Positions 1 to 64,000 of a stretch of 64,000 bases of DNA are shown piece after piece (positions within the stretch are counted from its first letter, which is position 1; every line of letters begins with the position of its first letter). The DNA is taken from the sequence record PQ724392.1. The stretch is one strand, 5' to 3'. The DNA is from a phage. The position numbers were made by a program, and so were the translations under genes. Below the pieces are notes generated by a model. The model was not told the origin of the DNA. It saw nothing but the letters and a program-made list of their open reading frames with translations, and ran no database searches.

Positions 1-51
1 GAAAGATTTAATACGGTGTGGATTGAACTCATATTTTTTGCCGATTTCCAT
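1..51 (-). CDS. 5' end of an unidentified early gene that runs off the left edge of the window
   Basis: ATG at 51 (minus) with GAGGAAA Shine-Dalgarno upstream and an early-promoter-like element at 90-118; only ~17 codons (MEIGKKYEFNPHRIKSF) lie inside the window. Confidence 0.3.
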   Translation of the reverse strand, partial: MEIGKKYEFNPHRIKSF

Positions 52-89
52 TTTTATTTCCTCAGTTGTTATCAGTAGTTGATGGAATC

Positions 90-118
90 ATTATGCCTTA
101 GCTCAAAGGACTTGTACA
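90..118 (-). promoter_or_regulatory. T4-type early promoter
   Basis: minus strand GTGTACA (-35, T4 GTTTAC-like) - 17 nt - CATAAT (-10), A-rich upstream; drives the gene starting at 51. Confidence 0.5.
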
Positions 119-130
119 CTACTTTTGGAA

Positions 131-156
131 AAGAAAAAAGGGACCCGAAGGTCCCC
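131..156 (-). terminator. rho-independent terminator after gene 32
   Basis: minus strand GGGACC-TTCG-GGTCCC followed by a T-run (plus-strand A-run 131-139). Confidence 0.7.
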
Positions 157-161
157 TTATA

Positions 162-1073
162 TTAAAGGCCAGCCAGAAGGTCATCAAGACCATCATCGGA
201 AGGCTCTGGAGTGCTTGGAGCAGTCGCAGTGCGTTCAGACTTAGCAGGTTTGCTGGAAGTGAAGTCTTCCATATCTTTATCGAAATCGTCCAGGTCAGCG
301 CCCAGTTTATCAGCTTGTGCAGCGGCTTTAGAAGCAGCACCACCAAGAGCAGCCGTACCCATTACTTTAGAGAATTTCTTCTGATTCTCTTCAAGGGATT
401 TAAATACCAGCAATTCGTTCAGGTCAGACATTTCGTCCCAAAGTTTTTTCTGGAATGCTTCATCATTGATACCAGCGATTTCAGACTGGTTCATGAATTT
501 GGAATCATCGTAGTTTTTATAACCGGAAACCAGTTTAGATTTCAGCACAAAGTTTGCACCTTCAAAAGGACAGGTTACATCAATAGCTGTTTCGCCCATG
601 TCAACATCGACTTCAACCATCTGGTTAATTTTGTCCATGATTTTCTTGCCGAAGCGATATTTGAATACTTGGCCTTCGTTAGACGGAACAGCAGGGTCTT
701 TAATGACCAGGATGTTAGCCCAGTAAGAAGTATTACGCTTCAGTTTACGATATTCGGATTCGTTTGTATTGTACAGGTCATTCTTATTCATGTACGCACA
801 CACAGGGCAGTTTTCGTAATCGCCGTGAGTGGAAGTACAGTTTTCAATATACCATTGACCAGCATTTTTAAAGCCGTGGTTAACGAGCTTGATGAACGGA
901 GATGGATTTTCTTCATTCTTGGAAGGCAGGAAACGAATAACCGCAGAGCCGACGCCATCAGTATCTTTCAGTTTCCATTCTTTTTTATCGTCAGAAGAGA
1001 AACCAGAACCACCTTTCAGAGCGTTAAGGGAAGCAGCCAGGTCAGCAGGGTTTTTACGTTTAAACATAGACAT
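162..1073 (-). CDS. 32: single-stranded DNA-binding protein gp32
   Basis: 303-aa ORF; N-terminus [47 protein letters not shown] zinc cluster and acidic C-terminal tail match the T4 gp32 family as I recall it; synteny 59-32; terminator follows. Confidence 0.95.
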
Positions 1074-1125
1074 ATGATTTTCCTTAGATTATTTGATTTT
1101 TAGCAGTTGTTTTGATTACGTATTA

Positions 1126-1149
1126 ATTATACTTCAAAGTGCTTGAAGC
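1126..1149 (-). promoter_or_regulatory. candidate MotA-dependent middle promoter for gene 32, inside the 3' end of gene 59
   Basis: minus strand CGCTTCA (Mot-box-like) - 12 nt - TATAAT. Confidence 0.4.
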
Positions 1150-1802
1150 GTTATTTGACAGTTTTTAACGGTCTCGATGAACAATTTACGAGCTTCAAGA
1201 GAATCTATATTTAAGATTTTCTTATAGGCATTTAGTTTGGTTGAATACTTTTCCCAAACCAAGTCGTTAGTCTGTTCATCATGTTTATTTATAATGCCTA
1301 AAAATGAATCAAGCAAACAAAACGTTTCAAATGAGATAACATTCGATTGGAGAAGTTTGAAAATATAACTTGTGTTTACTTTAGTATTATACTCGAAAAT
1401 CTCTTGAAGCGATTTGACTTCGACTTTCTTACTGAAGTAATAGATATTCTTTATATCATCTTCGTATACTTGTTTAATTCTTTTAAGTCTGCCAATGTAT
1501 TCTCGATAAAATATCAGAGCATCAGCATCGCTTATATCACCTATCCATGCATCCTGGTTCGCGACCAGGTTTGACATGAATATTAACGTTAATTCTTTGA
1601 GAGTGTACTTATCACTAAGCTTTTCGAAAAAATACTTATCGCGACGTTTTTGATAAGCACTATCGGAGATTCGCATGGTCCAGTTATATTTGATAATATC
1701 ATAACGACCCGAAAAATGCTGTTTGATGGATAAGTACAGTTGATATACTGATTTACCATTTATGTATCGGTTGTTATTTGGAGGCATGCGAATCGTAATC
1801 AT
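1134..1802 (-). CDS. 59: helicase loader gp59
   Basis: 222-aa ORF; GKSVYQLYLSIKQH..YNWTMR..QKRRDKYFF..ANQDAWIGDISDADALIFYREYIGRLK closely matches recalled T4 gp59; directly upstream of gene 32. Confidence 0.9.
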   Translation of the reverse strand: MITIRMPPNNNRYINGKSVYQLYLSIKQHFSGRYDIIKYNWTMRISDSAYQKRRDKYFFEKLSDKYTLKELTLIFMSNLVANQDAWIGDISDADALIFYREYIGRLKRIKQVYEDDIKNIYYFSKKVEVKSLQEIFEYNTKVNTSYIFKLLQSNVISFETFCLLDSFLGIINKHDEQTNDLVWEKYSTKLNAYKKILNIDSLEARKLFIETVKNCQITLQAL

Positions 1803-2119
1803 AACAAAAAGTCCAGCGTATTAGTTTTCTGTGTACGAGACATACTTGGGCGAAGCAGGTTATCATCATATGCTTCATTCATAATCTTATCAATGATTCC
1901 CGCAGGAATGTATCGTGCAAAATTGCCTTCAGGAATTCCACGTTCTTCCAACCAGGCGGTCGCAGCTTCCAGATAAGACATTTCAGTTGACTCAACCATG
2001 GCTTCAATATCAAGCCCATTTTGCTGCTTACTAATCGCCCCGGAAGGCGATTCAGTTTTCTGTGTATCGAAATTAACTAAAGAGGACATCGTAGAGCTCC
2101 ACAGCTTCGGTTTTTTCAT
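1799..2119 (-). CDS. 33: late transcription co-activator gp33 (start codon uncertain)
   Basis: C-terminal ...MSYLEAATAWLEE..IPE..F..IPAGIIDKI..LLRPS..TQKTNTLDFLL matches recalled T4 gp33; track ORF 1799-2185 overlaps dsbA, so an internal ATG (2119 or 2089) is the likelier start; ATGA overlap with the gene 59 start. Confidence 0.7.
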   Translation of the reverse strand: MKKPKLWSSTMSSLVNFDTQKTESPSGAISKQQNGLDIEAMVESTEMSYLEAATAWLEERGIPEGNFARYIPAGIIDKIMNEAYDDNLLRPSMSRTQKTNTLDFLL

Positions 2120-2342
2120 CTTCAAAACGTTCACGAGTGCCTTTATGATACAGACCGAGCTGTGTATTGAACATCTTACCGTCAACGCCTAATTCAGTTT
2201 TTGCCTTATCTTTAAGGTCTTTAATTTCGTCTGCATATGCTTCCATTTTTAATTTGGTATCGGAAGCAGCTTTAATCAGCTTGGCCAGTTCAGCGCCATG
2301 AGTATCAGGACAAAATTCAACTTTCACTTTTTTCTCTTTCAT
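2073..2342 (-). CDS. dsbA: dsDNA-binding protein DsbA
   Basis: 89-aa ORF; HGAELAKLIKAASDTKLK..ELGVDGKMFN..LYHK..ELYDVLFS resembles recalled T4 DsbA (89 aa); position between rnh and 33. Confidence 0.8.
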   Translation of the reverse strand: MKEKKVKVEFCPDTHGAELAKLIKAASDTKLKMEAYADEIKDLKDKAKTELGVDGKMFNTQLGLYHKGTRERFEDEKTEAVELYDVLFS

Positions 2343-2350
2343 AATATACC

Positions 2351-3295
2351 TTAATAAAATTCAGCAATATTTGCAGTTAGTTTAGACAGACCAGACTTAA
2401 CAAAGTAAGGATAAACTTTACTTTTGGCTGGGATAACGTAGTTATTATATCGTTCTAAGATTGAAGCAGATATTTCCGTTGGGATAAAGTCCATATCAAT
2501 CAACAATTGGTTTTCACAGAATCTATTATATTGCTCTTCTGTTAAAAGCGTTTTCAAAACGTCATGGTCGTAATAGTTGAGTGCAATTTGTTCAAGCTCA
2601 GCTGCGCGGGTCGGTGGAGTGCGTTCACCTTCTTCACGAGTGTAATAAAAATCACCGCGAACCTTGATGCTTGACACGTTATCTTTTTTGTCACCTTTAA
2701 CAACCTTTGTCACGCAATCCATAAGAGCATCGCCTGATTTAGTTTTGACATATTTTTTCTGCATCGGTGACCATTGTTTCACCCCAGGGAATTTATGTAA
2801 CTGGGTAAAGTCGCCATCCGAAGAAACAATCATAACCGGATGCCCGAGACCAGTGAGCAACTTCGTTAATACTGCAATATGGTCGTCAGCCTCAATTTTA
2901 TCCATATTCATCACGATGTAAGGCATATGTTTTTCCATTTCATCAATGATAATGTGCATGGCAGCATGTAGGCCTTCCCAATCAAATTGTGACTCTTCAC
3001 GAGCTTTTGCACGGTTTTTCTTATAATAATAAGATTTCGTGCGTCGCCAATAACCATTCTTCGAATTATCAACACAAATAATTGGGACTGTATAACCGAG
3101 CTTTTTAAACTGTACAATGTTTTTTCTGATAGAGTTCAGAACCAGATGTCTGGTCATTGCGGTTGTCACCTTAGGGAAGCCCGCGTCTTTACCGAATTCC
3201 TGGAAGGCTGCTGCCATGATAAGCTGGCTAAAATCGAGTAACAGAAAACCATCTTTTTGACGGTCTTCTTCAGGGAGTAAAAAATCTAAATTCAT
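2351..3295 (-). CDS. rnh: RNase H (5'-3' exonuclease, FEN family)
   Basis: 314-aa ORF; acidic-cluster motifs (VCVDNSK, EADDHIAV, SSDGDF) typical of T4 RNase H / flap endonuclease; position beside gene 34 as in T4. Confidence 0.9.
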   Translation of the reverse strand: MNLDFLLPEEDRQKDGFLLLDFSQLIMAAAFQEFGKDAGFPKVTTAMTRHLVLNSIRKNIVQFKKLGYTVPIICVDNSKNGYWRRTKSYYYKKNRAKAREESQFDWEGLHAAMHIIIDEMEKHMPYIVMNMDKIEADDHIAVLTKLLTGLGHPVMIVSSDGDFTQLHKFPGVKQWSPMQKKYVKTKSGDALMDCVTKVVKGDKKDNVSSIKVRGDFYYTREEGERTPPTRAAELEQIALNYYDHDVLKTLLTEEQYNRFCENQLLIDMDFIPTEISASILERYNNYVIPAKSKVYPYFVKSGLSKLTANIAEFY

Positions 3296-3323
3296 ATGAA
3301 CCTCTGTTCAATTAGTTGACTCG

Positions 3324-3351
3324 ATTATATTAGCATAAAAATTTTAAAGCA
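3324..3351 (-). promoter_or_regulatory. candidate middle promoter for rnh
   Basis: minus strand TTGCTTTA (Mot box) - 12 nt - TAATAT(AAT); overlaps the late promoter of gene 34 on the other strand. Confidence 0.4.
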
Positions 3352-3352
3352 A

Positions 3353-3360
3353 TATAAATA
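3353..3360 (+). promoter_or_regulatory. late promoter (TATAAATA) for genes 34-35
   Basis: exact TATAAATA ~30 nt upstream of the gene 34 ATG. Confidence 0.65.
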
Positions 3361-3391
3361 CACATATACCAAATCAATAAGGATAAAGCAC

Positions 3392-6300
3392 ATGGCCGAT
3401 ATTTTAAAACCAGCATTCAGAGCAACATCCGGTCTCGATGCTGCTGGTGAGAAAGTCATTAATGTCGCAAAAGCTGATTACTCAGTTTTATCAGACGGCG
3501 TTAACGTAGGTTTCTTTATAGAAGAAAACACAGTTCAACAATATGATGCAACACGCGGATACAAAAAGAACTTTGCAGTTATTAATGATAACCGTATTTG
3601 GGTTGCTCAACGTGATATTCCGGCACCAGCTGGAGCATTTACCCCTCAGTATTGGTTAGCAACTCGTACTGACCCTAAATGGGAAACTGTTGCATCTCCA
3701 ACTCGTCAGCTTAGCTCCGGGGAATTTATCGCAGTCGACTCAGCTGCAAGCTTTACCACATTTACCTTACCTCCGAACCCGACTGATGGTGATACCATCG
3801 TTATTAAAGATATCGGCGGTAATACCGGTTATAATGAAATTAAAATCCAGTCAAGCAACGTGCCTGGTCAAGGTAACCAAAAGATTGTTCGCTTTGGTAA
3901 TCAGTATTCAGAAGTTTTAATTACCAAACCATTCTCTTATAACATGCTTATCTTTTCAAACCGCTTATGGCAATTTTGGGAAGCAGGTAACGAAGAACGT
4001 GGTATCAGAGTAGAACCGTCGACCGGACGTTTCCATGCACAAGCTGGCGACTTTATTATGCGTCGTTATACAACTGGTGCACCGATTACTTTCATTCTTC
4101 CTAAGTATGCAAACCAGGGTGATATTGTCAAATCTGTTGATATCGATGGCATGGGGCCAACGTTCCACCTGATGGTTGAAACCTTTGACACCAGTTCCAG
4201 TCTTGGGAAAGCTGGCCAGCATCAAATGGAATTCCGTACCACAGGTGATGGTTTCTTCGTTTATAATGCTACCGAAAAACTCTGGTATGTTTGGGACGGT
4301 GATTTTAAAACTCGTCTTCGCGTTATTCGCGACAGCGTTAAACTTTTACCAAACGAAAGTGTCATTGTATTTGGCGAAGATAACTCAACTCCGGCAACGA
4401 TTAATATCGATTTGCCAACTAATGTTTTGCAAGGCGATATTGTTAAGATTGCGCTGAACTATCTCCGTAAATCGCAGACTGTTAATATAAGAGCTGCTGT
4501 TGGCGATAAGATTGCAACTGACATTAAATTGCTGCAATTCCCTAAACGTTCCGAGTATCCACCAGATACAACTTGGGTGATGGTTGATTCATTGACCTTT
4601 AATGGCAACATCAGTTATACTCCGGTTATTGAATTATCATATGCAGAAGATGCAGTGTCTGGAACAAGTTATTGGGTTGTCGCTCAGAACGTCCCGACTG
4701 TCGAACGAGTTGACTCATTAAATGATTCCACGCGTACACGTCTTGGTGTTATTGCTCTGGCAAACCAGACTCAGGCAAACGTTGACCATGAAAATAACCC
4801 AGAAAAAGAACTCGCAATTACCCCTCAGACTTTAGCCAACCGTGTTGCTAAAGAGAACCAACGAGGCATTGCCAGAATCGCAACGACTGCCCAAGTAAAT
4901 CAGAACAGTGATTTTGCATTTGTTGATGATGTAATTATTTCTCCGAAAAAACTCAATGAACGTACGGCAACAGAAACGAGACGTGGACTCGCAGAACTCG
5001 CCACACAGCAAGAAACCAATGCGGGTGTAGATGATACCACAATTATAACTCCAAAGAAACTGCAAGCTCGCCAGGGCTCAGAATCGCTATCTGGTATTGT
5101 AACTTACGTTTCAACGACTGGTGCAACTCCTGCTGCTTCGCGTGAATTAAATGGTACAAACGTTTATAATAAAAATACGGTTAATCTGGTTGTTTCTCCG
5201 AAAGCTCTTGACCAGTACAAAGCTACTTACACTCAGCAAGGCGCGGTTATTCTTGCGGTTGAAAGTGAAGTAATCGCTGGTACTTCACAATCTGGCTGGG
5301 CAAACGCAGTCGTTACTCCAGAAATGTTGCATCGCAAAACTGCTCTTGATTCCCGTATCGGTTTAATCGAGATTGCTACTCAGGTTGAAACAGATGCAGG
5401 AACCGATTATACCAGAGCTGTGACTCCTAAAACGTTAAATGACCGTAAAGCATCAGAAACGTTAACCGGCATAGCCGAGATTGCTACGCAATCAGAATTT
5501 GATACTGGAACTGATGATACTCGTATCTCAACTCCATTAAAAATTAAAAATAGATTTAATAATACTGCTCGTACTTCTGTTAATGCATTAAGTGGTTTAG
5601 TAGAAACAGGGACGCTCTGGGACCATTATAGCCTGAATATTCTTGAAGCAAATGAGACTCAACGTGGCACAGCAAGATTAGCAACTCAGGGTGAAGTCAA
5701 TACTGGCACTGACGATAAAACAATCGTTACTCCGCTTAAATTGATGTCGAAAAAAGCCACTGAAAACGCCGAAGGTATTGTTCGCATTGCGACAAACGCA
5801 GAAGCAACAGCAGGCACATCAAAAGTCTTGGCCATTAGTCCGTCTGCGCTGAAATATATTGTCCAAACAGAAACAACTTGGGAAGCATCTGAAACACTGC
5901 GTGGATTTGTTCGTTTATCTTCCGGTGCAGCTACTTCGGCCGCAACTACAACGACGGGCGCGGGATTTACATATGCAAATGGTGTGTATACCCCGGACCC
6001 AAGTAAACTGGTTAGCTATGCGAAATCTGGATATGCAGTTTCGCCTTACGAATTAAACCGCGTATTGCAAAACTTCTTACCAATAAATGCGATGGCTGTT
6101 AATGCTGAAAAACTGGATAACCTCGATTCAACCCAGTTTATTCGTCGTGATATTGCTCAGACTGTTGAAGGTGTATTAACCCTTACTAAGCAGACAAATA
6201 TCTCTGCTCCGGTTGTATCGACGAGCACTGCGGTGTTTACTGATGTAACGGCTGGTACTTCGACGTTCGGAACTGTGAATGTTGTTAATGGAACTAACAA

Positions 6301-7348
6301 GTGGAAAATCACTGCTCCTTCCACCGGAACGACAATGACTATTGGTGATACGACTAACGTATTGACATTAAACACCGCCTCGGGTAATGCTGCTGTATTG
6401 AACAACCTCAGCGCCGGAAACGATGTTCAAGCCAAAAATAATTACGTTCTAAATGGTCGTACTATTGCAACTACAACGGGCGAAGCTTCTGGTGCAACTT
6501 TGTCTCTGGGTGATAACTCACAGAATTTAGTGCTCAAAACTCTTGATGCTGGCAATATCATAGCAAATGGTGGCGGTGCATTTAAAGTTCTGACCGAGAA
6601 AAACGCAGTAGAAATTGTTGATAGAAACTTTGTTAACCAGGCTGGTGATACAATGTCTGGTGTACTCCGTGTAAATGCTCCGGTCCGTGTATTTGGTACA
6701 AAACCGAGTCTTATTGCACAAGCTCCGACTGCTGATACTGTTGGCTTCTGGTCTGTCGATATCAATGATGAACCGACTTATAGCCAGTTCCCTGGTTATT
6801 GGACAATGAAGTTAAAACGTCAGGTAAACATTGATACGGTTCAAACTAAACCTGCTGGGGTAACTGATGAAGTTTGGAATGCTTCTGGTTGGTTAACTGA
6901 AAACGGAACTTTTGCCTCGCCCGCTATTCGTTATCGTACTGATGATGGTACACTCGGTGATGAAGTATTAGGTAGCTCCGGACAGAAACTGCGCGGAACC
7001 TGGTTTGACTATTCAGTTCGCGACAAACAAATTAAATATCCTGGTACATTGACTCAGTTTGGTAATACGCTGGATTCGTGCTATCAAGATTGGGTTTGTT
7101 ACCCAACTGAATTGAACGGTGGTACTATTCGTTATACTCGTACGTGGCAGAAAAATAAATCTGCATGGACGACTTTCGCAATGGTTTACACCGCGGATAA
7201 CCCTCCGTCTGCAGAGGATGTTGGCGCATTACCGGCTGACAACACAACGATGGGGAACTTAACCATTCTTGATTGGTTGCGTATCGGTAACGTGCGTATC
7301 ATCCCAGACCCGACCACTAAATCCGTTAAGTTTGAATGGATTGAATAA
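3392..7348 (+). CDS. 34: long tail fibre proximal subunit gp34
   Basis: 1318-aa ORF on plus strand, first gene of the 34-38 fibre operon; internal ~30-aa repeats (ATQ.E.N.GTDDT.I.TPK.L) typical of T-even fibre shafts; late promoter TATAAATA upstream. Confidence 0.9.
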   Translation: MADILKPAFRATSGLDAAGEKVINVAKADYSVLSDGVNVGFFIEENTVQQYDATRGYKKNFAVINDNRIWVAQRDIPAPAGAFTPQYWLATRTDPKWETVASPTRQLSSGEFIAVDSAASFTTFTLPPNPTDGDTIVIKDIGGNTGYNEIKIQSSNVPGQGNQKIVRFGNQYSEVLITKPFSYNMLIFSNRLWQFWEAGNEERGIRVEPSTGRFHAQAGDFIMRRYTTGAPITFILPKYANQGDIVKSVDIDGMGPTFHLMVETFDTSSSLGKAGQHQMEFRTTGDGFFVYNATEKLWYVWDGDFKTRLRVIRDSVKLLPNESVIVFGEDNSTPATINIDLPTNVLQGDIVKIALNYLRKSQTVNIRAAVGDKIATDIKLLQFPKRSEYPPDTTWVMVDSLTFNGNISYTPVIELSYAEDAVSGTSYWVVAQNVPTVERVDSLNDSTRTRLGVIALANQTQANVDHENNPEKELAITPQTLANRVAKENQRGIARIATTAQVNQNSDFAFVDDVIISPKKLNERTATETRRGLAELATQQETNAGVDDTTIITPKKLQARQGSESLSGIVTYVSTTGATPAASRELNGTNVYNKNTVNLVVSPKALDQYKATYTQQGAVILAVESEVIAGTSQSGWANAVVTPEMLHRKTALDSRIGLIEIATQVETDAGTDYTRAVTPKTLNDRKASETLTGIAEIATQSEFDTGTDDTRISTPLKIKNRFNNTARTSVNALSGLVETGTLWDHYSLNILEANETQRGTARLATQGEVNTGTDDKTIVTPLKLMSKKATENAEGIVRIATNAEATAGTSKVLAISPSALKYIVQTETTWEASETLRGFVRLSSGAATSAATTTTGAGFTYANGVYTPDPSKLVSYAKSGYAVSPYELNRVLQNFLPINAMAVNAEKLDNLDSTQFIRRDIAQTVEGVLTLTKQTNISAPVVSTSTAVFTDVTAGTSTFGTVNVVNGTNKWKITAPSTGTTMTIGDTTNVLTLNTASGNAAVLNNLSAGNDVQAKNNYVLNGRTIATTTGEASGATLSLGDNSQNLVLKTLDAGNIIANGGGAFKVLTEKNAVEIVDRNFVNQAGDTMSGVLRVNAPVRVFGTKPSLIAQAPTADTVGFWSVDINDEPTYSQFPGYWTMKLKRQVNIDTVQTKPAGVTDEVWNASGWLTENGTFASPAIRYRTDDGTLGDEVLGSSGQKLRGTWFDYSVRDKQIKYPGTLTQFGNTLDSCYQDWVCYPTELNGGTIRYTRTWQKNKSAWTTFAMVYTADNPPSAEDVGALPADNTTMGNLTILDWLRIGNVRIIPDPTTKSVKFEWIE
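4810..5930 (+). repeat. coding repeats within gp34 (about nine degenerate ~30-aa units)
   Basis: recurring peptide pattern G.A..ATQ.E.NAGTDDT.I.TPKKL in the translated ORF; boundaries approximate. Confidence 0.5.
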
Positions 7349-7356
7349 GAGGTAAT

Positions 7357-8487
7357 ATGGAAAAATTTATGGCAGAGTTTGGACAAGGATACGTCCAAAC
7401 GCCAGTTATATCAGAAAATAATGCCGTTAAATTTAAAATGAGTATAGCAGGGAGCTGTACTCTTTCCACGGTGAAATCGTATATCAAATTTCAGGATGAA
7501 CGAATTGGACCAACTACTTTTGGCAATGGTCTGACTCTATTGGAAATTGATACAACTACGAATAAAATTGTTAACACGAAAAACTATTCATTAACTAGCA
7601 CACATGATGCAATCAGTCAGGCATTAATCACCTTTGTGGAATCTGTTCCAGCCGGAAGATTGATTGCTTTTATTTCTTCAGGGAAACTAAACGCATCACA
7701 GACATTAATTGATTGGTTCCGTAAATGTGGTTCAAGAGCATTCCCAGATAAATGGCTGATTGATAAAGTTGATACATCGTACTCGGCTTTTTACATAACC
7801 GGCCGGAATGTAATTGTTTCGGAGCATGTTAAGTATAATGACGGGAAGTTAGTTGAGGATGTTTCGACTCCGCTTGAAGTCATTTATGATACCTTTAGTG
7901 ATATAGGAGCAACAGGCTATCCTGTACGCATAACGGAAGACGAGAGCACGTATTCATCAACAGGTGATGGAACATCAACCACAATTAAAAGGTTCCCCAC
8001 AGAGGACCTGGTGACCCCTATGAGCACCTATAACCTTTTACCTTTGGATGTGCTTTACTTGAAGTTTCAGATGTCATTTGACGCAGCACTGAAAGCCGCC
8101 GGAACTGTAAGGACCTCGGTTCGATTCTTTAAAAGCCCCAGCACTTCGCCGATATCAAATACAAACATCGATATTGCAGCAAACGTTCCAGCCGGAGCGT
8201 GGGCGAGTTTCGAAAGATATGTCGAGATTCCAGCAGGAGCTGATGGCTTTACGGTAGTAACATCAAGAACTGTAGCTACTGGAACAGGGTCAATACGTAA
8301 TATTGTTATTGGTGAGATAACCAGAGGCGACTCGGCATTCAAACCAGCTGAATTTGGTGTCAATGGCATAAGGATGTCATATGCAAACGATGCAACAAAT
8401 ACAGGCAATACAATTGTAACATTCCCGGATGCGCAAGCTCCGAGAGCCGGCAAGATATATGCAGCCGAACTACGAGAAAAACAATAG
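7357..8487 (+). CDS. 35: long tail fibre hinge (knee) protein gp35
   Basis: 376-aa ORF beginning MEKFMAEFGQGYVQTP as in recalled T4 gp35; position 34-35-36. Confidence 0.9.
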   Translation: MEKFMAEFGQGYVQTPVISENNAVKFKMSIAGSCTLSTVKSYIKFQDERIGPTTFGNGLTLLEIDTTTNKIVNTKNYSLTSTHDAISQALITFVESVPAGRLIAFISSGKLNASQTLIDWFRKCGSRAFPDKWLIDKVDTSYSAFYITGRNVIVSEHVKYNDGKLVEDVSTPLEVIYDTFSDIGATGYPVRITEDESTYSSTGDGTSTTIKRFPTEDLVTPMSTYNLLPLDVLYLKFQMSFDAALKAAGTVRTSVRFFKSPSTSPISNTNIDIAANVPAGAWASFERYVEIPAGADGFTVVTSRTVATGTGSIRNIVIGEITRGDSAFKPAEFGVNGIRMSYANDATNTGNTIVTFPDAQAPRAGKIYAAELREKQ

Positions 8488-8509
8488 GACTCTTCGGAGT
8501 CCTTTTTTC
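8487..8509 (+). terminator. rho-independent terminator after gene 35
   Basis: GGACTC-TTCG-GAGTCC followed by TTTTTT. Confidence 0.7.
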
Positions 8510-8511
8510 GT

Positions 8512-8519
8512 TATAAATA
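8512..8519 (+). promoter_or_regulatory. late promoter (TATAAATA) for genes 36-37-38
   Basis: exact TATAAATA ~35 nt upstream of the gene 36 ATG, right after the terminator. Confidence 0.65.
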
Positions 8520-8554
8520 CAAAATATCATATGCCGGTTGAAGAGGACTTATAA

Positions 8555-9202
8555 ATGGCAGATTTAAAACTAGGCTCAACAGCCGGGGGTTCGGTCCTCT
8601 GGCACCAGGGTAATTTCCCATTAACACCAGTCAGTAATGACTTATATTTCAAAACTTATAAAATTTATTCCGAATATAACAAGCCACAAGCAGTCGATAA
8701 CGATTTTGTTTCTAAAGCTCTTGGTGGTAATTATAAAGCAAATGTATATTTCGAACAGGGCCTGACATTTAACGATTCAAATGGTTACGGGATTAAGTTG
8801 GGAGCGAGAACGGGCGGTGCTCCATTTACCGCATCTTTCCGTATTAAAGGACCATTTGGATTTGAAACTGAAACAGCAACCCCATTTGTTATTTTTGACC
8901 CTGACACTACGCCAGGAGCAAAACGTCTCATTGTTATGGGTGATACGTTAGCTCGTCAAGTTTATGATGAAACAGGTCGTGTATTTTCTCCAGGGAATAC
9001 TCCGTCAAAAGCTCAAGTTGGTCTTGGTAATGTAACTAACCAGCAACAGGTAGAACTAAATAATAGTACATTGCAAACAATGACAGGTAACTTGTCGGCA
9101 CCTAATTTCTTCTCTAGGAACCCAGCATCAGACCCGGCCCATGTGCCTCGTTTTGACCAAATCGTTCTTAAAGACTCCGTACAAGATTTTGGATATTATT
9201 AA
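8555..9202 (+). CDS. 36: long tail fibre distal connector gp36
   Basis: 215-aa ORF; MADLKLGST.GGSV.WHQGNFPL.. and C-terminal ..APNFFS.NPAS.P.HVPRFDQIV.KDSVQDFGYY match recalled T4 gp36. Confidence 0.85.
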   Translation: MADLKLGSTAGGSVLWHQGNFPLTPVSNDLYFKTYKIYSEYNKPQAVDNDFVSKALGGNYKANVYFEQGLTFNDSNGYGIKLGARTGGAPFTASFRIKGPFGFETETATPFVIFDPDTTPGAKRLIVMGDTLARQVYDETGRVFSPGNTPSKAQVGLGNVTNQQQVELNNSTLQTMTGNLSAPNFFSRNPASDPAHVPRFDQIVLKDSVQDFGYY

Positions 9203-9210
9203 GAGGCATT

Positions 9211-12200
9211 ATGGCTACTTTAAAACAAATACAATTTAAAAGAAGTAAGGTTGCCGGCGTTCGTCCGGCGCCAACAGTTCTTGCTGAAGGTGAACTGGCT
9301 ATCAACCTGAAAGACCGCTTACTTTTTACTAAAGATGACACCGGCGCCATTATCGACCTTGGTTTTGCCAAAGGCGGTAATATTGATGGTAATGTTATTC
9401 ATAACGGTAATTACAATCAAACTGGTGATTATACTCTTAACGGTGTATTTACTCAAATTGGTGATTTCAATCTCAATGGCATTGCTCGTGTAACTCGTGA
9501 TATTATTGCGGCAGGTCAGATAATGACCCACGGTGGTGAACTTATTTCTAAGAGTGCCTCAACTTCTCACCTTCGTTTCTTTGATGGCAATGACCGTGAA
9601 CGTGGCATTATCTTTTCTCCTAATAATGCAGGGGCAACCAACCAAGTAGTTAATATTCGTGTACAAGATTATTCTACCGCAAGCGAAAGCACTTATGCAT
9701 TTTCAGGCGCCGGTGTATTTTCTTCTCCTGTAGTTTTTGGATGGAAATCTGTATCAACTCCCGTAATTTATACTAATAAAGTTATTACAAATGGTAAAGT
9801 TGCCGGCGATTATGATATCTATTCATTGGCCGATAATACCCCATTGGCAGAAAGTGAAACAGCTATTAACCATCTCCGTGTTATGCGAAATGCTGTAGGC
9901 GCGGGTATATTTCACGAAGTTAAAGATAATGACGGAATAACCTGGTATGCTGGAGATGGATTGGACGCTTATCTTTGGTCATTTACATGGTCAGGTGGAT
10001 TGAAAGCCGGTCATTCTATTTCCGTAGGCACCCCAGGTAACTCTAAAGGATATTCTGAATTAGGAAATGCTTCAATTGCTCTTGGCGATAATGACACCGG
10101 GCTAAAATGGCATCAGGATGGATATTTCCATACAGTAAACAACGGCACGAGAACTTTCCTGTACAGCCCAGCAGAAACCACCAGTCTTAGAAAAATGGTT
10201 ATGGGGTATTCTACTAACGGAACCGATTTAACTACTCCTCCTACTGAAAACTATGCTCTTGCTACTGTTGTTACTTACCATGATAATAACGCGTACGGTG
10301 ACGGTCAAACTCTTTTAGGGTATTATCAAGGCGGTAATTATCACCACTATTTCCGTGGTAAGGGCACTACAAACGTTAACACCGCTGGCGGTTTGTTAGT
10401 TACGCCTGGTAATATAGATGTTGTTGGTGGTTCGGTTAATATTGATGGTAGAAATAATGCTTCTACGCTGATGTTTAGAGGTAACACAACTGGTAGTAGT
10501 TCAGTTGATAATATGACTATCAGCGTTTGGGGTAATACCTTTACTACTGTCGATGGCGACCGTAAAAACGTAATGGAAATATCTGATGCCACCAGCTGGA
10601 TGCATTATATTCAGCGTAAGACTGATAATACCGTTGAGGCCGTATTAAATGGACAACAAACTATTAACGAAAATCTTGTTGTCAAAAAAGATATTTTAGT
10701 TGATAAGGCGGTCCACACCGCCGGCGAAATTACTACAAGTGCCGTTAATGGGCTCCGCATCTGGAACAACGATTATGGAGCCATTTTTAGACGCTCAGAA
10801 GGCAGTCTTCATATTATTCCTACTGCATTCGGTGAAGGCATGTCCGGCGATATTGGTCCACTTCGCCCGTTTAGCATGGCTTTAGATACTGGTAAAGTCA
10901 CTATTCCAGATTTACAATCAAGTTACAATACGTTCGCAGCAAACGGTTATATTAAATTTACTGGTCACGGAGCAGGCGCCGGCGGTTATGATATTCAATA
11001 TGCACAAGCAGCTCCTATTTTCCAAGAAATTGATGATGCAGCAGTAAGTAAATATTATCCTATTGTTAAGCAGAAATTCTTACAAGGAAAAGCTGTTTGG
11101 TCTTTAGGTACTGAAATTAATTCCGGGACTTTTGTTTTACACCATCTTAAAGAAGACGGGACCGGAGGTCATACCTCAAGATTTAATGCTGATGGTACAG
11201 TTAACTTCCCCGATAACGTGCAGGTTGGTGGTGGTGAAGCTACTATTGCTCGAAACGGTAATATCTGGTCCGATATTTGGAAAACGTTTACTTCAGCAGG
11301 CGATGTAACTAATATTCGCGATGCTATTGCCTCCCGTGTGGCCAAAGAAGGTGATACGATGACCGGCCGCTTAACTCTTAATGCAAACTCGGATGCTATT
11401 GTTATTAACAGTGCTGCAACCGAATCTGGTTATGTGAAAGGACAAAAAGCTGGTGTTGATAACTGGTATGTAGGCAATGGCGGCGCTGATAACGCCCTAT
11501 CGTTTTATAGTTTCCGAACTAATTCAGGCGTTAATATTCATAATAGTGGGGAAATTGCTTTAGCTCCTCAAGGGTCGGATACTTTTTATTTTAATAGGGA
11601 CCGTCTTTATATAAAGGGTTCACAATGGGCCGCACACCAGGCTGGCGATTGGGGAAACCAATGGAAGCAAGAAGCCCCTGTGTTTGTAGATTTTGGTAAT
11701 GTTGGTAATGATAGTTATTATCCGATTATCAAAGGAAAATCTGGTATTACTAACGAAGGATACGTATCCGGTGTAGATTTTGGTATGCGCCGCATCACAA
11801 ATACATGGGCGCAAGGTATTATTCGTGTAGGTAACCAGGAAAACGGTTCTGACCCGCAAGCTATCTATGAATTCCACTCTAATGGTACTTTTTATGCTCC
11901 GAGCTTACTTAAGAGCAACAGAGTATCGGCTGGCGGTGGTGACCCTGTATGGGGTGGACCGTGTATCGTTATAGGTGATAACGATACCGGTTTGCTCTGG
12001 GAAGCGGACGGTATTTTCAACGCATATGCAAATGGTCAAGGGGTGTTTAGTTTTAGAGCCGGACTTGCCCAGACATTTGGTAACGTTAACTTACACTGTA
12101 ATGCGGGTATGTATGTTCGTGATAACATTGATGTTAACGACGTTTATATTCGTTCTGATATTCGTTGTAAGTCGGAAATTAAGCTTATTAAGAATGCTCA

Positions 12201-12471
12201 AGAGAAATCTAAACTCTTAGGTGGTTATACTTATCTGCTTAAAAACTCTGTCACAGATGAAGTTAAACCGTCTGCCGGTTTAATTGCTCAGGAAGTTCAA
12301 GAAGTATTGCCTGAACTTGTGACTGAAGATAAAGAGACTGGCTTACTTCGTTTAAACTATAACGGTATTATCGGTTTAAATACTGCTACTATCAACGAGC
12401 ATACTGATGAAATCAAGGAATTGAAATCTGAAATTGCTGAGTTGAAAGCATTAATTAAATCATTATTATAA
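9211..12471 (+). CDS. 37: long tail fibre distal subunit gp37 with C-terminal intramolecular chaperone (peptidase S74-like) domain
   Basis: 1086-aa ORF; N-terminus [32 protein letters not shown] matches recalled T4 gp37; C-terminus [12 protein letters not shown]...[15 protein letters not shown]...LNYNGIIGL resembles the autoproteolytic chaperone domain of endosialidase-type fibres. Confidence 0.9.
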
Positions 12472-12474
12472 GAA

Positions 12475-12490
12475 AGGGCCTTCGGGCCCT
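12475..12490 (+). promoter_or_regulatory. UUCG-tetraloop hairpin in the 29-nt 37-38 intergenic spacer
   Basis: AGGGCC-TTCG-GGCCCT immediately followed by GGAGG (SD of gene 38) and TTTTT. Confidence 0.5.
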
Positions 12491-12500
12491 GGAGGTTTTT

Positions 12501-13280
12501 ATGGCAGTAGTAGGAATTCCTGGCTGGATTGGGACATCAGCAGTGGCTGAAACAGGTCAACGTTGGATGACAGCAGCTTCTAGAGAATTGCGTCTTGGTA
12601 ACCCATCTTGGATGTCGCAATTTGCTGGTCGGTCCCGTGAGATTATTCACACACTTGGAGCTGACCATAACTTTAATGGACAATGGTTCCGCGACCGTTG
12701 TTTTGAAGCCGGCGGTGCTCCTATAGTGTTTAATATCACAGGCAACTTAGTATCATATACTAAAGATGTTCCGTTGTTCTTTATGTACGGTGATACCCCT
12801 AACGAATATGTTACTTTGAATATTCATGGTGGTGTTCATATGTGGGGCCGAGGTGGCAACGGTACAGTAAATGGAAGCCCAGGCACTAATGGTGGTGACG
12901 TAATCCAAAATGATATTGGTGGACGACTTCGCATTTGGAATTATGGTGTGATAGCCTCCGGTGGTGGTGGCGGCGGTGCCGCATCATTACAGAATAGTTG
13001 GCCTGCAAATGCTACAGCAGGTGGCGGTGGCGGCAGACCATTTGGTCTCGGCGGCGGTGGTGTTAATTGGCCAGGCGGCAATGCTAGTTATGATGGTCCA
13101 GGTGGCGGTGGTAATGCAAACCAATTTGGCGGTGGCAATGGCGGTGATGCTGGTGGCGCTGGTGGCGCTGGATGGGGTAATAACTTATCCAGGTCGGGTG
13201 GTGGTGCTCCTGGTAGAGCAGTATTCGGTTCCTCCCCATCATGGGGCGCGACAGGCACTATCTACGGCTCATGGTTATAG
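12501..13280 (+). CDS. 38: tail fibre adhesin gp38 (T2-type, glycine-rich motifs)
   Basis: 259-aa ORF immediately after gp37; conserved N-terminal half followed by runs of GGGGG separated by short variable segments, as in T2-type gp38 adhesins. Confidence 0.8.
12957..13215 (+). repeat. glycine-rich motif repeats in gp38 (GGN-codon tracts)
   Basis: at least six runs of ggtggcggtgg-type sequence encoding GGGG(G) blocks separated by short variable segments. Confidence 0.7.
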
Positions 13281-13291
13281 TACATAAGCAT

Positions 13292-13299
13292 TATAAATA
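13292..13299 (+). promoter_or_regulatory. late promoter (TATAAATA) for holin t
   Basis: exact TATAAATA ~18 nt upstream of the t ATG. Confidence 0.65.
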
Positions 13300-13317
13300 T
13301 CTTTAAAGGAGAAAAGT

Positions 13318-13971
13318 ATGGAACCAAAAGTAGGAATATCAATACCCGACCTACTTTTTGGACTTCTTGATAGAATTTTTAAAGATAATGCGACCGGGAA
13401 AGTTGTTTTTTCCCGGGTACTAGTTATTGTTCTATTATTTTTAATGGCGGTAATCTGGTATAAAGGTGATGCAATTTTAGATGCGTACAGGGATGCTTCA
13501 TACGCCTCGTACACTGAAATGATAAGGCAAGACCAGGATAACAGATTTAAAATTGCAGCTATCGAGCAAATCCAGATAGTCCACTCGTCAAGTGGGGCAG
13601 ACTTTACAGCAATATATTCTTTTAGACCAACTAACCTTAACTACTTCGTGGATATGGTGGGATACGAGGGGATATTACCTGATACAGTCGATGAAAAAAA
13701 CTTGGGTGGGTTTCCAATAGATAAGACTTCAGCGGAATATTTGGCGGGGGTTAATGGTAATTATTTCGAATCCAGTACGGAATCTGTATTCTTACCAACA
13801 AAGAAAAAAAGCAGCTTTACATATATGTTCAGCTGCCCATTCTTTAATTTGGAAAACGTTTATGCAGGCACAGTCTCACTGTACTGGTATAAGCAAAAAC
13901 CCGACCTTGGTTTTGATAGGCTTTCTTCTATGTGTGGACAAGCAGGTCGTACGCTTGGGCGTACACGTTAG
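13318..13971 (+). CDS. t: holin T
   Basis: 217-aa ORF; DLLFGLLDRIFKDNATGKV, single N-terminal TM segment and FSCPFFNLENVYAGT.SLYWY match recalled T4 holin (218 aa); late promoter TATAAATA ~20 nt upstream. Confidence 0.9.
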   Translation: MEPKVGISIPDLLFGLLDRIFKDNATGKVVFSRVLVIVLLFLMAVIWYKGDAILDAYRDASYASYTEMIRQDQDNRFKIAAIEQIQIVHSSSGADFTAIYSFRPTNLNYFVDMVGYEGILPDTVDEKNLGGFPIDKTSAEYLAGVNGNYFESSTESVFLPTKKKSSFTYMFSCPFFNLENVYAGTVSLYWYKQKPDLGFDRLSSMCGQAGRTLGRTR

Positions 13972-14243
13972 AATCCGGAGGTATACATCATAAGATAACG
14001 GTGTATATCTTCGAATCCTTCGTTAAATTGTTCAATGATTTGTTCAATTTCATCTTCAGATAAACTTTTAAACAACTTGTTAAACGATACATTGTTTAAC
14101 TCATTCCCATTCTCATTTCTCAATCCCAACTCATTCAAAAACGCGATAAACACATCACGCTTCATCGTAATATCTTCCCGGTCGGTTTTAATCAAAATTG
14201 AAGTTATAGTAACAATTTCAGAAACGATTTCAAATTTAGTCAT
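13968..14243 (-). CDS. asiA: anti-sigma70 factor AsiA
   Basis: 91-aa ORF; ..VSEIVTITSILIK..REDI....FIAFLNE.G........N..SF.K...L..........FNEGFE...RYL.MYT matches recalled T4 AsiA (90 aa); convergent with t. Confidence 0.9.
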   Translation of the reverse strand: MTKFEIVSEIVTITSILIKTDREDITMKRDVFIAFLNELGLRNENGNELNNVSFNKLFKSLSEDEIEQIIEQFNEGFEDIHRYLMMYTSGF

Positions 14244-14292
14244 TTTAATTTACTCAAGTATTCAATAAGACATTCAATTATTCAGTAAGGGT

Positions 14293-14321
14293 ATTATACT
14301 ATTATTCCTCTGGGTTGTACA
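14293..14321 (-). promoter_or_regulatory. T4-type early promoter upstream of asiA
   Basis: minus strand TGTACA - 17 nt - TATAAT. Confidence 0.5.
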
Positions 14322-14466
14322 CATGATTTTCCATCTGTACAACATATTCCTGATACATCTGTTCAACTGGTTCCTGGAACTTAAAATCAGCTCCAAGGAA
14401 TTCCTCAAAGCAAGCCTGCTCGTGCGTACGTTGGCCGGTGATGGTGTTCTCTAAGTTATGACTCAT
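14302..14466 (-). CDS. small hypothetical protein (54 aa)
   Basis: ATG-initiated ORF below the 60-aa track cut-off, co-oriented between asiA and arn; hand-translated (MSHNLENTITGQRTHEQ...). Confidence 0.3.
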   Translation of the reverse strand: MSHNLENTITGQRTHEQACFEEFLGADFKFQEPVEQMYQEYVVQMENHVYNPEE

Positions 14467-14555
14467 AATGATTCCCTTTGTGCTTCTGCTTACGTTTGGA
14501 CTGCATTTTGGTTTTCTTCTTGTCCTTATGGACAGACGCCTTATTGAAATCGTGC

Positions 14556-14834
14556 TTAGCTACCAGATTGTTCATGCAATTTCCTTAATTGATATTCAAG
14601 AGAACTGATAATTTCTTTATTAGTTGCAATATACATATCACGTAGGAAGGGTTTCAGACCTTCTCTAACTCTATACGTGTTATCACTAATATCCTTTATA
14701 TATTCATGGTCTAAAGCATCCCAAGCCGGCTGGTTAACATAAGTTCCCCAGTTATCTTCCATCATAGTGTTCAGACGTTTGATATGATTGATATGGGTTT
14801 CGATTGCATCAATCTGGAGTTGTTTAAGGTTCAT
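14556..14834 (-). CDS. arn: anti-restriction nuclease Arn-like protein
   Basis: 92-aa ORF at the T4 arn position (asiA-arn-...-motA); same length as T4 Arn and similar PAWDALD.EYI.D / KPFL.DMYIA.NK segments from memory. Confidence 0.65.
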   Translation of the reverse strand: MNLKQLQIDAIETHINHIKRLNTMMEDNWGTYVNQPAWDALDHEYIKDISDNTYRVREGLKPFLRDMYIATNKEIISSLEYQLRKLHEQSGS

Positions 14835-15445
14835 TAATAAAGGTCCTCTGAATAAAGTTCTTTTTCACTACCGCCACGTTCAATACGCACTTGATTTGCA
14901 TAAGTCGCAATAATCATTGCTTCTTCGCGGGTCCAGTAATTGCTGTACTGGTCAATGAATCCTTGATTATCACCACAAACATGGTCTGACACAAGTTTAT
15001 CACTTACTTGGTCAAGCACTTCTGCCATATCCTTGGAATAATGTCTGGCACCAGGAATAACCAGAGTCCCACCATCTTTTAACTTAAATCGGTTGGCGGC
15101 ACATACAATCCGTCGCTGATATTTTTCATTGTTATTCCAATGCGCAATCTGCCAACAGATTTCCGGGACTTCTTCCAGAATATCTTTTTCATCGCATGTG
15201 TATCCATGTGCTTTAAATTTTTCAGCGAGGCTTTTGGGGGTTTCACGCGATTCTGGTGCTGGTAACATTTCTAAACGAGTGATAAACGGATTCATTTCAC
15301 AATTACCTTCTTCATTATATTCGGTGTAATCACCGTATGCATGTAATTTAGCAGCGAGACTTTCAGGAGTCTCCCGAGAAAGAGCTTTATCTAACAAGGC
15401 CATACGGTCTTTAAAGGATAATGCTTTACCTTTTAATGGATTCAT
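14834..15445 (-). CDS. hypothetical protein with an internal tandem ~25-aa repeat
   Basis: 203-aa ORF; repeated segment [20 protein letters not shown] / [19 protein letters not shown]; no recognisable catalytic motif. Confidence 0.5.
15196..15393 (-). repeat. imperfect tandem duplication inside ORF 14834-15445
   Basis: two ~60-nt segments sharing cagcgag(g/a)ctt...(t/c)c(a/c)cg(c/a)ga and encoding the ESRETP.SLA.K..A.G.YT peptide repeat. Confidence 0.45.
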
Positions 15446-15789
15446 TTGAAAATCACCTTATAACCGTTATCTTTAGCGAATTCTTGAATTTTAGCGGCGG
15501 TTTCAATTAAATCACCTTTATAATAGGATGATAATTTAATATCAACTGTTTTGCCTTCGCCATACGAAGTTATATTCACTTTTTCCGTAAAAATAAGCTC
15601 AAGAAATCGCAATAGCTGCATACCAAATTCAAGAGTAACATTATCAATCTGGAGGTTAAGTTGATAAGTTTTCTTAATACCATTCACCAGGGCACAGCGC
15701 TCATCCCAAGCGTTACGTTGTTCTTCAATCAATTTAAGGGAATGACCTTCGCCATCCCAATTTAGTTCCATAGGAATCATTTGAACCAA
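15442..15789 (-). CDS. hypothetical protein
   Basis: 115-aa ORF, co-oriented and overlapping neighbours by a few nt (operon packing). Confidence 0.45.
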
Positions 15790-16109
15790 CCTTTAACACG
15801 TTGCCACAGACTTTTCTGTTGAGCTTTATTAACACCAATTGAGCGAATAACTGGTTGTGATTCCAGGTATTCTTTATAGTCAGCTTTATAGACTTCATAT
15901 GCTGCTGGAACAAAGGCCCCAATCGCCGCCATGAAGTTCTTGCGAGCACCAAATGGAGCTACTGCATCATCCTGGCGATGGATAAGATACTGACCAGCTT
16001 TGACCTTGACAATAGTCCCAAGGTAAGCGCCATGATACCAAACATCCCAACCCTCTTGAGTAGGTTCTACGCAAGCACGCAATTCATTAACAATATTCAG
16101 CTTATTCAT
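15777..16109 (-). CDS. hypothetical protein
   Basis: 110-aa ORF between arn region and motA; no motif recognised. Confidence 0.45.
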   Translation of the reverse strand: MNKLNIVNELRACVEPTQEGWDVWYHGAYLGTIVKVKAGQYLIHRQDDAVAPFGARKNFMAAIGAFVPAAYEVYKADYKEYLESQPVIRSIGVNKAQQKSLWQRVKGWFK

Positions 16110-16116
16110 AATTTCC

Positions 16117-16725
16117 TCACTTTAAGATGTTAATAACATGTTGAATGTTTTCAGTTGACATATGATTGTCAATGTAGGTATTCAATCCACCTACTTTAAC
16201 GCTAAATCCCACGTCTGTAAACTGTTTTACTATCTTTTGTTCAGTATTATACGCATGCACACGAATCTGACCATCACGACGTACATCAATCTGTTTTAAT
16301 GTCTTGATACGCTTGAACTTCACAATCAGATTGCTGCGGTCTTCTGAAATGCTCTTAAAGTCAATACCAATAGACAATAATTGCTCTTTGATATATTCTG
16401 CAGTCGCTTCCATTTCATCAGTCACACCGCGTTTTGTTCTTGTCTTCTTCACTTCCAGAAGGTCAGGATTATTTTCATTCGCCCACAGTTCAGCTGCATC
16501 CAGAATAAGGTCAACACCTTTTTCTGTAACCATCAAACCATCACCAGAAGCTTCAACATAGTTGTTATTCAACAATGTCTGCACGCTATCAATTGACGTG
16601 TTCTGCTGGCCTAAAACAACCTCAGGACGCACGAAGTTGTTTTTGTATACAAACACCAGAGCATTAACATCAGTCTCATGTAGAGCGTTCTGGGAGCATT
16701 TAACGATATAATTTAGCTTGTTCAT
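16117..16725 (-). CDS. motA: middle-promoter transcription activator MotA
   Basis: 202-aa ORF; SGDGL..TEKG.D.I..AAELWA.EN.P.LL..KK.T.K and C-terminal KQFTDVGFS.K...... resemble recalled T4 MotA (211 aa); synteny. Confidence 0.85.
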   Translation of the reverse strand: MNKLNYIVKCSQNALHETDVNALVFVYKNNFVRPEVVLGQQNTSIDSVQTLLNNNYVEASGDGLMVTEKGVDLILDAAELWANENNPDLLEVKKTRTKRGVTDEMEATAEYIKEQLLSIGIDFKSISEDRSNLIVKFKRIKTLKQIDVRRDGQIRVHAYNTEQKIVKQFTDVGFSVKVGGLNTYIDNHMSTENIQHVINILK

Positions 16726-16727
16726 AA

Positions 16728-16955
16728 TTATCCCTTAATAGATTTCATGTAATTTGATGCATATGATTGTACCACAGTACGTTTCATATGGGAAGTAGAA
16801 ACAATAACATCAATCGCTTGTTTACGTTCTTCTTTAGAATTCGCCAGTTTGAACATGTCAAAGTAATAATAGCAAGCTTCTTTATTAGATTTGAATTTAG
16901 CGTTAATGTATTCTTGACCTTCATTCTGTTGTGCAGTAAACATTTTATTCTCCAA
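16728..16955 (-). CDS. hypothetical protein
   Basis: 75-aa ORF downstream of an early promoter (16993-17021). Confidence 0.45.
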   Translation of the reverse strand: MENKMFTAQQNEGQEYINAKFKSNKEACYYYFDMFKLANSKEERKQAIDVIVSTSHMKRTVVQSYASNYMKSIKG

Positions 16956-16992
16956 AGTTTTTGTGATTCAGTTTGTAACTCAGTATGGAATC

Positions 16993-17021
16993 ATTATGCA
17001 TCAGGTCAAGGGTCATGTACA
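16993..17021 (-). promoter_or_regulatory. T4-type early promoter
   Basis: minus strand AAAAAGTAGTGTACA - 17 nt - CATAAT. Confidence 0.5.
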
Positions 17022-17040
17022 CTACTTTTTTAAAATATTT

Positions 17041-17068
17041 TAAAATAAAAAGGACCCCGAAGGGTCCT
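17041..17068 (-). terminator. rho-independent terminator after gene 52 and its trailing small ORF
   Basis: minus strand GGACCC-TTCG-GGGTCC followed by TTTTTATTTT. Confidence 0.7.
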
Positions 17069-17165
17069 AGTCTTTATCTATCTTATTACCAATAAACATA
17101 CCAACAATCACACCTGCGATTGCCGCGAAAATACAAAGCAATGCAAACTCAACTCCAAAACTCAT
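17067..17165 (-). CDS. small hydrophobic peptide (32 aa)
   Basis: ATG overlaps gene 52 stop (ATGA); hand-translated MSFGVEFALLCIFAAIAGVIVGMFIGNKIDKD; ends in the terminator hairpin. Confidence 0.3.
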   Translation of the reverse strand: MSFGVEFALLCIFAAIAGVIVGMFIGNKIDKD

Positions 17166-18541
17166 AGAGCCTCCAAATCATTAAGGTACTCAGTTTTAAC
17201 GTCGGTTGTCTTCCAGTACTCATGCTCAGCTTTCTTAGCCTTAGCTTCGTCCGCAAGCTTCTTAGCTTCATCAGAGGTCATATGGTAGATGTTCATCGCC
17301 ACTAACTTCTCTGCATAATCGCCATATATTTCACTCGCCTGGAGCTCCTCAATCAACTTCTTACGAGGTTTCCCCTGGATAACAACCTTACCATCAATCA
17401 CTTCTTTAATAAAGAAGACTTTTGCCCGGGCCAGTTTAAATGCCGCTTCAGTTTCTTTAATCTTACTGTCAATTCGCACTTGAACATAGGTCTTACGGAC
17501 ATCAACGAAATCGCGAATCAGGTCAAGCGTGTTGGTGTATTCAGCTAATTTGCCTTTGTGATTAAGCACAGTTAAGTTCTGGGAGAGTTTCTCAATCAGA
17601 CCAAAGTCTTTCATGATTTTCTCATGATTCTCTTCTTCAGTGCCATCCAACTTGTATTCTTTGCGGAATTTAATCTTAAACCCAAAACCATGCTCGCCGC
17701 AGTTATCTTTCCAGGTGATAAAACCTTTCTCTTCCAGTGGGTCCAGGATTTTACTTGTATATTTTTCCAGGTTCCATTGGACCGGGATTTCAGTAATTTC
17801 CATTTGAGTCCTTGAGGTCATTTTGTATGTGCCGTGAAGCTCATACTTACCAGGCTCTTCCAGCTCAACAACTTTACCACGGAATTCTGGATATTTTACT
17901 TTCGGAGCAATCGGCTCACGACCTTCCACGATAGCTTTAACAGCTTCCTTGACGTCCTGGAACGAATGAGGAAGGATATCAGTAGCAAAGCCAACAGCAA
18001 TCCCAGAAGTGGCATTAAGTAATACAGTAGGAATAACAGGAAGATAAAAAGCAGGAGGCTTATGTTCTTCATCAGGATGGGCCGGAGCATATTCTGTATC
18101 CTTAAACAAGTTGTAAAAGTTCTTTGAAACCCTTGCAAATACATAACGAGCTGATGATGCTTCTGGCACCATTCTGGAACCAAAGTTACCTTGCCCATCA
18201 AACATGGGATATTCATTTTTATATGTTGCAACCAGACCAGAAGTTGCTTCTTCCGCTGATGCTTCACCATGGTGATAACCATAATCAGCTACGCCCCCTG
18301 CGATGGATGCAACCTTATGGAATTTATTTTTATCACCACGAGCCAGGTCTAATGCTCTCGCCATAACAAATCTGTGAACTGGTTTAAAACCATCAATCAT
18401 GTTTGGGATGGCACGACCTTCCACAGTGTAGATAGCATATGACAATGCTTCCACATCAATAATGTCTTTTAGACTGCGTGGGTTAAGGGTCCCCATGGAA
18501 TCACTGAACTGTTTGGACATCATACTTAAAACGTCAGACAT
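17162..18541 (-). CDS. 52: DNA topoisomerase II medium subunit gp52 (GyrA-like)
   Basis: 459-aa ORF; NMIDGFKPVHRFV..RALDLARG, IAGGVADYGYHHGE, YVFARVSKNFYN match recalled T4 gp52 and type IIA topoisomerase A-subunit motifs. Confidence 0.9.
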   Translation of the reverse strand: MSDVLSMMSKQFSDSMGTLNPRSLKDIIDVEALSYAIYTVEGRAIPNMIDGFKPVHRFVMARALDLARGDKNKFHKVASIAGGVADYGYHHGEASAEEATSGLVATYKNEYPMFDGQGNFGSRMVPEASSARYVFARVSKNFYNLFKDTEYAPAHPDEEHKPPAFYLPVIPTVLLNATSGIAVGFATDILPHSFQDVKEAVKAIVEGREPIAPKVKYPEFRGKVVELEEPGKYELHGTYKMTSRTQMEITEIPVQWNLEKYTSKILDPLEEKGFITWKDNCGEHGFGFKIKFRKEYKLDGTEEENHEKIMKDFGLIEKLSQNLTVLNHKGKLAEYTNTLDLIRDFVDVRKTYVQVRIDSKIKETEAAFKLARAKVFFIKEVIDGKVVIQGKPRKKLIEELQASEIYGDYAEKLVAMNIYHMTSDEAKKLADEAKAKKAEHEYWKTTDVKTEYLNDLEAL

Positions 18542-18549
18542 ATATCACC

Positions 18550-18690
18550 TTACCAGATTAACGAATGTACTGCCATTATAGCATCAGAAATAAAAAGCAC
18601 AACCTGCACTAATGCAAACACAACTCCATAATAAAGCGCCACCAATAAGGCAGCAAGGGCTAACGAGTAGCCCAAGATTTTCTTAATCAT
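18550..18690 (-). CDS. small membrane peptide (46 aa)
   Basis: hand-translated ORF MIKKILGYSLALAALLVALYYGVVFALV...; one hydrophobic segment; between 52 and ndd where T4 carries small membrane genes. Confidence 0.3.
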   Translation of the reverse strand: MIKKILGYSLALAALLVALYYGVVFALVQVVLFISDAIMAVHSLIW

Positions 18691-18838
18691 TTTTATCCAA
18701 TAATTTAAATAGTGATAAAACTGCTAATACACCTTGAGCTGTTGACTGCAGAAATACTGAAGTTTCACCAGTTATTAATGTTCCAACAAATAAAAATGAC
18801 CAGCAGAAAAAAGCTACACCATGAACAAATTTATTCAT
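18683..18838 (-). CDS. small membrane peptide (51 aa)
   Basis: ATG with GAGGAAAA Shine-Dalgarno; hand-translated MNKFVHGVAFFCWSFLFVGTLITG... Confidence 0.35.
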   Translation of the reverse strand: MNKFVHGVAFFCWSFLFVGTLITGETSVFLQSTAQGVLAVLSLFKLLDKND

Positions 18839-18918
18839 ATTTTCCTCAAGGACGTCCGAAGACGCCGGTTAATTTCAGATTATGACGATGCCATTGCATC
18901 ACATGTTCGTTATGGAAA

Positions 18919-19092
18919 TTACTCATATATACCACACATTTTGCATAAGCGTTCAAAACAGATATACCCACCACTAAAGCACATAGTAACAGCAACTTTA
19001 TCATTAAATGGAGCACCAAAGGCTATAAAGGCTCCTGTAATAACAAATAGGGCTAAAACAAATAGGTAACCCATTGTAAAGAAATGTCTCAT
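18919..19092 (-). CDS. small membrane protein (57 aa; possibly the ac-position gene)
   Basis: internal ATG of track ORF 18919-19131 placed right after the ndd stop; hydrophobic segment [18 protein letters not shown]; position matches ac/stp of T4 but sequence identity not verifiable. Confidence 0.35.
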
Positions 19093-19093
19093 A

Positions 19094-19543
19094 TTAATAG
19101 CTCTGCAGAATGAATTTAAAGTTATCAGCAAGCATGCGATTCATTTCTGAAAGGGTCTGGCAATCAGAACTATGTGAGCGAGTGAACGCCATCGCAATTT
19201 GACCTTTACCATAACCAGTTGTCAGAGGTTTCATTTTAGAAACTGGGACAAACAGGACTTCATAGATAACCCCATTGTTCGCCATTGTGCGAGACAGTTG
19301 AGAACGCTGTTTGCGGATGTGACTTAATACAGTGTCAAACCCTTGTTGTGAACGTTGGTTACCAACATAAAAACGTGCAGCAACAATACGTGATTCGCCT
19401 TCACCTTTAACCACGAAATAAAAACCTGGTTGAGTGATAGCTTCTTTAGTTGGGCGACCGGCAACATAATTACCATTATGGATATAAGCAACAGTGGTAG
19501 CACCAGCATTCAGTACGTCACGACGGGTCATGTAAGTAGACAT
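19094..19543 (-). CDS. ndd: nucleoid disruption protein Ndd
   Basis: 149-aa ORF; [75 protein letters not shown] match recalled T4 Ndd. Confidence 0.85.
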
Positions 19544-19574
19544 ATTAATTTCCTCAGTAAGTTAAAGTTTTGTG

Positions 19575-19618
19575 CTCCAGTGGGGTCATTATACTCTGAC
19601 CCCAAGAGTTTGTACACT
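19575..19618 (-). promoter_or_regulatory. early promoter cassette with stem-loop in the spacer (PeSL-like), upstream of ndd
   Basis: GTGTACA - 17 nt - TATAAT with an 8-bp stem (TGGGGTCA/TGACCCCA) embedded; 44 bp identical to 30667-30710. Confidence 0.55.
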
Positions 19619-19961
19619 ATTTTTGTAGTTGTTCTAAAATAAATCCACTGGTGTAAAGGCTTGCATTATACAGACGGTCAAGAGACAACGAATCCAACCC
19701 ATAAGCTTCACGAATTGCATTCACAACACTTTCATAACTTGTATAATAAACATCGCGATAATCGCGGTCCATAGTCATGCGGAACTTAATAAATTTATAG
19801 AAACCAGTTTCAGGGTCCTGATAGAATGCAAATTCAGCAGACATCAAATTTTTAAGGTTAACAGCTTTTGTGCCACCTGAATAACTTAAATCAAATGCTT
19901 CTGATATGCTAATTTGTTTAAAGAACATAATGTTGCGATTACCAAAAAATACTTTAGACAT
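19617..19961 (-). CDS. hypothetical protein
   Basis: 114-aa ORF preceded by early promoter cassette at 20000-20028. Confidence 0.5.
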   Translation of the reverse strand: MSKVFFGNRNIMFFKQISISEAFDLSYSGGTKAVNLKNLMSAEFAFYQDPETGFYKFIKFRMTMDRDYRDVYYTSYESVVNAIREAYGLDSLSLDRLYNASLYTSGFILEQLQK

Positions 19962-19999
19962 AATATTTTCCTCAATTAAATTTTATTATCCACGGGAAC

Positions 20000-20028
20000 A
20001 TTATACTCTGCTCCCAAGAGTTTGTACA
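20000..20028 (-). promoter_or_regulatory. T4-type early promoter (diverged copy of the same cassette)
   Basis: minus strand GTGTACA - 17 nt - TATAAT; shares cccaagagtttgtacact and cattatactctg with the 19575 and 30667 copies. Confidence 0.5.
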
Positions 20029-20274
20029 CTATTCTACATCTACTGCGTCATCCCACAAGTCAACTTCTTCTGATGATTCCATCAGTTCATCAACTGTGAA
20101 GCACTCAGTATTATTTTCAATTGCAAAACGTTTCTGATAAAAAGGATAATCCAAACAGTTTTCAGTGCGCACAGGACGCTCGCTGTTATCCATTAAAGGT
20201 GAAATGCGAATCAGTTGTTGACCATTACCCAGGACAAATTTTTCACCAACTGCAATGTCTTTAAAAAGTTTCAT
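20029..20274 (-). CDS. hypothetical protein
   Basis: 81-aa acidic ORF, co-oriented. Confidence 0.45.
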   Translation of the reverse strand: MKLFKDIAVGEKFVLGNGQQLIRISPLMDNSERPVRTENCLDYPFYQKRFAIENNTECFTVDELMESSEEVDLWDDAVDVE

Positions 20275-20477
20275 TGCTTAGCTCCATTCCAAATTACATC
20301 AACAACAGACTTCAAACCATTATCCTGGATTTGTGTGAACACTTCAGCAGCAATCCAGAGCTGGAAACCAATCATTGCAATGGCACCAATGAAAATCAGG
20401 ATAATCATCGCCACAATAAACTTGAACATAAAGTCAAAGCGACGATTGGATTTCTGAAATTGTGAATTGTAATTCAT
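20271..20477 (-). CDS. hypothetical membrane protein
   Basis: internal ATG with GAGGA SD chosen over the track start; hydrophobic segment FKFIVAMIILIFIGAIAMIGF. Confidence 0.4.
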   Translation of the reverse strand: MNYNSQFQKSNRRFDFMFKFIVAMIILIFIGAIAMIGFQLWIAAEVFTQIQDNGLKSVVDVIWNGAKQ

Positions 20478-20630
20478 AATATTATCCTCAAAAGAAATAG
20501 TTAAAGTAAACGCGCACATGGTCAATCATAAAAACAATTGGGAAAATGCTCAGGACAACAAACAGTACAAACATGTTCCAAATGGCTTTAAGTAACTTTT
20601 TCATAATCATCTCCAGTAGTTGATAGGTTC

Positions 20631-20658
20631 ATTATACTACAACCACTGGAGATGTACA
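20631..20658 (-). promoter_or_regulatory. T4-type early promoter
   Basis: minus strand GTGTACA - 16 nt - TATAAT, followed by the conserved leader ATCAACTACTGGAG. Confidence 0.5.
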
Positions 20659-20749
20659 CTCTTTTATGCAAGTTTCATTAATAATAAACTAAAACAAACG
20701 CAAATTACTGGGATACACAGCATCCAGATAAGGCACCAGGTTTTGCTGC

Positions 20750-21016
20750 TCAAAATATCACCTCTTTGATTTCAATCAATCCCCTGTACAATGCAGTGCG
20801 AAGGTCATAAAGAATATCTATGCCATCAACATTATCCAGCTTGCCATCAATAAGCTTTTTTAAATCTTCCTTTGATGCAATCAATGGGCGAAGAAATTTA
20901 CAATCAGAAAGAGACAATTCTGTGGTAACATCATCACCATCACCTGACGCATCATACATAGCGGCAACAACCATACCTGTAACTTTGTGTTTGGCGTAGT
21001 ATAATTTAATATCCAT
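20750..21016 (-). CDS. hypothetical protein
   Basis: internal ATG with GAGGAAAA SD (track ORF 20750-21100). Confidence 0.4.
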   Translation of the reverse strand: MDIKLYYAKHKVTGMVVAAMYDASGDGDDVTTELSLSDCKFLRPLIASKEDLKKLIDGKLDNVDGIDILYDLRTALYRGLIEIKEVIF

Positions 21017-21026
21017 TTTATTTTCC

Positions 21027-21182
21027 TCATGCATAACGATTGTATGTATTTTTGCGACATGCGTAAAATTGACGCTCAGTAACTGCAAAACTTTTTCCAC
21101 GCTGTTGCATTAATTTAAAAAATTCAGTAATATCGCCATTAACTTCAAGGTATAAAGTCATTGCATATTGAGCAGGTTTCAT
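21027..21182 (-). CDS. hypothetical protein (51 aa)
   Basis: track ORF starts with GTG; ATG at 21182 with GGAGAA SD is the likelier start. Confidence 0.35.
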   Translation of the reverse strand: MKPAQYAMTLYLEVNGDITEFFKLMQQRGKSFAVTERQFYACRKNTYNRYA

Positions 21183-21218
21183 TTTATTCTCCAGTATTTG
21201 GTAACTCAGTATGGAATC

Positions 21219-21247
21219 ATTATACATAGACGCCATACTGATGTACA
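21219..21247 (-). promoter_or_regulatory. T4-type early promoter
   Basis: minus strand GTGTACA - 17 nt - TATAAT. Confidence 0.5.
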
Positions 21248-21258
21248 CTACTTTTTAA

Positions 21259-21534
21259 TTAATTGTGCATTTGTTCTTTAACTTCTTTATATGCGCCAAC
21301 TGCATTCACGACCCCAGTAAAATCTGCAGTCCCACGATAGAGATAGAAAGCGATTTCAGTCAGGTGGTAGACTTCAAATTCTGAAAGATAAATGATAGCG
21401 TCATAATAGGCAACTTGTCCCTGGACTTCGTTGAATACTACATCAAAAATTTCATGGGTTGGAAAATTGATGTTGTTGTTTTTGAGTGCTTGAATAAGAA
21501 TTTGTTTGATGTTGTGAGTAGTAACGTGTTCCAT
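21259..21534 (-). CDS. hypothetical protein
   Basis: internal ATG with GAGGA SD (track ORF 21259-21624). Confidence 0.4.
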   Translation of the reverse strand: MEHVTTHNIKQILIQALKNNNINFPTHEIFDVVFNEVQGQVAYYDAIIYLSEFEVYHLTEIAFYLYRGTADFTGVVNAVGAYKEVKEQMHN

Positions 21535-21581
21535 GATAATGTCCTCATTTGTTGGTGTGAGGACATTATTACATGGTTGGT

Positions 21582-22175
21582 TCAGCTTGTAAACCGGTGA
21601 TAGGGGAATTTTTCTTCTGAACAAGAACGGAGGTACCAGCCATCCCCTTGTGACTTCTGCACAAGACCAGACTCAGGAACGAAAGCGCCAGGTCCAGCAA
21701 GGAATTTTGGTTTAAATTTATAACCTTTGATAGTCTCTTTTACATCGAACATAATCATAAGGTCAGCAAGCTTGTGCTGCATAAAAGGGCCAAGATTAAC
21801 TCCGTAACCGTGTGGGTAATCGCCATGGCTGCCAGTGTGCACGGATATCCATTTGGAACCGGACTGGTGAGTCTTGACTTCGATTCTTACCCCTTCCTTC
21901 GAAACTACATCAAATGCAAAGGAATAAGGATTATCGTAATCTTCATCGCCACCACACAAAAAGCCGGAGGTCCATTTAGCAATAGCTTGTTCAGCCATCG
22001 TAGCCACCATACATCTTTGCATGACTTGCTCACGGTCCTGACCTGGGTCTTTACGCAATGAATACCTGGCAGTGTCTACAATCTTTTGCAGGGATTCAGG
22101 GGTTAAGTCTTCTTTTGTATAAAGAAAGGAGGGCATCTTTTTCAGATGCTCCCATGTTTTACTCTTCTGAATCAT
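21582..22175 (-). CDS. hypothetical protein at the denB (endonuclease IV) position
   Basis: 197 aa from ATG with AGGA SD; lies upstream of rIIB where T4 has denB, but two extra ORFs intervene and sequence identity is unverified. Confidence 0.35.
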   Translation of the reverse strand: MIQKSKTWEHLKKMPSFLYTKEDLTPESLQKIVDTARYSLRKDPGQDREQVMQRCMVATMAEQAIAKWTSGFLCGGDEDYDNPYSFAFDVVSKEGVRIEVKTHQSGSKWISVHTGSHGDYPHGYGVNLGPFMQHKLADLMIMFDVKETIKGYKFKPKFLAGPGAFVPESGLVQKSQGDGWYLRSCSEEKFPYHRFTS

Positions 22176-22179
22176 AATG

Positions 22180-22500
22180 TCATCCTTTAAAATACATATC
22201 GGATTTTTCGACAATATCTAAAGAATTTTGCTCAGCTTGCTCTTGATAATCGCTGCCAATATAAACTTTGTCCACATGAACGACGCCATAATAAATTCTG
22301 GCACTTTCGGCTAGTGTAGAATGGTCCAGACTACGAAGTTCTTCTTTCGTTGCAAGAATGATGTCCCTCGCATATAACCGCCCAGTTGACTTTGTAGAAG
22401 CATAATGACAATCCACACAATAAACAATATCCGCAACATGATTACCATGCAACCGGATTTCGTTAATAGATTCATCGCCAACGTTCATATAGTTAATCAT
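22180..22500 (-). CDS. hypothetical protein
   Basis: 106-aa ORF containing CVDCHY; co-oriented. Confidence 0.45.
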   Translation of the reverse strand: MINYMNVGDESINEIRLHGNHVADIVYCVDCHYASTKSTGRLYARDIILATKEELRSLDHSTLAESARIYYGVVHVDKVYIGSDYQEQAEQNSLDIVEKSDMYFKG

Positions 22501-22503
22501 AAT

Positions 22504-22701
22504 TTATTCACCAAAATAAGAGATACGGATTGCCAGTACATGAGCATATGCGCCCATCGCATCCAGTTGGGCAATCAAAAGACCTTGTTGACGGATATCA
22601 AGAGTTTCAAAAACACCACCCTTAATAAACTCTTCAAGAGCATTGATTTTCAAAACCAGCTGGTCATATTCTTCAACTACACGTGCTTGGAAACCTAACA
22701 T
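22504..22701 (-). CDS. hypothetical protein
   Basis: 65-aa ORF immediately upstream of rIIB. Confidence 0.4.
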   Translation of the reverse strand: MLGFQARVVEEYDQLVLKINALEEFIKGGVFETLDIRQQGLLIAQLDAMGAYAHVLAIRISYFGE

Positions 22702-22712
22702 AAAGCCTCATT

Positions 22713-22730
22713 TAGGGGCCGAAGCCCCGA
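22713..22730 (-). promoter_or_regulatory. GC-clamped tetraloop hairpin just downstream of rIIB (no U-tract)
   Basis: GGGGC-CGAA-GCCCC palindrome; possible RNA 3'-end stabiliser or weak terminator. Confidence 0.4.
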
Positions 22731-22735
22731 TTAAT

Positions 22736-23707
22736 TTAGAATTGTTCAGTTACATCATCAAGGACCAGGTAACCACAAACCCTCATTTTTGAATCGTTAT
22801 AATCCACCGGGATACTTACAACATCACGCGGGTGAACTTTACAGGATACGATGCGCCCATTACCATGACCAAAACCACTTCCGATATAACCTTTAGAGCA
22901 AACGTGCAACCCAGTTGAACAGGTTTGTTCGTCATTGTCATTCACACGAGAGCGCGGCATTTTAACATATTGGCCAGGGCTGTTGTCGAATGTATTTGAG
23001 TGACAATCTTTGTATGTTGCACGAACCATTTTCCAGGCGATGAAATGACCATCTTCGGTGATTTCGATATCGTTAGCAACCAGGAAGTCAAACAAACGCT
23101 GTACTGCTTTTTCACTCGGGTTCTCAAGGAGATTCTCAAGGAACGGCAGATAGAATTCAAAGTCTTCACCATTTTGCATTGAATCAATGATACGAGTAAC
23201 CAAACCAGAGCGCAGTTCAATTCCCTGATAGAACAAGCTACCACCTTCAATACGCACATCACCTTTCACATATTTTTGCACTGCAGCTTTGATTGAGATA
23301 AACTCGATAGCATCGTCAAAACGAGATTCTTTGAGTGCCTGGACAATATCATCAAAGTGTTTATGGTCTTTTGTTGCGTTCCAGACTGTACGGCCTTCAG
23401 TGATGGAAACGAATTTGCTTGATGCATTCCATACGATTTCCGGGCGGCTTCCGCCGATTGTATCAGTAACCGGGACTTCAACCGTTACTGTCACCGGAGC
23501 ATTAATCGCCACACCAACAGCTGCTTTCAGTGATGCAGAAATGGTTTTAGCTAATTTTGATTCTTTATCATTTTTCAAAACGCGGCGAATGGTGTCAACG
23601 GACACAGCAAAATATTCTGCCAATTCAGGCTGGGTATAATTGCCCGTTGAATACATCTGGACCACATCAGCTTGTTCGGCTTTAGACATACATTTGATAT
23701 TAAACAT
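22736..23707 (-). CDS. rIIB: rIIB protein
   Basis: 323-aa ORF; MFNIKC..KAEQA..V.MYS.GNYTQ.ELA.....SVDTIRRVLKN and C-terminal RIEGGSLFYQ.IELRSGLV.RI.DSM..GE.FEFY.PFLENLLENPS.KAV.RLFDFLVANDIEITEDG match recalled T4 rIIB. Confidence 0.9.
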   Translation of the reverse strand: MFNIKCMSKAEQADVVQMYSTGNYTQPELAEYFAVSVDTIRRVLKNDKESKLAKTISASLKAAVGVAINAPVTVTVEVPVTDTIGGSRPEIVWNASSKFVSITEGRTVWNATKDHKHFDDIVQALKESRFDDAIEFISIKAAVQKYVKGDVRIEGGSLFYQGIELRSGLVTRIIDSMQNGEDFEFYLPFLENLLENPSEKAVQRLFDFLVANDIEITEDGHFIAWKMVRATYKDCHSNTFDNSPGQYVKMPRSRVNDNDEQTCSTGLHVCSKGYIGSGFGHGNGRIVSCKVHPRDVVSIPVDYNDSKMRVCGYLVLDDVTEQF

Positions 23708-23708
23708 A

Positions 23709-25943
23709 TTATTCCTTATTGGCCGCTTCCACGGCCTTCATGATTTGAGCAACGTTCTGTACTTGTTCAGTTGACATGGCGTTACGGTTATATAAAAAGT
23801 GTGAAACAATCGGGTGATTCTTTTCAAATTCAAAAACCATTTTATCGCTTGTTACCGAAGCGTTTTTGGTCAGGTCGTCATAAATCTTATTACAAAGGAC
23901 CAGAGTTTCCTGCATGGTCTTATCAACCGTTCCACTGTTATATGCATTATAAGCAAAGAACTTATTGAACTGCATTAGTTCGGCATAGTCAGTATTCACA
24001 TCTTTCTGAACATCTTTTGCATAAAAATACTTGAACATAAAATTCAGTTCTGCATATTCAGACAGGATAGGAATATAATAACGCGAACGGCTTGAAGCGG
24101 CAATGTACTGGTCCGCATCAACCGCATCAATCAATTCCACATAACGATTGACTGCAGCTTCAATCAGACAATCACACTGCGCCAGCTTGGTAATCTTTTT
24201 CTGAAGCTGTGGACGAATAACACAGAATTCATTGATTTCCAACAGGTTTGCCAGTTTACACAATGTCTGGGTCCCGAAGGTCGTGGTGCCATATTCTTGA
24301 TTCAACGGGGAAATGCTACTGCGGTTAATGAATACAGCATAACCATCGATTTCCTCTGCATCAGCTGCACATGTAAATTCTTCAACAGACTGCCATTTGC
24401 CATTAGTTTTAGTCCAACGAATCAATGATGGAGTCTTTGACTTAACGCGCGCTTTCGGGTCAGCAACCGGAATCCAGTCTTTTACAAGGGCGGTCAGTTC
24501 AGACGTACGATAGATATTAACTGTATCGCCTTTAAATCGTTCTTGAAGTTGAACCATCAGACGTGTTTGAATTTCGCTGGTTGGGTCAACGAACAATAGA
24601 CTACTACCTTGTACAGTCGGGACTTTACCAGATGCTTTGAGCTTTTTGGCTTTCGCGCTGGTGTCATACAGCATTGAACTGATGCCCCGAATCATCGCAA
24701 TTCGCCCTTTAGCATCGTCAATAACAATGTTCAAGGTATTATTCTGAATACCAAACATGCTCGTCAGGCTTGCAGTATTCGTGTTCGAGCTTGAGTTACG
24801 CAGACGTTTCAGACGGGTAGTGCTATAGATATCATAGACAACCCCGGCATTAATAAGGTCTTTGTCCAGCTCGAACATTTCATACATCTGGTTAAAGGTC
24901 AATTGCGATTTCGTAAATTTCGTTTCAGCATTACGAGCTTTCAGAAAATTACGAGCTTCATAACTCAGACTCTGTAATTCGCGATACGTGTGGCGGATAC
25001 ATTCTGATTCCTGCCATTTCTTACAATCATCTTCCATGACTTTCTTATCAAGGGATTCAATACGTTCAACGATATTTGCGACCGTACGTTTATCCAGTGA
25101 TAATGCTTCGCGAGAAGGTGCAATATCCAACGAACCCATCGGGAACTTAATAAAGACAACATCATTTTTGGCAGTCATCCAGGTTTTCTTTGTATAACCG
25201 TCAGCAATTGGATAAACAATTCCACCGTAAATTGCATAAAGACCATAACGTTCTGGGCTGCTATAATCAATACGCTCTGGAGCATAATAATCATCAAATT
25301 CCGGGAAATAATTAATTTCGCCTACGCCTTGTACTTCAGCCAGTCCAGCAAATGGGCGCATGATATATGCAATCTCGTGGCGGAACTTACCAAAATCATT
25401 ACTATCAACCGGGACAACAACTTCAATCCCTGTGCGGTCGCCAGGTTTCATTGGTTCGCTAAAGGTCGGCTTAATCTGTGGACCATCGCCATCCATATAA
25501 GCGACATAACCATTAACTTGACCATCATGATACGAAATCAGGCTAAAAGTCTCTGTATAACTGAACGGAGATTTAGAACCCAGACCAAAGCCACCAATAA
25601 AATCATTGGATTCGGCCTTGGATGATGCAAAGAAACTGTTATACAGACCTGGAGTGTTTTCATCACCACGAATCTGGAAATCACTCATACCTGGACCAAA
25701 GTCACGACACACAAAGCGTGGGTCCAGTTCACCAGGAGCTTGAACAATGAATTTATCCTGACAACCATTGAGCATATGAGCATCAATCATATTGGTAATC
25801 AGCTCACGAACAACCGCGCGCACCTTATTTGTATAAAGGTCACTGGTCAGAATCTTAAACACCTTTGGAGATGCCTGGATTGTGAATGCTGATGCCTTGG
25901 CACCATTACCAAGGATTGTTTCCTTTTCAGTTTCTAAAATCAT
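23709..25943 (-). CDS. rIIA: rIIA protein
   Basis: 744-aa ORF directly upstream of rIIB; N-terminal GHKL/Bergerat-type ATPase-like signature (ELITNMIDAH, DFGPGMS, GGFGLGSKS); size as T4 rIIA (725 aa). Confidence 0.9.
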   Translation of the reverse strand: MILETEKETILGNGAKASAFTIQASPKVFKILTSDLYTNKVRAVVRELITNMIDAHMLNGCQDKFIVQAPGELDPRFVCRDFGPGMSDFQIRGDENTPGLYNSFFASSKAESNDFIGGFGLGSKSPFSYTETFSLISYHDGQVNGYVAYMDGDGPQIKPTFSEPMKPGDRTGIEVVVPVDSNDFGKFRHEIAYIMRPFAGLAEVQGVGEINYFPEFDDYYAPERIDYSSPERYGLYAIYGGIVYPIADGYTKKTWMTAKNDVVFIKFPMGSLDIAPSREALSLDKRTVANIVERIESLDKKVMEDDCKKWQESECIRHTYRELQSLSYEARNFLKARNAETKFTKSQLTFNQMYEMFELDKDLINAGVVYDIYSTTRLKRLRNSSSNTNTASLTSMFGIQNNTLNIVIDDAKGRIAMIRGISSMLYDTSAKAKKLKASGKVPTVQGSSLLFVDPTSEIQTRLMVQLQERFKGDTVNIYRTSELTALVKDWIPVADPKARVKSKTPSLIRWTKTNGKWQSVEEFTCAADAEEIDGYAVFINRSSISPLNQEYGTTTFGTQTLCKLANLLEINEFCVIRPQLQKKITKLAQCDCLIEAAVNRYVELIDAVDADQYIAASSRSRYYIPILSEYAELNFMFKYFYAKDVQKDVNTDYAELMQFNKFFAYNAYNSGTVDKTMQETLVLCNKIYDDLTKNASVTSDKMVFEFEKNHPIVSHFLYNRNAMSTEQVQNVAQIMKAVEAANKE

Positions 25944-25950
25944 GTTTTTC

Positions 25951-26160
25951 TCACTTTATGTTACGTTTGATTAATTCTGCAACTTCAAGAAGTTCATCCT
26001 TTGTTGCGGTGTCTGAAGCTATTTTAATACGGATTTCTTTGAAGCGTTCTTTAAACTCTTCAGCTTCTCTTATATCAAAAAATCGTTGGATAACACGGTA
26101 TTCTTTATGGACAGCTTTATCAAACAGTTCCATATTAACTTTGAAGTTTGTCATTTCCAA
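25951..26160 (-). CDS. hypothetical protein (rIIA.1 position)
   Basis: 69-aa ORF directly upstream of rIIA. Confidence 0.45.
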   Translation of the reverse strand: MEMTNFKVNMELFDKAVHKEYRVIQRFFDIREAEEFKERFKEIRIKIASDTATKDELLEVAELIKRNIK

Positions 26161-26419
26161 TCTCCTGCAATATTTTTCTCATACTACGCATGGTAGCTTT
26201 ATGTTCTTGGTCATGGTATATCAATGCAAGGAGTGCTTCAATTCGCTCCTCAGGAACCTTCTGGCCAGCCTTAATGCTCATGGCTGCTGTTCTTACAGCC
26301 AACAAGTAACTTCGCTTCCTGTCGCTATCTGGGAGCTCCTGTACCTTCCTCAGGCCAGCTTCCATAATACAACGTGCAACATTCTGCAGATTAACTAAAC
26401 TTCCGTCAGACATAATCAT
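26135..26419 (-). CDS. hypothetical protein
   Basis: 94-aa ORF, co-oriented. Confidence 0.45.
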   Translation of the reverse strand: MIMSDGSLVNLQNVARCIMEAGLRKVQELPDSDRKRSYLLAVRTAAMSIKAGQKVPEERIEALLALIYHDQEHKATMRSMRKILQEIGNDKLQS

Positions 26420-26465
26420 ATTTTCACCTCAAGGATATCCTAACGCACTTTTTGTGGCTTGTACA

Positions 26466-26494
26466 TAATAAAAAAGGACCCGAAGGTCCTTTTG
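26466..26494 (-). terminator. rho-independent terminator (palindromic, could act on both strands)
   Basis: AGGACC-CGAA-GGTCCT with A-run upstream and T-run downstream. Confidence 0.6.
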
Positions 26495-26495
26495 A

Positions 26496-26648
26496 CTACT
26501 CAACTTTATAGACTTGCCCATATGCGGTATAGTATTCGCCATCCCAAGTCTCGCACATAATGGTGACAAAGGATGCAAACAGAGGTTTAGTATCGGCCCA
26601 CAGATAACCGTATTCGCCATTTGACAACGTAACCCACCACTTTTTCAT
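26496..26648 (-). CDS. small hypothetical protein (50 aa)
   Basis: ATG with AGGAGAAG SD; hand-translated MKKWWVTLSNGEYGYLWADTKPLF...; followed by terminator hairpin. Confidence 0.3.
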   Translation of the reverse strand: MKKWWVTLSNGEYGYLWADTKPLFASFVTIMCETWDGEYYTAYGQVYKVE

Positions 26649-26690
26649 GGACTTCTCCTATAAGACGGGAGAATATTCTCCCACATCTAT

Positions 26691-28523
26691 TTATAGTGTT
26701 GCATTCATCCAATCTTTACGCTGCTGGGAATCTTTACCGAAGAGCATTTCGAACAGTTCTTTCCAGTTGTCGGGCAATTGAACAACTTCGAATACTGGTT
26801 CGAGCAATACGCGTTTGTACTCGGCATCTTCCAGAGAACCAAGCCCCTTGATATATCGGATGGTGTGCTTCGGAAGTTTATCCTTAGCTTCTTCATAGTC
26901 AGGAAGAGAATAGAACCATTCTTGTTTATCTTTGAGCTGCGCAATAATAACAGGAGTTTTCACAAAGCGAATTCGTCCTTCATGGAACAGCTCTGGCCAG
27001 TTACTGAAAAACGCCAATAACGATGGATAGATACTACCGACACCATCCACATCCGCATCTGTCATGATAGCAATGTTTCGGTAATTCATATTCTCGGCTG
27101 GTTGCCCAATCGTTAAACCAGTAATCGCACACACATCAAAGGCTTCGGCGTTCTTCATAACGTCAACAGCTTTCAGACCCCATGTGTTTTTGAACTTACC
27201 ACGTAACGGATAAGCACCTTGTAATTCACGGTCGCGGACCTTGATAAATGGACCGGTTGCAGAATCACCTTCGGTCAGGAACAGAGTCGTTTCCAGCTTA
27301 TCATTGCCCCATTCGTTGGCCTTGATATGCTTTTGCACCTTGGCCTTTGAAGCTTTCTTATTCGCCTTTGTCTCTGCTGCTTTCTCTGCAGCCAATTTAC
27401 GGGCTAATGCAGCTTCAACAATCGGCATAATCAGTGGTTCATTTTTCAGAATAGCTTGCGCGATTTTCTTGGCATCAATCTTAATGTGATTTCGAATTTC
27501 ACCAGCCGGAGAAGTCAATCGCTCCTTAGTCTGGGAATCAAATCGCATGTTGCTCATATCGCGGATGAACATAAGCATGGTGAGGCATTCTTTAACTCGT
27601 GCCTTTGTCACCTCAATGCCTTTATATTTGCGTTTAATGGCTGGCTGAAGATGTTCACAGATATCATCCATAACACATTCAACGTGGTGCCCACCATTCT
27701 TTGTATGAATGTTGTTGACATAAGTCAACTGGCGGAAACCATCCGGGCTAGTCGTAAAGGCCATCGATACTGTATCAGTTTCCTGGATAACAACTTCGGT
27801 TCCGAATTGCTTGGCGAACTTCTTGAAATTGCCATCAACCTTTTTACCATTAAAGGTAAACTGAATATCTGGATAAACAACCGCAAGAGTCTGCAGACGG
27901 TCCAATGTAATATCCAGATAAATCTGGGACAGGCTATTTTCTTCAAAGTGACTGAAGTCCGGAACAAAAATAACAGTTGTACCTTTACCCTTAGATTTCT
28001 TGGTAGACCAACCTTTGTTTTCCATACCATTGGAGCAGTTAACGGTGATTTCATTTGCACCATCAGCGGTAATCCCGGTGAACAATACAGAGAAAATATT
28101 GGTCAGAGAAGACCCGACGCCATTCATCCCGCCAGTTTTACGTTCAGCATCATCGCCGAAGTTACCACCAGCTTTTGGAATAGTCCATGCTGCAACAGGG
28201 CCAGGGATTTGTTCACCGTTTTGGTCTGTAACCATTGCTTGTGGAATACCACGGCCATTATCAGAAACCGAAATCTGATTGTCTTTAATTTGAACATCAA
28301 TTTTATTGGCAAATTTAAAACTGGTGCGAATTGCTTCATCAACAGAGTTATCAATAATTTCATCAATCAGTTTTACAATACCAGGAACATAGCTTACGGA
28401 CTTATATTCACCAAACAAGAATCGCTCATGCGCTTCATTTGAACTGGAACCAATATACATCCCGGAACGTTTTTTGATATGCTCGACGTCCGAGAGTACT
28501 TTAATTTCATTATTAATCATCAT
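26691..28523 (-). CDS. 39: DNA topoisomerase II large subunit, single fused 39/60-type ORF (GyrB-like)
   Basis: 610-aa ORF; GHKL ATPase motifs (IDNSVDEA, DNGRGIP, GGMNGVGSS) and TOPRIM (LTEGDSA, MTDADVDG); C-terminal part corresponds to what T4 encodes separately as gene 60. Confidence 0.9.
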   Translation of the reverse strand: MMINNEIKVLSDVEHIKKRSGMYIGSSSNEAHERFLFGEYKSVSYVPGIVKLIDEIIDNSVDEAIRTSFKFANKIDVQIKDNQISVSDNGRGIPQAMVTDQNGEQIPGPVAAWTIPKAGGNFGDDAERKTGGMNGVGSSLTNIFSVLFTGITADGANEITVNCSNGMENKGWSTKKSKGKGTTVIFVPDFSHFEENSLSQIYLDITLDRLQTLAVVYPDIQFTFNGKKVDGNFKKFAKQFGTEVVIQETDTVSMAFTTSPDGFRQLTYVNNIHTKNGGHHVECVMDDICEHLQPAIKRKYKGIEVTKARVKECLTMLMFIRDMSNMRFDSQTKERLTSPAGEIRNHIKIDAKKIAQAILKNEPLIMPIVEAALARKLAAEKAAETKANKKASKAKVQKHIKANEWGNDKLETTLFLTEGDSATGPFIKVRDRELQGAYPLRGKFKNTWGLKAVDVMKNAEAFDVCAITGLTIGQPAENMNYRNIAIMTDADVDGVGSIYPSLLAFFSNWPELFHEGRIRFVKTPVIIAQLKDKQEWFYSLPDYEEAKDKLPKHTIRYIKGLGSLEDAEYKRVLLEPVFEVVQLPDNWKELFEMLFGKDSQQRKDWMNATL

Positions 28524-28545
28524 CTTTCCTCTTGTGTATGGAGGT

Positions 28546-28570
28546 ATTATAAGTCACATATTTTAAAGCA
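28546..28570 (-). promoter_or_regulatory. candidate middle promoter for gene 39
   Basis: minus strand TGCTTTA (Mot box) - 12 nt - TATAAT, ~25 nt upstream of the gene 39 ATG. Confidence 0.5.
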
Positions 28571-28590
28571 AAAAGGCCCGAAGGCCTTTT
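28571..28590 (-). terminator. terminator-like tetraloop hairpin
   Basis: AAAAGGCC-CGAA-GGCCTTTT palindrome overlapping the stop codon of ORF 28589-28990. Confidence 0.55.
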
Positions 28591-28990
28591 ATTTGAATCG
28601 AAGCTGCTCTAACATTTTAATAGCTTGTAGGCGCCCGGCTTCAGTTTTAACCGTAATAATAACATCGCCACCGGTAACAACGATATCCTCTTTTGATTCC
28701 TGTTCGGTTATTTCAGAATCACATTCCTTTGGGGTTTCTTCAAAATATTTAAATTCATCACCAAAAATAAGACCGGTTCCATTACGACTATGGAAAGAAA
28801 ATCCAGTTCCATCGATAGTACTAAATTCCGTCACAACATTTGCTTCCATCTTGGTGACTGAAAACTCTTTGGTAGTAATCAAATCAATGATAGAGGTTCC
28901 TTGCTGGTTCAAAATGCAACCGGGCATACCGACATGTTTAAGGAAGCCATCTAAATCTTTAATGCAATAACTCTTTCCAATTTTAAACAT
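28589..28990 (-). CDS. hypothetical protein
   Basis: 133 aa from internal ATG with GAGGA SD (track ORF 28589-29167 would overlap the upstream gene). Confidence 0.45.
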   Translation of the reverse strand: MFKIGKSYCIKDLDGFLKHVGMPGCILNQQGTSIIDLITTKEFSVTKMEANVVTEFSTIDGTGFSFHSRNGTGLIFGDEFKYFEETPKECDSEITEQESKEDIVVTGGDVIITVKTEAGRLQAIKMLEQLRFK

Positions 28991-28997
28991 AATATCC

Positions 28998-29258
28998 TCA
29001 TTCAAATCGGATGGTTGAATTCTTGAACAACAAACCAGAACAAACAGTTCCTTCAACTTTCTTACCAGTTGGACCCACGGCCGTAAAGCCTGTATGTTGG
29101 AAATCATCTTTACCGCAAGAGAACCAATTATATCCGGTGATTTGGATTTGTTCATAGCCGTTTGCATCTAATACACGAATGGCATTATCTGCATCAGTAC
29201 AACCAGCCAATGAAACCGCCAGCACCAGCGCTGCAATAGAACGATTAACGTATTTCAT
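28998..29258 (-). CDS. putative lipoprotein
   Basis: 86-aa ORF; N-terminus MKYVNRSIAALVLAVSLAGC = signal peptide plus lipobox L-A-G-C. Confidence 0.5.
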   Translation of the reverse strand: MKYVNRSIAALVLAVSLAGCTDADNAIRVLDANGYEQIQITGYNWFSCGKDDFQHTGFTAVGPTGKKVEGTVCSGLLFKNSTIRFE

Positions 29259-29263
29259 AATTT

Positions 29264-29440
29264 CTCACTTAGTCAGCAGGTCGTAAAAACCGCCATTAAC
29301 ATGTTTAGGAGCCGAGACTAACCGAACAGCCAGCCGATGGCAATCAGGACAAACATCATTATCTCTTTCAGAGATTTTCTTGATTTTTTCGTATTCTTTC
29401 GCGCAGTCATCAGATTGACATTTGTAATCATAAAGTGGCA
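29264..29440 (-). CDS. small zinc-ribbon protein (FmdB-like)
   Basis: hand-translated 58-aa ORF MPLYDYKCQSDDCAKEYEK....CPDCH with two CxxC pairs; AAGGAA SD. Confidence 0.4.
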
Positions 29441-29442
29441 TG

Positions 29443-29814
29443 TTATTCCTTAAAGTGTGCTTTCAACATCTGGTAAACGGTCCAGGCTTCGGAGTTATTA
29501 GAGATGGTAATTTTAGTCAAAGGGAATTCGCTTGGCTCAGATGGAGCTGCGTCTTCGCATTCATCTTCAGTATCGTCATCTTTTTCTTCTTCAAAGAAAC
29601 GGAATTCATCTTCCTTTATGAATAGGCTCACAAATTCACCAGTTGATAATTCCATTTTATACACATCACCATCTTCAATTCTGACTGGTCTAAATCCCTC
29701 GCCATTGATTATAGCATTGGCTATATTATCATTATCTGTGCATAACAAACGGAATCTGCTTTCAGCAACATTATCTTTAAAATAATACCACTTATCAGTT
29801 TCAAATTTAGACAT
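29443..29814 (-). CDS. hypothetical acidic protein
   Basis: 123 aa from ATG with AAGGAGA SD; very acidic tail EEEKDDDTEDECEDAAPSEPSE. Confidence 0.45.
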   Translation of the reverse strand: MSKFETDKWYYFKDNVAESRFRLLCTDNDNIANAIINGEGFRPVRIEDGDVYKMELSTGEFVSLFIKEDEFRFFEEEKDDDTEDECEDAAPSEPSEFPLTKITISNNSEAWTVYQMLKAHFKE

Positions 29815-30031
29815 TATAAATCTCCTTCCAAAAATCTGTACCATCTTCTGATTCTTCGCGGAACAGCGCATAGCTAGGTAATTCTGCGTCTTTGTCTGCA
29901 TACACATAAATGATATCAGTGGTGCAAAGAAATTCATTGATGTTTTTCTTCACAATCACTTTATCACTTTCGGCAGTGTCCCAAAACTCTTCAGCGGTCA
30001 GGGAAGTGGTTACACAATCTTCATTAAACAT
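29807..30031 (-). CDS. hypothetical protein
   Basis: 74 aa from internal ATG with GAGGAGA SD. Confidence 0.4.
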   Translation of the reverse strand: MFNEDCVTTSLTAEEFWDTAESDKVIVKKNINEFLCTTDIIYVYADKDAELPSYALFREESEDGTDFWKEIYNV

Positions 30032-30046
30032 AATATTCTCCTCATT

Positions 30047-30065
30047 GATAGGGCAAAACCCTATC
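30047..30065 (-). promoter_or_regulatory. intergenic hairpin
   Basis: GATAGGG-CAAAA-CCCTATC between ORF 30077-30637 and ORF 29807-30031. Confidence 0.4.
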
Positions 30066-30076
30066 ATTTTTATAAT

Positions 30077-30637
30077 TTAGGCAAAATGAATATCAGCATA
30101 CTCAACGATAAAGCTCTCAGGAACAACCTTAAAGGTTCCAAGGAACACGATATTATACAGTTTGACCCCTTCTTCAACCCACTGGTCTGTGATGTAACCA
30201 GACATGCTAGTGGTTTCATAAGTCGGACCATACATGCAATTGTATTCAAACGGTTTAGGTGAAACAAAAAAGACACCTTTACCCAATTTCCATTTAAAAT
30301 CAACCCCAACATGAGACTGGTCAATGGTTTCAACGTCTTGAGCAATTACGCCACGAATATCATTGCTTTCGCACACATATCCATCATGGGATTCAACTTC
30401 TTCAACCACAGGGAGGTTGGCGGCAGTAATAGCAGTTGATTCCAGGAATTTAGCACGCACATAAGCGAATTGAGTTTCAGTCTGACCATTTTTGGGAATG
30501 ATACGCACCTTTACTTCATTATCAGGATGGTCAACAAAAATATCAGCACGAATACTGACAACCTCAACAAAACGTCCAGCAGCTCTTGAACGAGATTTTT
30601 TGGATACGCGAACGATTTCGCCAGCTTCAACTTTCAT
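30077..30637 (-). CDS. hypothetical protein, paralogue A (shared C-terminal domain)
   Basis: 186-aa ORF; C-terminal ~40 aa (SGYITDQWVEEGVKLYNIVFLGTFKVVPESFIV) similar to C-terminus of 30716-31471. Confidence 0.5.
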   Translation of the reverse strand: MKVEAGEIVRVSKKSRSRAAGRFVEVVSIRADIFVDHPDNEVKVRIIPKNGQTETQFAYVRAKFLESTAITAANLPVVEEVESHDGYVCESNDIRGVIAQDVETIDQSHVGVDFKWKLGKGVFFVSPKPFEYNCMYGPTYETTSMSGYITDQWVEEGVKLYNIVFLGTFKVVPESFIVEYADIHFA

Positions 30638-30666
30638 AATTTTCTCTCTTGGTTAATAAGTTTATT

Positions 30667-30710
30667 CTCCAGTGGGGTCATTATACTCTGACCCCAAGAG
30701 TTTGTACACT
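30667..30710 (-). promoter_or_regulatory. early promoter cassette with stem-loop (PeSL-like), second exact copy
   Basis: 44 bp identical to 19575-19618; upstream of ORF 30077-30637. Confidence 0.55.
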
Positions 30711-30715
30711 TTAAT

Positions 30716-31471
30716 TTAATTAAAAATTTCAACAACCATAGAACGTGGTACAACAGTAAATTCACCAGCATGGACAACGTTCAGGAGTTCAACACCATCT
30801 TCAATCCACTGGTCTGTTACCCAACCACAAATGGAACTGTTAAATGGGCGTTTGATTTGAACTGGTTTGCATAACAAGTCAATAGGGTCACCCAGTTCGC
30901 TAACTTCTTCCAGCAGTACAGATTCACGCGGATAAAGGATAGCTTCAAGATTGTCACCTGATTCATTGACTGCAGTAAATTCAAAGATGCTTTGGTGATT
31001 GTGGTACTTAACTGTTTTAACGGTAAATGGAGCAAATCCAAAAATACCTTTCAGTACCCGCCACCCGGCATGCATTGCAACAGTCTTTCCAAACTGACTG
31101 GCATCTTCAATAAGCTGATAGGTTTTACCAACTTTGATGGGAGTTTCTTCAACTTCTTTGAAGAGTTCAATCTCAGCTTCATAAACCATAATTTTTTCTA
31201 CTTCATTTGTATCAAGGCGACGTGCATGTAGAATATATGCTTTATCAAACCAGTTACTTTTTACAAAAGCTTCAACAATAAATTCACCTTCGCCTAAAGC
31301 ATCAGTCAGAGTATTATACCCAGAAACCATAGCTGCGTTTTGAATAATAGGTTCAATCAGTTGATAAGTTTTGTTAATTTCAATAGTCATATTTTGTTTC
31401 TCAAGTTTTAATGGTTTAATTGGGCGAACATACATGCTTACAACATCAAAGTCAATAAATTCTGGTTTCAT
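30716..31471 (-). CDS. hypothetical protein, paralogue B (shared C-terminal domain)
   Basis: 251-aa ORF; C-terminus ICGWVTDQWIEDGVELLNVVHAGEFTVVPRSMVV similar to paralogue A. Confidence 0.5.
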   Translation of the reverse strand: MKPEFIDFDVVSMYVRPIKPLKLEKQNMTIEINKTYQLIEPIIQNAAMVSGYNTLTDALGEGEFIVEAFVKSNWFDKAYILHARRLDTNEVEKIMVYEAEIELFKEVEETPIKVGKTYQLIEDASQFGKTVAMHAGWRVLKGIFGFAPFTVKTVKYHNHQSIFEFTAVNESGDNLEAILYPRESVLLEEVSELGDPIDLLCKPVQIKRPFNSSICGWVTDQWIEDGVELLNVVHAGEFTVVPRSMVVEIFN

Positions 31472-31728
31472 TATGCAACCTTATTGAACATCGCCAGTTG
31501 GTTAGGTTGTACAACCATAATTTCACGACGGCCTTTTGCGTTTGACACGTTCAAGTAAATGCCTTTGTTCATGTCTGTTTCTTTATCATATACCGCAATT
31601 TTATTGACAGTAAAGATTTTACCACGAATATTTGTAAATGCGCATTCAAACGCTTTAGTCAGACCTGCTTCGGCAGCTTGAAGAGCAGACATTTCATATT
31701 GTTGGCCAATTTCAAAAGAAGTAATCAT
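31471..31728 (-). CDS. hypothetical protein
   Basis: 85 aa from ATG with GAGGA SD; the track N-terminal extension reads through the conserved promoter/leader. Confidence 0.45.
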   Translation of the reverse strand: MITSFEIGQQYEMSALQAAEAGLTKAFECAFTNIRGKIFTVNKIAVYDKETDMNKGIYLNVSNAKGRREIMVVQPNQLAMFNKVA

Positions 31729-31759
31729 TTTGTTATCCTCATCAGTAGTTGATGAGATA

Positions 31760-31788
31760 ATTATGTCTCTTTCCATTGGCCTTGTACA
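31760..31788 (-). promoter_or_regulatory. T4-type early promoter
   Basis: minus strand GTGTACA - 17 nt - CATAAT, then conserved leader ATCAACTACTGATGAGGA. Confidence 0.5.
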
Positions 31789-31795
31789 CTACTTT

Positions 31796-32479
31796 TTATC
31801 GTTTTTTCGGTAAAGATAACGGGTCTGCATCTTCTTCGGAAGGAACTTCATCCAAACCAAGAGCATAGCGCTGGGCATACTTAAGCATCAAAATATCTTT
31901 CGCGCAGTCATGCACCGAATCATGCGCCACAAATCCATCTAAAGTCCCCTTCGGTAATGGAGTTTCACACATCTTACGGACGAGTGATAGGGCTTCAATT
32001 GCCGTCCTGATATCTCGTTGGTTCCAGAATACAACCGGCTCCAGGCCATAGGTATTCAATTCACGCTCGGGAATACCCTCATTGCGCTGTAGGTCACGGA
32101 TAAGGTCAACAAACAACGGGAAGTCAAAAGACATTCCACGACACCACATAAGGCTTTCATATTTGTTAATTCCATTACCATTCAGATAGTCAATCGCCTG
32201 TTGGATACCAGTCAAAGTATCAACATCTTGCGCAGAAGGAGCCAAGTTAACACGGGCTTCTGCTGATTGCTTTTTCCACCAACCCATGGTTGTTGTATCG
32301 AACAGACGCTTACCTTTTTGGTATTCAAGGCTAAACTTGATACGTTTGCCGCGATTAACCAGGGTTTCGAATGATTCCACAATAGCAGGGTCAGATTCGA
32401 ATGTAATCAGAGCCAGGTCAATAACGGCTCCCTTCGAGCCGTTTCCTAGAGTTTCAAAGTCAATAATAGCATCAATCAT
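31796..32479 (-). CDS. dexA: exonuclease A (DexA, DEDDh 3'-5' exonuclease)
   Basis: 227-aa ORF; MIDAIIDFETLG (Exo I motif), HDSVHDCAKD (Exo III-type H/D) and overall match to recalled T4 DexA (227 aa). Confidence 0.85.
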   Translation of the reverse strand: MIDAIIDFETLGNGSKGAVIDLALITFESDPAIVESFETLVNRGKRIKFSLEYQKGKRLFDTTTMGWWKKQSAEARVNLAPSAQDVDTLTGIQQAIDYLNGNGINKYESLMWCRGMSFDFPLFVDLIRDLQRNEGIPERELNTYGLEPVVFWNQRDIRTAIEALSLVRKMCETPLPKGTLDGFVAHDSVHDCAKDILMLKYAQRYALGLDEVPSEEDADPLSLPKKR

Positions 32480-32556
32480 CGCACATCTCTTTTAATTTTT
32501 GAATTTCACCAGCAACCATCGCACATCTCTTTTAATTTCTGAATTTCACCAGCAAC
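32477..32556 (-). repeat. 40-bp tandem direct duplication (2 copies, 39/40 identical) spanning the dexA start codon
   Basis: catcgcacatctcttttaattt(t/c)tgaatttcaccagcaac at 32477-32516 and 32517-32556. Confidence 0.85.
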
Positions 32557-32751
32557 ATAGTCGGAGATAAAAATCCCTGGCTCTTCATTGTTAAAATATT
32601 CAATCGCGGCCATACGTTTCCGAATAAGATTCAGTTCCAGTAAAACATAATTACCCTGCACGACGATAGTCGGATTATCTTCGAAAAATTCAACCGCGTC
32701 CTGAATACCATAGATAAGATTATCTAAATCTTCTTTATGTACTTTATACAT
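32506..32751 (-). CDS. hypothetical protein
   Basis: 81 aa from internal ATG; C-terminal codons lie in a 40-bp tandem duplication that also contains the dexA start. Confidence 0.4.
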   Translation of the reverse strand: MYKVHKEDLDNLIYGIQDAVEFFEDNPTIVVQGNYVLLELNLIRKRMAAIEYFNNEEPGIFISDYVAGEIQKLKEMCDGCW

Positions 32752-34072
32752 AATATGCGTCGTACCTCGCTCGTGTGATTCCAACATAAGCCAACTGGCT
32801 CGCTAATGAAGCTTCGGCCATATGGATGCATGGAGTATAGATGAATGCTTTGTCCACTGAAACGCCTTGGGCCTTGTGGATTGTACTGACCGGAAGAGCA
32901 CGAACTTTCAAGAAGGTCCTGCGCGCTTTCCAGAAGTCTTTCCACTCTGGACGTTTACCAGCGGCTTTCATCTGTTTGTATGTGTCAGCAACTTTCGCCA
33001 GATATGCCTGGAATTTTGGTTGCTGGTCTTCTGGTAAAACTTTAATGCGGTCAACCTGATATTCTTCATCTTCATCAATTGACTCAACTTCCAGGTCCCA
33101 GTAATTAATCACTAACTGGTGCGATTCGCCTTTACAACGGAGAATGGTGGAAGTGTATTTACAATCCTTGATACGAACCAACTGACCATTATTAAAAATG
33201 GTTTCGCTGAATTTCTTACCTTCAAATTCCAGCTCTTTCATGTGCGGCTCTTGCATAACCAGGACTTCATACGGTAAAAATGCTTTATCCGTTTCATATA
33301 GCTTGCGACGAATAATATTGTTCAGTTTTTCAACTGATTTATTCGTGTATGCATACATCCTGTTTTCCATCAACATATCAGCATCTTTTACAATACTGAA
33401 ATAGTTTACCATGAAATCCTTTAAAGCAGTTTGTGAGGTGAAACCTTGCACACCATGACCTTCATACATACAGTCACGGAACCAACCCCCATTACGAATT
33501 TCTGTCGCCACTTCAATGATAGGAGCATTACTTCGCATAACCTCAGTCAGATGAATCTGTTTGAACTTAGGATGCGTAAAGAATGGACTTATCTTTTGTT
33601 GTGTACTTCCTGGGTCAACCGGCTGCAGCTGGTGCATATCACCAATCCCAAGAATAGTACACCATTCAGGAACAGAGTTAAGAATAATCTTAAACAGAGA
33701 CCCGTCATACATACTTGCTTCATCGCAAACCAGAACATTACATTTTGACATGTCAGGCATTTCGCGCTGTTCAAAAACGTTTTGGTCTTCATATGTGGTC
33801 GGGTTAATCTTCAAGATACTATGGATTGTATTCGCTGTTTGACCAGACAATTTAGATAAAACTTTTTTCGCCTGGTGAGTTGGTGCAGCGAGCACAATTC
33901 CCATAACTCCATTACGCACTAAGTGGTCAATGACAAATTTTGTCAGAGTGGTCTTACCTGTGCCAGCTGGACCATTCAGAGTGATACATTCCCCTGAACG
34001 CCGCTGAATAGCTTCAGTGATATAATCAAAAGCTTCTTTTTGTCCTGTGTTCAAGTCTTCAAATTTAATCAT
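32744..34072 (-). CDS. dda: DNA helicase Dda (SF1B)
   Basis: 442-aa ORF; Walker A NGPAGTGKTT, ILAAPTHQAKK, VLVCDEASMYD, and C-terminal KAQGVSVDKAFIYTPCIH....LAYVGITRARYD match recalled T4 Dda. Confidence 0.9.
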   Translation of the reverse strand: MIKFEDLNTGQKEAFDYITEAIQRRSGECITLNGPAGTGKTTLTKFVIDHLVRNGVMGIVLAAPTHQAKKVLSKLSGQTANTIHSILKINPTTYEDQNVFEQREMPDMSKCNVLVCDEASMYDGSLFKIILNSVPEWCTILGIGDMHQLQPVDPGSTQQKISPFFTHPKFKQIHLTEVMRSNAPIIEVATEIRNGGWFRDCMYEGHGVQGFTSQTALKDFMVNYFSIVKDADMLMENRMYAYTNKSVEKLNNIIRRKLYETDKAFLPYEVLVMQEPHMKELEFEGKKFSETIFNNGQLVRIKDCKYTSTILRCKGESHQLVINYWDLEVESIDEDEEYQVDRIKVLPEDQQPKFQAYLAKVADTYKQMKAAGKRPEWKDFWKARRTFLKVRALPVSTIHKAQGVSVDKAFIYTPCIHMAEASLASQLAYVGITRARYDAYYV

Positions 34073-34368
34073 GCCAATTTTACTCGCTTAACATATAAAG
34101 TATCTAAAATTAATTTCAATTCTCGTGCGTGTTCTTCAGTAGGAAAAACAGTTTTTGTTTCACGCTTATCAAACCACCACTTCCTGGGAATATACCGTGT
34201 TTCAATACGTCCCATGCGTAAATAGCGGTTTGTAGTATATGAATAGTTGGCAAGTTCATAATCTGCACCCGCTTTTGTGGCGTATAAGGTAACCTTTCCA
34301 TCATACTCCAATGGGTGTTCAAAACCATCTTTATCTTTATGGACCAGCACATATGCGTAGTACATCAC
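34069..34368 (-). CDS. hypothetical protein (dda.1 position)
   Basis: 99-aa ORF overlapping dda start by 4 nt. Confidence 0.5.
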   Translation of the reverse strand: MMYYAYVLVHKDKDGFEHPLEYDGKVTLYATKAGADYELANYSYTTNRYLRMGRIETRYIPRKWWFDKRETKTVFPTEEHARELKLILDTLYVKRVKLA

Positions 34369-34369
34369 A

Positions 34370-35113
34370 TTAACCTCTAATCAGTTTAAAAATTGACGCG
34401 TTCAAAGGCAGACCACGTTTCAGTTTAAGGCGGTCAATGAATGACAACTTATCTAAACGCTCCAGACCTTGAATAATTTTATCATACATATCGTAACGCG
34501 TTTCAGCGTCAGATGATTTCATTTTCAGACGCCAGTCAGGACCACCCATAACCATTTTCAGCCCACGTTGACTAGTTCCGATGGAAGCCATTTGTCCATG
34601 GATACGAGCCTTGACTGCAATCACAGAAGGGGTAGTATCTTTAGCGCCACTTTTATAAAGCTCTTTTAAATGTTTTTGACGCTTCTTGATTCCACGTTCA
34701 GTATCTTTAATATTTTTAACAATTTTGCGAATTTTATAATAGTCAGCAGGAGTTACTTTAAAACTATTGGGCATCTTAGAACCGCCATTAATACGCACCG
34801 CCAAACGAGTCTGTGCACGTTTAAGTTCATCAAGAGATAAATCAGCACGTAAACCGTTGTACTTAGTTTTGACAGGGATAACATTGCCTTCAATATAACC
34901 TATATCATTGTTAAAGCGTTCAAAGGAAACTTTATCTTGAGTTGAATTTTCATCAAAACGTTCACCAGAATACGCACAGAATTCCTGTTTCAAAAGATTG
35001 GCGATATACTTACTAGACAGATTGAAATCCTTGTTACGACGTTTTGCAGACGTTTTGGTATGCTCGCGACGTTTGTAAACTTTTAATTCAAACTCTTCTT
35101 TTGACATATTCAT
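34370..35113 (-). CDS. hypothetical basic protein at the srd position
   Basis: 247-aa lysine/arginine-rich ORF between dda.1 and the mod genes, where T4 has srd; sequence identity not verifiable. Confidence 0.4.
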   Translation of the reverse strand: MNMSKEEFELKVYKRREHTKTSAKRRNKDFNLSSKYIANLLKQEFCAYSGERFDENSTQDKVSFERFNNDIGYIEGNVIPVKTKYNGLRADLSLDELKRAQTRLAVRINGGSKMPNSFKVTPADYYKIRKIVKNIKDTERGIKKRQKHLKELYKSGAKDTTPSVIAVKARIHGQMASIGTSQRGLKMVMGGPDWRLKMKSSDAETRYDMYDKIIQGLERLDKLSFIDRLKLKRGLPLNASIFKLIRG

Positions 35114-35160
35114 GATATTTTTCTCATCTTACGGACGATTGAATAACTCAGTACGGAATC

Positions 35161-35188
35161 ATTATATACTATTCATCTTTTATGTACA
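35161..35188 (-). promoter_or_regulatory. T4-type early promoter
   Basis: minus strand GTGTACA - 16 nt - TATAAT upstream of ORF 34370-35113. Confidence 0.5.
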
Positions 35189-35248
35189 CTACTTTTTCAC
35201 CTTTAACGCTTTTATTTTTACTGTGTATAATGGTTCTAAGGTCTTTGG

Positions 35249-35863
35249 TTAGTTCAAAACAGTTAAATGCCAAACAGTATACAGGTTATTCAATGGGTGT
35301 GTTTCAATCAAGTCTACGCGGAGCGTAGTCCCAGCGGGAAACATAAACTCATCTTCATCATTAACCAGGTGCAAGTTTGACTTCCTGGTTGCTTCTGGAT
35401 ATGCACCATTGAACTCTTCAGGAGGAGCACCGCAAATCATTTTGAAGATTGCTTCCTGATAGTTATACGCATATGGTGCATTGTTTATACAGAAAATGTT
35501 CCTTGTGCCATAGAAACTGTATGATGCAAAATTTCTTGCAACCTGCCAGTCCCTGGAAAAACTCATTACACGATTGAATTCAATTGTTGCGCCAACATAT
35601 CTTAAATCTTCCAGGTATTCCATGGTTTTCTTTGATATACCACGGAACAATGCTGCCGGCGGCGCAGTATTCAGATTGTTGCGGATAATCCTGGACAAGT
35701 CTTCTTGAATCAGGTCGGGTTTATTTTCCATACACTGCCAGAGTACTGATTGCTCATTATCTGTATAAAGAGCATCAATCTCCGCTTGACATTGGTTACG
35801 AAAAGACTCACTAGAAGCGGCAGTGTCAATAATTCCATTCAAAACGTCATCAGTGTACAGCAT
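35249..35863 (-). CDS. modA: ADP-ribosyltransferase (ModA-like, R-S-EXE class)
   Basis: 204 aa from ATG with GAGGA SD; motifs ALFRG (Arg), SFSRD (S-x-S) and EDEFMFP (E-x-E); position after srd as in T4. Confidence 0.65.
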   Translation of the reverse strand: MLYTDDVLNGIIDTAASSESFRNQCQAEIDALYTDNEQSVLWQCMENKPDLIQEDLSRIIRNNLNTAPPAALFRGISKKTMEYLEDLRYVGATIEFNRVMSFSRDWQVARNFASYSFYGTRNIFCINNAPYAYNYQEAIFKMICGAPPEEFNGAYPEATRKSNLHLVNDEDEFMFPAGTTLRVDLIETHPLNNLYTVWHLTVLN

Positions 35864-35894
35864 TTTATTATCCTCATCAGTAGTTGATAGGAAC

Positions 35895-35924
35895 ATCTTA
35901 ACGTGTCTTATTGCTCTTGTACAC
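35895..35924 (-). promoter_or_regulatory. T4-type early promoter (weak -10)
   Basis: minus strand TGTACA - ~18 nt - TAAGAT, then conserved leader; upstream of the ModA-like gene. Confidence 0.4.
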
Positions 35925-36468
35925 AGTCAAGAACATAATAATCACCAACAAATCCAGCATCAACTACCACGAATTTCTGGTCAACTGGAACAAACCATTC
36001 AAGCTCAGAATCAATCATGTCCATGTATTCTTCGCGCCTTAATGTAGCTGCCCGGACGGAACCAGAAGCTGTATTGAAGAATTCCAGTGGAACGTCAAGC
36101 GCGATTTTGCGCATCGCATCATGGTAACAAAAAGCTTTGGTCTGATTCAATCTGACGATAGTCCTTGTCACATATTCCATTGCAGCAAAATCCCTGGCAA
36201 TACCATAGTCTTCTGTAAAGGAGGTTACCCGTCCAAATTCAAAAGGTTGCATTGATTCTTTTGCTTCATCTAACAAATCAATCTCTTGCTGGGTTACTCC
36301 GCGCCACAAGACTGTATCGGGTATAGACAACCTTGACTTGATGATTGAGTTGACATTTGAATGCAAGGTCTTATCAACCTTTGATGTGCGGCATTCAAAT
36401 AATGAAGCTATCTCCATTTCACTAAATTTTAACTGGTTGGGTTCGGTATCAGATTTGATGATGTTCAT
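35908..36468 (-). CDS. modB: ADP-ribosyltransferase (ModB-like, R-S-EXE class)
   Basis: 186-aa ORF; motifs VLWRG, TSFTED, SELEWFVP; tandem with the ModA-like gene. Confidence 0.6.
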   Translation of the reverse strand: MNIIKSDTEPNQLKFSEMEIASLFECRTSKVDKTLHSNVNSIIKSRLSIPDTVLWRGVTQQEIDLLDEAKESMQPFEFGRVTSFTEDYGIARDFAAMEYVTRTIVRLNQTKAFCYHDAMRKIALDVPLEFFNTASGSVRAATLRREEYMDMIDSELEWFVPVDQKFVVVDAGFVGDYYVLDCVQEQ

Positions 36469-36524
36469 AATGGTCTCTCTGTTGTAAGAAAGACCATTAT
36501 GTCATTAGGAGGGGAGTAAGTAAA

Positions 36525-36794
36525 CTACTTAAACACTCCAAGTGGAACGCCAAAGACTGCAATGTCTACGGCCATACCAATCGGAGATTGGTATGATGGA
36601 GATTGATATGATGAGTAAGAACTTTTCGATTTTATCGGGGTTTCGACTTTAATTGTCTCGGATTCAGTCTTAAGCCTTTGTAAACGATTAATTTTTTGTT
36701 GCTCGATTTCCTTATGAGCATGTTTACGGTCGATATCCAGCGCCGATGTGGGAATATTTGTTAACCAGTTCATTGTTTCACCCATGGTGCCCAT
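36525..36794 (-). CDS. hypothetical protein with Ser/Tyr-rich tail
   Basis: 89-aa ORF; low-complexity SSYSSYQSPSYQSP. Confidence 0.4.
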   Translation of the reverse strand: MGTMGETMNWLTNIPTSALDIDRKHAHKEIEQQKINRLQRLKTESETIKVETPIKSKSSYSSYQSPSYQSPIGMAVDIAVFGVPLGVFK

Positions 36795-36948
36795 GGAGGT
36801 GGGTCGTCGTAATATGAGGCCAGGTCGCGTAGAACTTCCATTGGGAGGCTAAAACCGTGCTTCTGTATAATCGCATCAAGTTCGTCAACTAGGTCCACAC
36901 GGGCTTCCGTAGGAGCTTTAGGCTCTTCAAAAAGTTCAAATAAATCCA

Positions 36949-37431
36949 TTAGTAACCACCGATAGGGCCGTAACCATACATACGAGCTCGGACTTTAGTA
37001 TCGTGCATAGCTTCTTCTGTTAAAGTAAAGCGCAGACCAATATCAAAGTGTTTCCAAATCTGACGTTCGACTTCAGCAAGGTCGTCGGTAGTGGAAATCA
37101 GATATGTGCGACCTTGAAGACGTTCAGTGGCCATTTTATCTCTATCTTTATAGAAAATGGTATCTTCGCCATAAAGGTCTGGGTGACGATAGCCTTTGAT
37201 GTGCAGAGCTTCGGAAACAGTAAACGGACACCCTTCGGCAACATTAACGTTTTTTCTATGAAATACCTTCAGCATAACGTTTTCTGGCATCGTCAAGTTC
37301 ATTAATTTTGTTTCCAATGCAGTGACCGAATCCATGCCATTGTAAACCATGATAAGACATGCGGTAGCATCGTAAGGTCGTGTTTGACCTGCCGAATCAC
37401 GGACATAGAATTCTAATTCGTATACTTTCAT
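36949..37431 (-). CDS. hypothetical protein
   Basis: 160-aa ORF in the mrh-soc region of the T4 map; identity unverified. Confidence 0.5.
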
Positions 37432-37573
37432 AATGTTTTCCTCTTACCGACTAATGGACCATCAGGAACTTTATTTTCCTTGATGTACTTTTCGTTTTCT
37501 TCCATCATTTTACTGCCAATTTTCAAAAGCAAATCCAGTGCTTCTTTTGCTCGGCGTTCAGCATCTTCTTGTG

Positions 37574-37768
37574 TCATGATTTATCTCCGTAGATATCACG
37601 CATCAGTTTAAGCGCTGCTCGTTCAGTCTTCTTTTCCTGCATGGCTTTAAGCCCGTTAACGGCCCATTCTTCGGCTTCACGTTGCATTTCTTCCTCGGCC
37701 CTGGCTACCCAGGAATCATCAATCCCTGGAGTAACCAACCAATCTTTAAGCCAACTTGTAATTCTCAT
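37574..37768 (-). CDS. hypothetical protein
   Basis: 64-aa ORF, co-oriented. Confidence 0.4.
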
Positions 37769-38122
37769 TTAATCACACGAGCTGGAAGACGAATCACAGC
37801 TTCCCGAATCATAGGAGGAATAAGACGAATCACCGGTCCACGAACTAACTGCGGCGGCGGTGACCACAATCGAAGTAGTATCGATACTGCTTCGCGCTTG
37901 GGCTTGGGCTTGGGCTCTTTGTTCTTGCAGTCGAGTTAAACGTTTTTGTAGGTCTTCTTCTGACATTGTAGAATATAGGTCTTTTGATTTCGATTTGACC
38001 ACTTCTTCCATCATGCCGTCACCCATGTAAACATATTCTCTTAGCTTAACATCCGGCAGGCTAACCGGAACCACACCTTCACCAGGTTTAGTCTTGAATA
38101 AATTCTTGAGCCAACTAATCAT
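37769..38122 (-). CDS. hypothetical protein with Ser-rich C-terminus
   Basis: 117-aa ORF; C-terminal SSYSSYDSGSCDSSSSSCD. Confidence 0.45.
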   Translation of the reverse strand: MISWLKNLFKTKPGEGVVPVSLPDVKLREYVYMGDGMMEEVVKSKSKDLYSTMSEEDLQKRLTRLQEQRAQAQAQARSSIDTTSIVVTAAAVSSWTGDSSYSSYDSGSCDSSSSSCD

Positions 38123-38316
38123 AGGAAACCTCGTTTAAATTCAACTTGACCATCATCATAACGGATTTCAATATTGAATTCTAAAGAGTCATCGTCATGC
38201 ATCATGAATGAATGTACGATAACTTCATCAAACACACCCAGACCATACTTAAAATGGACATCATGAGCAATAATTTCATCTAAAGCTTTGTTTGGTTTAA
38301 TCCAACGGTTTAACAT
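38119..38316 (-). CDS. hypothetical protein
   Basis: 65-aa ORF overlapping its neighbour by 4 nt. Confidence 0.4.
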   Translation of the reverse strand: MLNRWIKPNKALDEIIAHDVHFKYGLGVFDEVIVHSFMMHDDDSLEFNIEIRYDDGQVEFKRGFL

Positions 38317-38360
38317 AGTATTCTCCTCTGTAATTGAAATAATTATACCGCTTCTATTAA

Positions 38361-38388
38361 AAGCAAAAAGGGAACCCGAAGGTTCCCT
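38361..38388 (-). terminator. rho-independent terminator after soc
   Basis: minus strand GGGAACC-TTCG-GGTTCCC followed by TTTTTGCTTTT. Confidence 0.7.
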
Positions 38389-38392
38389 ATAA

Positions 38393-38626
38393 TTAAACTA
38401 CTGGGGTAGGCGTAAACATCGCCGCGTTCTTAGTTCGCCAATCAGCTGCACTAGACGCTACGGTGACATAAGCGGCCTTTTCGGAAGGAAAAGTCTGATA
38501 GTGTGCATTCGCAATACGATGCTCATTTGAATAGATTTCAAACGGAACAGATACTTCAACACCTTTAACTTCTTTACCTTCACCAGCTGGATGCGTAAAG
38601 GTTTTGATATTAACGAAACCACCCAT
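38393..38626 (-). CDS. soc: small outer capsid protein Soc
   Basis: 77-aa ORF; G.VNIKTF........K...G.E.SV.F..YS......A.AHYQTFPSEKAAY.TV matches recalled T4 Soc; late promoter TATAAATA upstream and terminator downstream. Confidence 0.85.
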   Translation of the reverse strand: MGGFVNIKTFTHPAGEGKEVKGVEVSVPFEIYSNEHRIANAHYQTFPSEKAAYVTVASSAADWRTKNAAMFTPTPVV

Positions 38627-38657
38627 AATTAACTCCTTTGTTGTTTAATTACGGGTG

Positions 38658-38665
38658 TATTTATA
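38658..38665 (-). promoter_or_regulatory. late promoter (TATAAATA) for soc
   Basis: exact TATAAATA on the minus strand ~30 nt upstream of the soc ATG. Confidence 0.6.
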
Positions 38666-38667
38666 AC

Positions 38668-39186
38668 TTAATAACCCCGGTCCTGACGAGCAAAGTTCTC
38701 AGCGTTTTTCAGGTAATACAATTTAAAGATTTCTTCTGCAGTCAGTCCAAGGCCATGGAACATGTTCAGAACAAAGTGCAGGATATCAATCATCTCAAAT
38801 TTAATTTCGAGCTGGTCTTCGGGAGACAACTCATCAATACGACGATTACGGAATTCAGCATGTTGGACTTTCCATGGTTTCCATACACTAGATGCAGCTT
38901 TCTCGCCATTAGACATACCACCGAGAGAAGTCAGAAGTTCACGGAATTCGTCGTCGACATAATCTTTCTGGTTACGAAGCCATGCAACAACATCACCTGC
39001 AGTAGTCAATTCATCTGGATGTGAGTTATATTCTGGTTTTTCAGTAGCCAGACGAACTTGCAATGATTTCTGCATATCAAGCATAATCTGCAGCGGGTCA
39101 GTACCTTTTGTAATCGCATTGTCATAAGCTTCTTCAGCTTTATCAACACCAGCAATCAGTTGGGAACACTCGTTAAAATGAGCCAT
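38668..39186 (-). CDS. 56: dCTP pyrophosphatase gp56 (MazG-like)
   Basis: 172 aa from ATG with AAGGAAA SD; MAHFNEC..L..GVDKA, DPLQ.MLDMQ, ETAGDVV.W.R.QKD..DDEFRELLTSLG, SPEDQLEIKFE..D..HFVLNMF.GLG..AEEIFKLYYLKN.ENFARQD.GY match recalled T4 gp56. Confidence 0.9.
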   Translation of the reverse strand: MAHFNECSQLIAGVDKAEEAYDNAITKGTDPLQIMLDMQKSLQVRLATEKPEYNSHPDELTTAGDVVAWLRNQKDYVDDEFRELLTSLGGMSNGEKAASSVWKPWKVQHAEFRNRRIDELSPEDQLEIKFEMIDILHFVLNMFHGLGLTAEEIFKLYYLKNAENFARQDRGY

Positions 39187-39271
39187 TATATTTTTCCTTA
39201 TCAATTCATGTTATTTTGTATGTTAATTATATCATATTGGGTTGAAGCATAAATACACGGAAGGAGGATAT

Positions 39272-39469
39272 ATGCTCAAACTATCTAGTCTAATTCAAGC
39301 CATCAAAGGCAGTCGTAAGCGAACGATTCTGGTCCTTTCGATACTCTGTTTAGTTCTACTCTGGAACTTCGTTGTTGCCCCTGTTGCATTGACACATGGT
39401 GTTATATTACCAGTCATTGCACTCGAATCGGTTGTAGATGTTTCACTGGCATTAATCGGCCTTATATAG
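39272..39469 (+). CDS. small hydrophobic protein on the opposite strand (65 aa)
   Basis: ATG preceded by AAGGAGG; two predicted TM segments (ILVLSILCLVLLWNFVVAPVAL, VILPVIALESVVDVSLALIGLI); terminator hairpin downstream; only plus-strand gene among minus-strand early genes. Confidence 0.4.
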   Translation: MLKLSSLIQAIKGSRKRTILVLSILCLVLLWNFVVAPVALTHGVILPVIALESVVDVSLALIGLI

Positions 39470-39528
39470 GTGGAACTATGTGAACATTATTCTATCAGAT
39501 TTGGAAATTAACCAGTAAGAAAGACAAG

Positions 39529-39565
39529 AAACATCATGGGCTAAAAAGTCCATGATGTTTTTCTG
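39529..39565. terminator. bidirectional rho-independent terminator between gene 61 and the plus-strand small ORF
   Basis: 11-bp stem AAACATCATGG / CCATGATGTTT with 10-nt loop, T-runs on both strands. Confidence 0.65.
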
Positions 39566-39587
39566 TGGAACTTACCGGAATCCCTTC

Positions 39588-40616
39588 CTAAACTTTTGCG
39601 TACTTCGAAAGTCGCATTCTCGCCATCAACCCTTGAGCAACGTTATCGGCCATATATGATTCGATTTGTTCAGGGGTTGCGCCCTCCGATTTAACCATCT
39701 CATTTATGTCTTTCGTATGCCATGGTGCATTGTCCCAGAACATAACGGCTTCACCCGCTTCAACGAGCTTCTTCATACGTTTAATCGTATCCGGATGTCT
39801 TGGCTCGTTGTCCATTACCCATACTCGGGTTTCAGCATAAGGAACGGCTTCCAATGCTAATGTTCCACCAGTTATCGCAATGCTGTTAGGGATAAACAAA
39901 CTATCAATCGGACCTTCCATTACCCACACGCGCTTGCGCTCATCAATCTTGTCTACGCCATAGACTTTGGAAGCTTCTGGGTGAGCTTTGATTGTGATAT
40001 ATTTTTGTGGTGCATCTTTGCGAAGAGCTCGTCCTTGGAAAGATTCGATTTCTTTTTTGCCGTTGAAGATAGGAATAACCAAGCGTGGTTCATTCGTTTC
40101 ATTCTTATACGTCCCAGGATTAACGGAGTTAACTAATGCAGGCCATTTGTTTGTAAACCATAACCGGTTCCAAACATTGCTCGGAATACACCGACTTTTT
40201 ACATACTTAACTATCGGATGCGCTTCTGGTAAAGTATCGATTCTTTCGCAAAAAGCAAGCTCTTCAATAACCGGAGTTTTTTCTTGTTCTTTCGGAGCTT
40301 CTGCAACTTCATTACGTTGTCGACCGAAGGCGTTTTCCTTGTACTTCTCAACCATATATTCCCGGTGCAAATCCGGCTCAAACTCTTTTATGTATTTGCT
40401 TATATGCGTGGAGTAGTCACAGTTAAAACATTTCACGTAAACCGCACCATCAGATGGATTGGTATACGCCCAGAATCGAGCCTTGTGTGAATCTTTCTGG
40501 GAGTCACCACAAACCTTACAACGACAGTTTGCCTTAAATGTGCTCCCGGTGACTTCTCTGTAACGTGGTTGATACGATAAAGCTTTGACTGCAAATTCTC
40601 TATCAATATATGACAT
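39588..40616 (-). CDS. 61: DNA primase gp61
   Basis: 342-aa ORF; N-terminal zinc ribbon (CRCKVCGDS....C.NCDYS) and TOPRIM core; same length as T4 gp61. Confidence 0.9.
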   Translation of the reverse strand: MSYIDREFAVKALSYQPRYREVTGSTFKANCRCKVCGDSQKDSHKARFWAYTNPSDGAVYVKCFNCDYSTHISKYIKEFEPDLHREYMVEKYKENAFGRQRNEVAEAPKEQEKTPVIEELAFCERIDTLPEAHPIVKYVKSRCIPSNVWNRLWFTNKWPALVNSVNPGTYKNETNEPRLVIPIFNGKKEIESFQGRALRKDAPQKYITIKAHPEASKVYGVDKIDERKRVWVMEGPIDSLFIPNSIAITGGTLALEAVPYAETRVWVMDNEPRHPDTIKRMKKLVEAGEAVMFWDNAPWHTKDINEMVKSEGATPEQIESYMADNVAQGLMARMRLSKYAKV

Positions 40617-40648
40617 AGTTTCCTCATTTCAATGGCCTCGGAGGACCA

Positions 40649-40816
40649 TTATACTGTAGGTTTATCGTCTTTATTCTTACGCTTTTTTGATGGGATTTGT
40701 TCAGGGCCTTTATTGACAACTGCCCCGGAAGTGGTACCTGTTGCGATATTAGTTGGGTTTCCACCTGCATCACCGGCAACCATATCTTCATTGATAAAAT
40801 CTTTGAATGTTTTCAT
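40649..40816 (-). CDS. small hypothetical protein (55 aa)
   Basis: ATG with AAAGGGGGTG SD; late-promoter-like TATAAATA 17 nt upstream; hand-translated MKTFKDFINEDMVAGDAGGNPTNIATG... Confidence 0.4.
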   Translation of the reverse strand: MKTFKDFINEDMVAGDAGGNPTNIATGTTSGAVVNKGPEQIPSKKRKNKDDKPTV

Positions 40817-40832
40817 AACACCCCCTTTCCGC

Positions 40833-40840
40833 TATTTATA
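40833..40840 (-). promoter_or_regulatory. late-promoter-like TATAAATA upstream of small ORF 40649-40816
   Basis: exact TATAAATA on minus strand 17 nt upstream of the ATG. Confidence 0.45.
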
Positions 40841-41027
40841 CAATGAAGATAGCTTTATTGCCATTTGCATCAGTCACTTCATAGGTGTCTTCATGATACA
40901 ACGGAATAATCCAGGTAACACCATCATCAGCGATAACATGGATTGCTTCTTGGTCTTGCGACACGATTTCATATTCTTCAAAAATCTGGAAGACCGAAAT
41001 CTTAGAGCCCGTACACATTGCAGTCAT
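40836..41027 (-). CDS. hypothetical protein
   Basis: 63-aa ORF, co-oriented. Confidence 0.45.
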   Translation of the reverse strand: MTAMCTGSKISVFQIFEEYEIVSQDQEAIHVIADDGVTWIIPLYHEDTYEVTDANGNKAIFIV

Positions 41028-41069
41028 ATTAACCTCGCTTCATGAAGGCATTAAAAATCTGGTCATCAA
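41025..41069 (-). repeat. 45-bp direct repeat, copy 1 (gene junction cassette)
   Basis: catattaacctcgcttcatgaaggcattaaaaatctggtcatcaa; 42/45 identical to copy at 41386-41430. Confidence 0.8.
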
Positions 41070-41388
41070 TATCAGTAGGCAGTTCTTGAGCTTTAACCCA
41101 AGCCCCTTCCAGAATGTCATTTGCTTCAGTAGATATCATGACCCCAATTTCAGGGTTTCCGGTTATCCATGCTGCACAATCGCGTACATTCTTTTTATCA
41201 AATGGATAGCCACGAGTATCTTCATAAGGTCCACTCATTACCATAAATGAGCGAGCCTTTATAATAACATCATCTTTAACGATAATATAACCAATCGCCT
41301 GATTAAACCGAGGCTCACGAAATTCATAACGGGCATTACCATTATTATTGCTCACCAGTTCAAAATTCAGAAAATTATAATAACTCAT
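41029..41388 (-). CDS. hypothetical protein (shares C-terminal tail DDQIFNAFMKR with next gene)
   Basis: 119-aa ORF; 3' end lies in a 45-bp direct repeat. Confidence 0.5.
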   Translation of the reverse strand: MSYYNFLNFELVSNNNGNARYEFREPRFNQAIGYIIVKDDVIIKARSFMVMSGPYEDTRGYPFDKKNVRDCAAWITGNPEIGVMISTEANDILEGAWVKAQELPTDIDDQIFNAFMKRG

Positions 41389-41430
41389 ATTAATCTCGCT
41401 TCATGAAGGCATTAAAAATTTGGTCGTCAA
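41386..41430 (-). repeat. 45-bp direct repeat, copy 2 (gene junction cassette)
   Basis: catattaatctcgcttcatgaaggcattaaaaatttggtcgtcaa. Confidence 0.8.
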
Positions 41431-41830
41431 CTGAATATACAGGGGTTTCCAGAAGTTTCAAAAGACTGTTTTTAATGTACTTACCCGGGATACCCATATT
41501 AACAATACTGTCATTCAATTCATTATCAGGGTTGATGTCTTTAAATTCAAACCCATCAAATTCAACCTTGTCAGGAATACCATCAGCGAAAAAATAAACC
41601 AATTGGTGCATTGTATTGCGCGAAAATAATTTAGACTTGACCGCAATAAGTTCTTGCCAATGGTTTAATTCTTTGTTAAGAAGTTTATGAGCAAACGTAA
41701 TTCTATTATCACTATCAACAAGAAAATAACCCAGGTATTGAATGGGGTCGTCGCTCCAAAACATCCTGTATGCTTGTGCATTTTGATTTTTACAACGAAG
41801 TTTTTTGATAACTAAATTTCTGTTAATCAT
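41390..41830 (-). CDS. hypothetical protein (shares C-terminal tail DDQIFNAFMKR with previous gene)
   Basis: 147 aa from internal ATG immediately after the sp stop; 3' end lies in second copy of the 45-bp repeat. Confidence 0.45.
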   Translation of the reverse strand: MINRNLVIKKLRCKNQNAQAYRMFWSDDPIQYLGYFLVDSDNRITFAHKLLNKELNHWQELIAVKSKLFSRNTMHQLVYFFADGIPDKVEFDGFEFKDINPDNELNDSIVNMGIPGKYIKNSLLKLLETPVYSVDDQIFNAFMKRD

Positions 41831-41831
41831 T

Positions 41832-42125
41832 TTATTCACCTGTAACCCATTGAACAATTTTGCTATTGTCAAATGAAGCATCGCAATACAGAACATAGTT
41901 ATACTGCATAACGCCACCAGAAGTCAATTGGTCAGATACTTCTTTAACCATATCAGGGCGGTCACGTTTAGTTATGTTCATGATATCAGCATAAATCTGG
42001 TGTTCAACATCAGTCTGGTCAGCAGTCATAGACCACTCACAAAGGTCTTTATCAAGTCCAGCGGTGACAGGTGCTGTGCCACAAGATGCTACGGCAAAAA
42101 TTGCTGCGATAATTAACTTTTTCAT
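41832..42125 (-). CDS. sp: spackle-like secreted protein (superinfection exclusion / lysozyme inhibitor)
   Basis: 97-aa ORF with N-terminal signal peptide MKKLIIAAIFAVASCG; size and position between 61 and 41 as for T4 sp (61.3). Confidence 0.6.
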   Translation of the reverse strand: MKKLIIAAIFAVASCGTAPVTAGLDKDLCEWSMTADQTDVEHQIYADIMNITKRDRPDMVKEVSDQLTSGGVMQYNYVLYCDASFDNSKIVQWVTGE

Positions 42126-42153
42126 AATGTTCTCCTCAGTAGTTGATAAGGAT

Positions 42154-42182
42154 AATATACTGCATTATTCCCTTATTGTACA
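42154..42182 (-). promoter_or_regulatory. T4-type early promoter upstream of sp
   Basis: minus strand GTGTACA - 17 nt - TATATT, then conserved leader ATCAACTACTGAGGAG. Confidence 0.45.
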
Positions 42183-42183
42183 C

Positions 42184-42525
42184 TTATTTTTCACCTTCAA
42201 CTGAAAAACCGGTCAAGTTGTAATATTCAGCACGTGCAATATGAAGAGCTGCTTCAATATCAGTAAGGCAGATTTCTTCATTTAACAGTTGCGCTTCAAC
42301 GGTCAAAATCAGATTACGCAATGCGGTACCCTTACGCATGTCTACTTTATGAATTAGCTTGTCATCAACAAAAGCTTCAACCAGCGCATTATAGTTATCA
42401 GCAGTCTTCTGGACATACCAGTGAATACCTGCGGGGTGGAACATGCTAGAACGTTCAAAAGATGGTACACCAACAGCACTCACTTTGATTGTTACTTTTA
42501 CGCGGTCTTCTGGATTAAAATCCAT
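42184..42525 (-). CDS. Dmd-like paralogue
   Basis: 113-aa ORF; segment MF....W.VQ.....NYNALVEAFVDDK......R aligns with the Dmd core (NNALVKAFVNDNKVFEYDYR) of the adjacent gene. Confidence 0.5.
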   Translation of the reverse strand: MDFNPEDRVKVTIKVSAVGVPSFERSSMFHPAGIHWYVQKTADNYNALVEAFVDDKLIHKVDMRKGTALRNLILTVEAQLLNEEICLTDIEAALHIARAEYYNLTGFSVEGEK

Positions 42526-42738
42526 TTAGATTTCCTCAGATAAGTGGATGCGATAATCATATTCAAAAACTTTATTGTCATTAACAAAGGCTTTCACCAG
42601 CGCATTATTCACTTCCGCATACTGCACTGTAACCCATTCAATCATATTTTGGTCACTAACATCCAACATGGTTTCTTTGGTAAACATATTACCATTTTCA
42701 AACCAACCAATAAATACTACGTTCTCTAATTTATACAT
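42526..42738 (-). CDS. dmd: Dmd antitoxin (inhibitor of RnlA/LsoA-type toxins)
   Basis: 70-aa ORF; VVF.GWF.N..MFTKE........W.T.QYAEVN.ALVKAF..D.KV.E.D.R matches recalled T4 Dmd (60 aa); location between 61 and 41. Confidence 0.7.
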   Translation of the reverse strand: MYKLENVVFIGWFENGNMFTKETMLDVSDQNMIEWVTVQYAEVNNALVKAFVNDNKVFEYDYRIHLSEEI

Positions 42739-43056
42739 TTAGATTTCCTCGCAGAAGGCCCAGGCAGCGTGATAAACTGTTGCGCCTTTAGTATCATTTA
42801 AACAAACCACGTCAACCGGTGCAATCACACGATAAAGACGGGGTTCTCCTCCATATGAGCGAGCTGCTCTTCCTGCATAGATACGCGCCAAACCAATATC
42901 TTCAGTAAAAAACACACGCCCTAAATTTTTCTTACGTCCAACTTCTGACAGAACACCAGTTGCATCAGGAGGACAAAGCATATTTTGGATTCCAGCATTA
43001 GAGCTTGACCCATGATAATAAACTTTGTATTCTGCCTTGCAATCAATGGTTTTCAT
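42739..43056 (-). CDS. hypothetical small protein with H-G-S / Y / E motif arrangement
   Basis: 105-aa ORF between dmd and gene 41, a position I recall as empty in T4; YYHGSSS, ARIYAGRAARSY, GGEPRLY. Confidence 0.45.
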   Translation of the reverse strand: MKTIDCKAEYKVYYHGSSSNAGIQNMLCPPDATGVLSEVGRKKNLGRVFFTEDIGLARIYAGRAARSYGGEPRLYRVIAPVDVVCLNDTKGATVYHAAWAFCEEI

Positions 43057-43094
43057 TTTATTCTCCAGTAGTTGATAGGGTCATTATAACATAA

Positions 43095-43119
43095 GAAAAA
43101 GGGGCTGTAAGCCCCTTTT
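43095..43119 (-). terminator. rho-independent terminator after gene 41
   Basis: minus strand GGGGC-TTACA-GCCCC followed by TTTTTCTT; a TATAAT -10 follows immediately. Confidence 0.65.
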
Positions 43120-43127
43120 AAAATATT

Positions 43128-44567
43128 TTAAAATTTCATTTGAGCAGCAAGGTCGTCCAGGTCGCTCCTGTTGACCCTGGTTTGTCGATTCATTTCAGCC
43201 TGGCGATTCATCTCACCGGTGGCTTCTTTAACCGTAGGACCTTGTTTAGGAGCTGAATCATCATCAACCTCATACCAGCGCTGATTACCTTTCTTAACAC
43301 CCATCTTGAATTTATTATAGTAGTTCTTATCACCATAACGAGACTTAAGCTGTTTGATTAACTGCAGCCCCATTTGAGCGAATTCTTCGGTCTCAACAAC
43401 ACCCAACATAAAGTCAGCTGTATGAGCAATACCAAAGGATTCTGCGATATCAGCCATATCAATCTCAGCTGCAACGTTCGCGCCCCTGGTTGTCTGCGCT
43501 GCAGTCCACAGGACCACATTTTTCTCGACTGCCAGACCACGAAGTTCTTCTGCAACCATCTTAATCAGACCGTAACTATTTTCGGTAAACGTTTTCAGTC
43601 TTGAGCTCGCACAGATTGCCAGGTAGTCAACAATAATCACATCCGGCACAAACCCTTGCTTCAGCTTGTACTCGTTCAGTAATGCACGGAAGGTGTCCGC
43701 ATGAGCACCGCCAGTTGGATATTGTTTTATTTTCAGAGTCCCAAGAGTCCCGGAAGCACGCCATTTTTCCATCTTAGCTTTATATTCTGCCCATGATATA
43801 TGACCTTCATCAATATCATCCAGAGACACATCCAGCAAGTTGGCATCAATACGTTTGGCACATACTTCTTCGGCCATTTCCATGCTTATATAAAGCACGT
43901 TATGACCAGTCTGAAGATAGTCAGCGGCTAACGAACAAAGTCCTAGAGATTTCCCGACGTTGGTCCCAGCCAGTAAAACGTTTTCTGTACCATACTCAAC
44001 TCCACCCTTCGTGATTTTATTCAGGATGTTAATGCGGAACGGAACCTTTTTCGATTTGTTCAGATAAGTCTGGAATCGAGCTTCGTAATCGTTTAACCAG
44101 TCATGGCCCAGTGCAGAGTCAAAACAGATGGACAATGCATCACGCATGATGTCAGGGATAGCACCGATATCCGGGATTCGTTTATCACGTTTATCTTTCG
44201 GAAGTTCGGCATTACTCTGGATTTCGATAATCCTGGATGTGGCATTGAACATCGCAGACTTCTGTACATACTTCTCGGTTTCTCTGACCAACCATTCCTG
44301 GTCTTCTGGAGTATCGGCCAGGACTCCTAAGAGTTTCTTTGTGCCTTCGTATTCAACTTCAGAAAGGTCAGAACTGTCGAGCGCGATATCAAGTGCAGTC
44401 TTAGTTGGCACCGCCTGATATTCTTTTACGTGTTCGTTAATCGTATTAAAAAGGGTCTTCGCTGGACCCTTTTCAAAATATGTGCTATTCAGATATGGCC
44501 AGACTTTAACAAAATATTCCTTGTTAAAGAGTAGCTGGGATAAAATAGTTTCTACCACTTCCACCAC
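43128..44567 (-). CDS. 41: replicative DNA helicase gp41 (DnaB family)
   Basis: 479-aa ORF; Walker A AGTNVGKS, Walker B IIVDYL, arginine-finger region; length as T4 gp41. Confidence 0.9.
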   Translation of the reverse strand: MVEVVETILSQLLFNKEYFVKVWPYLNSTYFEKGPAKTLFNTINEHVKEYQAVPTKTALDIALDSSDLSEVEYEGTKKLLGVLADTPEDQEWLVRETEKYVQKSAMFNATSRIIEIQSNAELPKDKRDKRIPDIGAIPDIMRDALSICFDSALGHDWLNDYEARFQTYLNKSKKVPFRINILNKITKGGVEYGTENVLLAGTNVGKSLGLCSLAADYLQTGHNVLYISMEMAEEVCAKRIDANLLDVSLDDIDEGHISWAEYKAKMEKWRASGTLGTLKIKQYPTGGAHADTFRALLNEYKLKQGFVPDVIIVDYLAICASSRLKTFTENSYGLIKMVAEELRGLAVEKNVVLWTAAQTTRGANVAAEIDMADIAESFGIAHTADFMLGVVETEEFAQMGLQLIKQLKSRYGDKNYYNKFKMGVKKGNQRWYEVDDDSAPKQGPTVKEATGEMNRQAEMNRQTRVNRSDLDDLAAQMKF

Positions 44568-44896
44568 CTCTTTTTCATTTTAATCTTATCAATTTCATCT
44601 TGTATTTGCATTGTAACACACTTTTCTACATGCACTGCAAGCTCCGCTTTGCGGTCTTCAGAAGGGGTGCCGAAATCAACTGAAACTTTTCCCGATGGTT
44701 CAATTTTAATTCCGGTTACGTACACAATGTGATTGGACCCATCAGGGAGTGATAACAGAATTTCCTGCCGTACAGTTCCCATGGATTGCCGGATAATCTC
44801 CAAACTTTTTTCGTAGTAAGGTACAGAAGGAGCCTTAGCTCCCTCCGCATCTTTCTCGAAATTATCTAAATCAGATAAATCGATATCATTCATCAA
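44552..44896 (-). CDS. 40: head vertex assembly chaperone gp40 (by position)
   Basis: 114-aa ORF between uvsX and 41 as in T4; C-terminal basic/hydrophobic tail KMKKRWWKW; sequence identity not verifiable. Confidence 0.55.
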   Translation of the reverse strand: MMNDIDLSDLDNFEKDAEGAKAPSVPYYEKSLEIIRQSMGTVRQEILLSLPDGSNHIVYVTGIKIEPSGKVSVDFGTPSEDRKAELAVHVEKCVTMQIQDEIDKIKMKKRWWKW

Positions 44897-46064
44897 GGTC
44901 TTCCATCATATCTAAATCGTTTTCGATATCTGCCGCAGATGGTTTTGCCTTACCTTCAGGGGCAGAGTATTTTTCAACCTTGGAGGCAATAAGCGCATCA
45001 ACTTCGGCGTCAACAACAGCATTGCTATCGATTGCACCCAGCTGGTAATGGCGTTTGATTGCATCACGGAAAGGTTCGTGCTTAAACAATGGGCCCCAGA
45101 ATTCGGTGCAGTTAGTATCTTTTGCACGCCATGATTTTTCTTCGCGGACCATTTCACCGGTCTCAACATCAAGATATTCACGGTTATACCAACCAACTTT
45201 CGGTTTCACCACAAATCCGATTTCCATTGCCATATCAAGCAGGCCAGAATACGGGTCAATACCCCCATCGAATTTTACATCAATGAAGAATTTACTTTTC
45301 TCTTTGACCATACGAGATTTTTCGGCGTTCAGAACAAATTGGAAACCTTCAAGTTCTTTACCAGTTTCTTTAATCTGGCGTTTGCCGATAATGAATACGG
45401 TGTCCGCAGAATACATAACACCTGTACCACCGGTCATAACGGTTTTGCTATACATCTCAATCGTCTCGATTGTATGGTTAACCGCGACACAAGGAATATC
45501 CTTGATACTAAAATATGGGGTAACAATACGGAACAGAGATTTCAGGGATTTAGCACGAGTCATATCGCCAACGACTTTTTCGTTCATCGCATCTTCTGTT
45601 TCTTTTTTCGACGCCATGTTACCGATTGAGTCAATAAAGATAATGACTTTTTCACCGCGCTCAATTGCTTCAAGCTGGTTAACCATATCAACTTTCAATT
45701 GTTCAACCGACTGGATTGGTGTGTGGATAACACGCTCCGGGTCTACTTTCATTGCACGCAGATAGGCTTCTGTGATACCAAATTCTGAATCATAGAACAA
45801 ACAGATTGCTTCGGGGTATTTGTTCATATATGCAGAGACCATCGTTAAACCCATATTGGATTTAAAGTGTTTTGACGGACCAGCAAAAATAGTCAAACCT
45901 GACTGCATACCACCATCTAGTGCACCGCTGATTGCAATGTTCAGCATCGGGATTTTTGTACGAACTACATCTTTATCATTAAAAAACTTGGACTTAGTAA
46001 GAGTCGCAGTCATTTTGGATGTAGAAGCTTTAATCAAACGGGATTTCAAATCTGCAATAGACAT
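44886..46064 (-). CDS. uvsX: recombinase UvsX (RecA/Rad51 family)
   Basis: 392-aa ORF; Walker A-like GPSKHFKS, Walker B IIFIDSIG; N-terminal ADLKSRLIKAST; length as T4 UvsX. Confidence 0.9.
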   Translation of the reverse strand: MSIADLKSRLIKASTSKMTATLTKSKFFNDKDVVRTKIPMLNIAISGALDGGMQSGLTIFAGPSKHFKSNMGLTMVSAYMNKYPEAICLFYDSEFGITEAYLRAMKVDPERVIHTPIQSVEQLKVDMVNQLEAIERGEKVIIFIDSIGNMASKKETEDAMNEKVVGDMTRAKSLKSLFRIVTPYFSIKDIPCVAVNHTIETIEMYSKTVMTGGTGVMYSADTVFIIGKRQIKETGKELEGFQFVLNAEKSRMVKEKSKFFIDVKFDGGIDPYSGLLDMAMEIGFVVKPKVGWYNREYLDVETGEMVREEKSWRAKDTNCTEFWGPLFKHEPFRDAIKRHYQLGAIDSNAVVDAEVDALIASKVEKYSAPEGKAKPSAADIENDLDMMEDLDE

Positions 46065-46406
46065 TCATTTTTTCCATAGGCACCATTATATTTTTCTCAC
46101 AGGTTTAAGATAGGATAATTATATCACTGTATTTTTAGAGCAATTAACGATTGAATCCACGATTAATTGCACGTTCAACAATCTTCCGGGTCTGACGTTT
46201 GTCCCACCAGTACATAAAACCAATACCAAATGCAGACAACAACCACAGACTAATCAATAGCATACCAATCATAATATTTTTCTCGCAGTTCAGAGTAATT
46301 TAGTAAACGTTTCCACGTTTCCAGTTTTCTTCAGCCAAATGCTTATTACGCTTTTCTAATAGCAGCAAACCAATTACTGTTCCAACAATCAGAAGTAATA
46401 ATAGCA

Positions 46407-46910
46407 TCAGTTAATACCTTGGCGTGCTTTCTCTTTAGCTACACATTTATTAATATAGCTCAGACGGTTTTGAGCAGAACGCTGATACATATCGCGATAC
46501 TCATTGGCTTTTGGAGAACCCGTCTCCGCTGCCTGATAAGCTTCTGCACGCATGATGTTTATCTGCATATTGATATATGACATGCAGACCTGTGAAATCT
46601 GGTTAACAGTATCCAGGTCATTTTGGCGCTTGGTTTCTGCTTCCAGTTTAGCAATGATTTCGTCATGCTTCGCAGCTTGTTCGCGTTTGTACTCAATTTC
46701 ACGTTGAGCATATTTCGCGCAGTTATTTCCACATTGATTGTTGTCGCGTTTGTAGATAAGTCCAGTACCACCTTTGAAATCAAAGGAACCATTATGCACC
46801 TGACGGTCTGCAGCAATTCGCGCTTTACCAATCTCATTGGCATTAACAACATCACCCTGGTAAGCACAACCAGATAGCAGCATAACAGCTGCGATAGCTA
46901 ACTTTTTCAT
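46407..46910 (-). CDS. putative lipoprotein with coiled-coil region
   Basis: 167 aa from ATG with GAGGAAAA SD; MKKLAIAAVMLLSGC = signal peptide plus lipobox; lies where T4 has beta-gt/42. Confidence 0.5.
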   Translation of the reverse strand: MKKLAIAAVMLLSGCAYQGDVVNANEIGKARIAADRQVHNGSFDFKGGTGLIYKRDNNQCGNNCAKYAQREIEYKREQAAKHDEIIAKLEAETKRQNDLDTVNQISQVCMSYINMQINIMRAEAYQAAETGSPKANEYRDMYQRSAQNRLSYINKCVAKEKARQGIN

Positions 46911-47060
46911 TGTATTTTCCTCAATTAAAACATTCATAACGGGCTTGGAGTCCCAAAAATATCCAACCCAAAATTAAAGTTGGAATCATATGCGGAGTCA
47001 TTATTGCCCAATAGATTGACATACTAAAAAATGCAATCAGTACAATAATTGTAATTATCT

Positions 47061-47303
47061 TCATTTGGTTTCCTTGATGATAATTAACTGTGCGTTTGAT
47101 TTACGTTCAGCAACGAGTGCCCAAATAAACGCAATAAACCACCCAACCATTGTCCAACCTAACAGAAGGTTAACAAAGAAGATTCCGCAATTACTTTTGG
47201 TTCCACGCAGTAGCGCGATAATCCACGGTAGAAAATAGGTCAGTGCAGCCAGGAAGAAAGAACCAGCACCAAGAACAACAGTACCTGCAATTAATGTTTC
47301 CAT
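47061..47303 (-). CDS. imm: superinfection immunity protein Imm-like
   Basis: 80-aa two-TM protein; YFLPWIIALLRG....FFVNLLLGWTMVGWFIAFIWALV resembles the Imm-family motif as recalled; adjacent to gene 43 as in T4. Confidence 0.6.
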   Translation of the reverse strand: METLIAGTVVLGAGSFFLAALTYFLPWIIALLRGTKSNCGIFFVNLLLGWTMVGWFIAFIWALVAERKSNAQLIIIKETK

Positions 47304-47343
47304 TTTAATATCCTTAAGTTAATCATCAGTAATTGATGGAGTA

Positions 47344-47372
47344 ATCATACGGCAATCCTTTGCCGTTGTAAA
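47344..47372 (-). promoter_or_regulatory. early-type promoter upstream of imm
   Basis: minus strand GTTTACA - 17 nt - TATGAT; overlaps a hairpin (ACGGCA/TGCCGT) after the gene 43 stop. Confidence 0.45.
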
Positions 47373-47375
47373 CAC

Positions 47376-50090
47376 TTAAAAGTCAAACATATCAAAAAGA
47401 GATGCTTTTTTCTCGTAATCAACCTTAGCTGCTTCAGAGAACCCTGTCAATGGCTTAACAAAAGTCTTCTGGAACAGCGTGTTGTAGTCCATCCACTGCA
47501 AGACTTGGTCACGAATTTCAATCGGGAGTTCAATCCCTGATGGCCATGCAATCACGGTTTCGCCAAACGGGTTACCAACTTTAAGAGGAAGCACATACAC
47601 CTTTTCCCCTTCCATGATTTGTGGAACAGTCTTCAGCCCTTTAGTTGCACGCATATATGCAAGCACACCTTTGATATGAGCCGGGCACTTAAATCCAGGG
47701 AAACCGCCCTCATTATATTTCTGGATGTTGTTAACCGATGATACACCCGCGATGGTCATGTAGTTAAGCTCATTAAATTCCTTATTGAATTCCTTGAAGT
47801 ATGTCTGCAGAGATTCTTCACCTTCTTGCAGCATACGGCGGATACATTCTTTCAGAGCTTTCTGACATGCTTTTGGTGTACTCGACTTTTGAGTTTCCAG
47901 GCCCATGATTTTCAGTTTCGGAACAGCATATCGTGTGCCTTCCATATCGTACACGTTCAGAGCATAACGCTTCTTCGCCGTCCAGAATCCACCAACACCT
48001 TTAGAACCAAGTGGAGGACATGCAATCGCTTCACGGTCCATAAACATAAGGTGCTGTTTGTTGTTCATGTATTCAGCCAGCTCACGGAAAGCTTTATCGA
48101 TTGCTGGTTCCAGACGGTCTTTCGCGAACTTGTCCATGAAGTCAACCAGGTGGTTTGTATCGCGGAATTTAGATTCACCACCAACCTTTTTAATCAGGTT
48201 ATCGCACTGGATATAAATGGAGTCAGTATCACCATAGAATACATATGTTTCACCACTTGTACCGCAAACACTATCAAAATATTCGTTAACTTTACGCTCA
48301 ATCCACTGCAATGCAAGTTGTCCGAAAGATGTAATCGCGGTTGCATTTCGCAGGTCAAAGTAACGGAACCAGATATTACCCAGAGCGCCATAACAACTGT
48401 TGATAAGCAGTTTACGGTTAATCTGTGCGGTCATGCCTGCAACTTCTTCCATTTGTGCTTTGTACAACATACCATTCAGAACTGTTTGATTCAGACCATG
48501 CAAGGTTGTTTTCATATTGTCATCAAAGTCATAACGATAATCAACTTCAGGCTCGGTTGTACCAGTTCCTGGATTACGCAGGGCTTCCTTAATCAGTTCA
48601 CCATTACGTTGAGCCGCAAGCATATAACCTTTATGCTCTTTACGCTGATTAAACACCTTGGTGACTTCTGTCGGAATAATACCCGCAACATCTTTAAAAT
48701 ACATCATACCGTTTGGAGCACAACTAAATGTATCAGATGGACGGTCAGCAGTTCCTGCAATGTATTCATACATCGGCGCTGGTGTAAATGACCCGGCAAT
48801 CGTTTCTGGACTAATGTTAATCTGTCGGATGATGCTCGGATACAGAGATGTTAAATCACAGCTCATAACATATTTGTATGCGTTCGGAATCGGTTCCTTA
48901 ACAAATGCACCCGGGAACGATTGACGAACATGCGATTTGGTTTCCGGAATGACTTTATTTTGAGTCTTCAGGCTGTTAAAGATAATCGCATCCCAAGTTT
49001 TGATTGGGCTGAATACAGACTGAATCTGCATTTTTGCGTAATAACCCATTGACTGGCTAAGGTTAATAAACTGACGCTTACGGTCAATCTGTACAACACG
49101 ATAAACATCGATGATGTTATAAGAAATATACCGTTGGTGATTTGATTCGCGCAGTTTAGAAATCGGGCCATCATACGGGAGTTTACCAACACCCAGCTCA
49201 GATTCCGCAACATAATCCAACGAATAAGATGGCTGGTTTGTGAAGCTGAACTTTTTATACAGGTCCAGATAATCCAGAACAGAGATACCCAGAATCTGAA
49301 TGATTTCTTGTTCTTCACCGAATCCGTTGTTAATGACCTTAACTTTTGTACGACGATGTGGACTCAGACGTTTTGCCGTAGCTTCACCAAACACATTTTT
49401 AAGGCGGTTGTAGATATATGGAATATCAAACTTCTCGATGTTCCAACCAGTTAACATAACCGGAGTTTTCTCGTTCCAGAATACCAAATACTGCTGGAGC
49501 ATTTCTTCTTCTGAATCGAAAGCCATATAAACAATTTTTTCCAGGATTTCTTCAGGGACTTCATCGCCGCCATCTTCTTGCAGCTTAGCAGCAATATCAA
49601 TAGACCATTGCTCCACAGTGGCGTATGGTGAGCTCAAAAGGTCAAAGACATAGAATTTATCGTCTACCGAATCATAGTGCGTCAGGGCATCAATAGGGTG
49701 ACGTGCTTCAGACGGCTCAGGGAACCCATCAGGAGATGTCACCTCGATATCGAAGTTAGCCACACGGATTTTACTTGAATCGTATTTGATTTCGTGCGGG
49801 TAACGGTCGGACAAGTATGCGAGTTTAAAGTCATCCATACCCATAGCTTCGAGACCCATTTCATTCATTCGCTTCATCCACTGGGATGCATCACGCATGG
49901 AATCGAATTCTTTTTTCACACAACCTTTATTATAGATGTCTGTATACTTTGCGGCCTGGTCTTCGCGGGCGTGCATAAACAAGCATGGAGCATAAGGGAT
50001 TTCACGAACACGTTCATGACCGTTCTTGTCAATGTATCGTTCGAGCAGATTGTCACCGATTTGTTCGATAGTTAAATAAAATTCTTGCAT
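47376..50090 (-). CDS. 43: DNA polymerase gp43 (family B)
   Basis: 904-aa ORF; exonuclease motifs (FDIEV), polymerase motifs (SLYPSII, KLLINSCYGALG, YGDTDS); length as T4 gp43. Confidence 0.95.
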   Translation of the reverse strand: MQEFYLTIEQIGDNLLERYIDKNGHERVREIPYAPCLFMHAREDQAAKYTDIYNKGCVKKEFDSMRDASQWMKRMNEMGLEAMGMDDFKLAYLSDRYPHEIKYDSSKIRVANFDIEVTSPDGFPEPSEARHPIDALTHYDSVDDKFYVFDLLSSPYATVEQWSIDIAAKLQEDGGDEVPEEILEKIVYMAFDSEEEMLQQYLVFWNEKTPVMLTGWNIEKFDIPYIYNRLKNVFGEATAKRLSPHRRTKVKVINNGFGEEQEIIQILGISVLDYLDLYKKFSFTNQPSYSLDYVAESELGVGKLPYDGPISKLRESNHQRYISYNIIDVYRVVQIDRKRQFINLSQSMGYYAKMQIQSVFSPIKTWDAIIFNSLKTQNKVIPETKSHVRQSFPGAFVKEPIPNAYKYVMSCDLTSLYPSIIRQINISPETIAGSFTPAPMYEYIAGTADRPSDTFSCAPNGMMYFKDVAGIIPTEVTKVFNQRKEHKGYMLAAQRNGELIKEALRNPGTGTTEPEVDYRYDFDDNMKTTLHGLNQTVLNGMLYKAQMEEVAGMTAQINRKLLINSCYGALGNIWFRYFDLRNATAITSFGQLALQWIERKVNEYFDSVCGTSGETYVFYGDTDSIYIQCDNLIKKVGGESKFRDTNHLVDFMDKFAKDRLEPAIDKAFRELAEYMNNKQHLMFMDREAIACPPLGSKGVGGFWTAKKRYALNVYDMEGTRYAVPKLKIMGLETQKSSTPKACQKALKECIRRMLQEGEESLQTYFKEFNKEFNELNYMTIAGVSSVNNIQKYNEGGFPGFKCPAHIKGVLAYMRATKGLKTVPQIMEGEKVYVLPLKVGNPFGETVIAWPSGIELPIEIRDQVLQWMDYNTLFQKTFVKPLTGFSEAAKVDYEKKASLFDMFDF

Positions 50091-50150
50091 TTGGTTTCCT
50101 TTATAGTCGAGTGATTGACTTTTGTTTTATGACTTGACGCTATTATACTA

Positions 50151-50172
50151 CAAAAGGGACCGAAGTCCCTTT
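50151..50172 (-). terminator. rho-independent terminator after regA
   Basis: minus strand GGGAC-TTCG-GTCCC followed by TTTTG; TATAAT follows. Confidence 0.6.
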
Positions 50173-50180
50173 GCTTTAAA

Positions 50181-50549
50181 TTAATTACCAATTGTATATT
50201 TGGCCACGAGCTTCCAGTCGTCTTTTTGTTTAAAGGAGATAACACGGAAGTTGTTTGTTACTGCGAACAATTCATTATGCTCTTCTTCTTTGATAGTAAT
50301 TAAGCCCCAGTCTTCGAGCAGTTGAGCGATGGAATCACGGCGCTGATAGTCTTCACCATCAATATCCACCTGGCGGCCATCCATGCGCAGCATTTCTTTG
50401 AAGTGAACAATATAGTAACGGCCTTGCTTTTGGAGGATGTGGCAGCTCTGGTACAGTACACGGTCTTTATTATTTGCGATGCCCATACGGGTCAGAGTTT
50501 CTTTAACTTTCAGGAAGTCTTCAGGTTGCTTTAATGTAATTTCAATCAT
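50181..50549 (-). CDS. regA: translational repressor RegA
   Basis: 122-aa ORF; MIEITLK.PEDFLKVKETLTRMGIANNKD.VLYQSCHILQK.G.YYIVHFKEMLRMDGRQV match recalled T4 RegA. Confidence 0.9.
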   Translation of the reverse strand: MIEITLKQPEDFLKVKETLTRMGIANNKDRVLYQSCHILQKQGRYYIVHFKEMLRMDGRQVDIDGEDYQRRDSIAQLLEDWGLITIKEEEHNELFAVTNNFRVISFKQKDDWKLVAKYTIGN

Positions 50550-50550
50550 T

Positions 50551-51129
50551 TTACCATTCCAATATTTGTTTTTTAATTTCTTTTTGTTCTTTCACATTAC
50601 TGGTAACGGTCTTTAAGAATTCATCCGTTACCAGACCTTTTGTCTTTTTCAAAACATCTTTAAGACTACCTTTGACTTTCAATGTTTCCATATACATCAA
50701 AGCATCATCTGCATTAATTGTATAATATTTCATTAAAAGCTTTAACACAAGCTGGACGTTGACCGTATCTGGCTCAGCCTTCGCCCATTTACCATAACGC
50801 TTGCCTTGCGGAACCGCATGCAGCAAATAATTATAATGCTGTTGGTCTGTTAACCCGGAACCAATTAAGTTCATCACGTTCACCTGCATAATGCAATCGA
50901 CATGTTGGCTCAATGCGTTTTCCAACCAGAATTTATTGTAGTTTTCCGATTGAATCAGGTTCCGTGGTTTTTTACTAACGGTTATGTCATTAAGAATCGC
51001 GAACAATTCATTTTCTGCTTTCTCTTTGTATGAATCGGACAATTCCTGAATTTTGTTAAAGTCGCGTGATTTCCACACAACCTCATGTTCGTTTAATTGA
51101 ACGTCATCATCAAAGAGACTTACAGCCAT
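50551..51129 (-). CDS. 62: clamp loader small subunit gp62
   Basis: 192-aa ORF between regA and 44, overlapping the gene 44 stop; size as T4 gp62. Confidence 0.85.
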   Translation of the reverse strand: MAVSLFDDDVQLNEHEVVWKSRDFNKIQELSDSYKEKAENELFAILNDITVSKKPRNLIQSENYNKFWLENALSQHVDCIMQVNVMNLIGSGLTDQQHYNYLLHAVPQGKRYGKWAKAEPDTVNVQLVLKLLMKYYTINADDALMYMETLKVKGSLKDVLKKTKGLVTDEFLKTVTSNVKEQKEIKKQILEW

Positions 51130-52079
51130 TTCATTTCCCCAGCCAGTTGAGCAAACAGATAAGTCAAGTGAACTTCGGTATTGGCTGCAATGCCATGGTA
51201 CTGATTATTCTCACCCACAATCTCATACATACGGATGATGCTTGCACCAGTCAGTTTGCCATACATTTCATCAGCCAGCTTTGCAATGAAGCTTGAATAA
51301 TCATTTGCATGCTTAGGAGCCAGCCCACGGAGAACTTTAAAGTTACGGTCCTTAAGGGCATCAATCACATCATCAATTGGTGTGCGATTGTTTGTCACGA
51401 TGCTCAGAATACCGGAATCAATAACACCCTTTGCAGAGTAACGGTCAAGCTCATTAATTGTCTTACGCAGGTCCGGGAAGTTATGCTTAACCAGAGCAGC
51501 AACAACTTTCAGGTCTTCGATTTCAACGCCTTCGTTTTTACATATCGCGACTGCACGATGAATCATTTCTTTCATCATAGTGGTCTGGTCAGCTGGAGTT
51601 GCTTCACCAAACTTAATTACGCGACAACGAGACTGCAGCGGAGTGATGATGCCATCGATATTGTTCGCGGTCATAATGATTGAACAGTTGCTCGAATAAG
51701 CTTCCATAAAGCTACGAAGGTGTCGTTGTGATTCAGCCAGACCCGCGCGGTCGAACTCATCGATAACAATTACCTTGCGGCGACCTTCGATTGATTTAGA
51801 TGATGCAAAGCGAGTCAATTCATTACGCACAAAGTCAATTCGGCAATCGGAGCCGTTAACAAACAGCATATCAGAATTCGTATCTGCGCACATAGCTTTT
51901 GCAACTGTTGTCTTACCAGTACCAGGGGAACTACTGACCAGAATCAAGTTAGGAATTAAACCTTTTTTAACAATCGCCTCTAATGTTTCTTTATCATGAG
52001 CCGGGAGAATACACTCTGATAATGTACCTGGGCGGTATTTTTGTTCCCACATGAATTCTTTGTCATTAACCGTTAACAT
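51120..52079 (-). CDS. 44: clamp loader large subunit gp44 (AAA+)
   Basis: 319-aa ORF; Walker A SPGTGKTT, Walker B VIVIDEFD, SRC motif (QSRCRV). Confidence 0.9.
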   Translation of the reverse strand: MLTVNDKEFMWEQKYRPGTLSECILPAHDKETLEAIVKKGLIPNLILVSSSPGTGKTTVAKAMCADTNSDMLFVNGSDCRIDFVRNELTRFASSKSIEGRRKVIVIDEFDRAGLAESQRHLRSFMEAYSSNCSIIMTANNIDGIITPLQSRCRVIKFGEATPADQTTMMKEMIHRAVAICKNEGVEIEDLKVVAALVKHNFPDLRKTINELDRYSAKGVIDSGILSIVTNNRTPIDDVIDALKDRNFKVLRGLAPKHANDYSSFIAKLADEMYGKLTGASIIRMYEIVGENNQYHGIAANTEVHLTYLFAQLAGEMKWL

Positions 52080-52114
52080 ATATTTTCCTCATATTAGTTT
52101 CTACTTTGTACTCC

Positions 52115-52132
52115 ATGGGGCCGAAGCCCCAT
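52115..52132 (-). promoter_or_regulatory. tetraloop hairpin in the 45-44 intergenic region
   Basis: ATGGGGC-CGAA-GCCCCAT; no U-tract; possible RNA processing/stability or translational-operator context. Confidence 0.4.
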
Positions 52133-52135
52133 TTA

Positions 52136-52831
52136 TTAATCTTGGAATTCGTGGCTAGAGCCTTGTTCCATTGCAATCACATAGCTTGCTTGTGTGCCTT
52201 CAAACTTCGTAGCAAATTTATCATCTTTCGCCCAAAGCATAACACGGTAATCAGCCGGAATCATTTTCATGTTCAGTTTGTTAATGATAAATTTAAACGC
52301 TGCATCGCCTTCGTAATCACCACACACTAGGGAATACAATGGACGCGCTAACTCTTTATCTTCGAGCTGATTATAACCATGGATAACAATCTTACCGTCT
52401 TTGTTGGTGATTGCAAAAGTATCCAGAGACAAACCACCAGCCACACGCAGAAGCTGTTGCAGGTCACTACCTTTCAGGTCGAAAATAACCTTAGCTACCG
52501 GGAAAGGAATCTTCTTAGCAGGGAACACGATAGTGCTCGGGTCTGCTGCAGGCCAGTGAATCGTTGAACGTTGGTCTTTGATAATGATGTTTGATGCGTC
52601 TTCAGCCAGAGATACTTCAGCTTGGTCAGTTACCAGGCCCAGGATACTTAAGAAGCCGTTCAGGTCATAAATTGCAGCTTCAAAGTCAATTGTATCATTG
52701 ATTTCGGCTTCGCCATATGACGCTCCAGTTACGGAACGAGTCAGGATGGTATTACCTGGCTTAAGCATAATGCCAGAGTAAATGGAAGTGAAGTTTTTCA
52801 GAACTGCGATAGTGTCTTTAGAGAATTTCAT
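52136..52831 (-). CDS. 45: sliding clamp gp45
   Basis: 231-aa ORF; MKFSKDT.A.LKNF..I.SGIMLK, STI.WPAADPST, DLQQLLRV..GL..DT.AIT match recalled T4 gp45. Confidence 0.9.
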   Translation of the reverse strand: MKFSKDTIAVLKNFTSIYSGIMLKPGNTILTRSVTGASYGEAEINDTIDFEAAIYDLNGFLSILGLVTDQAEVSLAEDASNIIIKDQRSTIHWPAADPSTIVFPAKKIPFPVAKVIFDLKGSDLQQLLRVAGGLSLDTFAITNKDGKIVIHGYNQLEDKELARPLYSLVCGDYEGDAAFKFIINKLNMKMIPADYRVMLWAKDDKFATKFEGTQASYVIAMEQGSSHEFQD

Positions 52832-52858
52832 TTAATTACCTTTTATTCAAATCAAAAA

Positions 52859-53290
52859 TTAAGCAACAACTGCCATTTGTTTGCGGATAGCTTCCGGAAG
52901 AGATTCAATATACTCTGGAAGTTGTGCAGCAATAATAGAACCAGCTTGCACCAGATGGTCATCAGAGTTAACGCAATAATCATCTTCAAGACGTTCGGAA
53001 CCGTCACGGTCGATAACCAGTTTAGCACCAGCAGCCAGTGAATCGTTATAGTGATTACGCATCAGTTCAATCCACTTATCAGATACATCAGTATCAATCA
53101 CACCATACAGCATGAATTTAATTTCTTGCGGCAGAGACTGCAGACGGGTAGCAGATGCTTCATCACAGGCCAGAACCCAGGATTTACGAACACGGTTTTG
53201 GTTATGCGGGTTAGCGTCGGTGCGGATGGTTTTAACTTGGATATCTTTAGCAGTTACGTTGTTCATAATATTCTCTCTATTCATTATCAA
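52859..53290 (-). CDS. hypothetical protein at the rpbA position
   Basis: 143-aa ORF between 45 and 46; assignment by synteny only. Confidence 0.45.
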   Translation of the reverse strand: MIMNRENIMNNVTAKDIQVKTIRTDANPHNQNRVRKSWVLACDEASATRLQSLPQEIKFMLYGVIDTDVSDKWIELMRNHYNDSLAAGAKLVIDRDGSERLEDDYCVNSDDHLVQAGSIIAAQLPEYIESLPEAIRKQMAVVA

Positions 53291-53542
53291 TTAATCAAAG
53301 TATTCATATGCGAACCAGGCATTGTGTCTGTTCGCGATTATTTTAACATATTCTTCACCGAAAGCGTTTTGCAAGTCACGTTCAGTGACAAGGTGTTCAT
53401 CTTTCGAAAAGGTATTAACTAACACATACCGTTTAATTTCAGGGACAGCCAGTAAATGCTGCCCGGTTAAGAAGTCAGCCATAATAGCCTCTATTATAAC
53501 ATCCTTGTTTAAAGCATTATTCCATAACAGTGAATCGACCAA
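53291..53542 (-). CDS. hypothetical protein
   Basis: 83-aa ORF overlapping the gene 46 3' end. Confidence 0.4.
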   Translation of the reverse strand: MVDSLLWNNALNKDVIIEAIMADFLTGQHLLAVPEIKRYVLVNTFSKDEHLVTERDLQNAFGEEYVKIIANRHNAWFAYEYFD

Positions 53543-55199
53543 CTTTTTTCATCTGGAGATGTTGCCCGTATGCTTCCGGGTCATGGTCTCGGTGACTGAT
53601 AATAAAGATGTTGGTGTCTTCCAATTTGTTCAGGATGGTAGCAATTGCTTTAACACCCTCTACATCAGTGGCCGAGTCAAAAACTTCATCCAGAATCAAT
53701 GTGTTAATATTAACACCAGATACTTTCGCAGCAATATCGCGCCATGTAAACAGCAATGCAATATCTATACGAGCTTTTTCACCCTGGCTAAATGATGCAT
53801 AACTAAAGTCTTCACGTCCACGAGATTTAATCGTTTCGTTGAACTCTTCATCTAACGTAAAGCTATAATCAGCTTCCATAACTTTAAGATAAGCGTTTAT
53901 CTGCTTATTAAAGATAGGAATATATTTCTTAATAATCGCGCCCTTGATACCAGAATCTTTCAACATATCCGTTAGGATACCACGTTGATATTTTTCCATC
54001 ACAAGGTCAGATTTCTGTTTGACTATTTTATCAAGCTGGTCTTGAAGCATTTTAATGTCTGCTGCATGGTCAATGAATTCTGACTTGGCCTGCTCGATTA
54101 ATGCTTTAACCCTTTTAGCTTTTTCGACAGTCTGGACTAAGGTTTGTTTCTTAGTTTGAATGTCTTGTGCTATTGTACGCTGGTTTTGTCTTGCCTTGGT
54201 ATACGCATCAAATTGCTCCTGAACAGCATTCTGGCGAGCTTTATGCTTATCAGCCGATGCATTACATTCTTCAATCTTTGACTCAATCCTGGCGACAATA
54301 GGGTCTCCTGGATGCAACTGACTAGCACAGGTCTGACAACAACCACCTTTCTCGTACAGACCAACAACCTTTCGATAATCGTCAATCTTCGATTTAATCA
54401 GGAATGATTCCTGCTTTAACTTTGTGAGTTCGTGCTCAGGGTCTTCTCCCAAGATTATCTCGGTCAGTCTTGTCGTTGCTTCTTCGATAGTTGCCTTGAT
54501 TCCACGTGCTTCTGTGGCAAGTTCATCATACATCGTTTGCAGTCGCAACAGATTATCGCCTGACAATTTTCTTTGACGGTCTTCGTTGTCCTGATAGATT
54601 TTAATCTGTTGAACGATACCGTCATGCTGTACATCCATCACCTGGATTTGGCTATTGACTTCGCGGATAAGAGATTTGTTCAGCTTATCCATATCGGCCA
54701 GTACAGAAACCTCTAACAGGTCTTCGACGAGTTTTCTTCTTGCAGGAGTGGATAGGCCCATAAAAGGGGTATATCCAGCTGTGCCGAGTACGACAATTTG
54801 TTTGAAACTGGCGTATGACATTCCGATAAGCTGTTCAAATTCCGCTTGGAAGTCTTTACTGCTGGCAGATTCATCAAGACGTTTACCGCCACAAGAGATT
54901 TCAAAAACATTGGGTTTTTGCCCGCGTTTGATATAGTATTCTTTTCCATCATATTCCATCCACAATTCAACGAGCATATCTTTTTTGTTGCTCGAGTTAA
55001 TCAACTGGCCTTTCTTTACATCACGGAAAGGCTTACCGAACATAGCAAAGGTAACCGCTTCAAGGAACGTAGATTTACCCGCGCCATTCTTGCCGGTGAC
55101 CAGAGTTTTCTGGACTTTATCCAGTTCAACAGTAATCGGTTTAGCACCAACCGACATAATATTTTTATAGATAACTTTCTTAAGCTTAAACGTTTTCAT
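53517..55199 (-). CDS. 46: recombination nuclease subunit gp46 (Rad50/SbcC-like ATPase)
   Basis: 560-aa ORF; Walker A GKNGAGKST, long coiled coil with CxxC hook (CCQTCASQ), signature FSQGEKARIDIAL, Walker B LILDEVFD. Confidence 0.9.
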   Translation of the reverse strand: MKTFKLKKVIYKNIMSVGAKPITVELDKVQKTLVTGKNGAGKSTFLEAVTFAMFGKPFRDVKKGQLINSSNKKDMLVELWMEYDGKEYYIKRGQKPNVFEISCGGKRLDESASSKDFQAEFEQLIGMSYASFKQIVVLGTAGYTPFMGLSTPARRKLVEDLLEVSVLADMDKLNKSLIREVNSQIQVMDVQHDGIVQQIKIYQDNEDRQRKLSGDNLLRLQTMYDELATEARGIKATIEEATTRLTEIILGEDPEHELTKLKQESFLIKSKIDDYRKVVGLYEKGGCCQTCASQLHPGDPIVARIESKIEECNASADKHKARQNAVQEQFDAYTKARQNQRTIAQDIQTKKQTLVQTVEKAKRVKALIEQAKSEFIDHAADIKMLQDQLDKIVKQKSDLVMEKYQRGILTDMLKDSGIKGAIIKKYIPIFNKQINAYLKVMEADYSFTLDEEFNETIKSRGREDFSYASFSQGEKARIDIALLFTWRDIAAKVSGVNINTLILDEVFDSATDVEGVKAIATILNKLEDTNIFIISHRDHDPEAYGQHLQMKKVGRFTVME

Positions 55200-55420
55200 G
55201 TATTGTTCTCACGAATTGTTTGTTCAGCATATTCTAGCATTTCTTCGGAAGAAGCAAACACGTCGTCAAGTTCCATGGCCCATGAAACACCTTCAGAATA
55301 TTCAGAAGTGACATACATAGTTCCGGTATACCAAGAACCATCCACGTCCCATTCTACATTACCGAACCGGCCATCGCCAATATGAAAATCATGTTTATAC
55401 ATTTTCATCATTATAAGCAT
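55196..55420 (-). CDS. hypothetical protein
   Basis: 74-aa ORF between 47 and 46. Confidence 0.4.
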   Translation of the reverse strand: MLIMMKMYKHDFHIGDGRFGNVEWDVDGSWYTGTMYVTSEYSEGVSWAMELDDVFASSEEMLEYAEQTIRENNT

Positions 55421-55658
55421 CCTTGATGCATGATTCAGCCATATGAATTAATGTTTCTGGAGTATCATCTACCATTACATTAAAGCTAAATTCCACAGCC
55501 CAATCGGTGACTACATAGACTTTGATAAGTTGACCGGTTTCCCGGTCAGTGATAGCTTCAAACCAATACTTAATAGTATTCGGTTGATTATCGTCGTCAA
55601 CAACATCACATTCGCGGATATGCTCAAGTCCCGCTTCATTAAAATCATAAAGTCTCAT
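55395..55658 (-). CDS. hypothetical protein
   Basis: 87-aa ORF between 47 and 46. Confidence 0.4.
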   Translation of the reverse strand: MRLYDFNEAGLEHIRECDVVDDDNQPNTIKYWFEAITDRETGQLIKVYVVTDWAVEFSFNVMVDDTPETLIHMAESCIKDAYNDENV

Positions 55659-56674
55659 GGTTGTACCTCAAGATATAATTTGTTGGCCAATGCTTTAAGA
55701 GCTTTTGATTCTTTCTCATTGGTGTCAGGTAATGCATCAATATATTCTGCCATCATATCAGTTAAGCGTTTTATGTCTAACTCTTCTTCGGAGTCAGTCG
55801 TATCAACACTGTTATCAACCTTATTGACAACACGCAATTCATGTACACGCTTTTCTAATTCAGATTCGAACTTGGTCAGGTCTTTATCGACTTTTTCTAC
55901 AATAACACGGACTGATAGGTCTTTGAAGTCGTCGTAGTTAATAGTTTCGTTTGGATAGAAAATCTTCCGATGCCAGGTGGTTTCATTCGGAATAAATTTC
56001 ATCTCTTCGGTTTCTGTATCAAATTCCCAGAATCCGCGCGGGTCATTCTCATCACCTGCTGTTAATGTCCATGGTGTCCCGATGTACTTAACGTTTGCAG
56101 CTTCTGAAATGGTATGGAAGTGCCCAGACCAAACTTGCTTGTACTTCTTAAGGAAATCGGGCTCAAGCCCGTGGGATTTCAATCCTTTATAGAAATAAAA
56201 CCCGGTTAATTCCCAGTGACCAATGCAATATTCAGCACCAGAAGTTTTGATGTGTTGATGAATGTCAGTCGCGTTCTCGTCACACATCCATGGAATCATA
56301 TCAATCTGACAGCCGTCAAAATCAACAGTCGTTGGCTTGTCGTAGATTTTAACATGGTCATACTTATTCAGGAGTTCGGTGATAGCATTAGGATGAATCT
56401 TATTCTTCAGATTCATGTCATGGTTCCCGACTATCGTGTGCATAGTAATTCCTGCTTCACGAAGGAGTTCCATAATCTCGCGGCTGAATTCCATTGTCTT
56501 ATGCGTTACAGCCTTACGGACGTCAAAAATATCACCATATTGAATCCAGACTTTAATTCCATTTGCTTTGGAATATGCAATCGCCTGTAAAATACCATCC
56601 CGTTGAATGTTTTGAGCCCATGGGTCGTCAGCTTTGACACCCAAGTGCCAATCACCTAAATTTAAAATTTTCAT
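55655..56674 (-). CDS. 47: recombination nuclease subunit gp47 (Mre11/SbcD-like phosphoesterase)
   Basis: 339 aa from ATG at 56674 (track start is TTG); MKILNLGDWHLG, QYGDIFD, GNHD, GHWE, SGHFH metallophosphoesterase motifs. Confidence 0.9.
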   Translation of the reverse strand: MKILNLGDWHLGVKADDPWAQNIQRDGILQAIAYSKANGIKVWIQYGDIFDVRKAVTHKTMEFSREIMELLREAGITMHTIVGNHDMNLKNKIHPNAITELLNKYDHVKIYDKPTTVDFDGCQIDMIPWMCDENATDIHQHIKTSGAEYCIGHWELTGFYFYKGLKSHGLEPDFLKKYKQVWSGHFHTISEAANVKYIGTPWTLTAGDENDPRGFWEFDTETEEMKFIPNETTWHRKIFYPNETINYDDFKDLSVRVIVEKVDKDLTKFESELEKRVHELRVVNKVDNSVDTTDSEEELDIKRLTDMMAEYIDALPDTNEKESKALKALANKLYLEVQP

Positions 56675-56857
56675 AAGCCAAGCGCCGTTATCGCAGTGCA
56701 AAATAAAATTATTGAAATGAACCCGTCAGGAGTAGAAAAGAATCCTATCCAACAAGCTCGTGTGAATGTGTAGAATGCCATGAATAACACAACATATCCT
56801 AAAAATAATTCCATATAATCTCCTCAGTTGGTTCATTTTATCATCCCGAATATAAAG

Positions 56858-56882
56858 CAAAAAAGGAAGCACTAGGCTTCCT
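56858..56882 (-). terminator. rho-independent terminator
   Basis: minus strand GGAAGC-CTAGT-GCTTCC followed by TTTTTTGCTTT. Confidence 0.6.
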
Positions 56883-57200
56883 TTCCAATTAATACACCAT
56901 ACAGAGGTTCATGAGAAGACCTGAACTTGATAGGCTTATATTTAATAGTACCTTCATTTTCTGCTTTAATACGAGCGGCTTCAAATTGAAGTATCATCTC
57001 ATTTTTGTCAGATTTAATCTTATCAAAATCCGTCGAATTCGTCATTCATATGACCTCTTAAAAATCAGGATGTTCGTCTTGAAATATATTACCCAATCGT
57101 TTTAATTCGTCGGAAGTAAGAATATCTACATCATCAATAGTCATAATACACCTCTTAAACTTTTTCGTATTCGTCATTCATTAACCGGCAGTCCATGTTA

Positions 57201-57401
57201 TCATCGTTGCCACCACTTCTTAAGTTGATGTGAATCCACCCAAACCTTGGCTACAGGCTCAATCCGAAAAATTTCATCGGAATACTGCCCAACCATTTTA
57301 TATTCGGTTTCAGTCTGCTTGATACAGATATTACCATATGAGCGAAGTCTGAAAGCGGCTCCAATAAGAAGCCGTTTAAAAGGTTTATTTACTAATGCCA
57401 T
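57201..57401 (-). CDS. hypothetical protein
   Basis: 66-aa ORF between 55 and 47. Confidence 0.4.
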   Translation of the reverse strand: MALVNKPFKRLLIGAAFRLRSYGNICIKQTETEYKMVGQYSDEIFRIEPVAKVWVDSHQLKKWWQR

Positions 57402-57696
57402 TTACGATTTCCCAAATTTGTTTGCGAGTAGTTTCCCACATCAACTTAATCAGGTCTTCCGTAACTGGTTGGCGGTAAATTCCACGCAGTTTAACTAAAG
57501 CATATTTGTATGCTTCAAAATTGTTTTCCAGCACTGCCCCTTGAGCATGCTTATTCAGTCGTGCAATTTCACGAGCATTCTTTTTCAGAATCTTTGCTGC
57601 TTGACTCTGTGCTTCGAGCGCGTTCGCTTCTTCGAGACGTTCCTGTGCTTCTTCAATCTGCTTATCGGTCAGTTGAGAAATATCTGGAGCTTGCAT
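57385..57696 (-). CDS. hypothetical coiled-coil protein
   Basis: 103-aa ORF between 55 and 47. Confidence 0.4.
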   Translation of the reverse strand: MQAPDISQLTDKQIEEAQERLEEANALEAQSQAAKILKKNAREIARLNKHAQGAVLENNFEAYKYALVKLRGIYRQPVTEDLIKLMWETTRKQIWEIVNGISK

Positions 57697-57697
57697 A

Positions 57698-57949
57698 TTA
57701 ATCCTTGGGAGTTAACTCAATTGTAAAATATAGATTAGCATTATCCACATGATAACGGTAATCAACGTTATTATCCGGCGAAGTAAATTCCAGATTCCGG
57801 ACGTTTAAAGGGTCGATATCAATTGGAAGACCTTTTATGTCTCGCAGATAAAGTTTAATGAAATATGGGAGCGCAGTAAAGTCTTCCTCGATTTTATCTA
57901 AAAAATCGGTAATATCAAATTGATGTTCCATATAAAAAATCCAAATCAC
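57698..57949 (-). CDS. hypothetical protein
   Basis: 83-aa ORF just downstream of gene 55. Confidence 0.4.
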
Positions 57950-58472
57950 CTTCTTTATCTTTGGCGCTCTTATCAGACCCTGGCGCTTTAACTAAAGAGG
58001 ATTCGTACTGTGTCATTTTGTCATAGATGTCCTGGATAAATGTTTCATCAGCCAGAGCCACCATATCGTCGTCACGTGAATCATACACGTTATGAACGAA
58101 GTAGCTATATTTCTTTGCCATTTCTTTACGTTCTTTTTTGATACGCTGAACGAAAGCATTGAAGCAAGCCATTGTTATGTAAGCATGTGGATTATCGTAT
58201 TTTGTTTCGTCGAAGTTATGAAGACCTTTTATTGCGGCCTCAATTCCGTCTGCAATCATTTCTTGCTTCCAGGATTGGGTATATCCGGAGAAGTTGAAAC
58301 GTTTGCTAAGACCTTCGGCTATAAGCATAATTGCCAGACCAATAACATCGTTCTGGCGAATAATTTTATTCGGGTCGGTGTTCGCATTCAGCTTCTGTTT
58401 CCACTCCGAAATAGCTTTCAGAAGCTCTTTATTATTTACATAGTTATTCTTGGTTAATTTAATTTCGTTCAT
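57915..58472 (-). CDS. 55: late-transcription sigma factor gp55
   Basis: 185-aa ORF; [127 protein letters not shown] match recalled T4 gp55. Confidence 0.9.
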
Positions 58473-58520
58473 ATCGCCTCGCTTAGTATATGAATATTAT
58501 ATCATCCTTAATACAAAGCA

Positions 58521-58787
58521 TTAGCGAAGTAAACAGTAAGCCTGAAAGACCTTCTCCATAATTGCCTTAAATTCATGAATGTCAATATAAGGAATAACCT
58601 CGGCATCGCTAATGAATTCCATCAGGCGGTCATGTTCGTTGCGGTATTGCCCTTCATTCAGCATACCGATATGGGACTCCCAAGAGCCATACCCTTCTGC
58701 GTGCGGGAAGAATGTTATTTTCATAAATTCATCCACCCAAAACGTTCCCAGGTCCTGGACGGATATCATTGTATGATTGATGTGCAT
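58521..58787 (-). CDS. hypothetical protein
   Basis: 88-aa ORF in the small-ORF block between 55 and nrdH. Confidence 0.4.
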   Translation of the reverse strand: MHINHTMISVQDLGTFWVDEFMKITFFPHAEGYGSWESHIGMLNEGQYRNEHDRLMEFISDAEVIPYIDIHEFKAIMEKVFQAYCLLR

Positions 58788-59053
58788 CAGTACACCATCT
58801 GAGCAGCTTCTAAAACATCGTCAAGCTTATCAAACTGGTCAACATAATCAATCCCACCTACTTCATCTTTAGCATACAACCAATACTGATGGAATTCATA
58901 TTCAATAATAAAGTGGTCACCTTCAATCTGGAGAACACCAACATCATTAAATTGAACTGCATAACCCGCCAGACGTACATCATTCAGGAGTTCTTCTTTC
59001 ATAGTAATCATTTCCAGGTTTTTCTCATAATGAGAGAGTTTAATTTTAATCAT
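58787..59053 (-). CDS. hypothetical protein
   Basis: 88-aa ORF, stop/start overlap with neighbour. Confidence 0.4.
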   Translation of the reverse strand: MIKIKLSHYEKNLEMITMKEELLNDVRLAGYAVQFNDVGVLQIEGDHFIIEYEFHQYWLYAKDEVGGIDYVDQFDKLDDVLEAAQMVY

Positions 59054-59294
59054 TTAAGTAGTCCAGGAATTCGTCTAATGTCATGCCTTCCGCCCAAGCT
59101 ATTTTAGGGTCAGGCATTTTCATATAAGTGGTCTTAGAGCTTATAGGAAGTATCCTGAAATCATAATGACTTCCACGTAGCCTCTTAGCCTCTTTTATAA
59201 TAGTTTCACTATTAACCATCATAGATGTACGTTGGAAACCAGATAAAGCTTTAAGGACGATTATGGCTGATACACCTTCTGGTAAATTATTCAT
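59046..59294 (-). CDS. hypothetical protein
   Basis: 82-aa ORF, co-oriented. Confidence 0.4.
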   Translation of the reverse strand: MNNLPEGVSAIIVLKALSGFQRTSMMVNSETIIKEAKRLRGSHYDFRILPISSKTTYMKMPDPKIAWAEGMTLDEFLDYLND

Positions 59295-59617
59295 TTCGCA
59301 CCCTTAACAATTTTTAGGTCAACAAAACCTTTCTTGCGCTGGGAATTCATGCGCTTGATGGCTTTATCAGAAACTTCTTTGTTTTCGCGCAGAAGCGGCA
59401 GACCAAACGCTACTACATCAAATTCGTGCAGGATATACTGGACAAGGCTTTCACGAATACGCGCTTTACCCATTGTCTGACCTTCTGCAATAATCAGTTT
59501 CTGTACATCGCCTTCCCACTGGTCCAGAATCTCAGGGGTAACAAAACCAGATTTCATCAGAGTGTTAACTTTAGCAAATGCGAAATTAGCGATGATGTTA
59601 GTGATAGATGCAGTCAT
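59291..59617 (-). CDS. hypothetical protein
   Basis: 108-aa ORF; promoter-like TGGTATAAT upstream. Confidence 0.4.
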   Translation of the reverse strand: MTASITNIIANFAFAKVNTLMKSGFVTPEILDQWEGDVQKLIIAEGQTMGKARIRESLVQYILHEFDVVAFGLPLLRENKEVSDKAIKRMNSQRKKGFVDLKIVKGAK

Positions 59618-59689
59618 GATATATTCCTCAGTCTCATTAAATTAAAATTTTATTATCCTGGGGCCATTATACCATGACCCCGTTGATTT

Positions 59690-59887
59690 TTATTGCGCTT
59701 TAGCCGCTTTCCAGCCTTCATACATCATTGCGGCTGATATCAATATTGCTCCTGAGCAACTTGAATATTTGTGATTCCAAAACCAGTTCAGAAAAACTTC
59801 GTCATCGATACCTTGAGCTATCATATTTTCAAAAAACTGGCGACGAGCTTCAGCAATTCGCTGTGATAATTTAGATTCAGGGTTCAT
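59690..59887 (-). CDS. hypothetical protein
   Basis: 65-aa ORF. Confidence 0.4.
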   Translation of the reverse strand: MNPESKLSQRIAEARRQFFENMIAQGIDDEVFLNWFWNHKYSSCSGAILISAAMMYEGWKAAKAQ

Positions 59888-60026
59888 TTAAATTTTCCAG
59901 TTACCGTTTTCATCAATAAATTCAATCCAGTCATTTACTGACCACTTAGTTGTATCGCCTTTGGGGGCAGAATTTAAAGTGTATAACCCCTGCTTAAAAA
60001 GCATTCGTTTGATATTCATATTTTCC

Positions 60027-60320
60027 TCAACTGTAGCGATAACATTCGTTTGATTTACGTTTTGCAACACGATGAGAAGTATTGTAATCCAAATCATCCT
60101 CAACGTATACATCTTTTTTCAACTGACGAACTTCTTTACGCAGTTGACGATTCATCTCATTCTTGACTTCTGAATCAACGCCACAAAAACGTTTCCATTT
60201 GTCCGAACGGAAGATATTTTTATTCAAAGTTTCTTCTGATACACCGTCAGGTGCTTTACGTCTAGCTATGCAATTAAAATCTTTAGAAGACAATTCTTTA
60301 CGACGGATAGTTTTACCCAT
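60027..60320 (-). CDS. hypothetical basic protein
   Basis: 97-aa Lys/Arg-rich ORF. Confidence 0.4.
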   Translation of the reverse strand: MGKTIRRKELSSKDFNCIARRKAPDGVSEETLNKNIFRSDKWKRFCGVDSEVKNEMNRQLRKEVRQLKKDVYVEDDLDYNTSHRVAKRKSNECYRYS

Positions 60321-60322
60321 AG

Positions 60323-60577
60323 TTACCTCAACAGTTTGTATCCAATAAGATTTTTAATGTACTGGATATCTTTGACATCCAAATCCAACTTAAGGTCTTT
60401 CAGACGGTCGCACAGGGTCAAAAAGGTTACATGCTTCCAATTCTTCACTGGGCAGCAATAAGTCTTAGGACCATTTGCAATTTCAATATTCTTATCAGTG
60501 ACGGTGAGAAAAATTAGGCGCTCATCATCCAGATTAAGGGTAATGATATTTTTCATTGAGTGTAATTTCAGGCTCAT
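60323..60577 (-). CDS. hypothetical protein
   Basis: 84-aa ORF. Confidence 0.4.
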   Translation of the reverse strand: MSLKLHSMKNIITLNLDDERLIFLTVTDKNIEIANGPKTYCCPVKNWKHVTFLTLCDRLKDLKLDLDVKDIQYIKNLIGYKLLR

Positions 60578-60781
60578 AATTTAATTTCCTTAGCTATCGA
60601 ACAAAACACTCCACGGTCACAAATCATTTTAATACCAAGGTCAATTATGGTATACCACACATCCAGGCTAGATATTTCAGTTACTAAAACAGCTTTGCCG
60701 TTGATTGAATAATACTGGTTGACTTTAATTTCTTTATCTTCAATAACCATTTTGTTTTCCTCATCAGTAGTTGATGGGATA

Positions 60782-60810
60782 ATGATACACCGTTCAAAGG
60801 GGCTTGTACA
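60782..60810 (-). promoter_or_regulatory. T4-type early promoter overlapping a terminator hairpin
   Basis: minus strand GTGTACA - 17 nt - TATCAT; the -35 lies in the loop of hairpin AAGGGG-CTTGTACA-CCCCTT (60797-60816). Confidence 0.45.
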
Positions 60811-60820
60811 CCCCTTTTTT
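60797..60820. terminator. hairpin terminator after nrdH (T-run on plus strand)
   Basis: AAGGGG...CCCCTT followed by TTTTTT on the plus strand; on the minus strand it follows the nrdH stop. Confidence 0.5.
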
Positions 60821-61136
60821 AATCTTCAATTAAGTCCTGGTCGTACCCCAGGGATATCAGTTTTGTTTTAAAGGCAGGAATATTGGTCATTTTTTCATCA
60901 TTGACAAAAATCACCGGGTAACGAATGTTAAGAGTAGGATATCCAGCACGCTTAGCCAAAGACACGATTAAAGGCCTGTCATAAGCGATTTCAGAGCCTT
61001 GTTTGTTAAGGACTGAATAGAATGTATAAGGAAGGTTTAAGGAGCCCAGAAGCCCCCTGACGTGCATACAACCAGGGCATCGACCGACTTCTTCGGGGAT
61101 ACCATAGATTTCAATCTTAGTCGAGTTTTGGTCCAC
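60819..61136 (-). CDS. nrdH: NrdH/glutaredoxin-like redoxin
   Basis: 105-aa ORF with CPGC active-site-like motif near N-terminus (KIEIYGIPEEVGRCPGCMHV) and thioredoxin-fold size; lies between 55 and nrdG as in T4. Confidence 0.5.
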   Translation of the reverse strand: MDQNSTKIEIYGIPEEVGRCPGCMHVRGLLGSLNLPYTFYSVLNKQGSEIAYDRPLIVSLAKRAGYPTLNIRYPVIFVNDEKMTNIPAFKTKLISLGYDQDLIED

Positions 61137-61416
61137 AGGAAATCACTCCTTGGTAGTTCCAGGTTTTAATAACTTCTTCATCGCTGGCGGTTGCATACGG
61201 GACATAAATCTGAATAAGGAAACCTGTGTCATCGAAAGAGAAATAAACCGTCGGTTTGATTCCATGAATCTCAGATAGAGCATAGATATCTTTAAGGTCT
61301 TCTTCTTTATCAGCAAAGAATTTCGGGTCCAGGTCACAGTCGTGGAAGTACCATTCATCACCGAACTTGTCCCACGCGGTCCAATTAGTAGCTACATATT
61401 CTTCAAAACGTTTCAT
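61117..61416 (-). CDS. hypothetical protein
   Basis: 99-aa ORF between nrdG and nrdH. Confidence 0.4.
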   Translation of the reverse strand: MKRFEEYVATNWTAWDKFGDEWYFHDCDLDPKFFADKEEDLKDIYALSEIHGIKPTVYFSFDDTGFLIQIYVPYATASDEEVIKTWNYQGVISCGPKLD

Positions 61417-61652
61417 TCTTTCACCTTCATCATTTTAGCAATAACACTATGCACAGCCTGGATTCGTTTGTCGAACTCAGACCCTTCGAGGCCCTTTTCA
61501 GTACTCAGGGCACCAATCATCACAAACAGCAATCCAAATGGGATAACCAGGATTAAAAGGCACACAATAAACAGAACAAATGTAATATTGGCCAGGATAT
61601 CAGAAACAGCATTACGAAATTTATTCATATTTACCCTTAATTGATTAACCAA
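61413..61652 (-). CDS. hypothetical membrane protein
   Basis: 79-aa ORF with hydrophobic core ITFVLFIVCLLILVIPFGLLFVMIGAL. Confidence 0.4.
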   Translation of the reverse strand: MVNQLRVNMNKFRNAVSDILANITFVLFIVCLLILVIPFGLLFVMIGALSTEKGLEGSEFDKRIQAVHSVIAKMMKVKE

Positions 61653-61742
61653 GCATTGATAAGCACTAAACTATACTGCGAATAAAATTCTGGACCAAAA
61701 TGAAAAATCATATCATTTATAGTATCCATAATATAATTAAAT

Positions 61743-62213
61743 TTAATCATGTTTCCACACCCCATCGGTATTTGACCAAAGTCGCTGATTATCTGACCCT
61801 CGCCACAGTTTTTTGGTCGGAAGATTTTTCTCATACTTCCCATCAATAATAACATCAACATATTTAAGCATTTCTAGTTGTTTAATATCTTCAAACTTAT
61901 ATCCTGTCCACATCCAAATGCTTTTATTTGGATAAAGATTTTTAACAGTTTGAACCACAGATTGAATAACATCTCGGTTATCAGGATAGAGAGGGTCTCC
62001 TCCAGTTATAGTTAATCCTTCTATATAATCATTATTCAAACATTCAATTAATTGTTCTAGTGTTTTACCAGTGAATGGAACACCATTTCTAGCATTCCAT
62101 GTTGATTTATTATAACACCCTTCGCATTTATGCAAACAACCTGTGACGAAAAGAACGACCCTGCATCCAGGGCCATTAATAAAATCACAAGGATAAATTC
62201 TATCATAATTCAT
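61743..62213 (-). CDS. nrdG: anaerobic ribonucleotide reductase activating protein NrdG (radical SAM)
   Basis: 156-aa ORF; radical-SAM cluster CLHKCEGC and GLTITGGDP; length as T4 NrdG; overlaps nrdD stop. Confidence 0.85.
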   Translation of the reverse strand: MNYDRIYPCDFINGPGCRVVLFVTGCLHKCEGCYNKSTWNARNGVPFTGKTLEQLIECLNNDYIEGLTITGGDPLYPDNRDVIQSVVQTVKNLYPNKSIWMWTGYKFEDIKQLEMLKYVDVIIDGKYEKNLPTKKLWRGSDNQRLWSNTDGVWKHD

Positions 62214-64000
62214 TGGTGTTTAACCCTATGCATGATTTCTTTATTTTTGCCGAGATTAAATCCGCGTTCGTTCGGATTTCCCAAATAACCACAAGTTCTT
62301 CTTATTGTGTTCATCTTTTTAGGGTCAGTTTCTCCACAAATAGAACAAACAAATCCGTTTTCAGTAGGAGTCATTTCATGGGTACTTCCACACGTAAAAC
62401 ATTTATCTACTGGCATGTTAACACCAAAATAATCTAAATGTTGCGCAGCATAATCCCATACAGCCTCAAGACCTTTTAAGTTATTTTTCATATCAGGAAG
62501 TTCAACATAAGAAATGTGACCACCTGTCGCAATGAAATGATATGGAGCTTCGCGGGAAATCTTTTCAAACGGGGTGATATTTTCTTCTACTGAAACATGG
62601 AAACTATTAGTGTACCAGCCTTTATCAGTAACATCCTTTACACTTCCATATTTTTCAGTATCAAGTTTACAGAAGCGATAACAAAGGTTTTCAGCAGGTG
62701 TAGAATACAAACTAAAAGCAAAACCGGTTCTTTCAGTCCACTGCTTAAGACGAGCATTCATTTTAGTTAAAATTTCTTGCCCAATATCACGACCGGCAAG
62801 AATATTCAATTCGTGAATACCAATGTATCCCAAAGACACTGAACTTCTACCGTTTTTAAATAACTCAATTATATCATCATCAGGTTTAAGACGAACCCCG
62901 AATGCACCTTCTTGGTAAAGAATAGGAGCAACAGTCGCTTTAACTCCTTTTAAGGAATTAATTCTACACATCAAAGCTTCAAAACACAAATCCATTCGCT
63001 CATTGAACAATTCGATAAATTTCTGTTCATTGAACTGTGTTCCAATATAAGAATCTAACGCAATGCGAGGAAGATTCAGTGTTACAACACCAAGATTATT
63101 ACGTCCATCAAGAATTTCATTACCAGTCGAATCTTTCCATACGCCCAAGAAACTACGGCAACCCATTGGAGAAACAGGAATAGATGAACCAGTGATAGCT
63201 TTATTATTCTTAGCTGAAATAATATCAGGATACATCCTTTTGCTTGCACACTCTAGAGCAAGCTGCTTAATATCATAGTTCGGGTCGTCTTTATAAAGAT
63301 TAACACCTTCTTCAACGAACATAACAAGTTTAGGGAAAATAGGAGTTATCCCATCGCGACCAAGACCTTTGATACGATTTTTCAGAATTGCTTTCTGAAT
63401 CATTCGTTCAGTCCAGTCAGTTCCCGTACCAAATGTAATGGTTACAAAAGGCGTTTGTCCGTTTGAACTAAAGAGAGTATTTACTTCATATTCATAAGCT
63501 TGGAATGCATCGTATACGTCTTTTTCTGTTTTAGATTGGGCATAATTCAATGCATCAGTGATTTGCCATTTTTCTGCATCTTCAATATGTTTTGCGTATG
63601 TACGTTTAACATAAGGAGAAAATACTTTGTCTACATTAGCAAAAGTCGTTCCGCCATATTGGTGAGAAGCAACCTGTGCAGTAATTTGTGCCATAATTGC
63701 AGTAGCAACACCGATTGATTTAGGAGTTTCAATCTGTGCATTACCAAGCTTAAATCCGTTCTCAAGCATTCCTTTTAAATCTACTAAACAGCAATTAGTA
63801 AATGGAAGAGCAGGGGAATAATCAATATCATGGAAATGAATAATTCCACTTTCATGGGCTTTCATAATAAAAGACGCGACCATATTTTTGGCAATATGTT
63901 TAGATACAATACCAGCCATAAGGTCCCGTTGAGTTGGAAAAACACGAGAATCTTTATTAGCATTCTCGTTTAAAAGGTCTTTATTAGTTTTATGAATCAA
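62210..64000 (-). CDS. nrdD: anaerobic ribonucleoside-triphosphate reductase NrdD (3' part; 5' end beyond window)
   Basis: 596-aa ORF open to the right edge; C-terminal zinc ribbon (CFTCGS....CSICG) and glycyl-radical tail RRTCGYLG. Confidence 0.9.
   Translation of the reverse strand: MIHKTNKDLLNENANKDSRVFPTQRDLMAGIVSKHIAKNMVASFIMKAHESGIIHFHDIDYSPALPFTNCCLVDLKGMLENGFKLGNAQIETPKSIGVATAIMAQITAQVASHQYGGTTFANVDKVFSPYVKRTYAKHIEDAEKWQITDALNYAQSKTEKDVYDAFQAYEYEVNTLFSSNGQTPFVTITFGTGTDWTERMIQKAILKNRIKGLGRDGITPIFPKLVMFVEEGVNLYKDDPNYDIKQLALECASKRMYPDIISAKNNKAITGSSIPVSPMGCRSFLGVWKDSTGNEILDGRNNLGVVTLNLPRIALDSYIGTQFNEQKFIELFNERMDLCFEALMCRINSLKGVKATVAPILYQEGAFGVRLKPDDDIIELFKNGRSSVSLGYIGIHELNILAGRDIGQEILTKMNARLKQWTERTGFAFSLYSTPAENLCYRFCKLDTEKYGSVKDVTDKGWYTNSFHVSVEENITPFEKISREAPYHFIATGGHISYVELPDMKNNLKGLEAVWDYAAQHLDYFGVNMPVDKCFTCGSTHEMTPTENGFVCSICGETDPKKMNTIRRTCGYLGNPNERGFNLGKNKEIMHRVKHQ

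Follow-up and report, generated by a model that had tools for sequence, protein, structure and literature searches.

The region from position 9211 to 13280 of the window, by which is meant the whole 64,000-nt stretch of phage DNA that was analysed, is very probably the module for the distal tip of the long tail fibre in a T-even coliphage of the T2 type, in which gp38 is the adhesin, and the mechanism proposed below is included in that high confidence. The phage is a JS98-like (Dhakavirus-type) coliphage, and open reading frames together with Pfam matches reveal that the T-even gene order 34-35-36-37-38-t is kept, with all of these genes present. The features referred to in what follows are:

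8486-8509, + strand: hairpin with a UUCG loop (8486-8503; AGGACTC-TTCG-GAGTCCT), then TTTTTT
8512-8519, + strand: T4-type late promoter motif TATAAATA before gene 36 (motif scan and sequence)
9211-12471, + strand: gene 37, 1086 aa, distal subunit of the long tail fibre (ORF, Pfam, homology)
12139-12153, + strand: DVYIR, gp37 aa 977-981, predicted to be the final beta-strand of mature gp37 and the surface on which gp38 docks (alignment)
12154-12468, + strand: intramolecular chaperone/autoproteolysis domain, gp37 aa 982-1086 (PF13884, match to S16 gp37, invariant residues)
12475-12490, + strand: hairpin of the C(UUCG)G type, 6 bp, AGGGCC-UUCG-GGCCCU, 3 nt past the gene 37 stop and abutting the gene 38 Shine-Dalgarno
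12491-12495, + strand: GGAGG, the Shine-Dalgarno for gene 38, with 5 nt between it and the ATG (read from sequence)
12501-13280, + strand: gene 38, 259 aa, adhesin of the T2 type at the tail-fibre tip (Pfam, structure matches, identity to a GenBank protein)
12501-12626, + strand: attachment domain at the gp38 N-terminus, carrying Trp9, Trp22 and Trp37 (Pfam Gp38_N, aa 1-42)
12653-12701, + strand: inferred recombination junction inside gene 38 (difference maps against JS98 and pEC-M719-6WT.2)
12846-13238, + strand: region of glycine-rich motifs and hypervariable segments, gp38 aa 116-246, polyglycine-II sandwich and receptor loops (alignment to 9V85)
12864-12881, 12987-13016, 13056-13070, 13113-13127 and 13170-13190, + strand: gp38 loops A, B, C, D and E, respectively (alignment to PP01)
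13149-13171, + strand: GCTGGTGGC (9 nt) in 2.6 copies, encoding AGGAGGAG; gene 38 has no other exact tandem repeat
13292-13299, + strand: late promoter motif TATAAATA before holin gene t, the downstream boundary of the module (motif scan)
13318-13971: holin gene t (Pfam Phage_holin_T, E=8.7e-67)

The hairpin and T6 run at 8486-8509, where gene 35 ends, resemble a terminator and form the upstream boundary of a 36-37-38 unit. Between 8512 and 13292 the motif scan found a single late promoter motif, that at 8512-8519, and genes 36, 37 and 38 are therefore likely to be co-transcribed, with late transcription presumably starting from this site. The record of phage fPS-2 is annotated with a matching layout of terminator, late promoter, genes 36-38, late promoter and gene t.

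The C-terminus of gp37 had been likened in the initial annotation to the self-cleaving intramolecular chaperones of endosialidase-type fibres, and the motifs quoted there are indeed found in the 9211-12471 reading frame. Pfam places Gp34_trimer at aa 446-554 and Peptidase_S74 (PF13884) at aa 982-1038, the latter scoring 45.8 bits (E=7.5e-12) where 22 is the cut-off and covering profile positions 1-58 of 58, which together with the alignment to the solved S16 tip upholds the assignment. The domain makes up the last 105 of the 1086 residues and is preceded by a segment (aa 915-981) homologous to the beta-helical tip of S16 gp37. Residues 915-1085 match the S16 gp37 construct (PDB 6F45_A) with E=1e-29, the SDIRCK that begins at aa 982 lying opposite SDRRIK, and a further structure search with the chaperone region returned S16 gp37 again (E=2.4e-23). 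The MYRF ICA domain (7DC3) is matched weakly (E=0.027), with ADLRAK aligned so that Ala stands opposite S982 and Lys opposite Lys. These were the only matches to solved structures, and phmmer gave no direct match from gp37 to endosialidase chaperone structures; the likeness to the endosialidase-type and MYRF domains of PF13884 consists in the above-cut-off HMM match, a Ser-x4-Lys at the start of the domain and its C-terminal position after a trimeric fibre.

Cleavage of gp37 is predicted after R981, between Arg981 and Ser982, which would leave a C-terminal fragment of 105 aa. Ser982 and Lys987, five residues downstream as in the dyad spacing, constitute a putative Ser-Lys dyad. The pattern VYxRSDxRxK is invariant in gp37 of T2, T6, RB69, JS98, Bas47, FL33 and fPS-2; V-Y-x-R is invariant across nine phages, and S, D, R and K across nine T-even gp37 sequences. 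The S16 chaperone domain is known to cleave itself at S^SDRRIKK, after which gp38 docks, and the fPS cleavage region DVYIR^SDGRLKI aligns with the DVYIR found here (PMC7917993), while gp37 of T2 and T6 undergoes proteolytic processing (PMC3157838). The homology of the domain to S16 gp37 and to Peptidase_S74 domains suggests that it is released autoproteolytically after trimerisation: gp37 would trimerise, the last 105 residues would nucleate the trimeric beta-helix as an intramolecular chaperone, and the domain would then cut itself off by means of the Ser982/Lys987 dyad. The tip of S16 (PDB 6F45; Dunne et al. 2018) is similarly built, with a C-terminal autocleaving chaperone that carries S-D-x-R-x-K; its residue before the scissile bond differs, being Ser (DLNVS^S) in place of Arg (DVYIR^S), and the S16 shaft before the tip is unrelated in sequence.

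Gene 38 lies directly downstream of the gene for this gp37 with its predicted cleavable C-terminus, across a spacer of 29 nt (12472-12500). Its product is matched by GP38 (273.2 bits, E=2.3e-81) and Gp38_N (74.1 bits, E=8.8e-21), each against a cut-off of 25 bits, and it is 100% identical to the deposited GenBank protein of phage pEC-M719-6WT.2 (pEC-M719 below) and 98.5% identical to that of NC-G, both of the Dhakavirus type and both with an equal hairpin and spacer. The best match among solved structures is PP01 gp38 (9V85; E=2.5e-73, aa 39-257), followed by S16 gp38 (6F45_D; E=1.6e-50, aa 8-259), and by these alignments gp38 shares the solved adhesin fold of beta-helix and polyglycine-II sandwich over its whole receptor-binding domain. 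The S16 adhesin likewise has a Trp-prong attachment domain and five distal loops, and the loop A-E framework of PP01, from which the loop definitions were taken (PMC12892980), can be mapped onto gp38.

The alternation of GGGG blocks with short variable loops, described previously for the C-terminal half of the protein, was confirmed. Glycine accounts for 26% of gp38 and 37% of aa 110-259, and aa 154-235 hold six runs of at least three glycines (GGGGGG 154-159, GGGGG 174-178, GGGG 184-187, GGGG 201-204, GGG 210-212 and GGG 233-235) with short non-glycine stretches between them; among the aligned adhesins the glycine columns are invariant and the columns between them variable. At the other end of the protein W9, W22 and W37 are invariant in ten aligned phage adhesins. 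The role given to them here comes from S16 gp38, where tryptophans act as prongs into pockets of gp37 (PMC6851490), and attachment of gp38 to the gp37 tip is likewise suggested by homology. One gp38 monomer would cap the exposed DVYIR tip, its N-terminal helical bundle placing Trp9, Trp22 and Trp37 into three symmetric gp37 pockets, and the glycine blocks of the C-terminal half would build a polyglycine-II sandwich displaying five short variable loops that may bind an outer-membrane protein.

Receptor type has been reported to be predictable from Gp38 phylogeny (PMC12032242), and comparison of the gp38 loops with known adhesins had been put forward as the way to the receptor of this phage. The comparison did single out a nearest group. 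Over the specificity domain (aa 116-259) gp38 is 91.0% identical to Bas47 (AlbertHofmann), 90.3% to RB69, 90.3% to fPS-2 and 88.9% to FL33, all four shown experimentally to be OmpF-dependent (PMC8594841, PMC3157838, PMC7917993, PMC12032242), as against 58% to T2 (FadL/OmpF) and 53% to T6 (Tsx). This OmpF group, to which RB51, FL31 and fPS-90 also belong, agrees with gp38 in its glycine blocks and its length of 259 aa, and loop C is identical. Because of the 89-91% identity to these four adhesins, OmpF is our best guess for the receptor, and a somewhat favoured one, probably with some dependence on LPS core alongside it. The comparison did not yield a secure receptor, since the 13-16 substitutions that separate gp38 from the OmpF-binding adhesins (13 from Bas47) are for the most part found within or adjoining loops A, B, D and E. 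As its loops are unlike those of the characterised OmpF binders, membership of the OmpF-specific clade is probable, not established.

These loop differences give some weight, short of an even chance, to the alternative that gp38 binds something other than K-12 OmpF, whether another porin such as OmpC, a particular allele of OmpF found in wild E. coli, or a combination of OmpF with FhuA or LPS. Loops D and E in particular differ from those of the OmpF-binding relatives: substitutions in loop D (N205Y, A206T, N207S; residue here first) and at or beside loop E (A220W/R, A223D, N228H) mean that the relatives' Tyr, Arg/Trp, Asp and His correspond to Asn, Ala, Ala and Asn, and further changes are found in loop A (S126N) and loop B (P168A, A169P). 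In PP01 it is loops D and E that contact OmpC directly (PMC12892980), changes of one or two loop residues suffice to switch receptor, as a single one can, in SV76 versus T2 and in PST versus T6 (PMC3157838), and the phages whose adhesins are identical or nearly so were isolated on the wild strains M719-6WT and NC101. Against this alternative, four independent OmpF-dependent phages are 89-91% identical to gp38 in the specificity domain, with loop C identical and loop B nearly so, and adhesins for other receptors, T6 and T2 included, are far off. The loops of PP01, which binds OmpC of O157, are likewise divergent, B, D and E differing in both sequence and length, and those of S16, which binds Salmonella OmpC, differ from the loops of gp38, which groups with the OmpF binders.

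The GGN tracts at 12957-13215 had been described as near-repeats at the DNA level and as likely substrates for recombination or slippage that alters host range. The repeats are there, as families of 19-23 nt with 70-84% identity plus the exact tandem at 13149-13171, but they do not exceed what coding demands: the longest exact repeat is 14 nt, compared with 12.2 +/- 1.5 expected from 2000 synonymous-codon shuffles (P=0.18), and there are 20 pairs of 9-mers against 16.7 +/- 8.3 in such shuffles (P=0.30). DNA repetition in the tracts is thus not more than the level forced by the protein sequence and codon usage.

In the difference maps, 12534-12652 has zero differences from JS98 and many from pEC-M719, and the remainder of gene 38 from 12702 onwards has six differences from pEC-M719 and dense differences from JS98. 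The sequence is JS98-like to the left of 12653-12701 and pEC-M719/NC-G-like to the right, which suggests a recombination junction in this interval. It is the sole junction that could be mapped, and it lies in the conserved part coding for the beta-helix, some 250 nt ahead of the long GGN tracts; the differences from pEC-M719 at 12524-12701 are nearly all synonymous, the protein being identical. In gp37, the segment 11311-11910 is 97-100% identical to JS98 and 52-63% identical to pEC-M719 and NC-G. Genes 37-38 as a whole have 88% nucleotide identity to JS98, and in the genome backbone identity to pEC-M719 is about 97%. With a JS98-like gp37 segment and a pEC-M719-like gp38, the window therefore carries a new mosaic of known pieces.

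It now appears unlikely that new host ranges arise chiefly through recombination or slippage in the GGN tracts, and the earlier proposal to this effect is not sustained. Modular shuffling mediated by glycine-rich motifs (GRM) is a published idea (Tetart 1998, as cited in PMC3157838), the 2.6-copy tandem could slip in frame, and indels among the relatives adjoin glycine blocks. The repetition nevertheless stays within the synonymous-shuffle expectation, the mapped junction falls outside the tracts, the closest adhesins differ by point substitutions without block swaps, and Trojet et al. found exchange between GRM1 and GRM5 in 0 of 14 experimental chimeras (PMC3157838). Host range would instead change mainly through point substitutions in the gp38 loops, and also through exchange of the whole specificity domain by crossovers in conserved flanks, of which the candidate junction at 12653-12701 may be one visible case.

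The 29-nt spacer between genes 37 and 38 contains, as had been noted, a UUCG hairpin directly before the Shine-Dalgarno. Reading 3' from the hairpin the order is GGAGG, TTTTT and the ATG at 12501. The hairpin is kept, with differing stems, in T2, T4, T6, RB69, JS98, Bas47, FL33, fPS-2 and metagenome loci, and compensatory double changes are seen in four of the seven pairs; given this conservation with compensatory change, it is real and selected as a structure. Across the window, hairpins with a TTCG loop and a stem of 6 bp or more number 12, compared with 1.8 +/- 1.2 in shuffled sequence, and 12475-12490 belongs to the known class of T-even intercistronic C(UUCG)G hairpins, said to have been first described in T4 by Tuerk et al. 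in 1988. T4 and T2 have hairpins at this junction that are nearly identical to the one here (GAGGGGC-UUCG-GCCCUUC and GAGGGC-UUCG-GCCCUC, respectively). The 66-nt fold around the hairpin is not significantly more stable than shuffled sequence (z = -1.29).

The hairpin does not resemble a Rho-independent terminator of the + strand: GGAGG follows the stem directly and the U5 run begins 6 nt past it, so this is no canonical intrinsic terminator, unlike the gene 35 hairpin, where T6 comes directly after the stem. A scan with a permissive terminator consensus flags 12475-12490 on both strands. Nor is there a split initiation region of the T4 gene 38/gene 25 type. In T4 gene 38 the hairpin stands between an upstream Shine-Dalgarno and the AUG and cuts a spacing of 22 nt to 5 nt (PMC3014915); here the Shine-Dalgarno comes after the hairpin, with 5 nt left to the ATG, and the T4 spacing-shortening mechanism therefore cannot apply.

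The initial annotation further suggested that the hairpin may set the 37:38 expression ratio, and an attenuator or translational tuner fixing gp37:gp38 at 3:1 would fit its conservation by compensatory change, precisely at this junction, in all of the T-even-proper relatives examined, the position of its end, always 0-3 nt before the Shine-Dalgarno, and the experimental finding that the T4 equivalent is needed for efficient gene 38 translation (PMC3014915). We regard such a function as improbable. The U-run is too far from the stem for a canonical intrinsic terminator; the Shine-Dalgarno is strong and, being outside the stem at normal 5-nt spacing, is neither occluded nor bridged by the hairpin; the more distant phages examined that encode gp38 adhesins lack it; and an Rfam search with it matched no family. 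Most likely it would serve as an mRNA-stability or structural-insulator element beside an exposed Shine-Dalgarno.

A T4-type arrangement, in which gp38 is a mere assembly chaperone and the C-terminus of gp37 itself contacts the receptor, is extremely improbable: the gene order equals that of T4 and several GenBank records label homologues 'assembly catalyst' or 'chaperone', but T4 gp37 lacks the chaperone domain and aligns over aa 1-645 only (34% identity), and gp38, which matches the solved adhesins 9V85 and 6F45_D, has no similarity to T4 gp38 (best BLASTP E=1.0), which refutes the chaperone assignment at the sequence level and, with the GP38 and Gp38_N matches, bears out the earlier description of gp38 as a T2-type adhesin. 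A module of this kind is already well characterised elsewhere, and the one described here is an ordinary example of textbook T-even receptor-recognition biology.

The region 9211-13280, put forward in the initial annotation as a host-range module, runs exactly from the start of gene 37 to the end of gene 38, with a spacer of 29 nt between the two genes as claimed, and is part of a canonical T-even tail-fibre cluster.

Features of the tail-fibre cluster and its surroundings (window coordinates; genes 34, 35 and 36 assigned to the T-even tail-fibre cluster from ORFs and Pfam)
3392-7348, gene 34
7357-8487, gene 35
8486-8503, UUCG hairpin overlapping the end of gene 35, with T6 directly after the stem
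8555-9202, gene 36
9211-12471, gene 37, 1086 aa
12475-12490, + strand, AGGGCC-UUCG-GGCCCU hairpin, 3 nt after the gene 37 stop, followed by GGAGG, TTTTT and ATG
12501-13280, gene 38, 259 aa
13149-13171, GCTGGTGGC x 2.6, the only exact tandem in the polyglycine-coding (GGN) region of gene 38
13318-13971, holin gene t, downstream of gene 38

The backbone of the window is ~97% identical to those of coliphages EAWsc9 and pEC-M719-6WT.2, with CJ20 and DK-13 also close, and JS98, the type Dhakavirus, is 88% identical over the 37-38 segment. A motif scan located late-promoter motifs (TATAAATA) at 3353, 8512 and 13292 and none between; as no such motif lies between 8512 and 13292, we infer that gene 38 is read from a 36-37-38 late transcript. 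The promoter at 8512 starts 3 nt after the gene 35 hairpin and its T6 run, and this terminator-promoter pair (8486-8519), which is annotated with the same layout in the GenBank record of fPS-2, separates genes 34-35 from genes 36-37-38 as units of the fibre cluster. In gp35, the hinge connector, aa 57-128 match Pfam ILEI (interleukin-like EMT inducer, PF15711; 30.4 bits against a gathering threshold of 27, E=5.7e-07), a domain label that is surprising in the hinge of a phage fibre.

The identification of gp38 as a T2-type adhesin is supported by Pfam GP38 (E=2.3e-81) and Gp38_N (E=8.8e-21), which together cover the protein, and by matches of aa 39-257 to the solved receptor-binding domain of PP01 gp38 (9V85; E=2.5e-73) and of aa 8-259 to S16 gp38 (6F45_D; E=1.6e-50). 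S16 gp37-gp38 and PP01 gp38 are the closest solved relatives, and membership of the fold is decided by sequence matches to solved structures. Three N-terminal tryptophans (W9, W22 and W37) are invariant in 10 aligned adhesins; in S16 the three N-terminal gp38 tryptophans plug into the gp37 tip (PMC6851490). The region of aa 110-259 is 37% glycine, with runs at 154-159, 174-178, 184-187, 201-204, 210-212 and 233-235, and in the adhesin alignment the glycine columns are invariant while the intervening segments vary, which is the published design of glycine-rich motifs alternating with hypervariable segments (PMC3157838). Structurally, this half is predicted to be a polyglycine-II sandwich with distal loops. 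Many GenBank homologues of the adhesin are labelled ‘distal long tail fiber assembly catalyst’, ‘long tail fiber assembly chaperone’ or ‘hypothetical protein’, labels that convey the function of T4 gp38, or none, and not that of an adhesin.

The C-terminal chaperone domain proposed for gp37 was likewise correctly identified. Pfam Peptidase_S74 (‘chaperone of endosialidase’) is aligned along its whole profile with aa 982-1038 and scores 45.8 bits (cut-off 22), and aa 915-1085 match the gp37 construct of S16 that was crystallised together with gp38 (6F45_A; E=1e-29), with SDIRCK opposite SDRRIK. When the last 127 residues were used as the query, the sole other match to a solved structure was the autoprocessing domain of MYRF (7DC3, E=0.027), in which the lysine is aligned and the residue opposite gp37 S982 is an alanine. 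All of T2, T6, RB69, JS98, Bas47, FL33, fPS-2 and pEC-M719 have an unchanged V-Y-x-R-S-D-x-R-x-K motif in gp37. S16 gp37 is cut at DLNVS^SDRRIKK, and DVYIR^SDGRLKI has been predicted for the fPS phages (PMC7917993); gp37 of the window would, by alignment, cleave itself at DVYIR(981)^S(982)DIRCK(987), which would free a 105-aa fragment. Every defining feature of a T2-type tip module that can be checked in silico is present, and a T4-type arrangement, with gp38 as chaperone, fails, since gp38 does not resemble the chaperone gp38 of T4 (E=1.0) and T4 gp37, alignable to that of the window over aa 1-645 only, has no chaperone domain.

As to the receptor, the gp38 protein occurs unchanged (100% identity) in pEC-M719-6WT.2 and, at 98.5% identity, in NC-G, and no receptor data for either phage were found in the literature. 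Receptor use has been reported to be predictable from Gp38 phylogeny (PMC12032242). In its specificity domain (aa 116-259), the window adhesin shares 91.0% identity with Bas47/AlbertHofmann, 90.3% with both RB69 and fPS-2 and 88.9% with FL33, compared to 74% with JS98, 58% with T2 and 53% with T6. The four nearest, all OmpF binders, are the closest functional relatives of the window adhesin: Bas47 is OmpF-dependent, with complementation (PMC8594841), RB69 and RB51 require OmpF plus FhuA and LPS core (PMC3157838), fPS-2 and fPS-90 require OmpF plus LPS (PMC7917993), and FL31, FL33 and FL34 are OmpF-dependent (PMC12032242). Receptor loops A-E were placed by way of the PP01 loop definitions and the alignment of gp38 to 9V85. 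Most of the 13 differences between the window and Bas47 lie in or beside these loops, namely S126N in loop A (window to Bas47 throughout), P168A and A169P in loop B with A161V adjacent, N205Y, A206T and N207S in loop D with G203A adjacent, and N228H in loop E, close to which are A223D and A220W. A receptor switch can result from substituting one or two residues in these loops (PMC3157838), and for this reason OmpF is considered the probable receptor and is not put more strongly. The loop D/E variant common to the window phage, pEC-M719-6WT.2 and NC-G may confer a receptor specificity distinct from K-12 OmpF.

The GGN tracts had also been proposed as substrates for recombination or slippage, and this was not borne out. 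The direct-repeat families of the region (19-23 nt) are imperfect, at 70-84% identity, and against 2000 shuffles that kept the protein and the codon pool of the gene the repetition of the region is unremarkable (longest exact repeat 14 nt, P=0.18; 9-mers, P=0.30; 12-mers, P=0.12). The module is strongly mosaic, though at other sites. The distal shaft of gp37 (11311-12100, aa ~700-960) is a patchwork, in which 11311-11910 follows JS98 (97-100% identity) and departs from pEC-M719 and NC-G (52-63%), otherwise the closest genomes; a breakpoint lies near 12100, just upstream of the chaperone domain. Within gene 38, the stretch 12534-12652 has 0 differences from JS98 and many, almost all synonymous, from pEC-M719, whereas from 12702 to its end the gene differs at 6 positions from pEC-M719 and densely from JS98, the 3' half being 97-100% identical to the former and 66-77% to the latter. 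The switch is sharp, and its junction (12653-12701) falls outside the tracts, ~250 nt upstream of the long ones, within the best-conserved part of the beta-helix coding sequence. Over the ~180 nt of 12524-12701 the window and pEC-M719-6WT.2 differ at 24 nucleotides and yet encode identical gp38 proteins; almost all the differences are at third-codon positions, and at one adjacent pair (12635-12636) the residue is unchanged too. The stretch has the appearance of a recombination patch under strong purifying selection. The chaperone domain, hairpin spacer and gp38 N-terminus form a conserved block from ~12100 to ~12650 with variable parts on either side, a mosaic pattern that fits exchange preferring conserved flanks. 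Trojet et al. found 0/14 chimeras with exchange between GRM1 and GRM5 (PMC3157838).

The hairpin directly before the gene 38 Shine-Dalgarno (SD) sequence is present as described. Hairpins with a TTCG loop and a stem of >=6 bp number 12 in the 64-kb window, against 1.8 +/- 1.2 in dinucleotide shuffles (examples are at 8486-8503, 17051-17068, 26472-26493, 28571-28590, 38369-38388 and 50153-50172); several are followed by T-runs and are terminator-like, while others, like that between genes 37 and 38, are not. The 37-38 hairpin is a member of the T-even C(UUCG)G intercistronic class, reportedly first described in T4 by Tuerk et al. in 1988. When IMG/VR was scanned for protein patterns with the gp38 alignment, the glycine pattern IA[SG]GGGGG overwhelmed the search and 5 distant loci only came out, and a DNA pattern for the gene 38 start gave 3 loci only; a metagenome scan contributed 12 further loci, which with the earlier loci sufficed for comparison. 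A G+C-rich hairpin stands at the junction in 25/25 T-even-proper loci examined, with differing stems.

Stem variants of the 37-38 hairpin
AGGGCC/GGCCCU, window and Bas47; JS98 has the same stem with a CUCG loop
AGGGGC/GCCCCU, RB69 and comparison locus L012
GAGGGC/GCCCUC, T2
AAGGGGC-UUU-GCCCCUU, T6 and fPS-2
AAGGGGG-AAAUG-CCCCCUU, FL33

MAFFT alignments of the spacer put differing stems out of register, and the 18-nt hairpins were therefore anchored by hand on the loop, giving 7 distinct variants, with FL33 (5-nt loop) and locus L022 left out. In this alignment 94% of cells pair, 4/7 pairs have changed on both sides, and the covariation score of 0.374, against 0.184 +/- 0.060 in shuffles (1 of 500), collapses when partners are slid; as the alignment is small and built around the structure, this is indicative and not proof. 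The 66-nt fold around the hairpin does not differ significantly from shuffles (z = -1.29), and Rfam returned no match at E<=1 over 8300-13600. In distant gp38-adhesin phages (42-53% identity) from IMG/VR contigs L010 (1431-1506) and L011 (1140-1215) no hairpin separates the two genes, and gene 38 begins directly at the stop codon of gene 37. The element is therefore taken to be selected within the T-even group proper and not intrinsic to the gp37/gp38 system.

A near-identical hairpin, GAGGGGC-UUCG-GCCCUUC, lies between genes 37 and 38 of T4 (NC_000866, 7615-7652), where gene 38 is unrelated. Its T4 function is a ‘split’ initiation region, in which the hairpin cuts the 22-nt gap between SD and AUG to 5 nt and is required for efficient gene 38 translation (PMC3014915). 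The SD is 5' of the hairpin in T4, but 3' of it in the window (12469-12503), T2, T6, RB69 and JS98, and in the window this position, at normal spacing, makes the T4 mechanism inapplicable. The best guess is that the hairpin would act in mRNA stability or as an insulator of local structure; the ratio-setting role first suggested for it is possible but unsupported. Unlike the gene 35 hairpin, it has its U-run 6 nt after the stem and is not a canonical terminator on the + strand. Termination on the minus strand is a very distant prospect: T-rich sequence follows the hairpin on that strand in the window, Bas47 and T2, but the T6/fPS-2 type is without it, and UUCG is the loop sequence of the + strand. 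A longer A-U helix sequestering the AUG and bulging the SD was predicted only in TTTTTATG variants and was dropped as not conserved. A second hairpin followed by GGAG (52132-52115) was set aside, its layout differing from hairpin-SD-ATG.

The hairpin seems to have been kept through a swap of gene 38 type, between T4 chaperone and T2 adhesin. On a further reading, which is unlikely, it may be a selected RNA element that stayed at the same site across two unrelated types, with the SD shifted to its 3' side in adhesin-type phages, where it might adjust the level of gp38 or protect the 36-37 message and so contribute to a 3:1 gp37:gp38 stoichiometry. A non-K-12-OmpF specificity of the loop D/E variant is likewise unlikely.

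The module is already-known biology, correctly recognised in the initial annotation, with both of its speculative riders, on the GGN tracts and the 37:38 ratio, unsupported. Discovery value is small: crystal structures of S16 and PP01 already define the architecture, the literature describes both the cleavage of the chaperone and the docking of gp38, and the exact gp38 protein is in GenBank. What sets the window apart is that known gp37 segments are newly combined into a mosaic and joined to an adhesin allele that is on record from two other phages, and comparison of the hairpin with its T4 counterpart adds a minor evolutionary curiosity. The practical use lies in annotation and host-range prediction, with the phage labelled as of the gp38-adhesin type and OmpF as its probable receptor.

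Follow-up and report, generated by a model that had tools for sequence, protein, structure and literature searches.

The stretch of DNA analysed here (64,000 nt, 64 kb, hereafter the window) corresponds essentially to Escherichia phage EAWsc9, a Gaprivervirus of the Tevenvirinae. Its genes follow the order gp38 - t holin - asiA - small ORFs - arn.2 homologue - 203-aa ORF - 115-aa ORF - arn.4 homologue - motA - gp52, with asiA at positions 13968-14243, the arn.4 homologue at 15777-16109 and motA at 16117-16725. The initial annotation had described a 203-aa ORF at 14834-15445 within the asiA-motA block; the ORF listing confirmed it at 14834..15445 on the minus strand, with an ATG start, and the synteny with T4 proved correct. 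The ORF adjoins a 92-aa ORF (14556..14834) homologous to arn.2 (E = 1e-18). Upstream of it, a 115-aa ORF (15442..15789, minus strand) is intercalated between the arn.4 and arn.3 homologues, the succession arn.4-arn.3-arn.2 being otherwise that of T4. This 115-aa ORF has no significant Pfam, NCBIfam or PADLOC match, and a strict MotA-box pattern gave no convincing middle promoter near the operon. The gene arn itself, which had been presumed adjacent, has no homologue in the 64-kb window: the best tblastn match of T4 Arn in the whole window has an E value of 0.84 and lies away from the 203-aa ORF, whose protein has no sequence similarity to T4 Arn in this tblastn search, and the neighbour is arn.2.

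The 203-aa protein matches PHROG 839 with an E value of 4.4e-77. T4 Arn.3 (152 aa; Y16D_BPT4) aligns by tblastn with positions 15295..14837 at 80% identity (E = 1.7e-83), only from residue 51 of the window protein on. The Pfam family PF26092, named T4_Y16D after T4 Arn.3, is precomputed on all of the Arn.3-family homologues listed by protein search (120/120). Judged by these matches, the 203-aa ORF is an orthologue of T4 arn.3 (Pfam T4_Y16D, PHROG 839) carrying an extra N-terminal module. Neither its N-terminal nor its C-terminal part had a significant match in local searches of Pfam, NCBIfam, PDB sequences and PDB profiles. The window protein shares with T4 Arn.3 the arn.4-arn.3-arn.2 position, the conserved C-terminal domain and an N-terminal module that we call type B, but it adds in front a 50-residue module of another type, type A, and measures 203 aa instead of 152 aa. 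The two types were defined by the N-terminal sequence of single-copy Arn.3 relatives: the 162-aa Arn.3 of JS98 (Dhakavirus) has an N-terminus of type A, and those of T4 and PSD2001 (Gaprivervirus) are of type B. The gene is conserved beyond the T-even group, in many other phages: Arn.3 homologues were detected by tblastn in 1567 of 50,697 phage records, and the 203-aa form in only five of these 1567 (EAWsc9, ECML-359, pEC-M719-6WT.2, TH40 and TH41; 99.5-100% identity). The five genomes were independently deposited and are at least 99% identical; the protein is 100% identical in EAWsc9, ECML-359, pEC-M719-6WT.2 and TH40, and the few nucleotide differences seen in ECML-359 and pEC-M719-6WT.2 leave it unchanged. 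At the protein level, two modules were found in only 1 of 120 Arn.3 clusters.

That the protein contains an internal tandem repeat, as proposed from the sequence, was upheld by alignment statistics: the Smith-Waterman alignment of residues 1-50 with residues 51-203 scores 64, against 24.0±4.2 for shuffled sequences (maximum 52), and none of 5000 shuffles reached 64. The unit had been described as about 25 aa long, and the two stretches quoted for it correspond to residues 22-41 (15382..15323) and 65-83 (15253..15197). They lie where they had been placed, but the unit is longer, running from the initiator methionine (MNPL.. / MNPF..) and, in the DNA, from the ribosome-binding site. The best-conserved DNA repeat, of 84% identity (15435-15459 versus 15285-15309), indeed begins with the ribosome-binding site and continues through the ATG into the first codons. 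An imperfect DNA duplication had also been placed at about 15196-15393; the repeat is real, but the DNA similarity of its coding part is weak (70% identity over 47 nt), the copies differing by a 7-codon indel. The local DNA score of this coding part, 25, falls inside the range of codon shuffles (maximum 37), and Tandem Repeats Finder reported nothing on the repeat. Because the coding parts are so weakly similar, the repeat is, on these alignments, not a recent in-gene duplication. The expectation of helical units was correct for the first copy, which forms two helices in the AlphaFold2 (AF2) model (residues 10-22 and 26-35, pLDDT about 91), but not entirely for the second, whose first helix is degenerate (Pro-rich LPAPES), leaving helix 2 (69-78) as the sole one in the prediction. 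The model also has a disordered linker at residues 40-65, with pLDDT below 50 for residues 46-65.

Comparison of the two copies with single-copy alleles shows where they came from, each unit being closer to a different allele than to the other unit. Copy 1 (residues 1-50; 15296..15445, minus strand) is a type-A module with about 86-91% nucleotide identity to the 5' ends of Dhakavirus arn.3, and its hairpin core, residues 9-40, lies at 15421..15326 on the same strand. Copy 2 (residues 51-88; 15182..15295, minus strand) is a type-B module with about 80% nucleotide identity to Tequatrovirus arn.3. The type-A module proper comprises residues 1-47 and is followed by four junction codons (GNCE) and then by a complete type-B protein. 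The three-way DNA alignment revealed a backbone common to the window and PSD2001, its closest backbone relative, with arn.4 98.8% identical and the C-domain 89-97% identical. Into this backbone is set a segment that has no counterpart in PSD2001 and consists of the 115-aa ORF and the first 141 nt of a type-A arn.3; the 115-aa ORF and copy 1 together are 85-91% identical to Dhakaviruses. The recombination junction was located at 15296..15310 (minus strand) from blastn end-points and the sequence: Dhakavirus-like similarity can be followed to about 15309 and T4-type similarity from about 15297 on; across the junction the sequence is ...GAATATAATGAAGA|AGGTAATTGTGAAATGAATCCG. The GAAGA(A)GG found there is a possible microhomology. 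In addition, the 18 nt that precede the internal ATG of copy 2 are similar to the end of the 115-aa ORF on its 3' side (stretch AAGGTAATTGTGAAATGA against AAGGTGATTTTCAAATGA).

On these similarities, the fusion looks like the product of unequal recombination between two diverged arn.3 alleles. In this lineage, a Dhakavirus-type (type-A) allele contributed its first 141 nt, which were fused in frame with a whole T4-type (type-B) allele where the two share a short microhomology. The type-A piece came in along with the 115-aa gene upstream of it. A search for the exact junction sequence in IMG/VR found no parental arrangement. A tandem-repeat protein of the solenoid type was considered and rejected: there are only two units, these come from different alleles, a single cluster out of 120 has two of them, and Tandem Repeats Finder was negative.

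Both copies come with their own start signals. The first ATG (15445..15443) lies 7 nt from a Shine-Dalgarno sequence read from the DNA, AAGGTGA (15453..15459, minus strand), and shares nucleotides with the TGA that terminates the 115-aa ORF upstream (ATGA). An internal Shine-Dalgarno sequence, AAGGTAA (15303..15309, minus strand), occurs 7 nt before an internal ATG encoding M51 (15295..15293), both ATGs having AAGGTRA and a 7-nt spacer. Single-copy homologues of T4, PSD2001 and 8 of the 13 BASEL T-even phages start at the equivalent of M51, which is, by this comparison, the ancestral start of type-B arn.3. With two ATGs both preceded by AAGGTRA and with the ATGA overlap, the 203-aa fusion and a 153-aa product of internal initiation are both plausible: translation from the first ATG would yield a two-module protein, to which initiation at M51 could add the canonical form of 153 aa. 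The functional product might instead be only the canonical Arn.3 made from M51, the 150 nt upstream being an in-frame recombination scar that is translated as a harmless extension or hardly translated at all. The retention of the same 7-nt spacing by the internal Shine-Dalgarno sequence and the start of every single-copy type-B homologue at this methionine would fit such a scar, as would the confinement of the fusion to one narrow lineage and the disorder of the linker at residues 40-65 in the AF2 model; moreover, a stop-free in-frame junction over 12 nt is not improbable by chance. We nevertheless regard this explanation as unlikely, in view of the stronger Shine-Dalgarno sequence of the first ATG (AAGGTGA), the ATGA overlap that favours translational coupling, and the persistence of the 50 codons, intact, in five independently deposited genomes, the few nucleotide differences of ECML-359 and pEC-M719-6WT.2 leaving the protein as it is. 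Copy 1 is also the better preserved of the two hairpins.

An unexpected similarity emerged for the repeated module. PADLOC matched residues 9-38 to PD-T4-9_B with an E value of 2.5e-10, over profile positions 2-31 of 77 only. This profile represents CmdA, the antitoxin of CmdTAC (PD-T4-9), a toxin-antitoxin-chaperone (TAC) system carried by P2-like prophages that aborts infection by Tevenvirinae (Vassallo 2022, 2024; Mets 2024). Real cmdTAC loci from P2-like prophages were obtained by using a published cloning primer as blastn query, and PADLOC recognised the PD-T4-9 A, B and C components in them at E = 4e-97, 3e-38 and 7e-61. The CmdA protein matches the window by tblastn at 15421..15326 (E = 2e-7). 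CmdA residues 2-33 (LSFEQRMALLNKALQQY[NT]PESLYEKLSSYPAY) align with residues 9-40 of copy 1, with 20 of 32 positions identical in one variant, and the Smith-Waterman scores of copy 1 against CmdA range from 86 to 91 (z = 15-17). The similarity is much weaker for the type-B module (z = 3.5-4.7 for copy 2 of the window and z = 8-10 for T4 and PSD2001). Further support comes from profile comparisons: hhalign of an Arn.3-module profile with a CmdA profile gave a probability of 99.2% (E = 2e-19), and a profile built from 23 Arn.3 modules produced 35 matches at E ≤ 1e-3 among 1.84 billion proteins. Many of these 35 proteins are 50-110 aa long, begin with MLSFE.RMALL and end in ..AA, which is the architecture of CmdA, and one is a read-through of the 3' end of cmdT into cmdA. 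The positions F, R, LL, L, TPE-L, L and Y are conserved in Arn.3 modules and CmdA-type proteins alike. Copy 1 conforms to the CmdA signature MLSFExRMALL..AL...TPESL.EKL.SY, and copy 2, with its degenerate helix 1, does so only weakly. We thus consider the homology of the Arn.3 N-terminal two-helix module with the N-terminus of CmdA to be established by these sequence comparisons, copy 1 representing an intact CmdA-like two-helix hairpin. No mention of it was found in a literature search.

The resemblance to CmdA is confined to this module. The disordered chaperone-addiction tail of CmdA is absent from Arn.3, the remainder of which is confidently folded (pLDDT 95-98), and so is the C-terminal AA degron, Arn.3 ending in ...LYSEDLY where CmdA-type proteins end in ..LAA, ..QAA or ..EAA. 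Arn.3 further differs from CmdA in being phage-borne, fused to a folded T4_Y16D domain, and in not standing beside a CmdT ADP-ribosyltransferase or a SecB-like CmdC: tblastn searches of the whole window with CmdT and CmdC gave nothing below E = 4, and hence no such operon partners. PADLOC scans of the neighbouring arn-block proteins likewise revealed no further mimicry of defence components. In the search of 1.84e9 proteins, the module also turned up in front of C-terminal parts unrelated to that of Arn.3. When the 50-aa module was the only query, a word-indexed search recovered a single fragment, and searches of plasmids (tblastn) and E. coli genomes (blastn) found nothing.

The C-terminal T4_Y16D domain extends from about residue 89 to residue 203 (14837..15181, minus strand, with the stop codon at 14834-14836) and is predicted by AF2 to adopt an α/β fold with pLDDT 95-98. 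In a 64-sequence alignment, residues R110, A115, A116, R133, H134, Q160, G161, F162, D164, Y169 and R172 are invariant, and the conserved motifs G.RHYS, DQGFIDQ...Y.tReEA..IA and SEDLY are present. This domain matched no known fold or family in PDB and Pfam sequence and profile searches and does not resemble an ADP-ribosyltransferase; in BFVD it retrieved uncharacterised phage proteins and weak matches to the 'large polyvalent protein associated domain' only. It stands alone in many phages, as forms of 113-125 aa. In T-even alleles, mean identity is 65% for the N-modules versus 88% for the C-domains, and 37 allele pairs have C-domains at least 90% identical yet N-modules less than 60% identical. 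As far as these alignments tell, the architecture of Arn.3 is that of a variable N-terminal two-helix module followed by a strongly conserved C-domain of about 115 aa, and the pattern of identities indicates module swapping. Taken together, the sequence data describe the feature as a partial duplication made by recombination in an arn.3 orthologue, the unexpected part of which is the CmdA homology of the repeated module.

The known mechanism of CmdTAC suggests what this homology could serve. [quoted passage not shown] The SecB-like chaperone CmdC is titrated by the phage capsid protein, upon which CmdA is degraded by ClpXP and CmdT is freed, and T4 escapes the system through Alt.-3 mutations that stabilise CmdA (PMC11618068). 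The tail of TAC antitoxins (the ChAD) makes them unstable but is not the part that neutralises the toxin, and taking it away renders the antitoxin chaperone-independent. By analogy with this TAC paradigm, we infer that the CmdA helices are the part that contacts CmdT, a point that is not explicit in PMC11618068.

Since the tail only destabilises the antitoxin, CmdTAC fires upon loss of CmdA and Arn.3 has neither tail nor degron, we propose, with a probability of roughly 40%, that Arn.3 is a degradation-resistant mimic of CmdA that neutralises CmdT-type mRNA ADP-ribosyltransferases. In a TAC antitoxin, the N-terminal part neutralises the toxin, the tail and AA degron make the antitoxin labile, and degradation of CmdA fires the defence. 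Arn.3 displays CmdA-like helices on a stable folded domain lacking the addiction tail and the degron. It would bind CmdT-type toxins, or others that offer an antitoxin the same docking surface, and keep them silent once the antitoxin of the host has gone. Copy 1 gives the window protein an intact hairpin in addition to the type-B hairpin of its backbone, in which helix 1 is disrupted by proline, and the C-domain could act as a scaffold or hold a second activity. The contrast in identity between N-modules and C-domains, which we take as an arms-race signature, would support such a role.

Phage proteins that act at the antitoxin step offer two points of comparison. The C-terminal extension mutants of T4 Alt.-3 are likewise T-even proteins that beat CmdTAC at this step; they stabilise the host CmdA, whereas Arn.3 would replace it, and there is no sequence relationship between them. 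T4 Dmd neutralises RnlA/LsoA and is thus a phage-encoded substitute for an antitoxin. The proposed logic is the same, a stable phage protein replacing a labile host antitoxin so that an abortive-infection toxin is kept silent. Dmd is not known to be homologous to the antitoxins that it replaces; unlike Dmd, Arn.3 would be a mimic based on homology.

The hairpin could also serve Arn.3 itself in a generic way, structural or regulatory, for instance as a cap, for dimerisation or in the folding of its own C-domain. CmdA would then owe it to mere common descent, modules having been shuffled among phages and prophages; the activity would reside in the C-domain and be unrelated to CmdT, and the tandem copy would be a neutral by-product of recombination. 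The C-domain is far more conserved than the module, has enzyme-like invariant R/H/Q/D/Y residues and is found alone (113-125 aa) and with several unrelated N-terminal extensions. The module sits on other C-terminal parts as well, from which it may be generic, and the location of cmdTAC in P2-like prophages would ease exchange with phages. The distribution of the module among phages of known CmdTAC sensitivity bears both on this reading and on that of a CmdA mimic. Only Bas35 and Bas38 escape CmdTAC among the BASEL Tevenvirinae (Vassallo et al.). We extracted Arn.3 from all 13 BASEL T-even genomes and compared module type with sensitivity. All phages with a type-B module are restricted (8/8), and T4, also of type B, is strongly restricted; among those with intact CmdA-like modules, Bas35 and Bas38 escape and Bas36, Bas46 and Bas47 are restricted. 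The association between module and escape (2/5 with an intact module versus 0/8 of type B; Fisher about 0.13, not significant, 13 phages) is suggestive at best, and the escape of Bas35 and Bas38 could equally result from variation in the capsid, the trigger of the system. Against the tested CmdT allele, having an intact hairpin is clearly not enough to escape. Such a generic role is possible, though we do not consider it probable: the identity to CmdA, about 60% over 32 residues, and the agreement in conserved positions point to a binding constraint common to both proteins rather than a common fold alone; the C-domain is unlike an ADP-ribosyltransferase or any known fold and is no obvious partner in cis equivalent to CmdT; and the faster evolution of the N-module, together with its exchange between alleles, is a usual pattern for surfaces that recognise variable external targets.

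The initial annotation had envisaged a repeat protein with helical units for the stoichiometric binding of a host factor and perhaps a part in anti-restriction (McrBC), like arn. The units are helical in the AF2 model. According to a June 2026 preprint, the arn.4-arn operon of T2 gives an abundant middle transcript and its products are suspected of counter-defence; the preprint states the functions of arn.1-arn.4 as unknown. Many database records also call Arn.3 homologues 'anti-restriction nuclease'. Homologues of arn.2 and arn.4 are labelled likewise and, given also what the preprint states on arn.1-arn.4, we take these labels to have spread from arn in the course of annotation. With arn absent from the window, the neighbour being arn.2, and with no similarity of the protein to Arn, the McrBC argument no longer holds. 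The repeat itself has only two units derived from two alleles, with no sign of repeat expansion; it is a one-off allele fusion present in 5 of 1567 records and 1 of 120 clusters. Stoichiometric binding through repeats was therefore not borne out, and we hold this reading to be very improbable. The homology points to another class of target, the toxin of CmdTAC.

CmdA homology makes arn.3 a testable candidate inhibitor of CmdTAC-like defence, which restricts Tevenvirinae through mRNA ADP-ribosylation. If the proposal of a CmdA mimic is true, the diversity of N-termini among Arn.3 alleles would be accounted for, phage counter-defences would gain an antitoxin mimic based on homology, the first phage mimic to descend from a TAC antitoxin, and arn.3, a T4 accessory gene long without a function, would receive one. 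It could also help to predict which therapeutic T-even phages escape TAC systems. Extending the proposal to the whole family, Arn.3 proteins might be modular weapons against toxin-antitoxin systems, with swappable, fast-evolving CmdA-like hairpins that dock on CmdT-type toxins set free in abortive infection and a C-domain that stabilises them or adds an activity, e.g. on the toxin or on ADP-ribosylated RNA; two divergent hairpins stacked by recombination, as in the window protein, would then widen the range of toxin alleles neutralised. We put forward this broader picture as speculative and rather doubtful. Should the mimic idea fail, this hypervariable phage locus would still be a clear case of mosaic recombination by which part of a gene was duplicated in frame. 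Among the alternative, unrelated N-terminal extensions carried by the C-domain, one is identical to the N-terminus of the 115-aa ORF of the window, which the EAWsc9 annotation labels 'sporulation protein YqfC'.

The two-helix module homologous to the N-terminus of CmdA, the antitoxin of the CmdTAC defence system, is not confined to CmdA and Arn.3: in metagenomic proteins it is also joined to several other, unrelated parts lying C-terminal or N-terminal to it (proteins P0124, P0125, P0127, P0129, P0132, P0133, P0141-P0143, P0147 and P0148), and it thus behaves like a mobile unit. Among BASEL T-even phages, escape from CmdTAC has been reported for only two, Bas35 and Bas38 (loci L008 and L009). 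The Arn.3 N-terminal modules of both, [27 protein letters not shown] in Bas35 and [27 protein letters not shown] in Bas38, are not of type B, the T4 type with a degenerate helix 1, and the modules of three CmdTAC-restricted phages, Bas36, Bas46 and Bas47, are similar to theirs.

Upstream of arn.3 lies a 115-aa ORF (15442-15789, minus strand), for which scans against Pfam, NCBIfam and PADLOC returned nothing significant; its GenBank label in phage EAWsc9 is 'sporulation protein YqfC'. The N-terminus of this ORF ([20 protein letters not shown]) reappears as an N-terminal extension on Arn.3-family proteins of other phages, for example P0021, P0033, P0040, P0059, P0082, P0089 and P0094, which suggests recurrent deletions fusing the two adjacent genes. 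The 92-aa ORF at 14556-14834 (minus strand), named arn in the initial annotation, is instead a homologue of arn.2 (match to T4 Arn.2, E=1e-18), and the 64-kb window contains no arn homologue. Homologues of arn.2, arn.3 and arn.4 are labelled 'anti-restriction nuclease' in many GenBank records, and we take these labels to be annotation spill-over from arn.

The MotA homologue (16117-16725, minus strand) shares only 33% identity with T4 MotA. A search with a strict pattern combining the T4 MotA box and a -10 element gave no convincing middle promoter ahead of the arn.4-arn.2 cluster, and this phage group may therefore use a different box. Between a 75-aa ORF and the small ORF following gp52, a perfect GC-rich hairpin is present on both strands (17051-17068, AGGACCC-CGAA-GGGTCCT); a T-run follows it on the minus strand, and the element resembles a terminator.

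A 259-aa ORF (12501-13280, plus strand) that occupies the place of gp38, upstream of the holin gene, encodes long glycine-rich runs with GGGGGG and GGxGG motifs; in phage JS98 the ORF at this position carries the annotation T6-like tail fiber adhesin. The GC-rich repeats of this region give rise to numerous short ORFs on both strands, which are artefacts.

Follow-up and report, generated by a model that had tools for sequence, protein, structure and literature searches.

Promoter-early stem-loop (PeSL) cassettes were described in RB49/phi1 (Arbiol et al. 2010, PMC2839356) and were extended to T4/PST and nt-1/KVP40, with the ndd.4/.5 locus illustrated in Figure 6A of the later paper (Comeau et al. 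2014, PMC4122927). These two papers supply both the definition of the PeSL and the reporter data. The T4 early promoters (Pe) combine UP, -35, TGn and -10 elements in an 'uber' arrangement (Hinton 2010, PMC2988021). In T4 e, soc, 49 and I-TevI, which have late promoters, the 5' arm of an RNA hairpin is encoded within the promoter region, so that folding is restricted to upstream-initiated RNA (PMC3014915). The consensus for cleavage by RegB/S1, GG*AG/U-RAYARAA (Durand et al. 2006), is used here as summarised in PMC3014915.

The window analysed here is a stretch of 64,000 nucleotides of phage DNA (PQ724392.1). It belongs to a T4-like coliphage of the genus Gaprivervirus: the ~2 kb around a repeated promoter element shared 99.6% identity with Escherichia phage ECML-359 and 92–99% with VR7, SP18, VR20/25/26 and many others. 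Several Gaprivervirus phages are used in therapy cocktails. The genes between 13968 and the window's end, including asiA, motA, gene 52, ndd, denB, rIIB, rIIA, gene 39, motB, dexA and dda, all lie on the minus strand and the repeat elements are therefore to be read on the minus strand. A pattern scan of IMG/VR matched the three VR20/25/26 genomes only and so orthologues were drawn from GenBank phage records. An Rfam search of the whole window gave no family match.

The cassettes of this window are of the already published PeSL type, in a genus outside those covered by Arbiol et al. 2010 and Comeau et al. 2014, and are real and largely ordinary. New with respect to the original PeSL papers are covariation evidence for selection on the stem and a strand bias for a stem acting at the RNA level, together with a predicted start site at the edge of the stem, a RegB-type motif after it and a negative result for breakpoint enrichment. 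Taken as a whole, the repeated element is probably a PeSL-type cassette with a hairpin that would form in read-through RNA and with exchange between its copies.

Early promoter cassettes of the window

The exact repeat noted in the initial annotation was confirmed by sequence identity. Positions 19575-19618 and 30667-30710 (copies A and B) are the same over 44 bp on the minus strand, the identity ending at both edges. The core on the sense (minus) strand is aGTGTACAaactctTGGGGTCAgagtataaTGACCCCActggag, with GTGTACA and TATAAT separated by 17 bp and an 8-bp stem, TGGGGTCA/TGACCCCA, enclosing the -10 such that the -10 occupies loop and 3' arm (Table 1). TGTACA-17-TATAAT agrees with the sigma70 consensus at 10 of 12 positions with a 17-bp spacer. 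The diverged third copy at 20000-20029 is also real; its full extent is 19993-20029 and the compensatory changes GGGAGCA/TGTTCCC preserve the stem. The hairpin pattern TGGGGTCA-N8-TGACCCCA gave 3 matches (19581-19604, 30673-30696 and, with 2 mismatches, 59659-59682) where 0.12 were expected from shuffling. Folding gave -18.6 and -18.3 kcal/mol for copies A and B (z = -3.8 and -3.65), with z values of -2.55 for copy C and -3.5 for the hairpin-only relative at 59659-59682.

Further copies were numerous. GTGTACA-N17-TATAAT with at most 1 mismatch was found 10 times (0.15 expected from shuffling), all on the minus strand, and the leader ATCAACTACTG 7 times (0.01 expected), all on the minus (sense) strand, while a PWM scan of the window gave 12 minus-strand and 0 plus-strand matches. 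The window total is 14 cassettes, all on the early-gene strand, made up of the 12 PWM matches, 35924 with its weak -10 and 43112. The complete relative TH41 contains 23 such promoters, all of them on the early-gene strand. The previously listed sites at 90-119, 20631-20659, 31760-31789, 35895-35924, 42154-42183 and 60782-60811 are all real, that at 35895-35924 with a weak -10 (TAAGAT). That list held nine cassettes, without 14322, 17022, 21248, 35189, 43112 and the hairpin-only 59659-59682. Leaders are 20–43 nt long and end in GAGG/GGAG plus ATG, and all PeSL subclasses of stem position are present, with stems that lie upstream of the -35 or surround either the -35 or the -10. The GTGTACA of the asiA promoter is retained even in Dhakavirus, in which the ortholog of cassette 20659 has the stem TCTCCATTAG/CTAATGGAGA. 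For annotation, the early transcription units of Gaprivervirus phages can be read directly from this inventory.

Table 1. Promoter cassettes and associated features, numbered by position in the window; the number in brackets after a candidate RegB motif is the number of consensus positions matched.
Feature	Coordinates	Strand	Promoter elements	Stem or hairpin	Leader and surroundings	Candidate RegB motif
Cassette 119	51..119	-	GTGTACA early promoter	No significant hairpin		
Cassette 14322, asiA early promoter	14243..14322	-	GTGTACA	No significant hairpin		
Cassette 17022, terminator then promoter	16943..17068	-	GTGTACA (17022), CATAAT	AGGACCCTTCGGGGTCCT+TTTTT, canonical terminator 17068-17051	A/T-rich tract between terminator and promoter; leader end GGAGAATAAAATG	
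Copy A (core), ndd promoter	19575..19618	-	-35 GTGTACA 19617-19611; -10 TATAAT 19593-19588; predicted start A 19581	5' arm 19604-19597, loop 19596-19589, 3' arm 19588-19581	TAG stop of upstream ORF (19619-19617) overlaps -35; GGAG 19578-19575; leader up to ndd ATG at 19543	GGAGcACAAAA (10/11)
Copy C (cassette 20029), before ORF 19617-19961 (VR7 gp283-like)	19981..20031	-	-35 20029-20023	TGGGAGCA (20016-20009) / TGTTCCCG (20000-19993); G·U pairs and compensatory A-U	TAG stop overlaps -35	GGATAATAAAA, 19991-19981 (11/11)
Cassette 20659, before ndd.4-like ORF	20604..20659	-		13-bp stem TCTCCAGTGGTTG (spacer) / CAACTACTGGAGA (leader + SD)		
51-aa ORF behind cassette 21248	21027-21182				Absent in three relatives	
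Cassette 21248	21182..21248	-		AGTATGG / CCATACT around -10	Leader end GGAGAATAAAATG	
Copy B (core), motB promoter	30667..30710	-	-35 30709-30703; -10 30685-30680; predicted start 30673	Hairpin 30696-30673	TAA 7 nt upstream of -35; motB ATG 30637	GGAGAATAAAc, 30670-30660 (10/11)
Cassette 31789	31728..31789	-	GTGTACA	7-bp leader hairpin CTCATCA-actac-TGATGAG	Hairpin abuts SD	
Cassette 35189	35113..35189	-	GTGTACA	Spacer vs +1 region complementarity weak		
Cassette 35924	35863..35924	-	GTGTACA; weak -10 (TAAGAT)		Leader ATCAACTACTGATGAGGATAATAAAATG	
Cassette 42183	42125..42183	-		Imperfect GGGAATAAT/ATTATCC around -10; perfect in relatives (GGGATAAT/ATTATCCC)		
ORF directly upstream of cassette 42183	42184-42525				Replaced in four relatives	
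Cassette 43112	43054..43120	-	-35 CTTACA (43111-43106); -10 TATAAT 43088-43083	Terminator hairpin GGGGC-ttaca-GCCCC then TTTTT, containing -35	Leader ATCAACTACTGGAGAATAAAATG	
Hairpin-only relative	59648..59682	-	Extended -10 (TGgTATAAT); without GTGTACA -35	CGGGGTCA-tggtataa-TGGCCCCA	Candidate motif follows stem	GGATAATAAAA, 59648 (11/11)
Cassette 60811	60750..60818	-	GTGTACA at 60811	AAAGGGG / CCCCTTT enclosing -35		
Dhakavirus ndd						GGATAACAAAA (11/11)

The genes behind the cassettes only partly fit their initial description as flanking small novel ORFs. Several cassettes do precede small ORFs of unknown function, but the two identical copies, A and B, precede ndd and motB (Pfam 7.5e-69 and 4.3e-57), which are classical immediate-early genes. 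The identical promoter flags ndd and motB as predicted to be co-regulated. Other cassettes precede asiA and, in the case of cassette 42183, a 97-aa ORF (41832-42125) whose aligned counterpart in MN01 is annotated as spackle.

The view of these elements as sigma70 early promoters with a stem-loop, of the T4 type, was borne out, as every PeSL sequence feature was found: a stop codon in an upstream A/T-rich tract, -35 and -10 boxes ~17 bp apart, a G/C-rich stem-loop overlapping the -10, an SD and ATG, and many copies on the early strand. In the RB49/phi1 PeSLs, as here, an upstream stop in an A/T-rich tract is followed by the sigma70 -35/-10, with SD and ATG at the 3' end, and a G-run/C-run stem-loop of variable position, with G-T pairs, lies mostly between the -35 and -10 or over the -10. 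Many early-strand copies are likewise common to both, and preferential placement in hyperplastic regions is a published PeSL criterion. The differences are the genus, the -35 (GTGTACA here, TTGACA in RB49/phi1), the stem of the repeat without a T-run and the indel breakpoints, for which no excess at the cassettes was seen here.

The PeSLs of T4/PST and nt-1/KVP40 (PMC4122927) share with the present cassettes the ndd-denB hyperplastic region, a -35 of the TTTAC type and the logic of the leader, whereas the published drawings for PST/T4 place the stems immediately before the promoter and the main class here encloses the -10. Similarly, the T4 early promoters (PMC2988021) control the same immediate-early genes, asiA, ndd and motB, and have a strong -35 and -10 preceded by an A-rich tract, with further conserved positions near +1. 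However, their -35 is GTTTAC instead of GTGTACA and the TGn is missing from most copies here. By genus, GTGTACA is the -35 of Gaprivervirus, and GTTTAC that of Dhakavirus as well as T4.

Conservation of the stem

For the covariation analysis every copy of the repeated cassette type was gathered from the genomes of ten Gaprivervirus and three Dhakavirus phages. The copies were picked by the start of the spacer and not by the stem, giving 16 distinct sequences in a gap-free alignment with a 7-bp stem and a 10-nt loop. In these 16 sequences 99.1% of the stem cells were paired and 5 of the 7 stem pairs were altered on both sides in a compensatory manner. The covariation score, which represents perhaps 6–10 independent substitution events, was reached by 0 of 500 shuffles, and pairing dropped to 39–55% when the partner was shifted by 1–3 columns. 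The Dhakavirus orthologues before ndd and motB keep the position and geometry of the stem with completely different sequences (GAGAATC/GGTTCTC and GAGAGCC/GGCTCTC). The substitution pattern indicates that the hairpin of the repeat is under selection, the stem being kept by compensatory changes across paralogues and two genera.

The non-Watson-Crick stem cells, read on the sense strand, comprised 9 G·U and 0 A·C. The occurrence of G·U on one strand only favours an RNA over a DNA role for the stem, although a DNA hairpin of the non-template strand might accommodate G·T pairs as well. A helix finder permitting both G·T and A·C produced many spurious helices and was unusable for a clean count; hence a comparison of the MFE of sense and antisense was used. 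For the twelve hairpin-bearing promoters of TH41, a subset chosen by a G·T-tolerant finder which itself favours the sense strand, the mean stability of the sense RNA exceeded that of the antisense by 4.3 kcal/mol (Wilcoxon p = 0.002), and no such bias in stability was seen for the other eleven promoters of TH41. These patterns point to a stem that acts on the sense strand, at the RNA level.

Complementarity of this kind extends beyond the repeat. Roughly half of the early promoters have a spacer with complementarity to the sequence just past the -10, and each spacer pairs with its own downstream region in much longer helices than with that of another promoter (0 of 2000 permutations for TH41 and 0 of 5000 for Dhakavirus).

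Exchange between cassettes and gene-content breakpoints

The cassettes had been proposed to mark the points at which accessory genes were inserted. This found no statistical support, as breakpoints were not enriched at cassettes either within the genus or in comparison with Dhakavirus. Among ten Gaprivervirus genomes indel edges fell at 3 of 11 cassette junctions and at 20 of 62 other gene junctions, a comparison of low power. A script scored 2 of 11 cassette junctions (Fisher p 0.49); an edge at 21180 was counted manually as the third, since it coincides with the true ATG that follows cassette 21248. Gene-content differences with respect to Dhakavirus were found at 6 of 11 cassette junctions against 21 of 52 others (one-sided p = 0.30), again with low power. 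Gene calling was crude and involved manual patches (gp52, gp41 and the spackle-like ORF), thus the junction counts are approximate to within one or two. Copies A and B showed no breakpoint in the 10 genomes, and an indel junction that was examined (21026/21180) uses SD/ATG microhomology such as AATAAAATG, not the promoter. Preferential exchange at cassettes is not supported statistically and the indels here fall at gene boundaries in general, which tempers the idea of such cassettes as preferred break points of gene shuffling.

Clear single indel cases were nevertheless seen at cassettes 20029, 21248 and 42183. When compared with TH54 and Dhakavirus, cassette 20029 is a clean insertion of ~50 bp, placed after the ndd.1 stop and ahead of the SD of the following ORF; at this junction TH40 has another ORF, of 191 bp, and TH55/TH22 have a replacement that starts there. 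Given this presence or absence and these replacements, exchange at cassettes does happen. Within Gaprivervirus the 44-bp core is common to both loci, the Dhakavirus pair have another common core, and beyond the core the leaders show locus-specific (orthologous) similarity to Dhakavirus. A core common to paralogues combined with orthologous leaders points to gene conversion between cassettes. For two copies 11 kb apart with orthologous, locus-specific flanks, such conversion, or recombination between cassettes, is the likeliest source of the 44-bp identity.

A probable role for the hairpin in read-through RNA

With the usual spacing of 7 nt from the -10, the predicted start is the A ending the 3' arm (19581 / 30673). 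E. coli sigma70 RNA polymerase would be expected to start at this A, and RNA made by the promoter itself, with ACUGGAG... at its 5' end, would hold none of the stem. Because the predicted start falls at the stem's 3' edge, only RNA (or single-stranded DNA) crossing the promoter from upstream would be able to form the hairpin. In such upstream-initiated RNA it would most likely serve as an attenuator or protect a 3' end, separating the upstream message from that of ndd or motB. The GGA(G/U) plus A-rich motif right after the stem fits the RegB/S1 consensus and would allow RegB to cut there, the hairpin guarding the resulting 3' end.

GGAKRAYARAA is matched exactly at 8 sites of the window (0.86 expected), each of them on the sense strand; they are found in copy C, at 59648, at 21182 and at five more places, and most of them are simply an SD, an A-rich stretch and the ATG. 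The candidate motif resembles the RegB/S1 sites, as far as these are summarised in PMC3014915, in lying in early-gene leaders directly after a hairpin, and regB is encoded in a Gaprivervirus, DK-13 (Pfam 2.2e-72). It departs from them in that copies A and B fall one position short of the consensus (Table 1) and in that the candidate overlaps an ordinary SD and A-rich spacer.

Other roles for the hairpin have to be weighed against this one. The PeSL papers propose that their stem-loops are terminators, and a G/C-rich stem right after the upstream stop codon would suit a conventional Rho-independent terminator of the upstream gene; the stem-loop of an RB49 PeSL cut lacZ expression as much as rrnB T1 (PMC2839356). 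Other cassettes of the window do bear real terminators, so that the initial description of cassettes overlapping terminator hairpins is right for 43112, 60811 and 17022. The hairpin of the repeat has no T-run after the stem (ACTGGAGCAC / ACTGGAGAAT) and is therefore not a canonical intrinsic terminator, and the terminator scan did not call it. Since the phage has textbook hairpin plus T-run terminators at other sites (17051-17068, 26472-26493 and 43101-43115, the last inside cassette 43112), conventional termination is an unlikely function for this stem. A hairpin that hides the ribosome-binding site in read-through RNA, as in T4 e, soc, 49 and I-TevI, has a precedent (PMC3014915) in which, as here, the promoter region encodes the 5' arm and only upstream-initiated RNA folds. 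For cassette 20659 the predicted probability of an unpaired SD was 0.00 in the read-through RNA against 0.45±0.17 with shuffled upstream sequence, anti-SD spacers occur in 4 of 12 Dhakavirus promoters, and the extended stem of the repeat copies pairs CTCT with the GGAG after the hairpin. The working SD of the 44-bp element, however, lies 25–30 nt past the stem and is left unhidden, and in copies A and B its accessibility was no lower than with shuffled upstream sequence (0.49 vs 0.48 and 0.42 vs 0.61±0.22). On this control SD masking by the hairpin at ndd and motB, for which an uncontrolled comparison had looked supportive, was rejected, which makes translational insulation quite improbable as the general explanation.

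A role in DNA would also account for some of the observations. Were the cassette chiefly a recombination module, with repeats or a cruciform driving excision, insertion and swapping as in the PeSL mini-circle model and the stem kept for a role in DNA, then the 44-bp identity with unrelated flanks, which points to exchange between copies, would be expected. So would the ~50-bp presence/absence polymorphism of cassette 20029, with its junction as a three-state hotspot, and the ORF at 19617-19961, of which two alleles are known, between two direct cassette copies; crossovers inside PeSL loops have been reported (PMC2839356). Yet breakpoints are no more frequent at cassettes than at other gene junctions, copies A and B are without one in 10 genomes, the indel junction examined uses SD/ATG microhomology, and the strand-specific G·U pattern favours RNA, so that a primarily recombinational purpose is improbable. 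A perfect inverted repeat of 8+8 bp across the -10, identical at two immediate-early genes, might instead be a DNA operator at which a dimeric phage or host protein shuts off ndd and motB together. The half-site is not conserved (GGGGTCA, GGGAGCA, GGGGCCA, GAGAATC, GAGAGCC), complementarity alone being retained, mismatches occur only as G·T on one strand, a pattern not expected of an operator, and about half of all early promoters have private stems. The operator was rejected on the covariation and the strand-specific G·U and is very unlikely. That the repeats are a chance resemblance of unrelated A/T-rich intergenic sequences has the A/T-rich context in its favour and is hardly credible; it is already refuted by the shuffle expectations (0.12, 0.15 and 0.01 against 3, 10 and 7 observed), by the placement of all matches on one strand and by conservation of the elements in more than 10 genomes.

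Punctuation of read-through RNA, by attenuation and/or protection of a 3' end, is thus the most likely function to be read from the sequence for the hairpin of the repeat. A wider proposal, tentative and on balance doubtful, is that about half of the early promoters of Gaprivervirus and Dhakavirus have evolved spacers complementary to their own discriminator, initial transcribed region or SD, giving RNA-level punctuation read only in upstream-initiated transcripts. One class would carry a RegB-type site for processing and 3'-end protection and another would hide the SD, as predicted for cassette 20659 and four Dhakavirus promoters. If this were true, the logic of T4 e/soc/49 would extend from a few late genes to early promoters generally and PeSL stem-loops would be RNA insulators, not terminators or recombination sites. 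In T4, where no -35/-10 is recognisable by eye before ndd, a hairpin and TTGGAG are found at that place.

Mosaic structure around ndd

The early region is a mosaic at a fine scale. Two alleles are known for the gp283-like ORF; they share approximately 55% amino-acid identity and cut across genera, the Dhakavirus-like allele being found in TH54 and TH40. Next to it, ndd.1 shows 96% identity to its Dhakavirus equivalent, and ndd shows 73%. In T4 (L021, 1741-1802), a 9-bp hairpin, GGCCGTGTG/CATGCGGCC, followed by TTGGAG sits between ndd.1 and ndd, and no early promoter is recognisable there, so the hairpin-plus-GGAG module before ndd occurs in a promoter-free form too.

Features of the early region in the window
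Feature	Position	Strand	Remark
gp283-like ORF	19617-19961		two alleles; the mosaic pattern also takes in 20029-20274
51-aa ORF	21027-21182		precisely absent in DK-13, TH54 and TH40
Window-specific small ORFs	28589-28990, 18919-19092, 46144-46407		lacking in several close relatives
Perfect bidirectional terminator, AAAAGGACCTTCGGGTCCTTTT	26472-26493		separates gene 39 from small rIIA-proximal ORFs
251-aa ORF	30716-31471	minus	directly upstream of motB
Exact RegB/S1 consensus matches	16943, 19981, 21182, 31728, 35863, 43056, 56836, 59648	minus

Gain and loss of small ORFs

Deletion of the 51-aa ORF fuses two translation-initiation regions, GGAG/GAGG-AATAAAATG, with 10-13 bp of microhomology at the junction. 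The deletion edges overlap by about 14 bp for two of the window-specific ORFs (28589-28990 and 18919-19092). None of the three window-specific ORFs is adjoined by a promoter cassette.

motB and its upstream neighbour

The 251-aa ORF has a C-terminal segment that is MotB-like (residues 211-247, Pfam motB, 1.3e-08) and it cross-hits motB in tblastn searches, which makes it a tandem motB paralogue. Its Dhakavirus counterpart is alignable in part only. MotB itself shares no more than 71-74% identity with its alleles in TH55 and TH54. Relative to six of the ten Gaprivervirus genomes, motB also contains a length polymorphism (30339-30389) of roughly 60 bp; an overlap of 11-18 bp between the edges of the alignment suggests slippage between direct repeats as its origin.

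Promoter and RegB/S1-type signals

The early-promoter -35 box is GTGTACA in Gaprivervirus versus GTTTAC(A/T) in Dhakavirus, with the exception of the asiA promoter, where GTGTACA is used in both genera (14316-14322 in the window; 9822 in the comparison sequence L018). The window contains the RegB/S1 consensus GGAKRAYARAA in exact form eight times against 0.86 expected; all of these sites are on the sense strand, and most coincide with an early-gene Shine-Dalgarno sequence, A-rich spacer and ATG.
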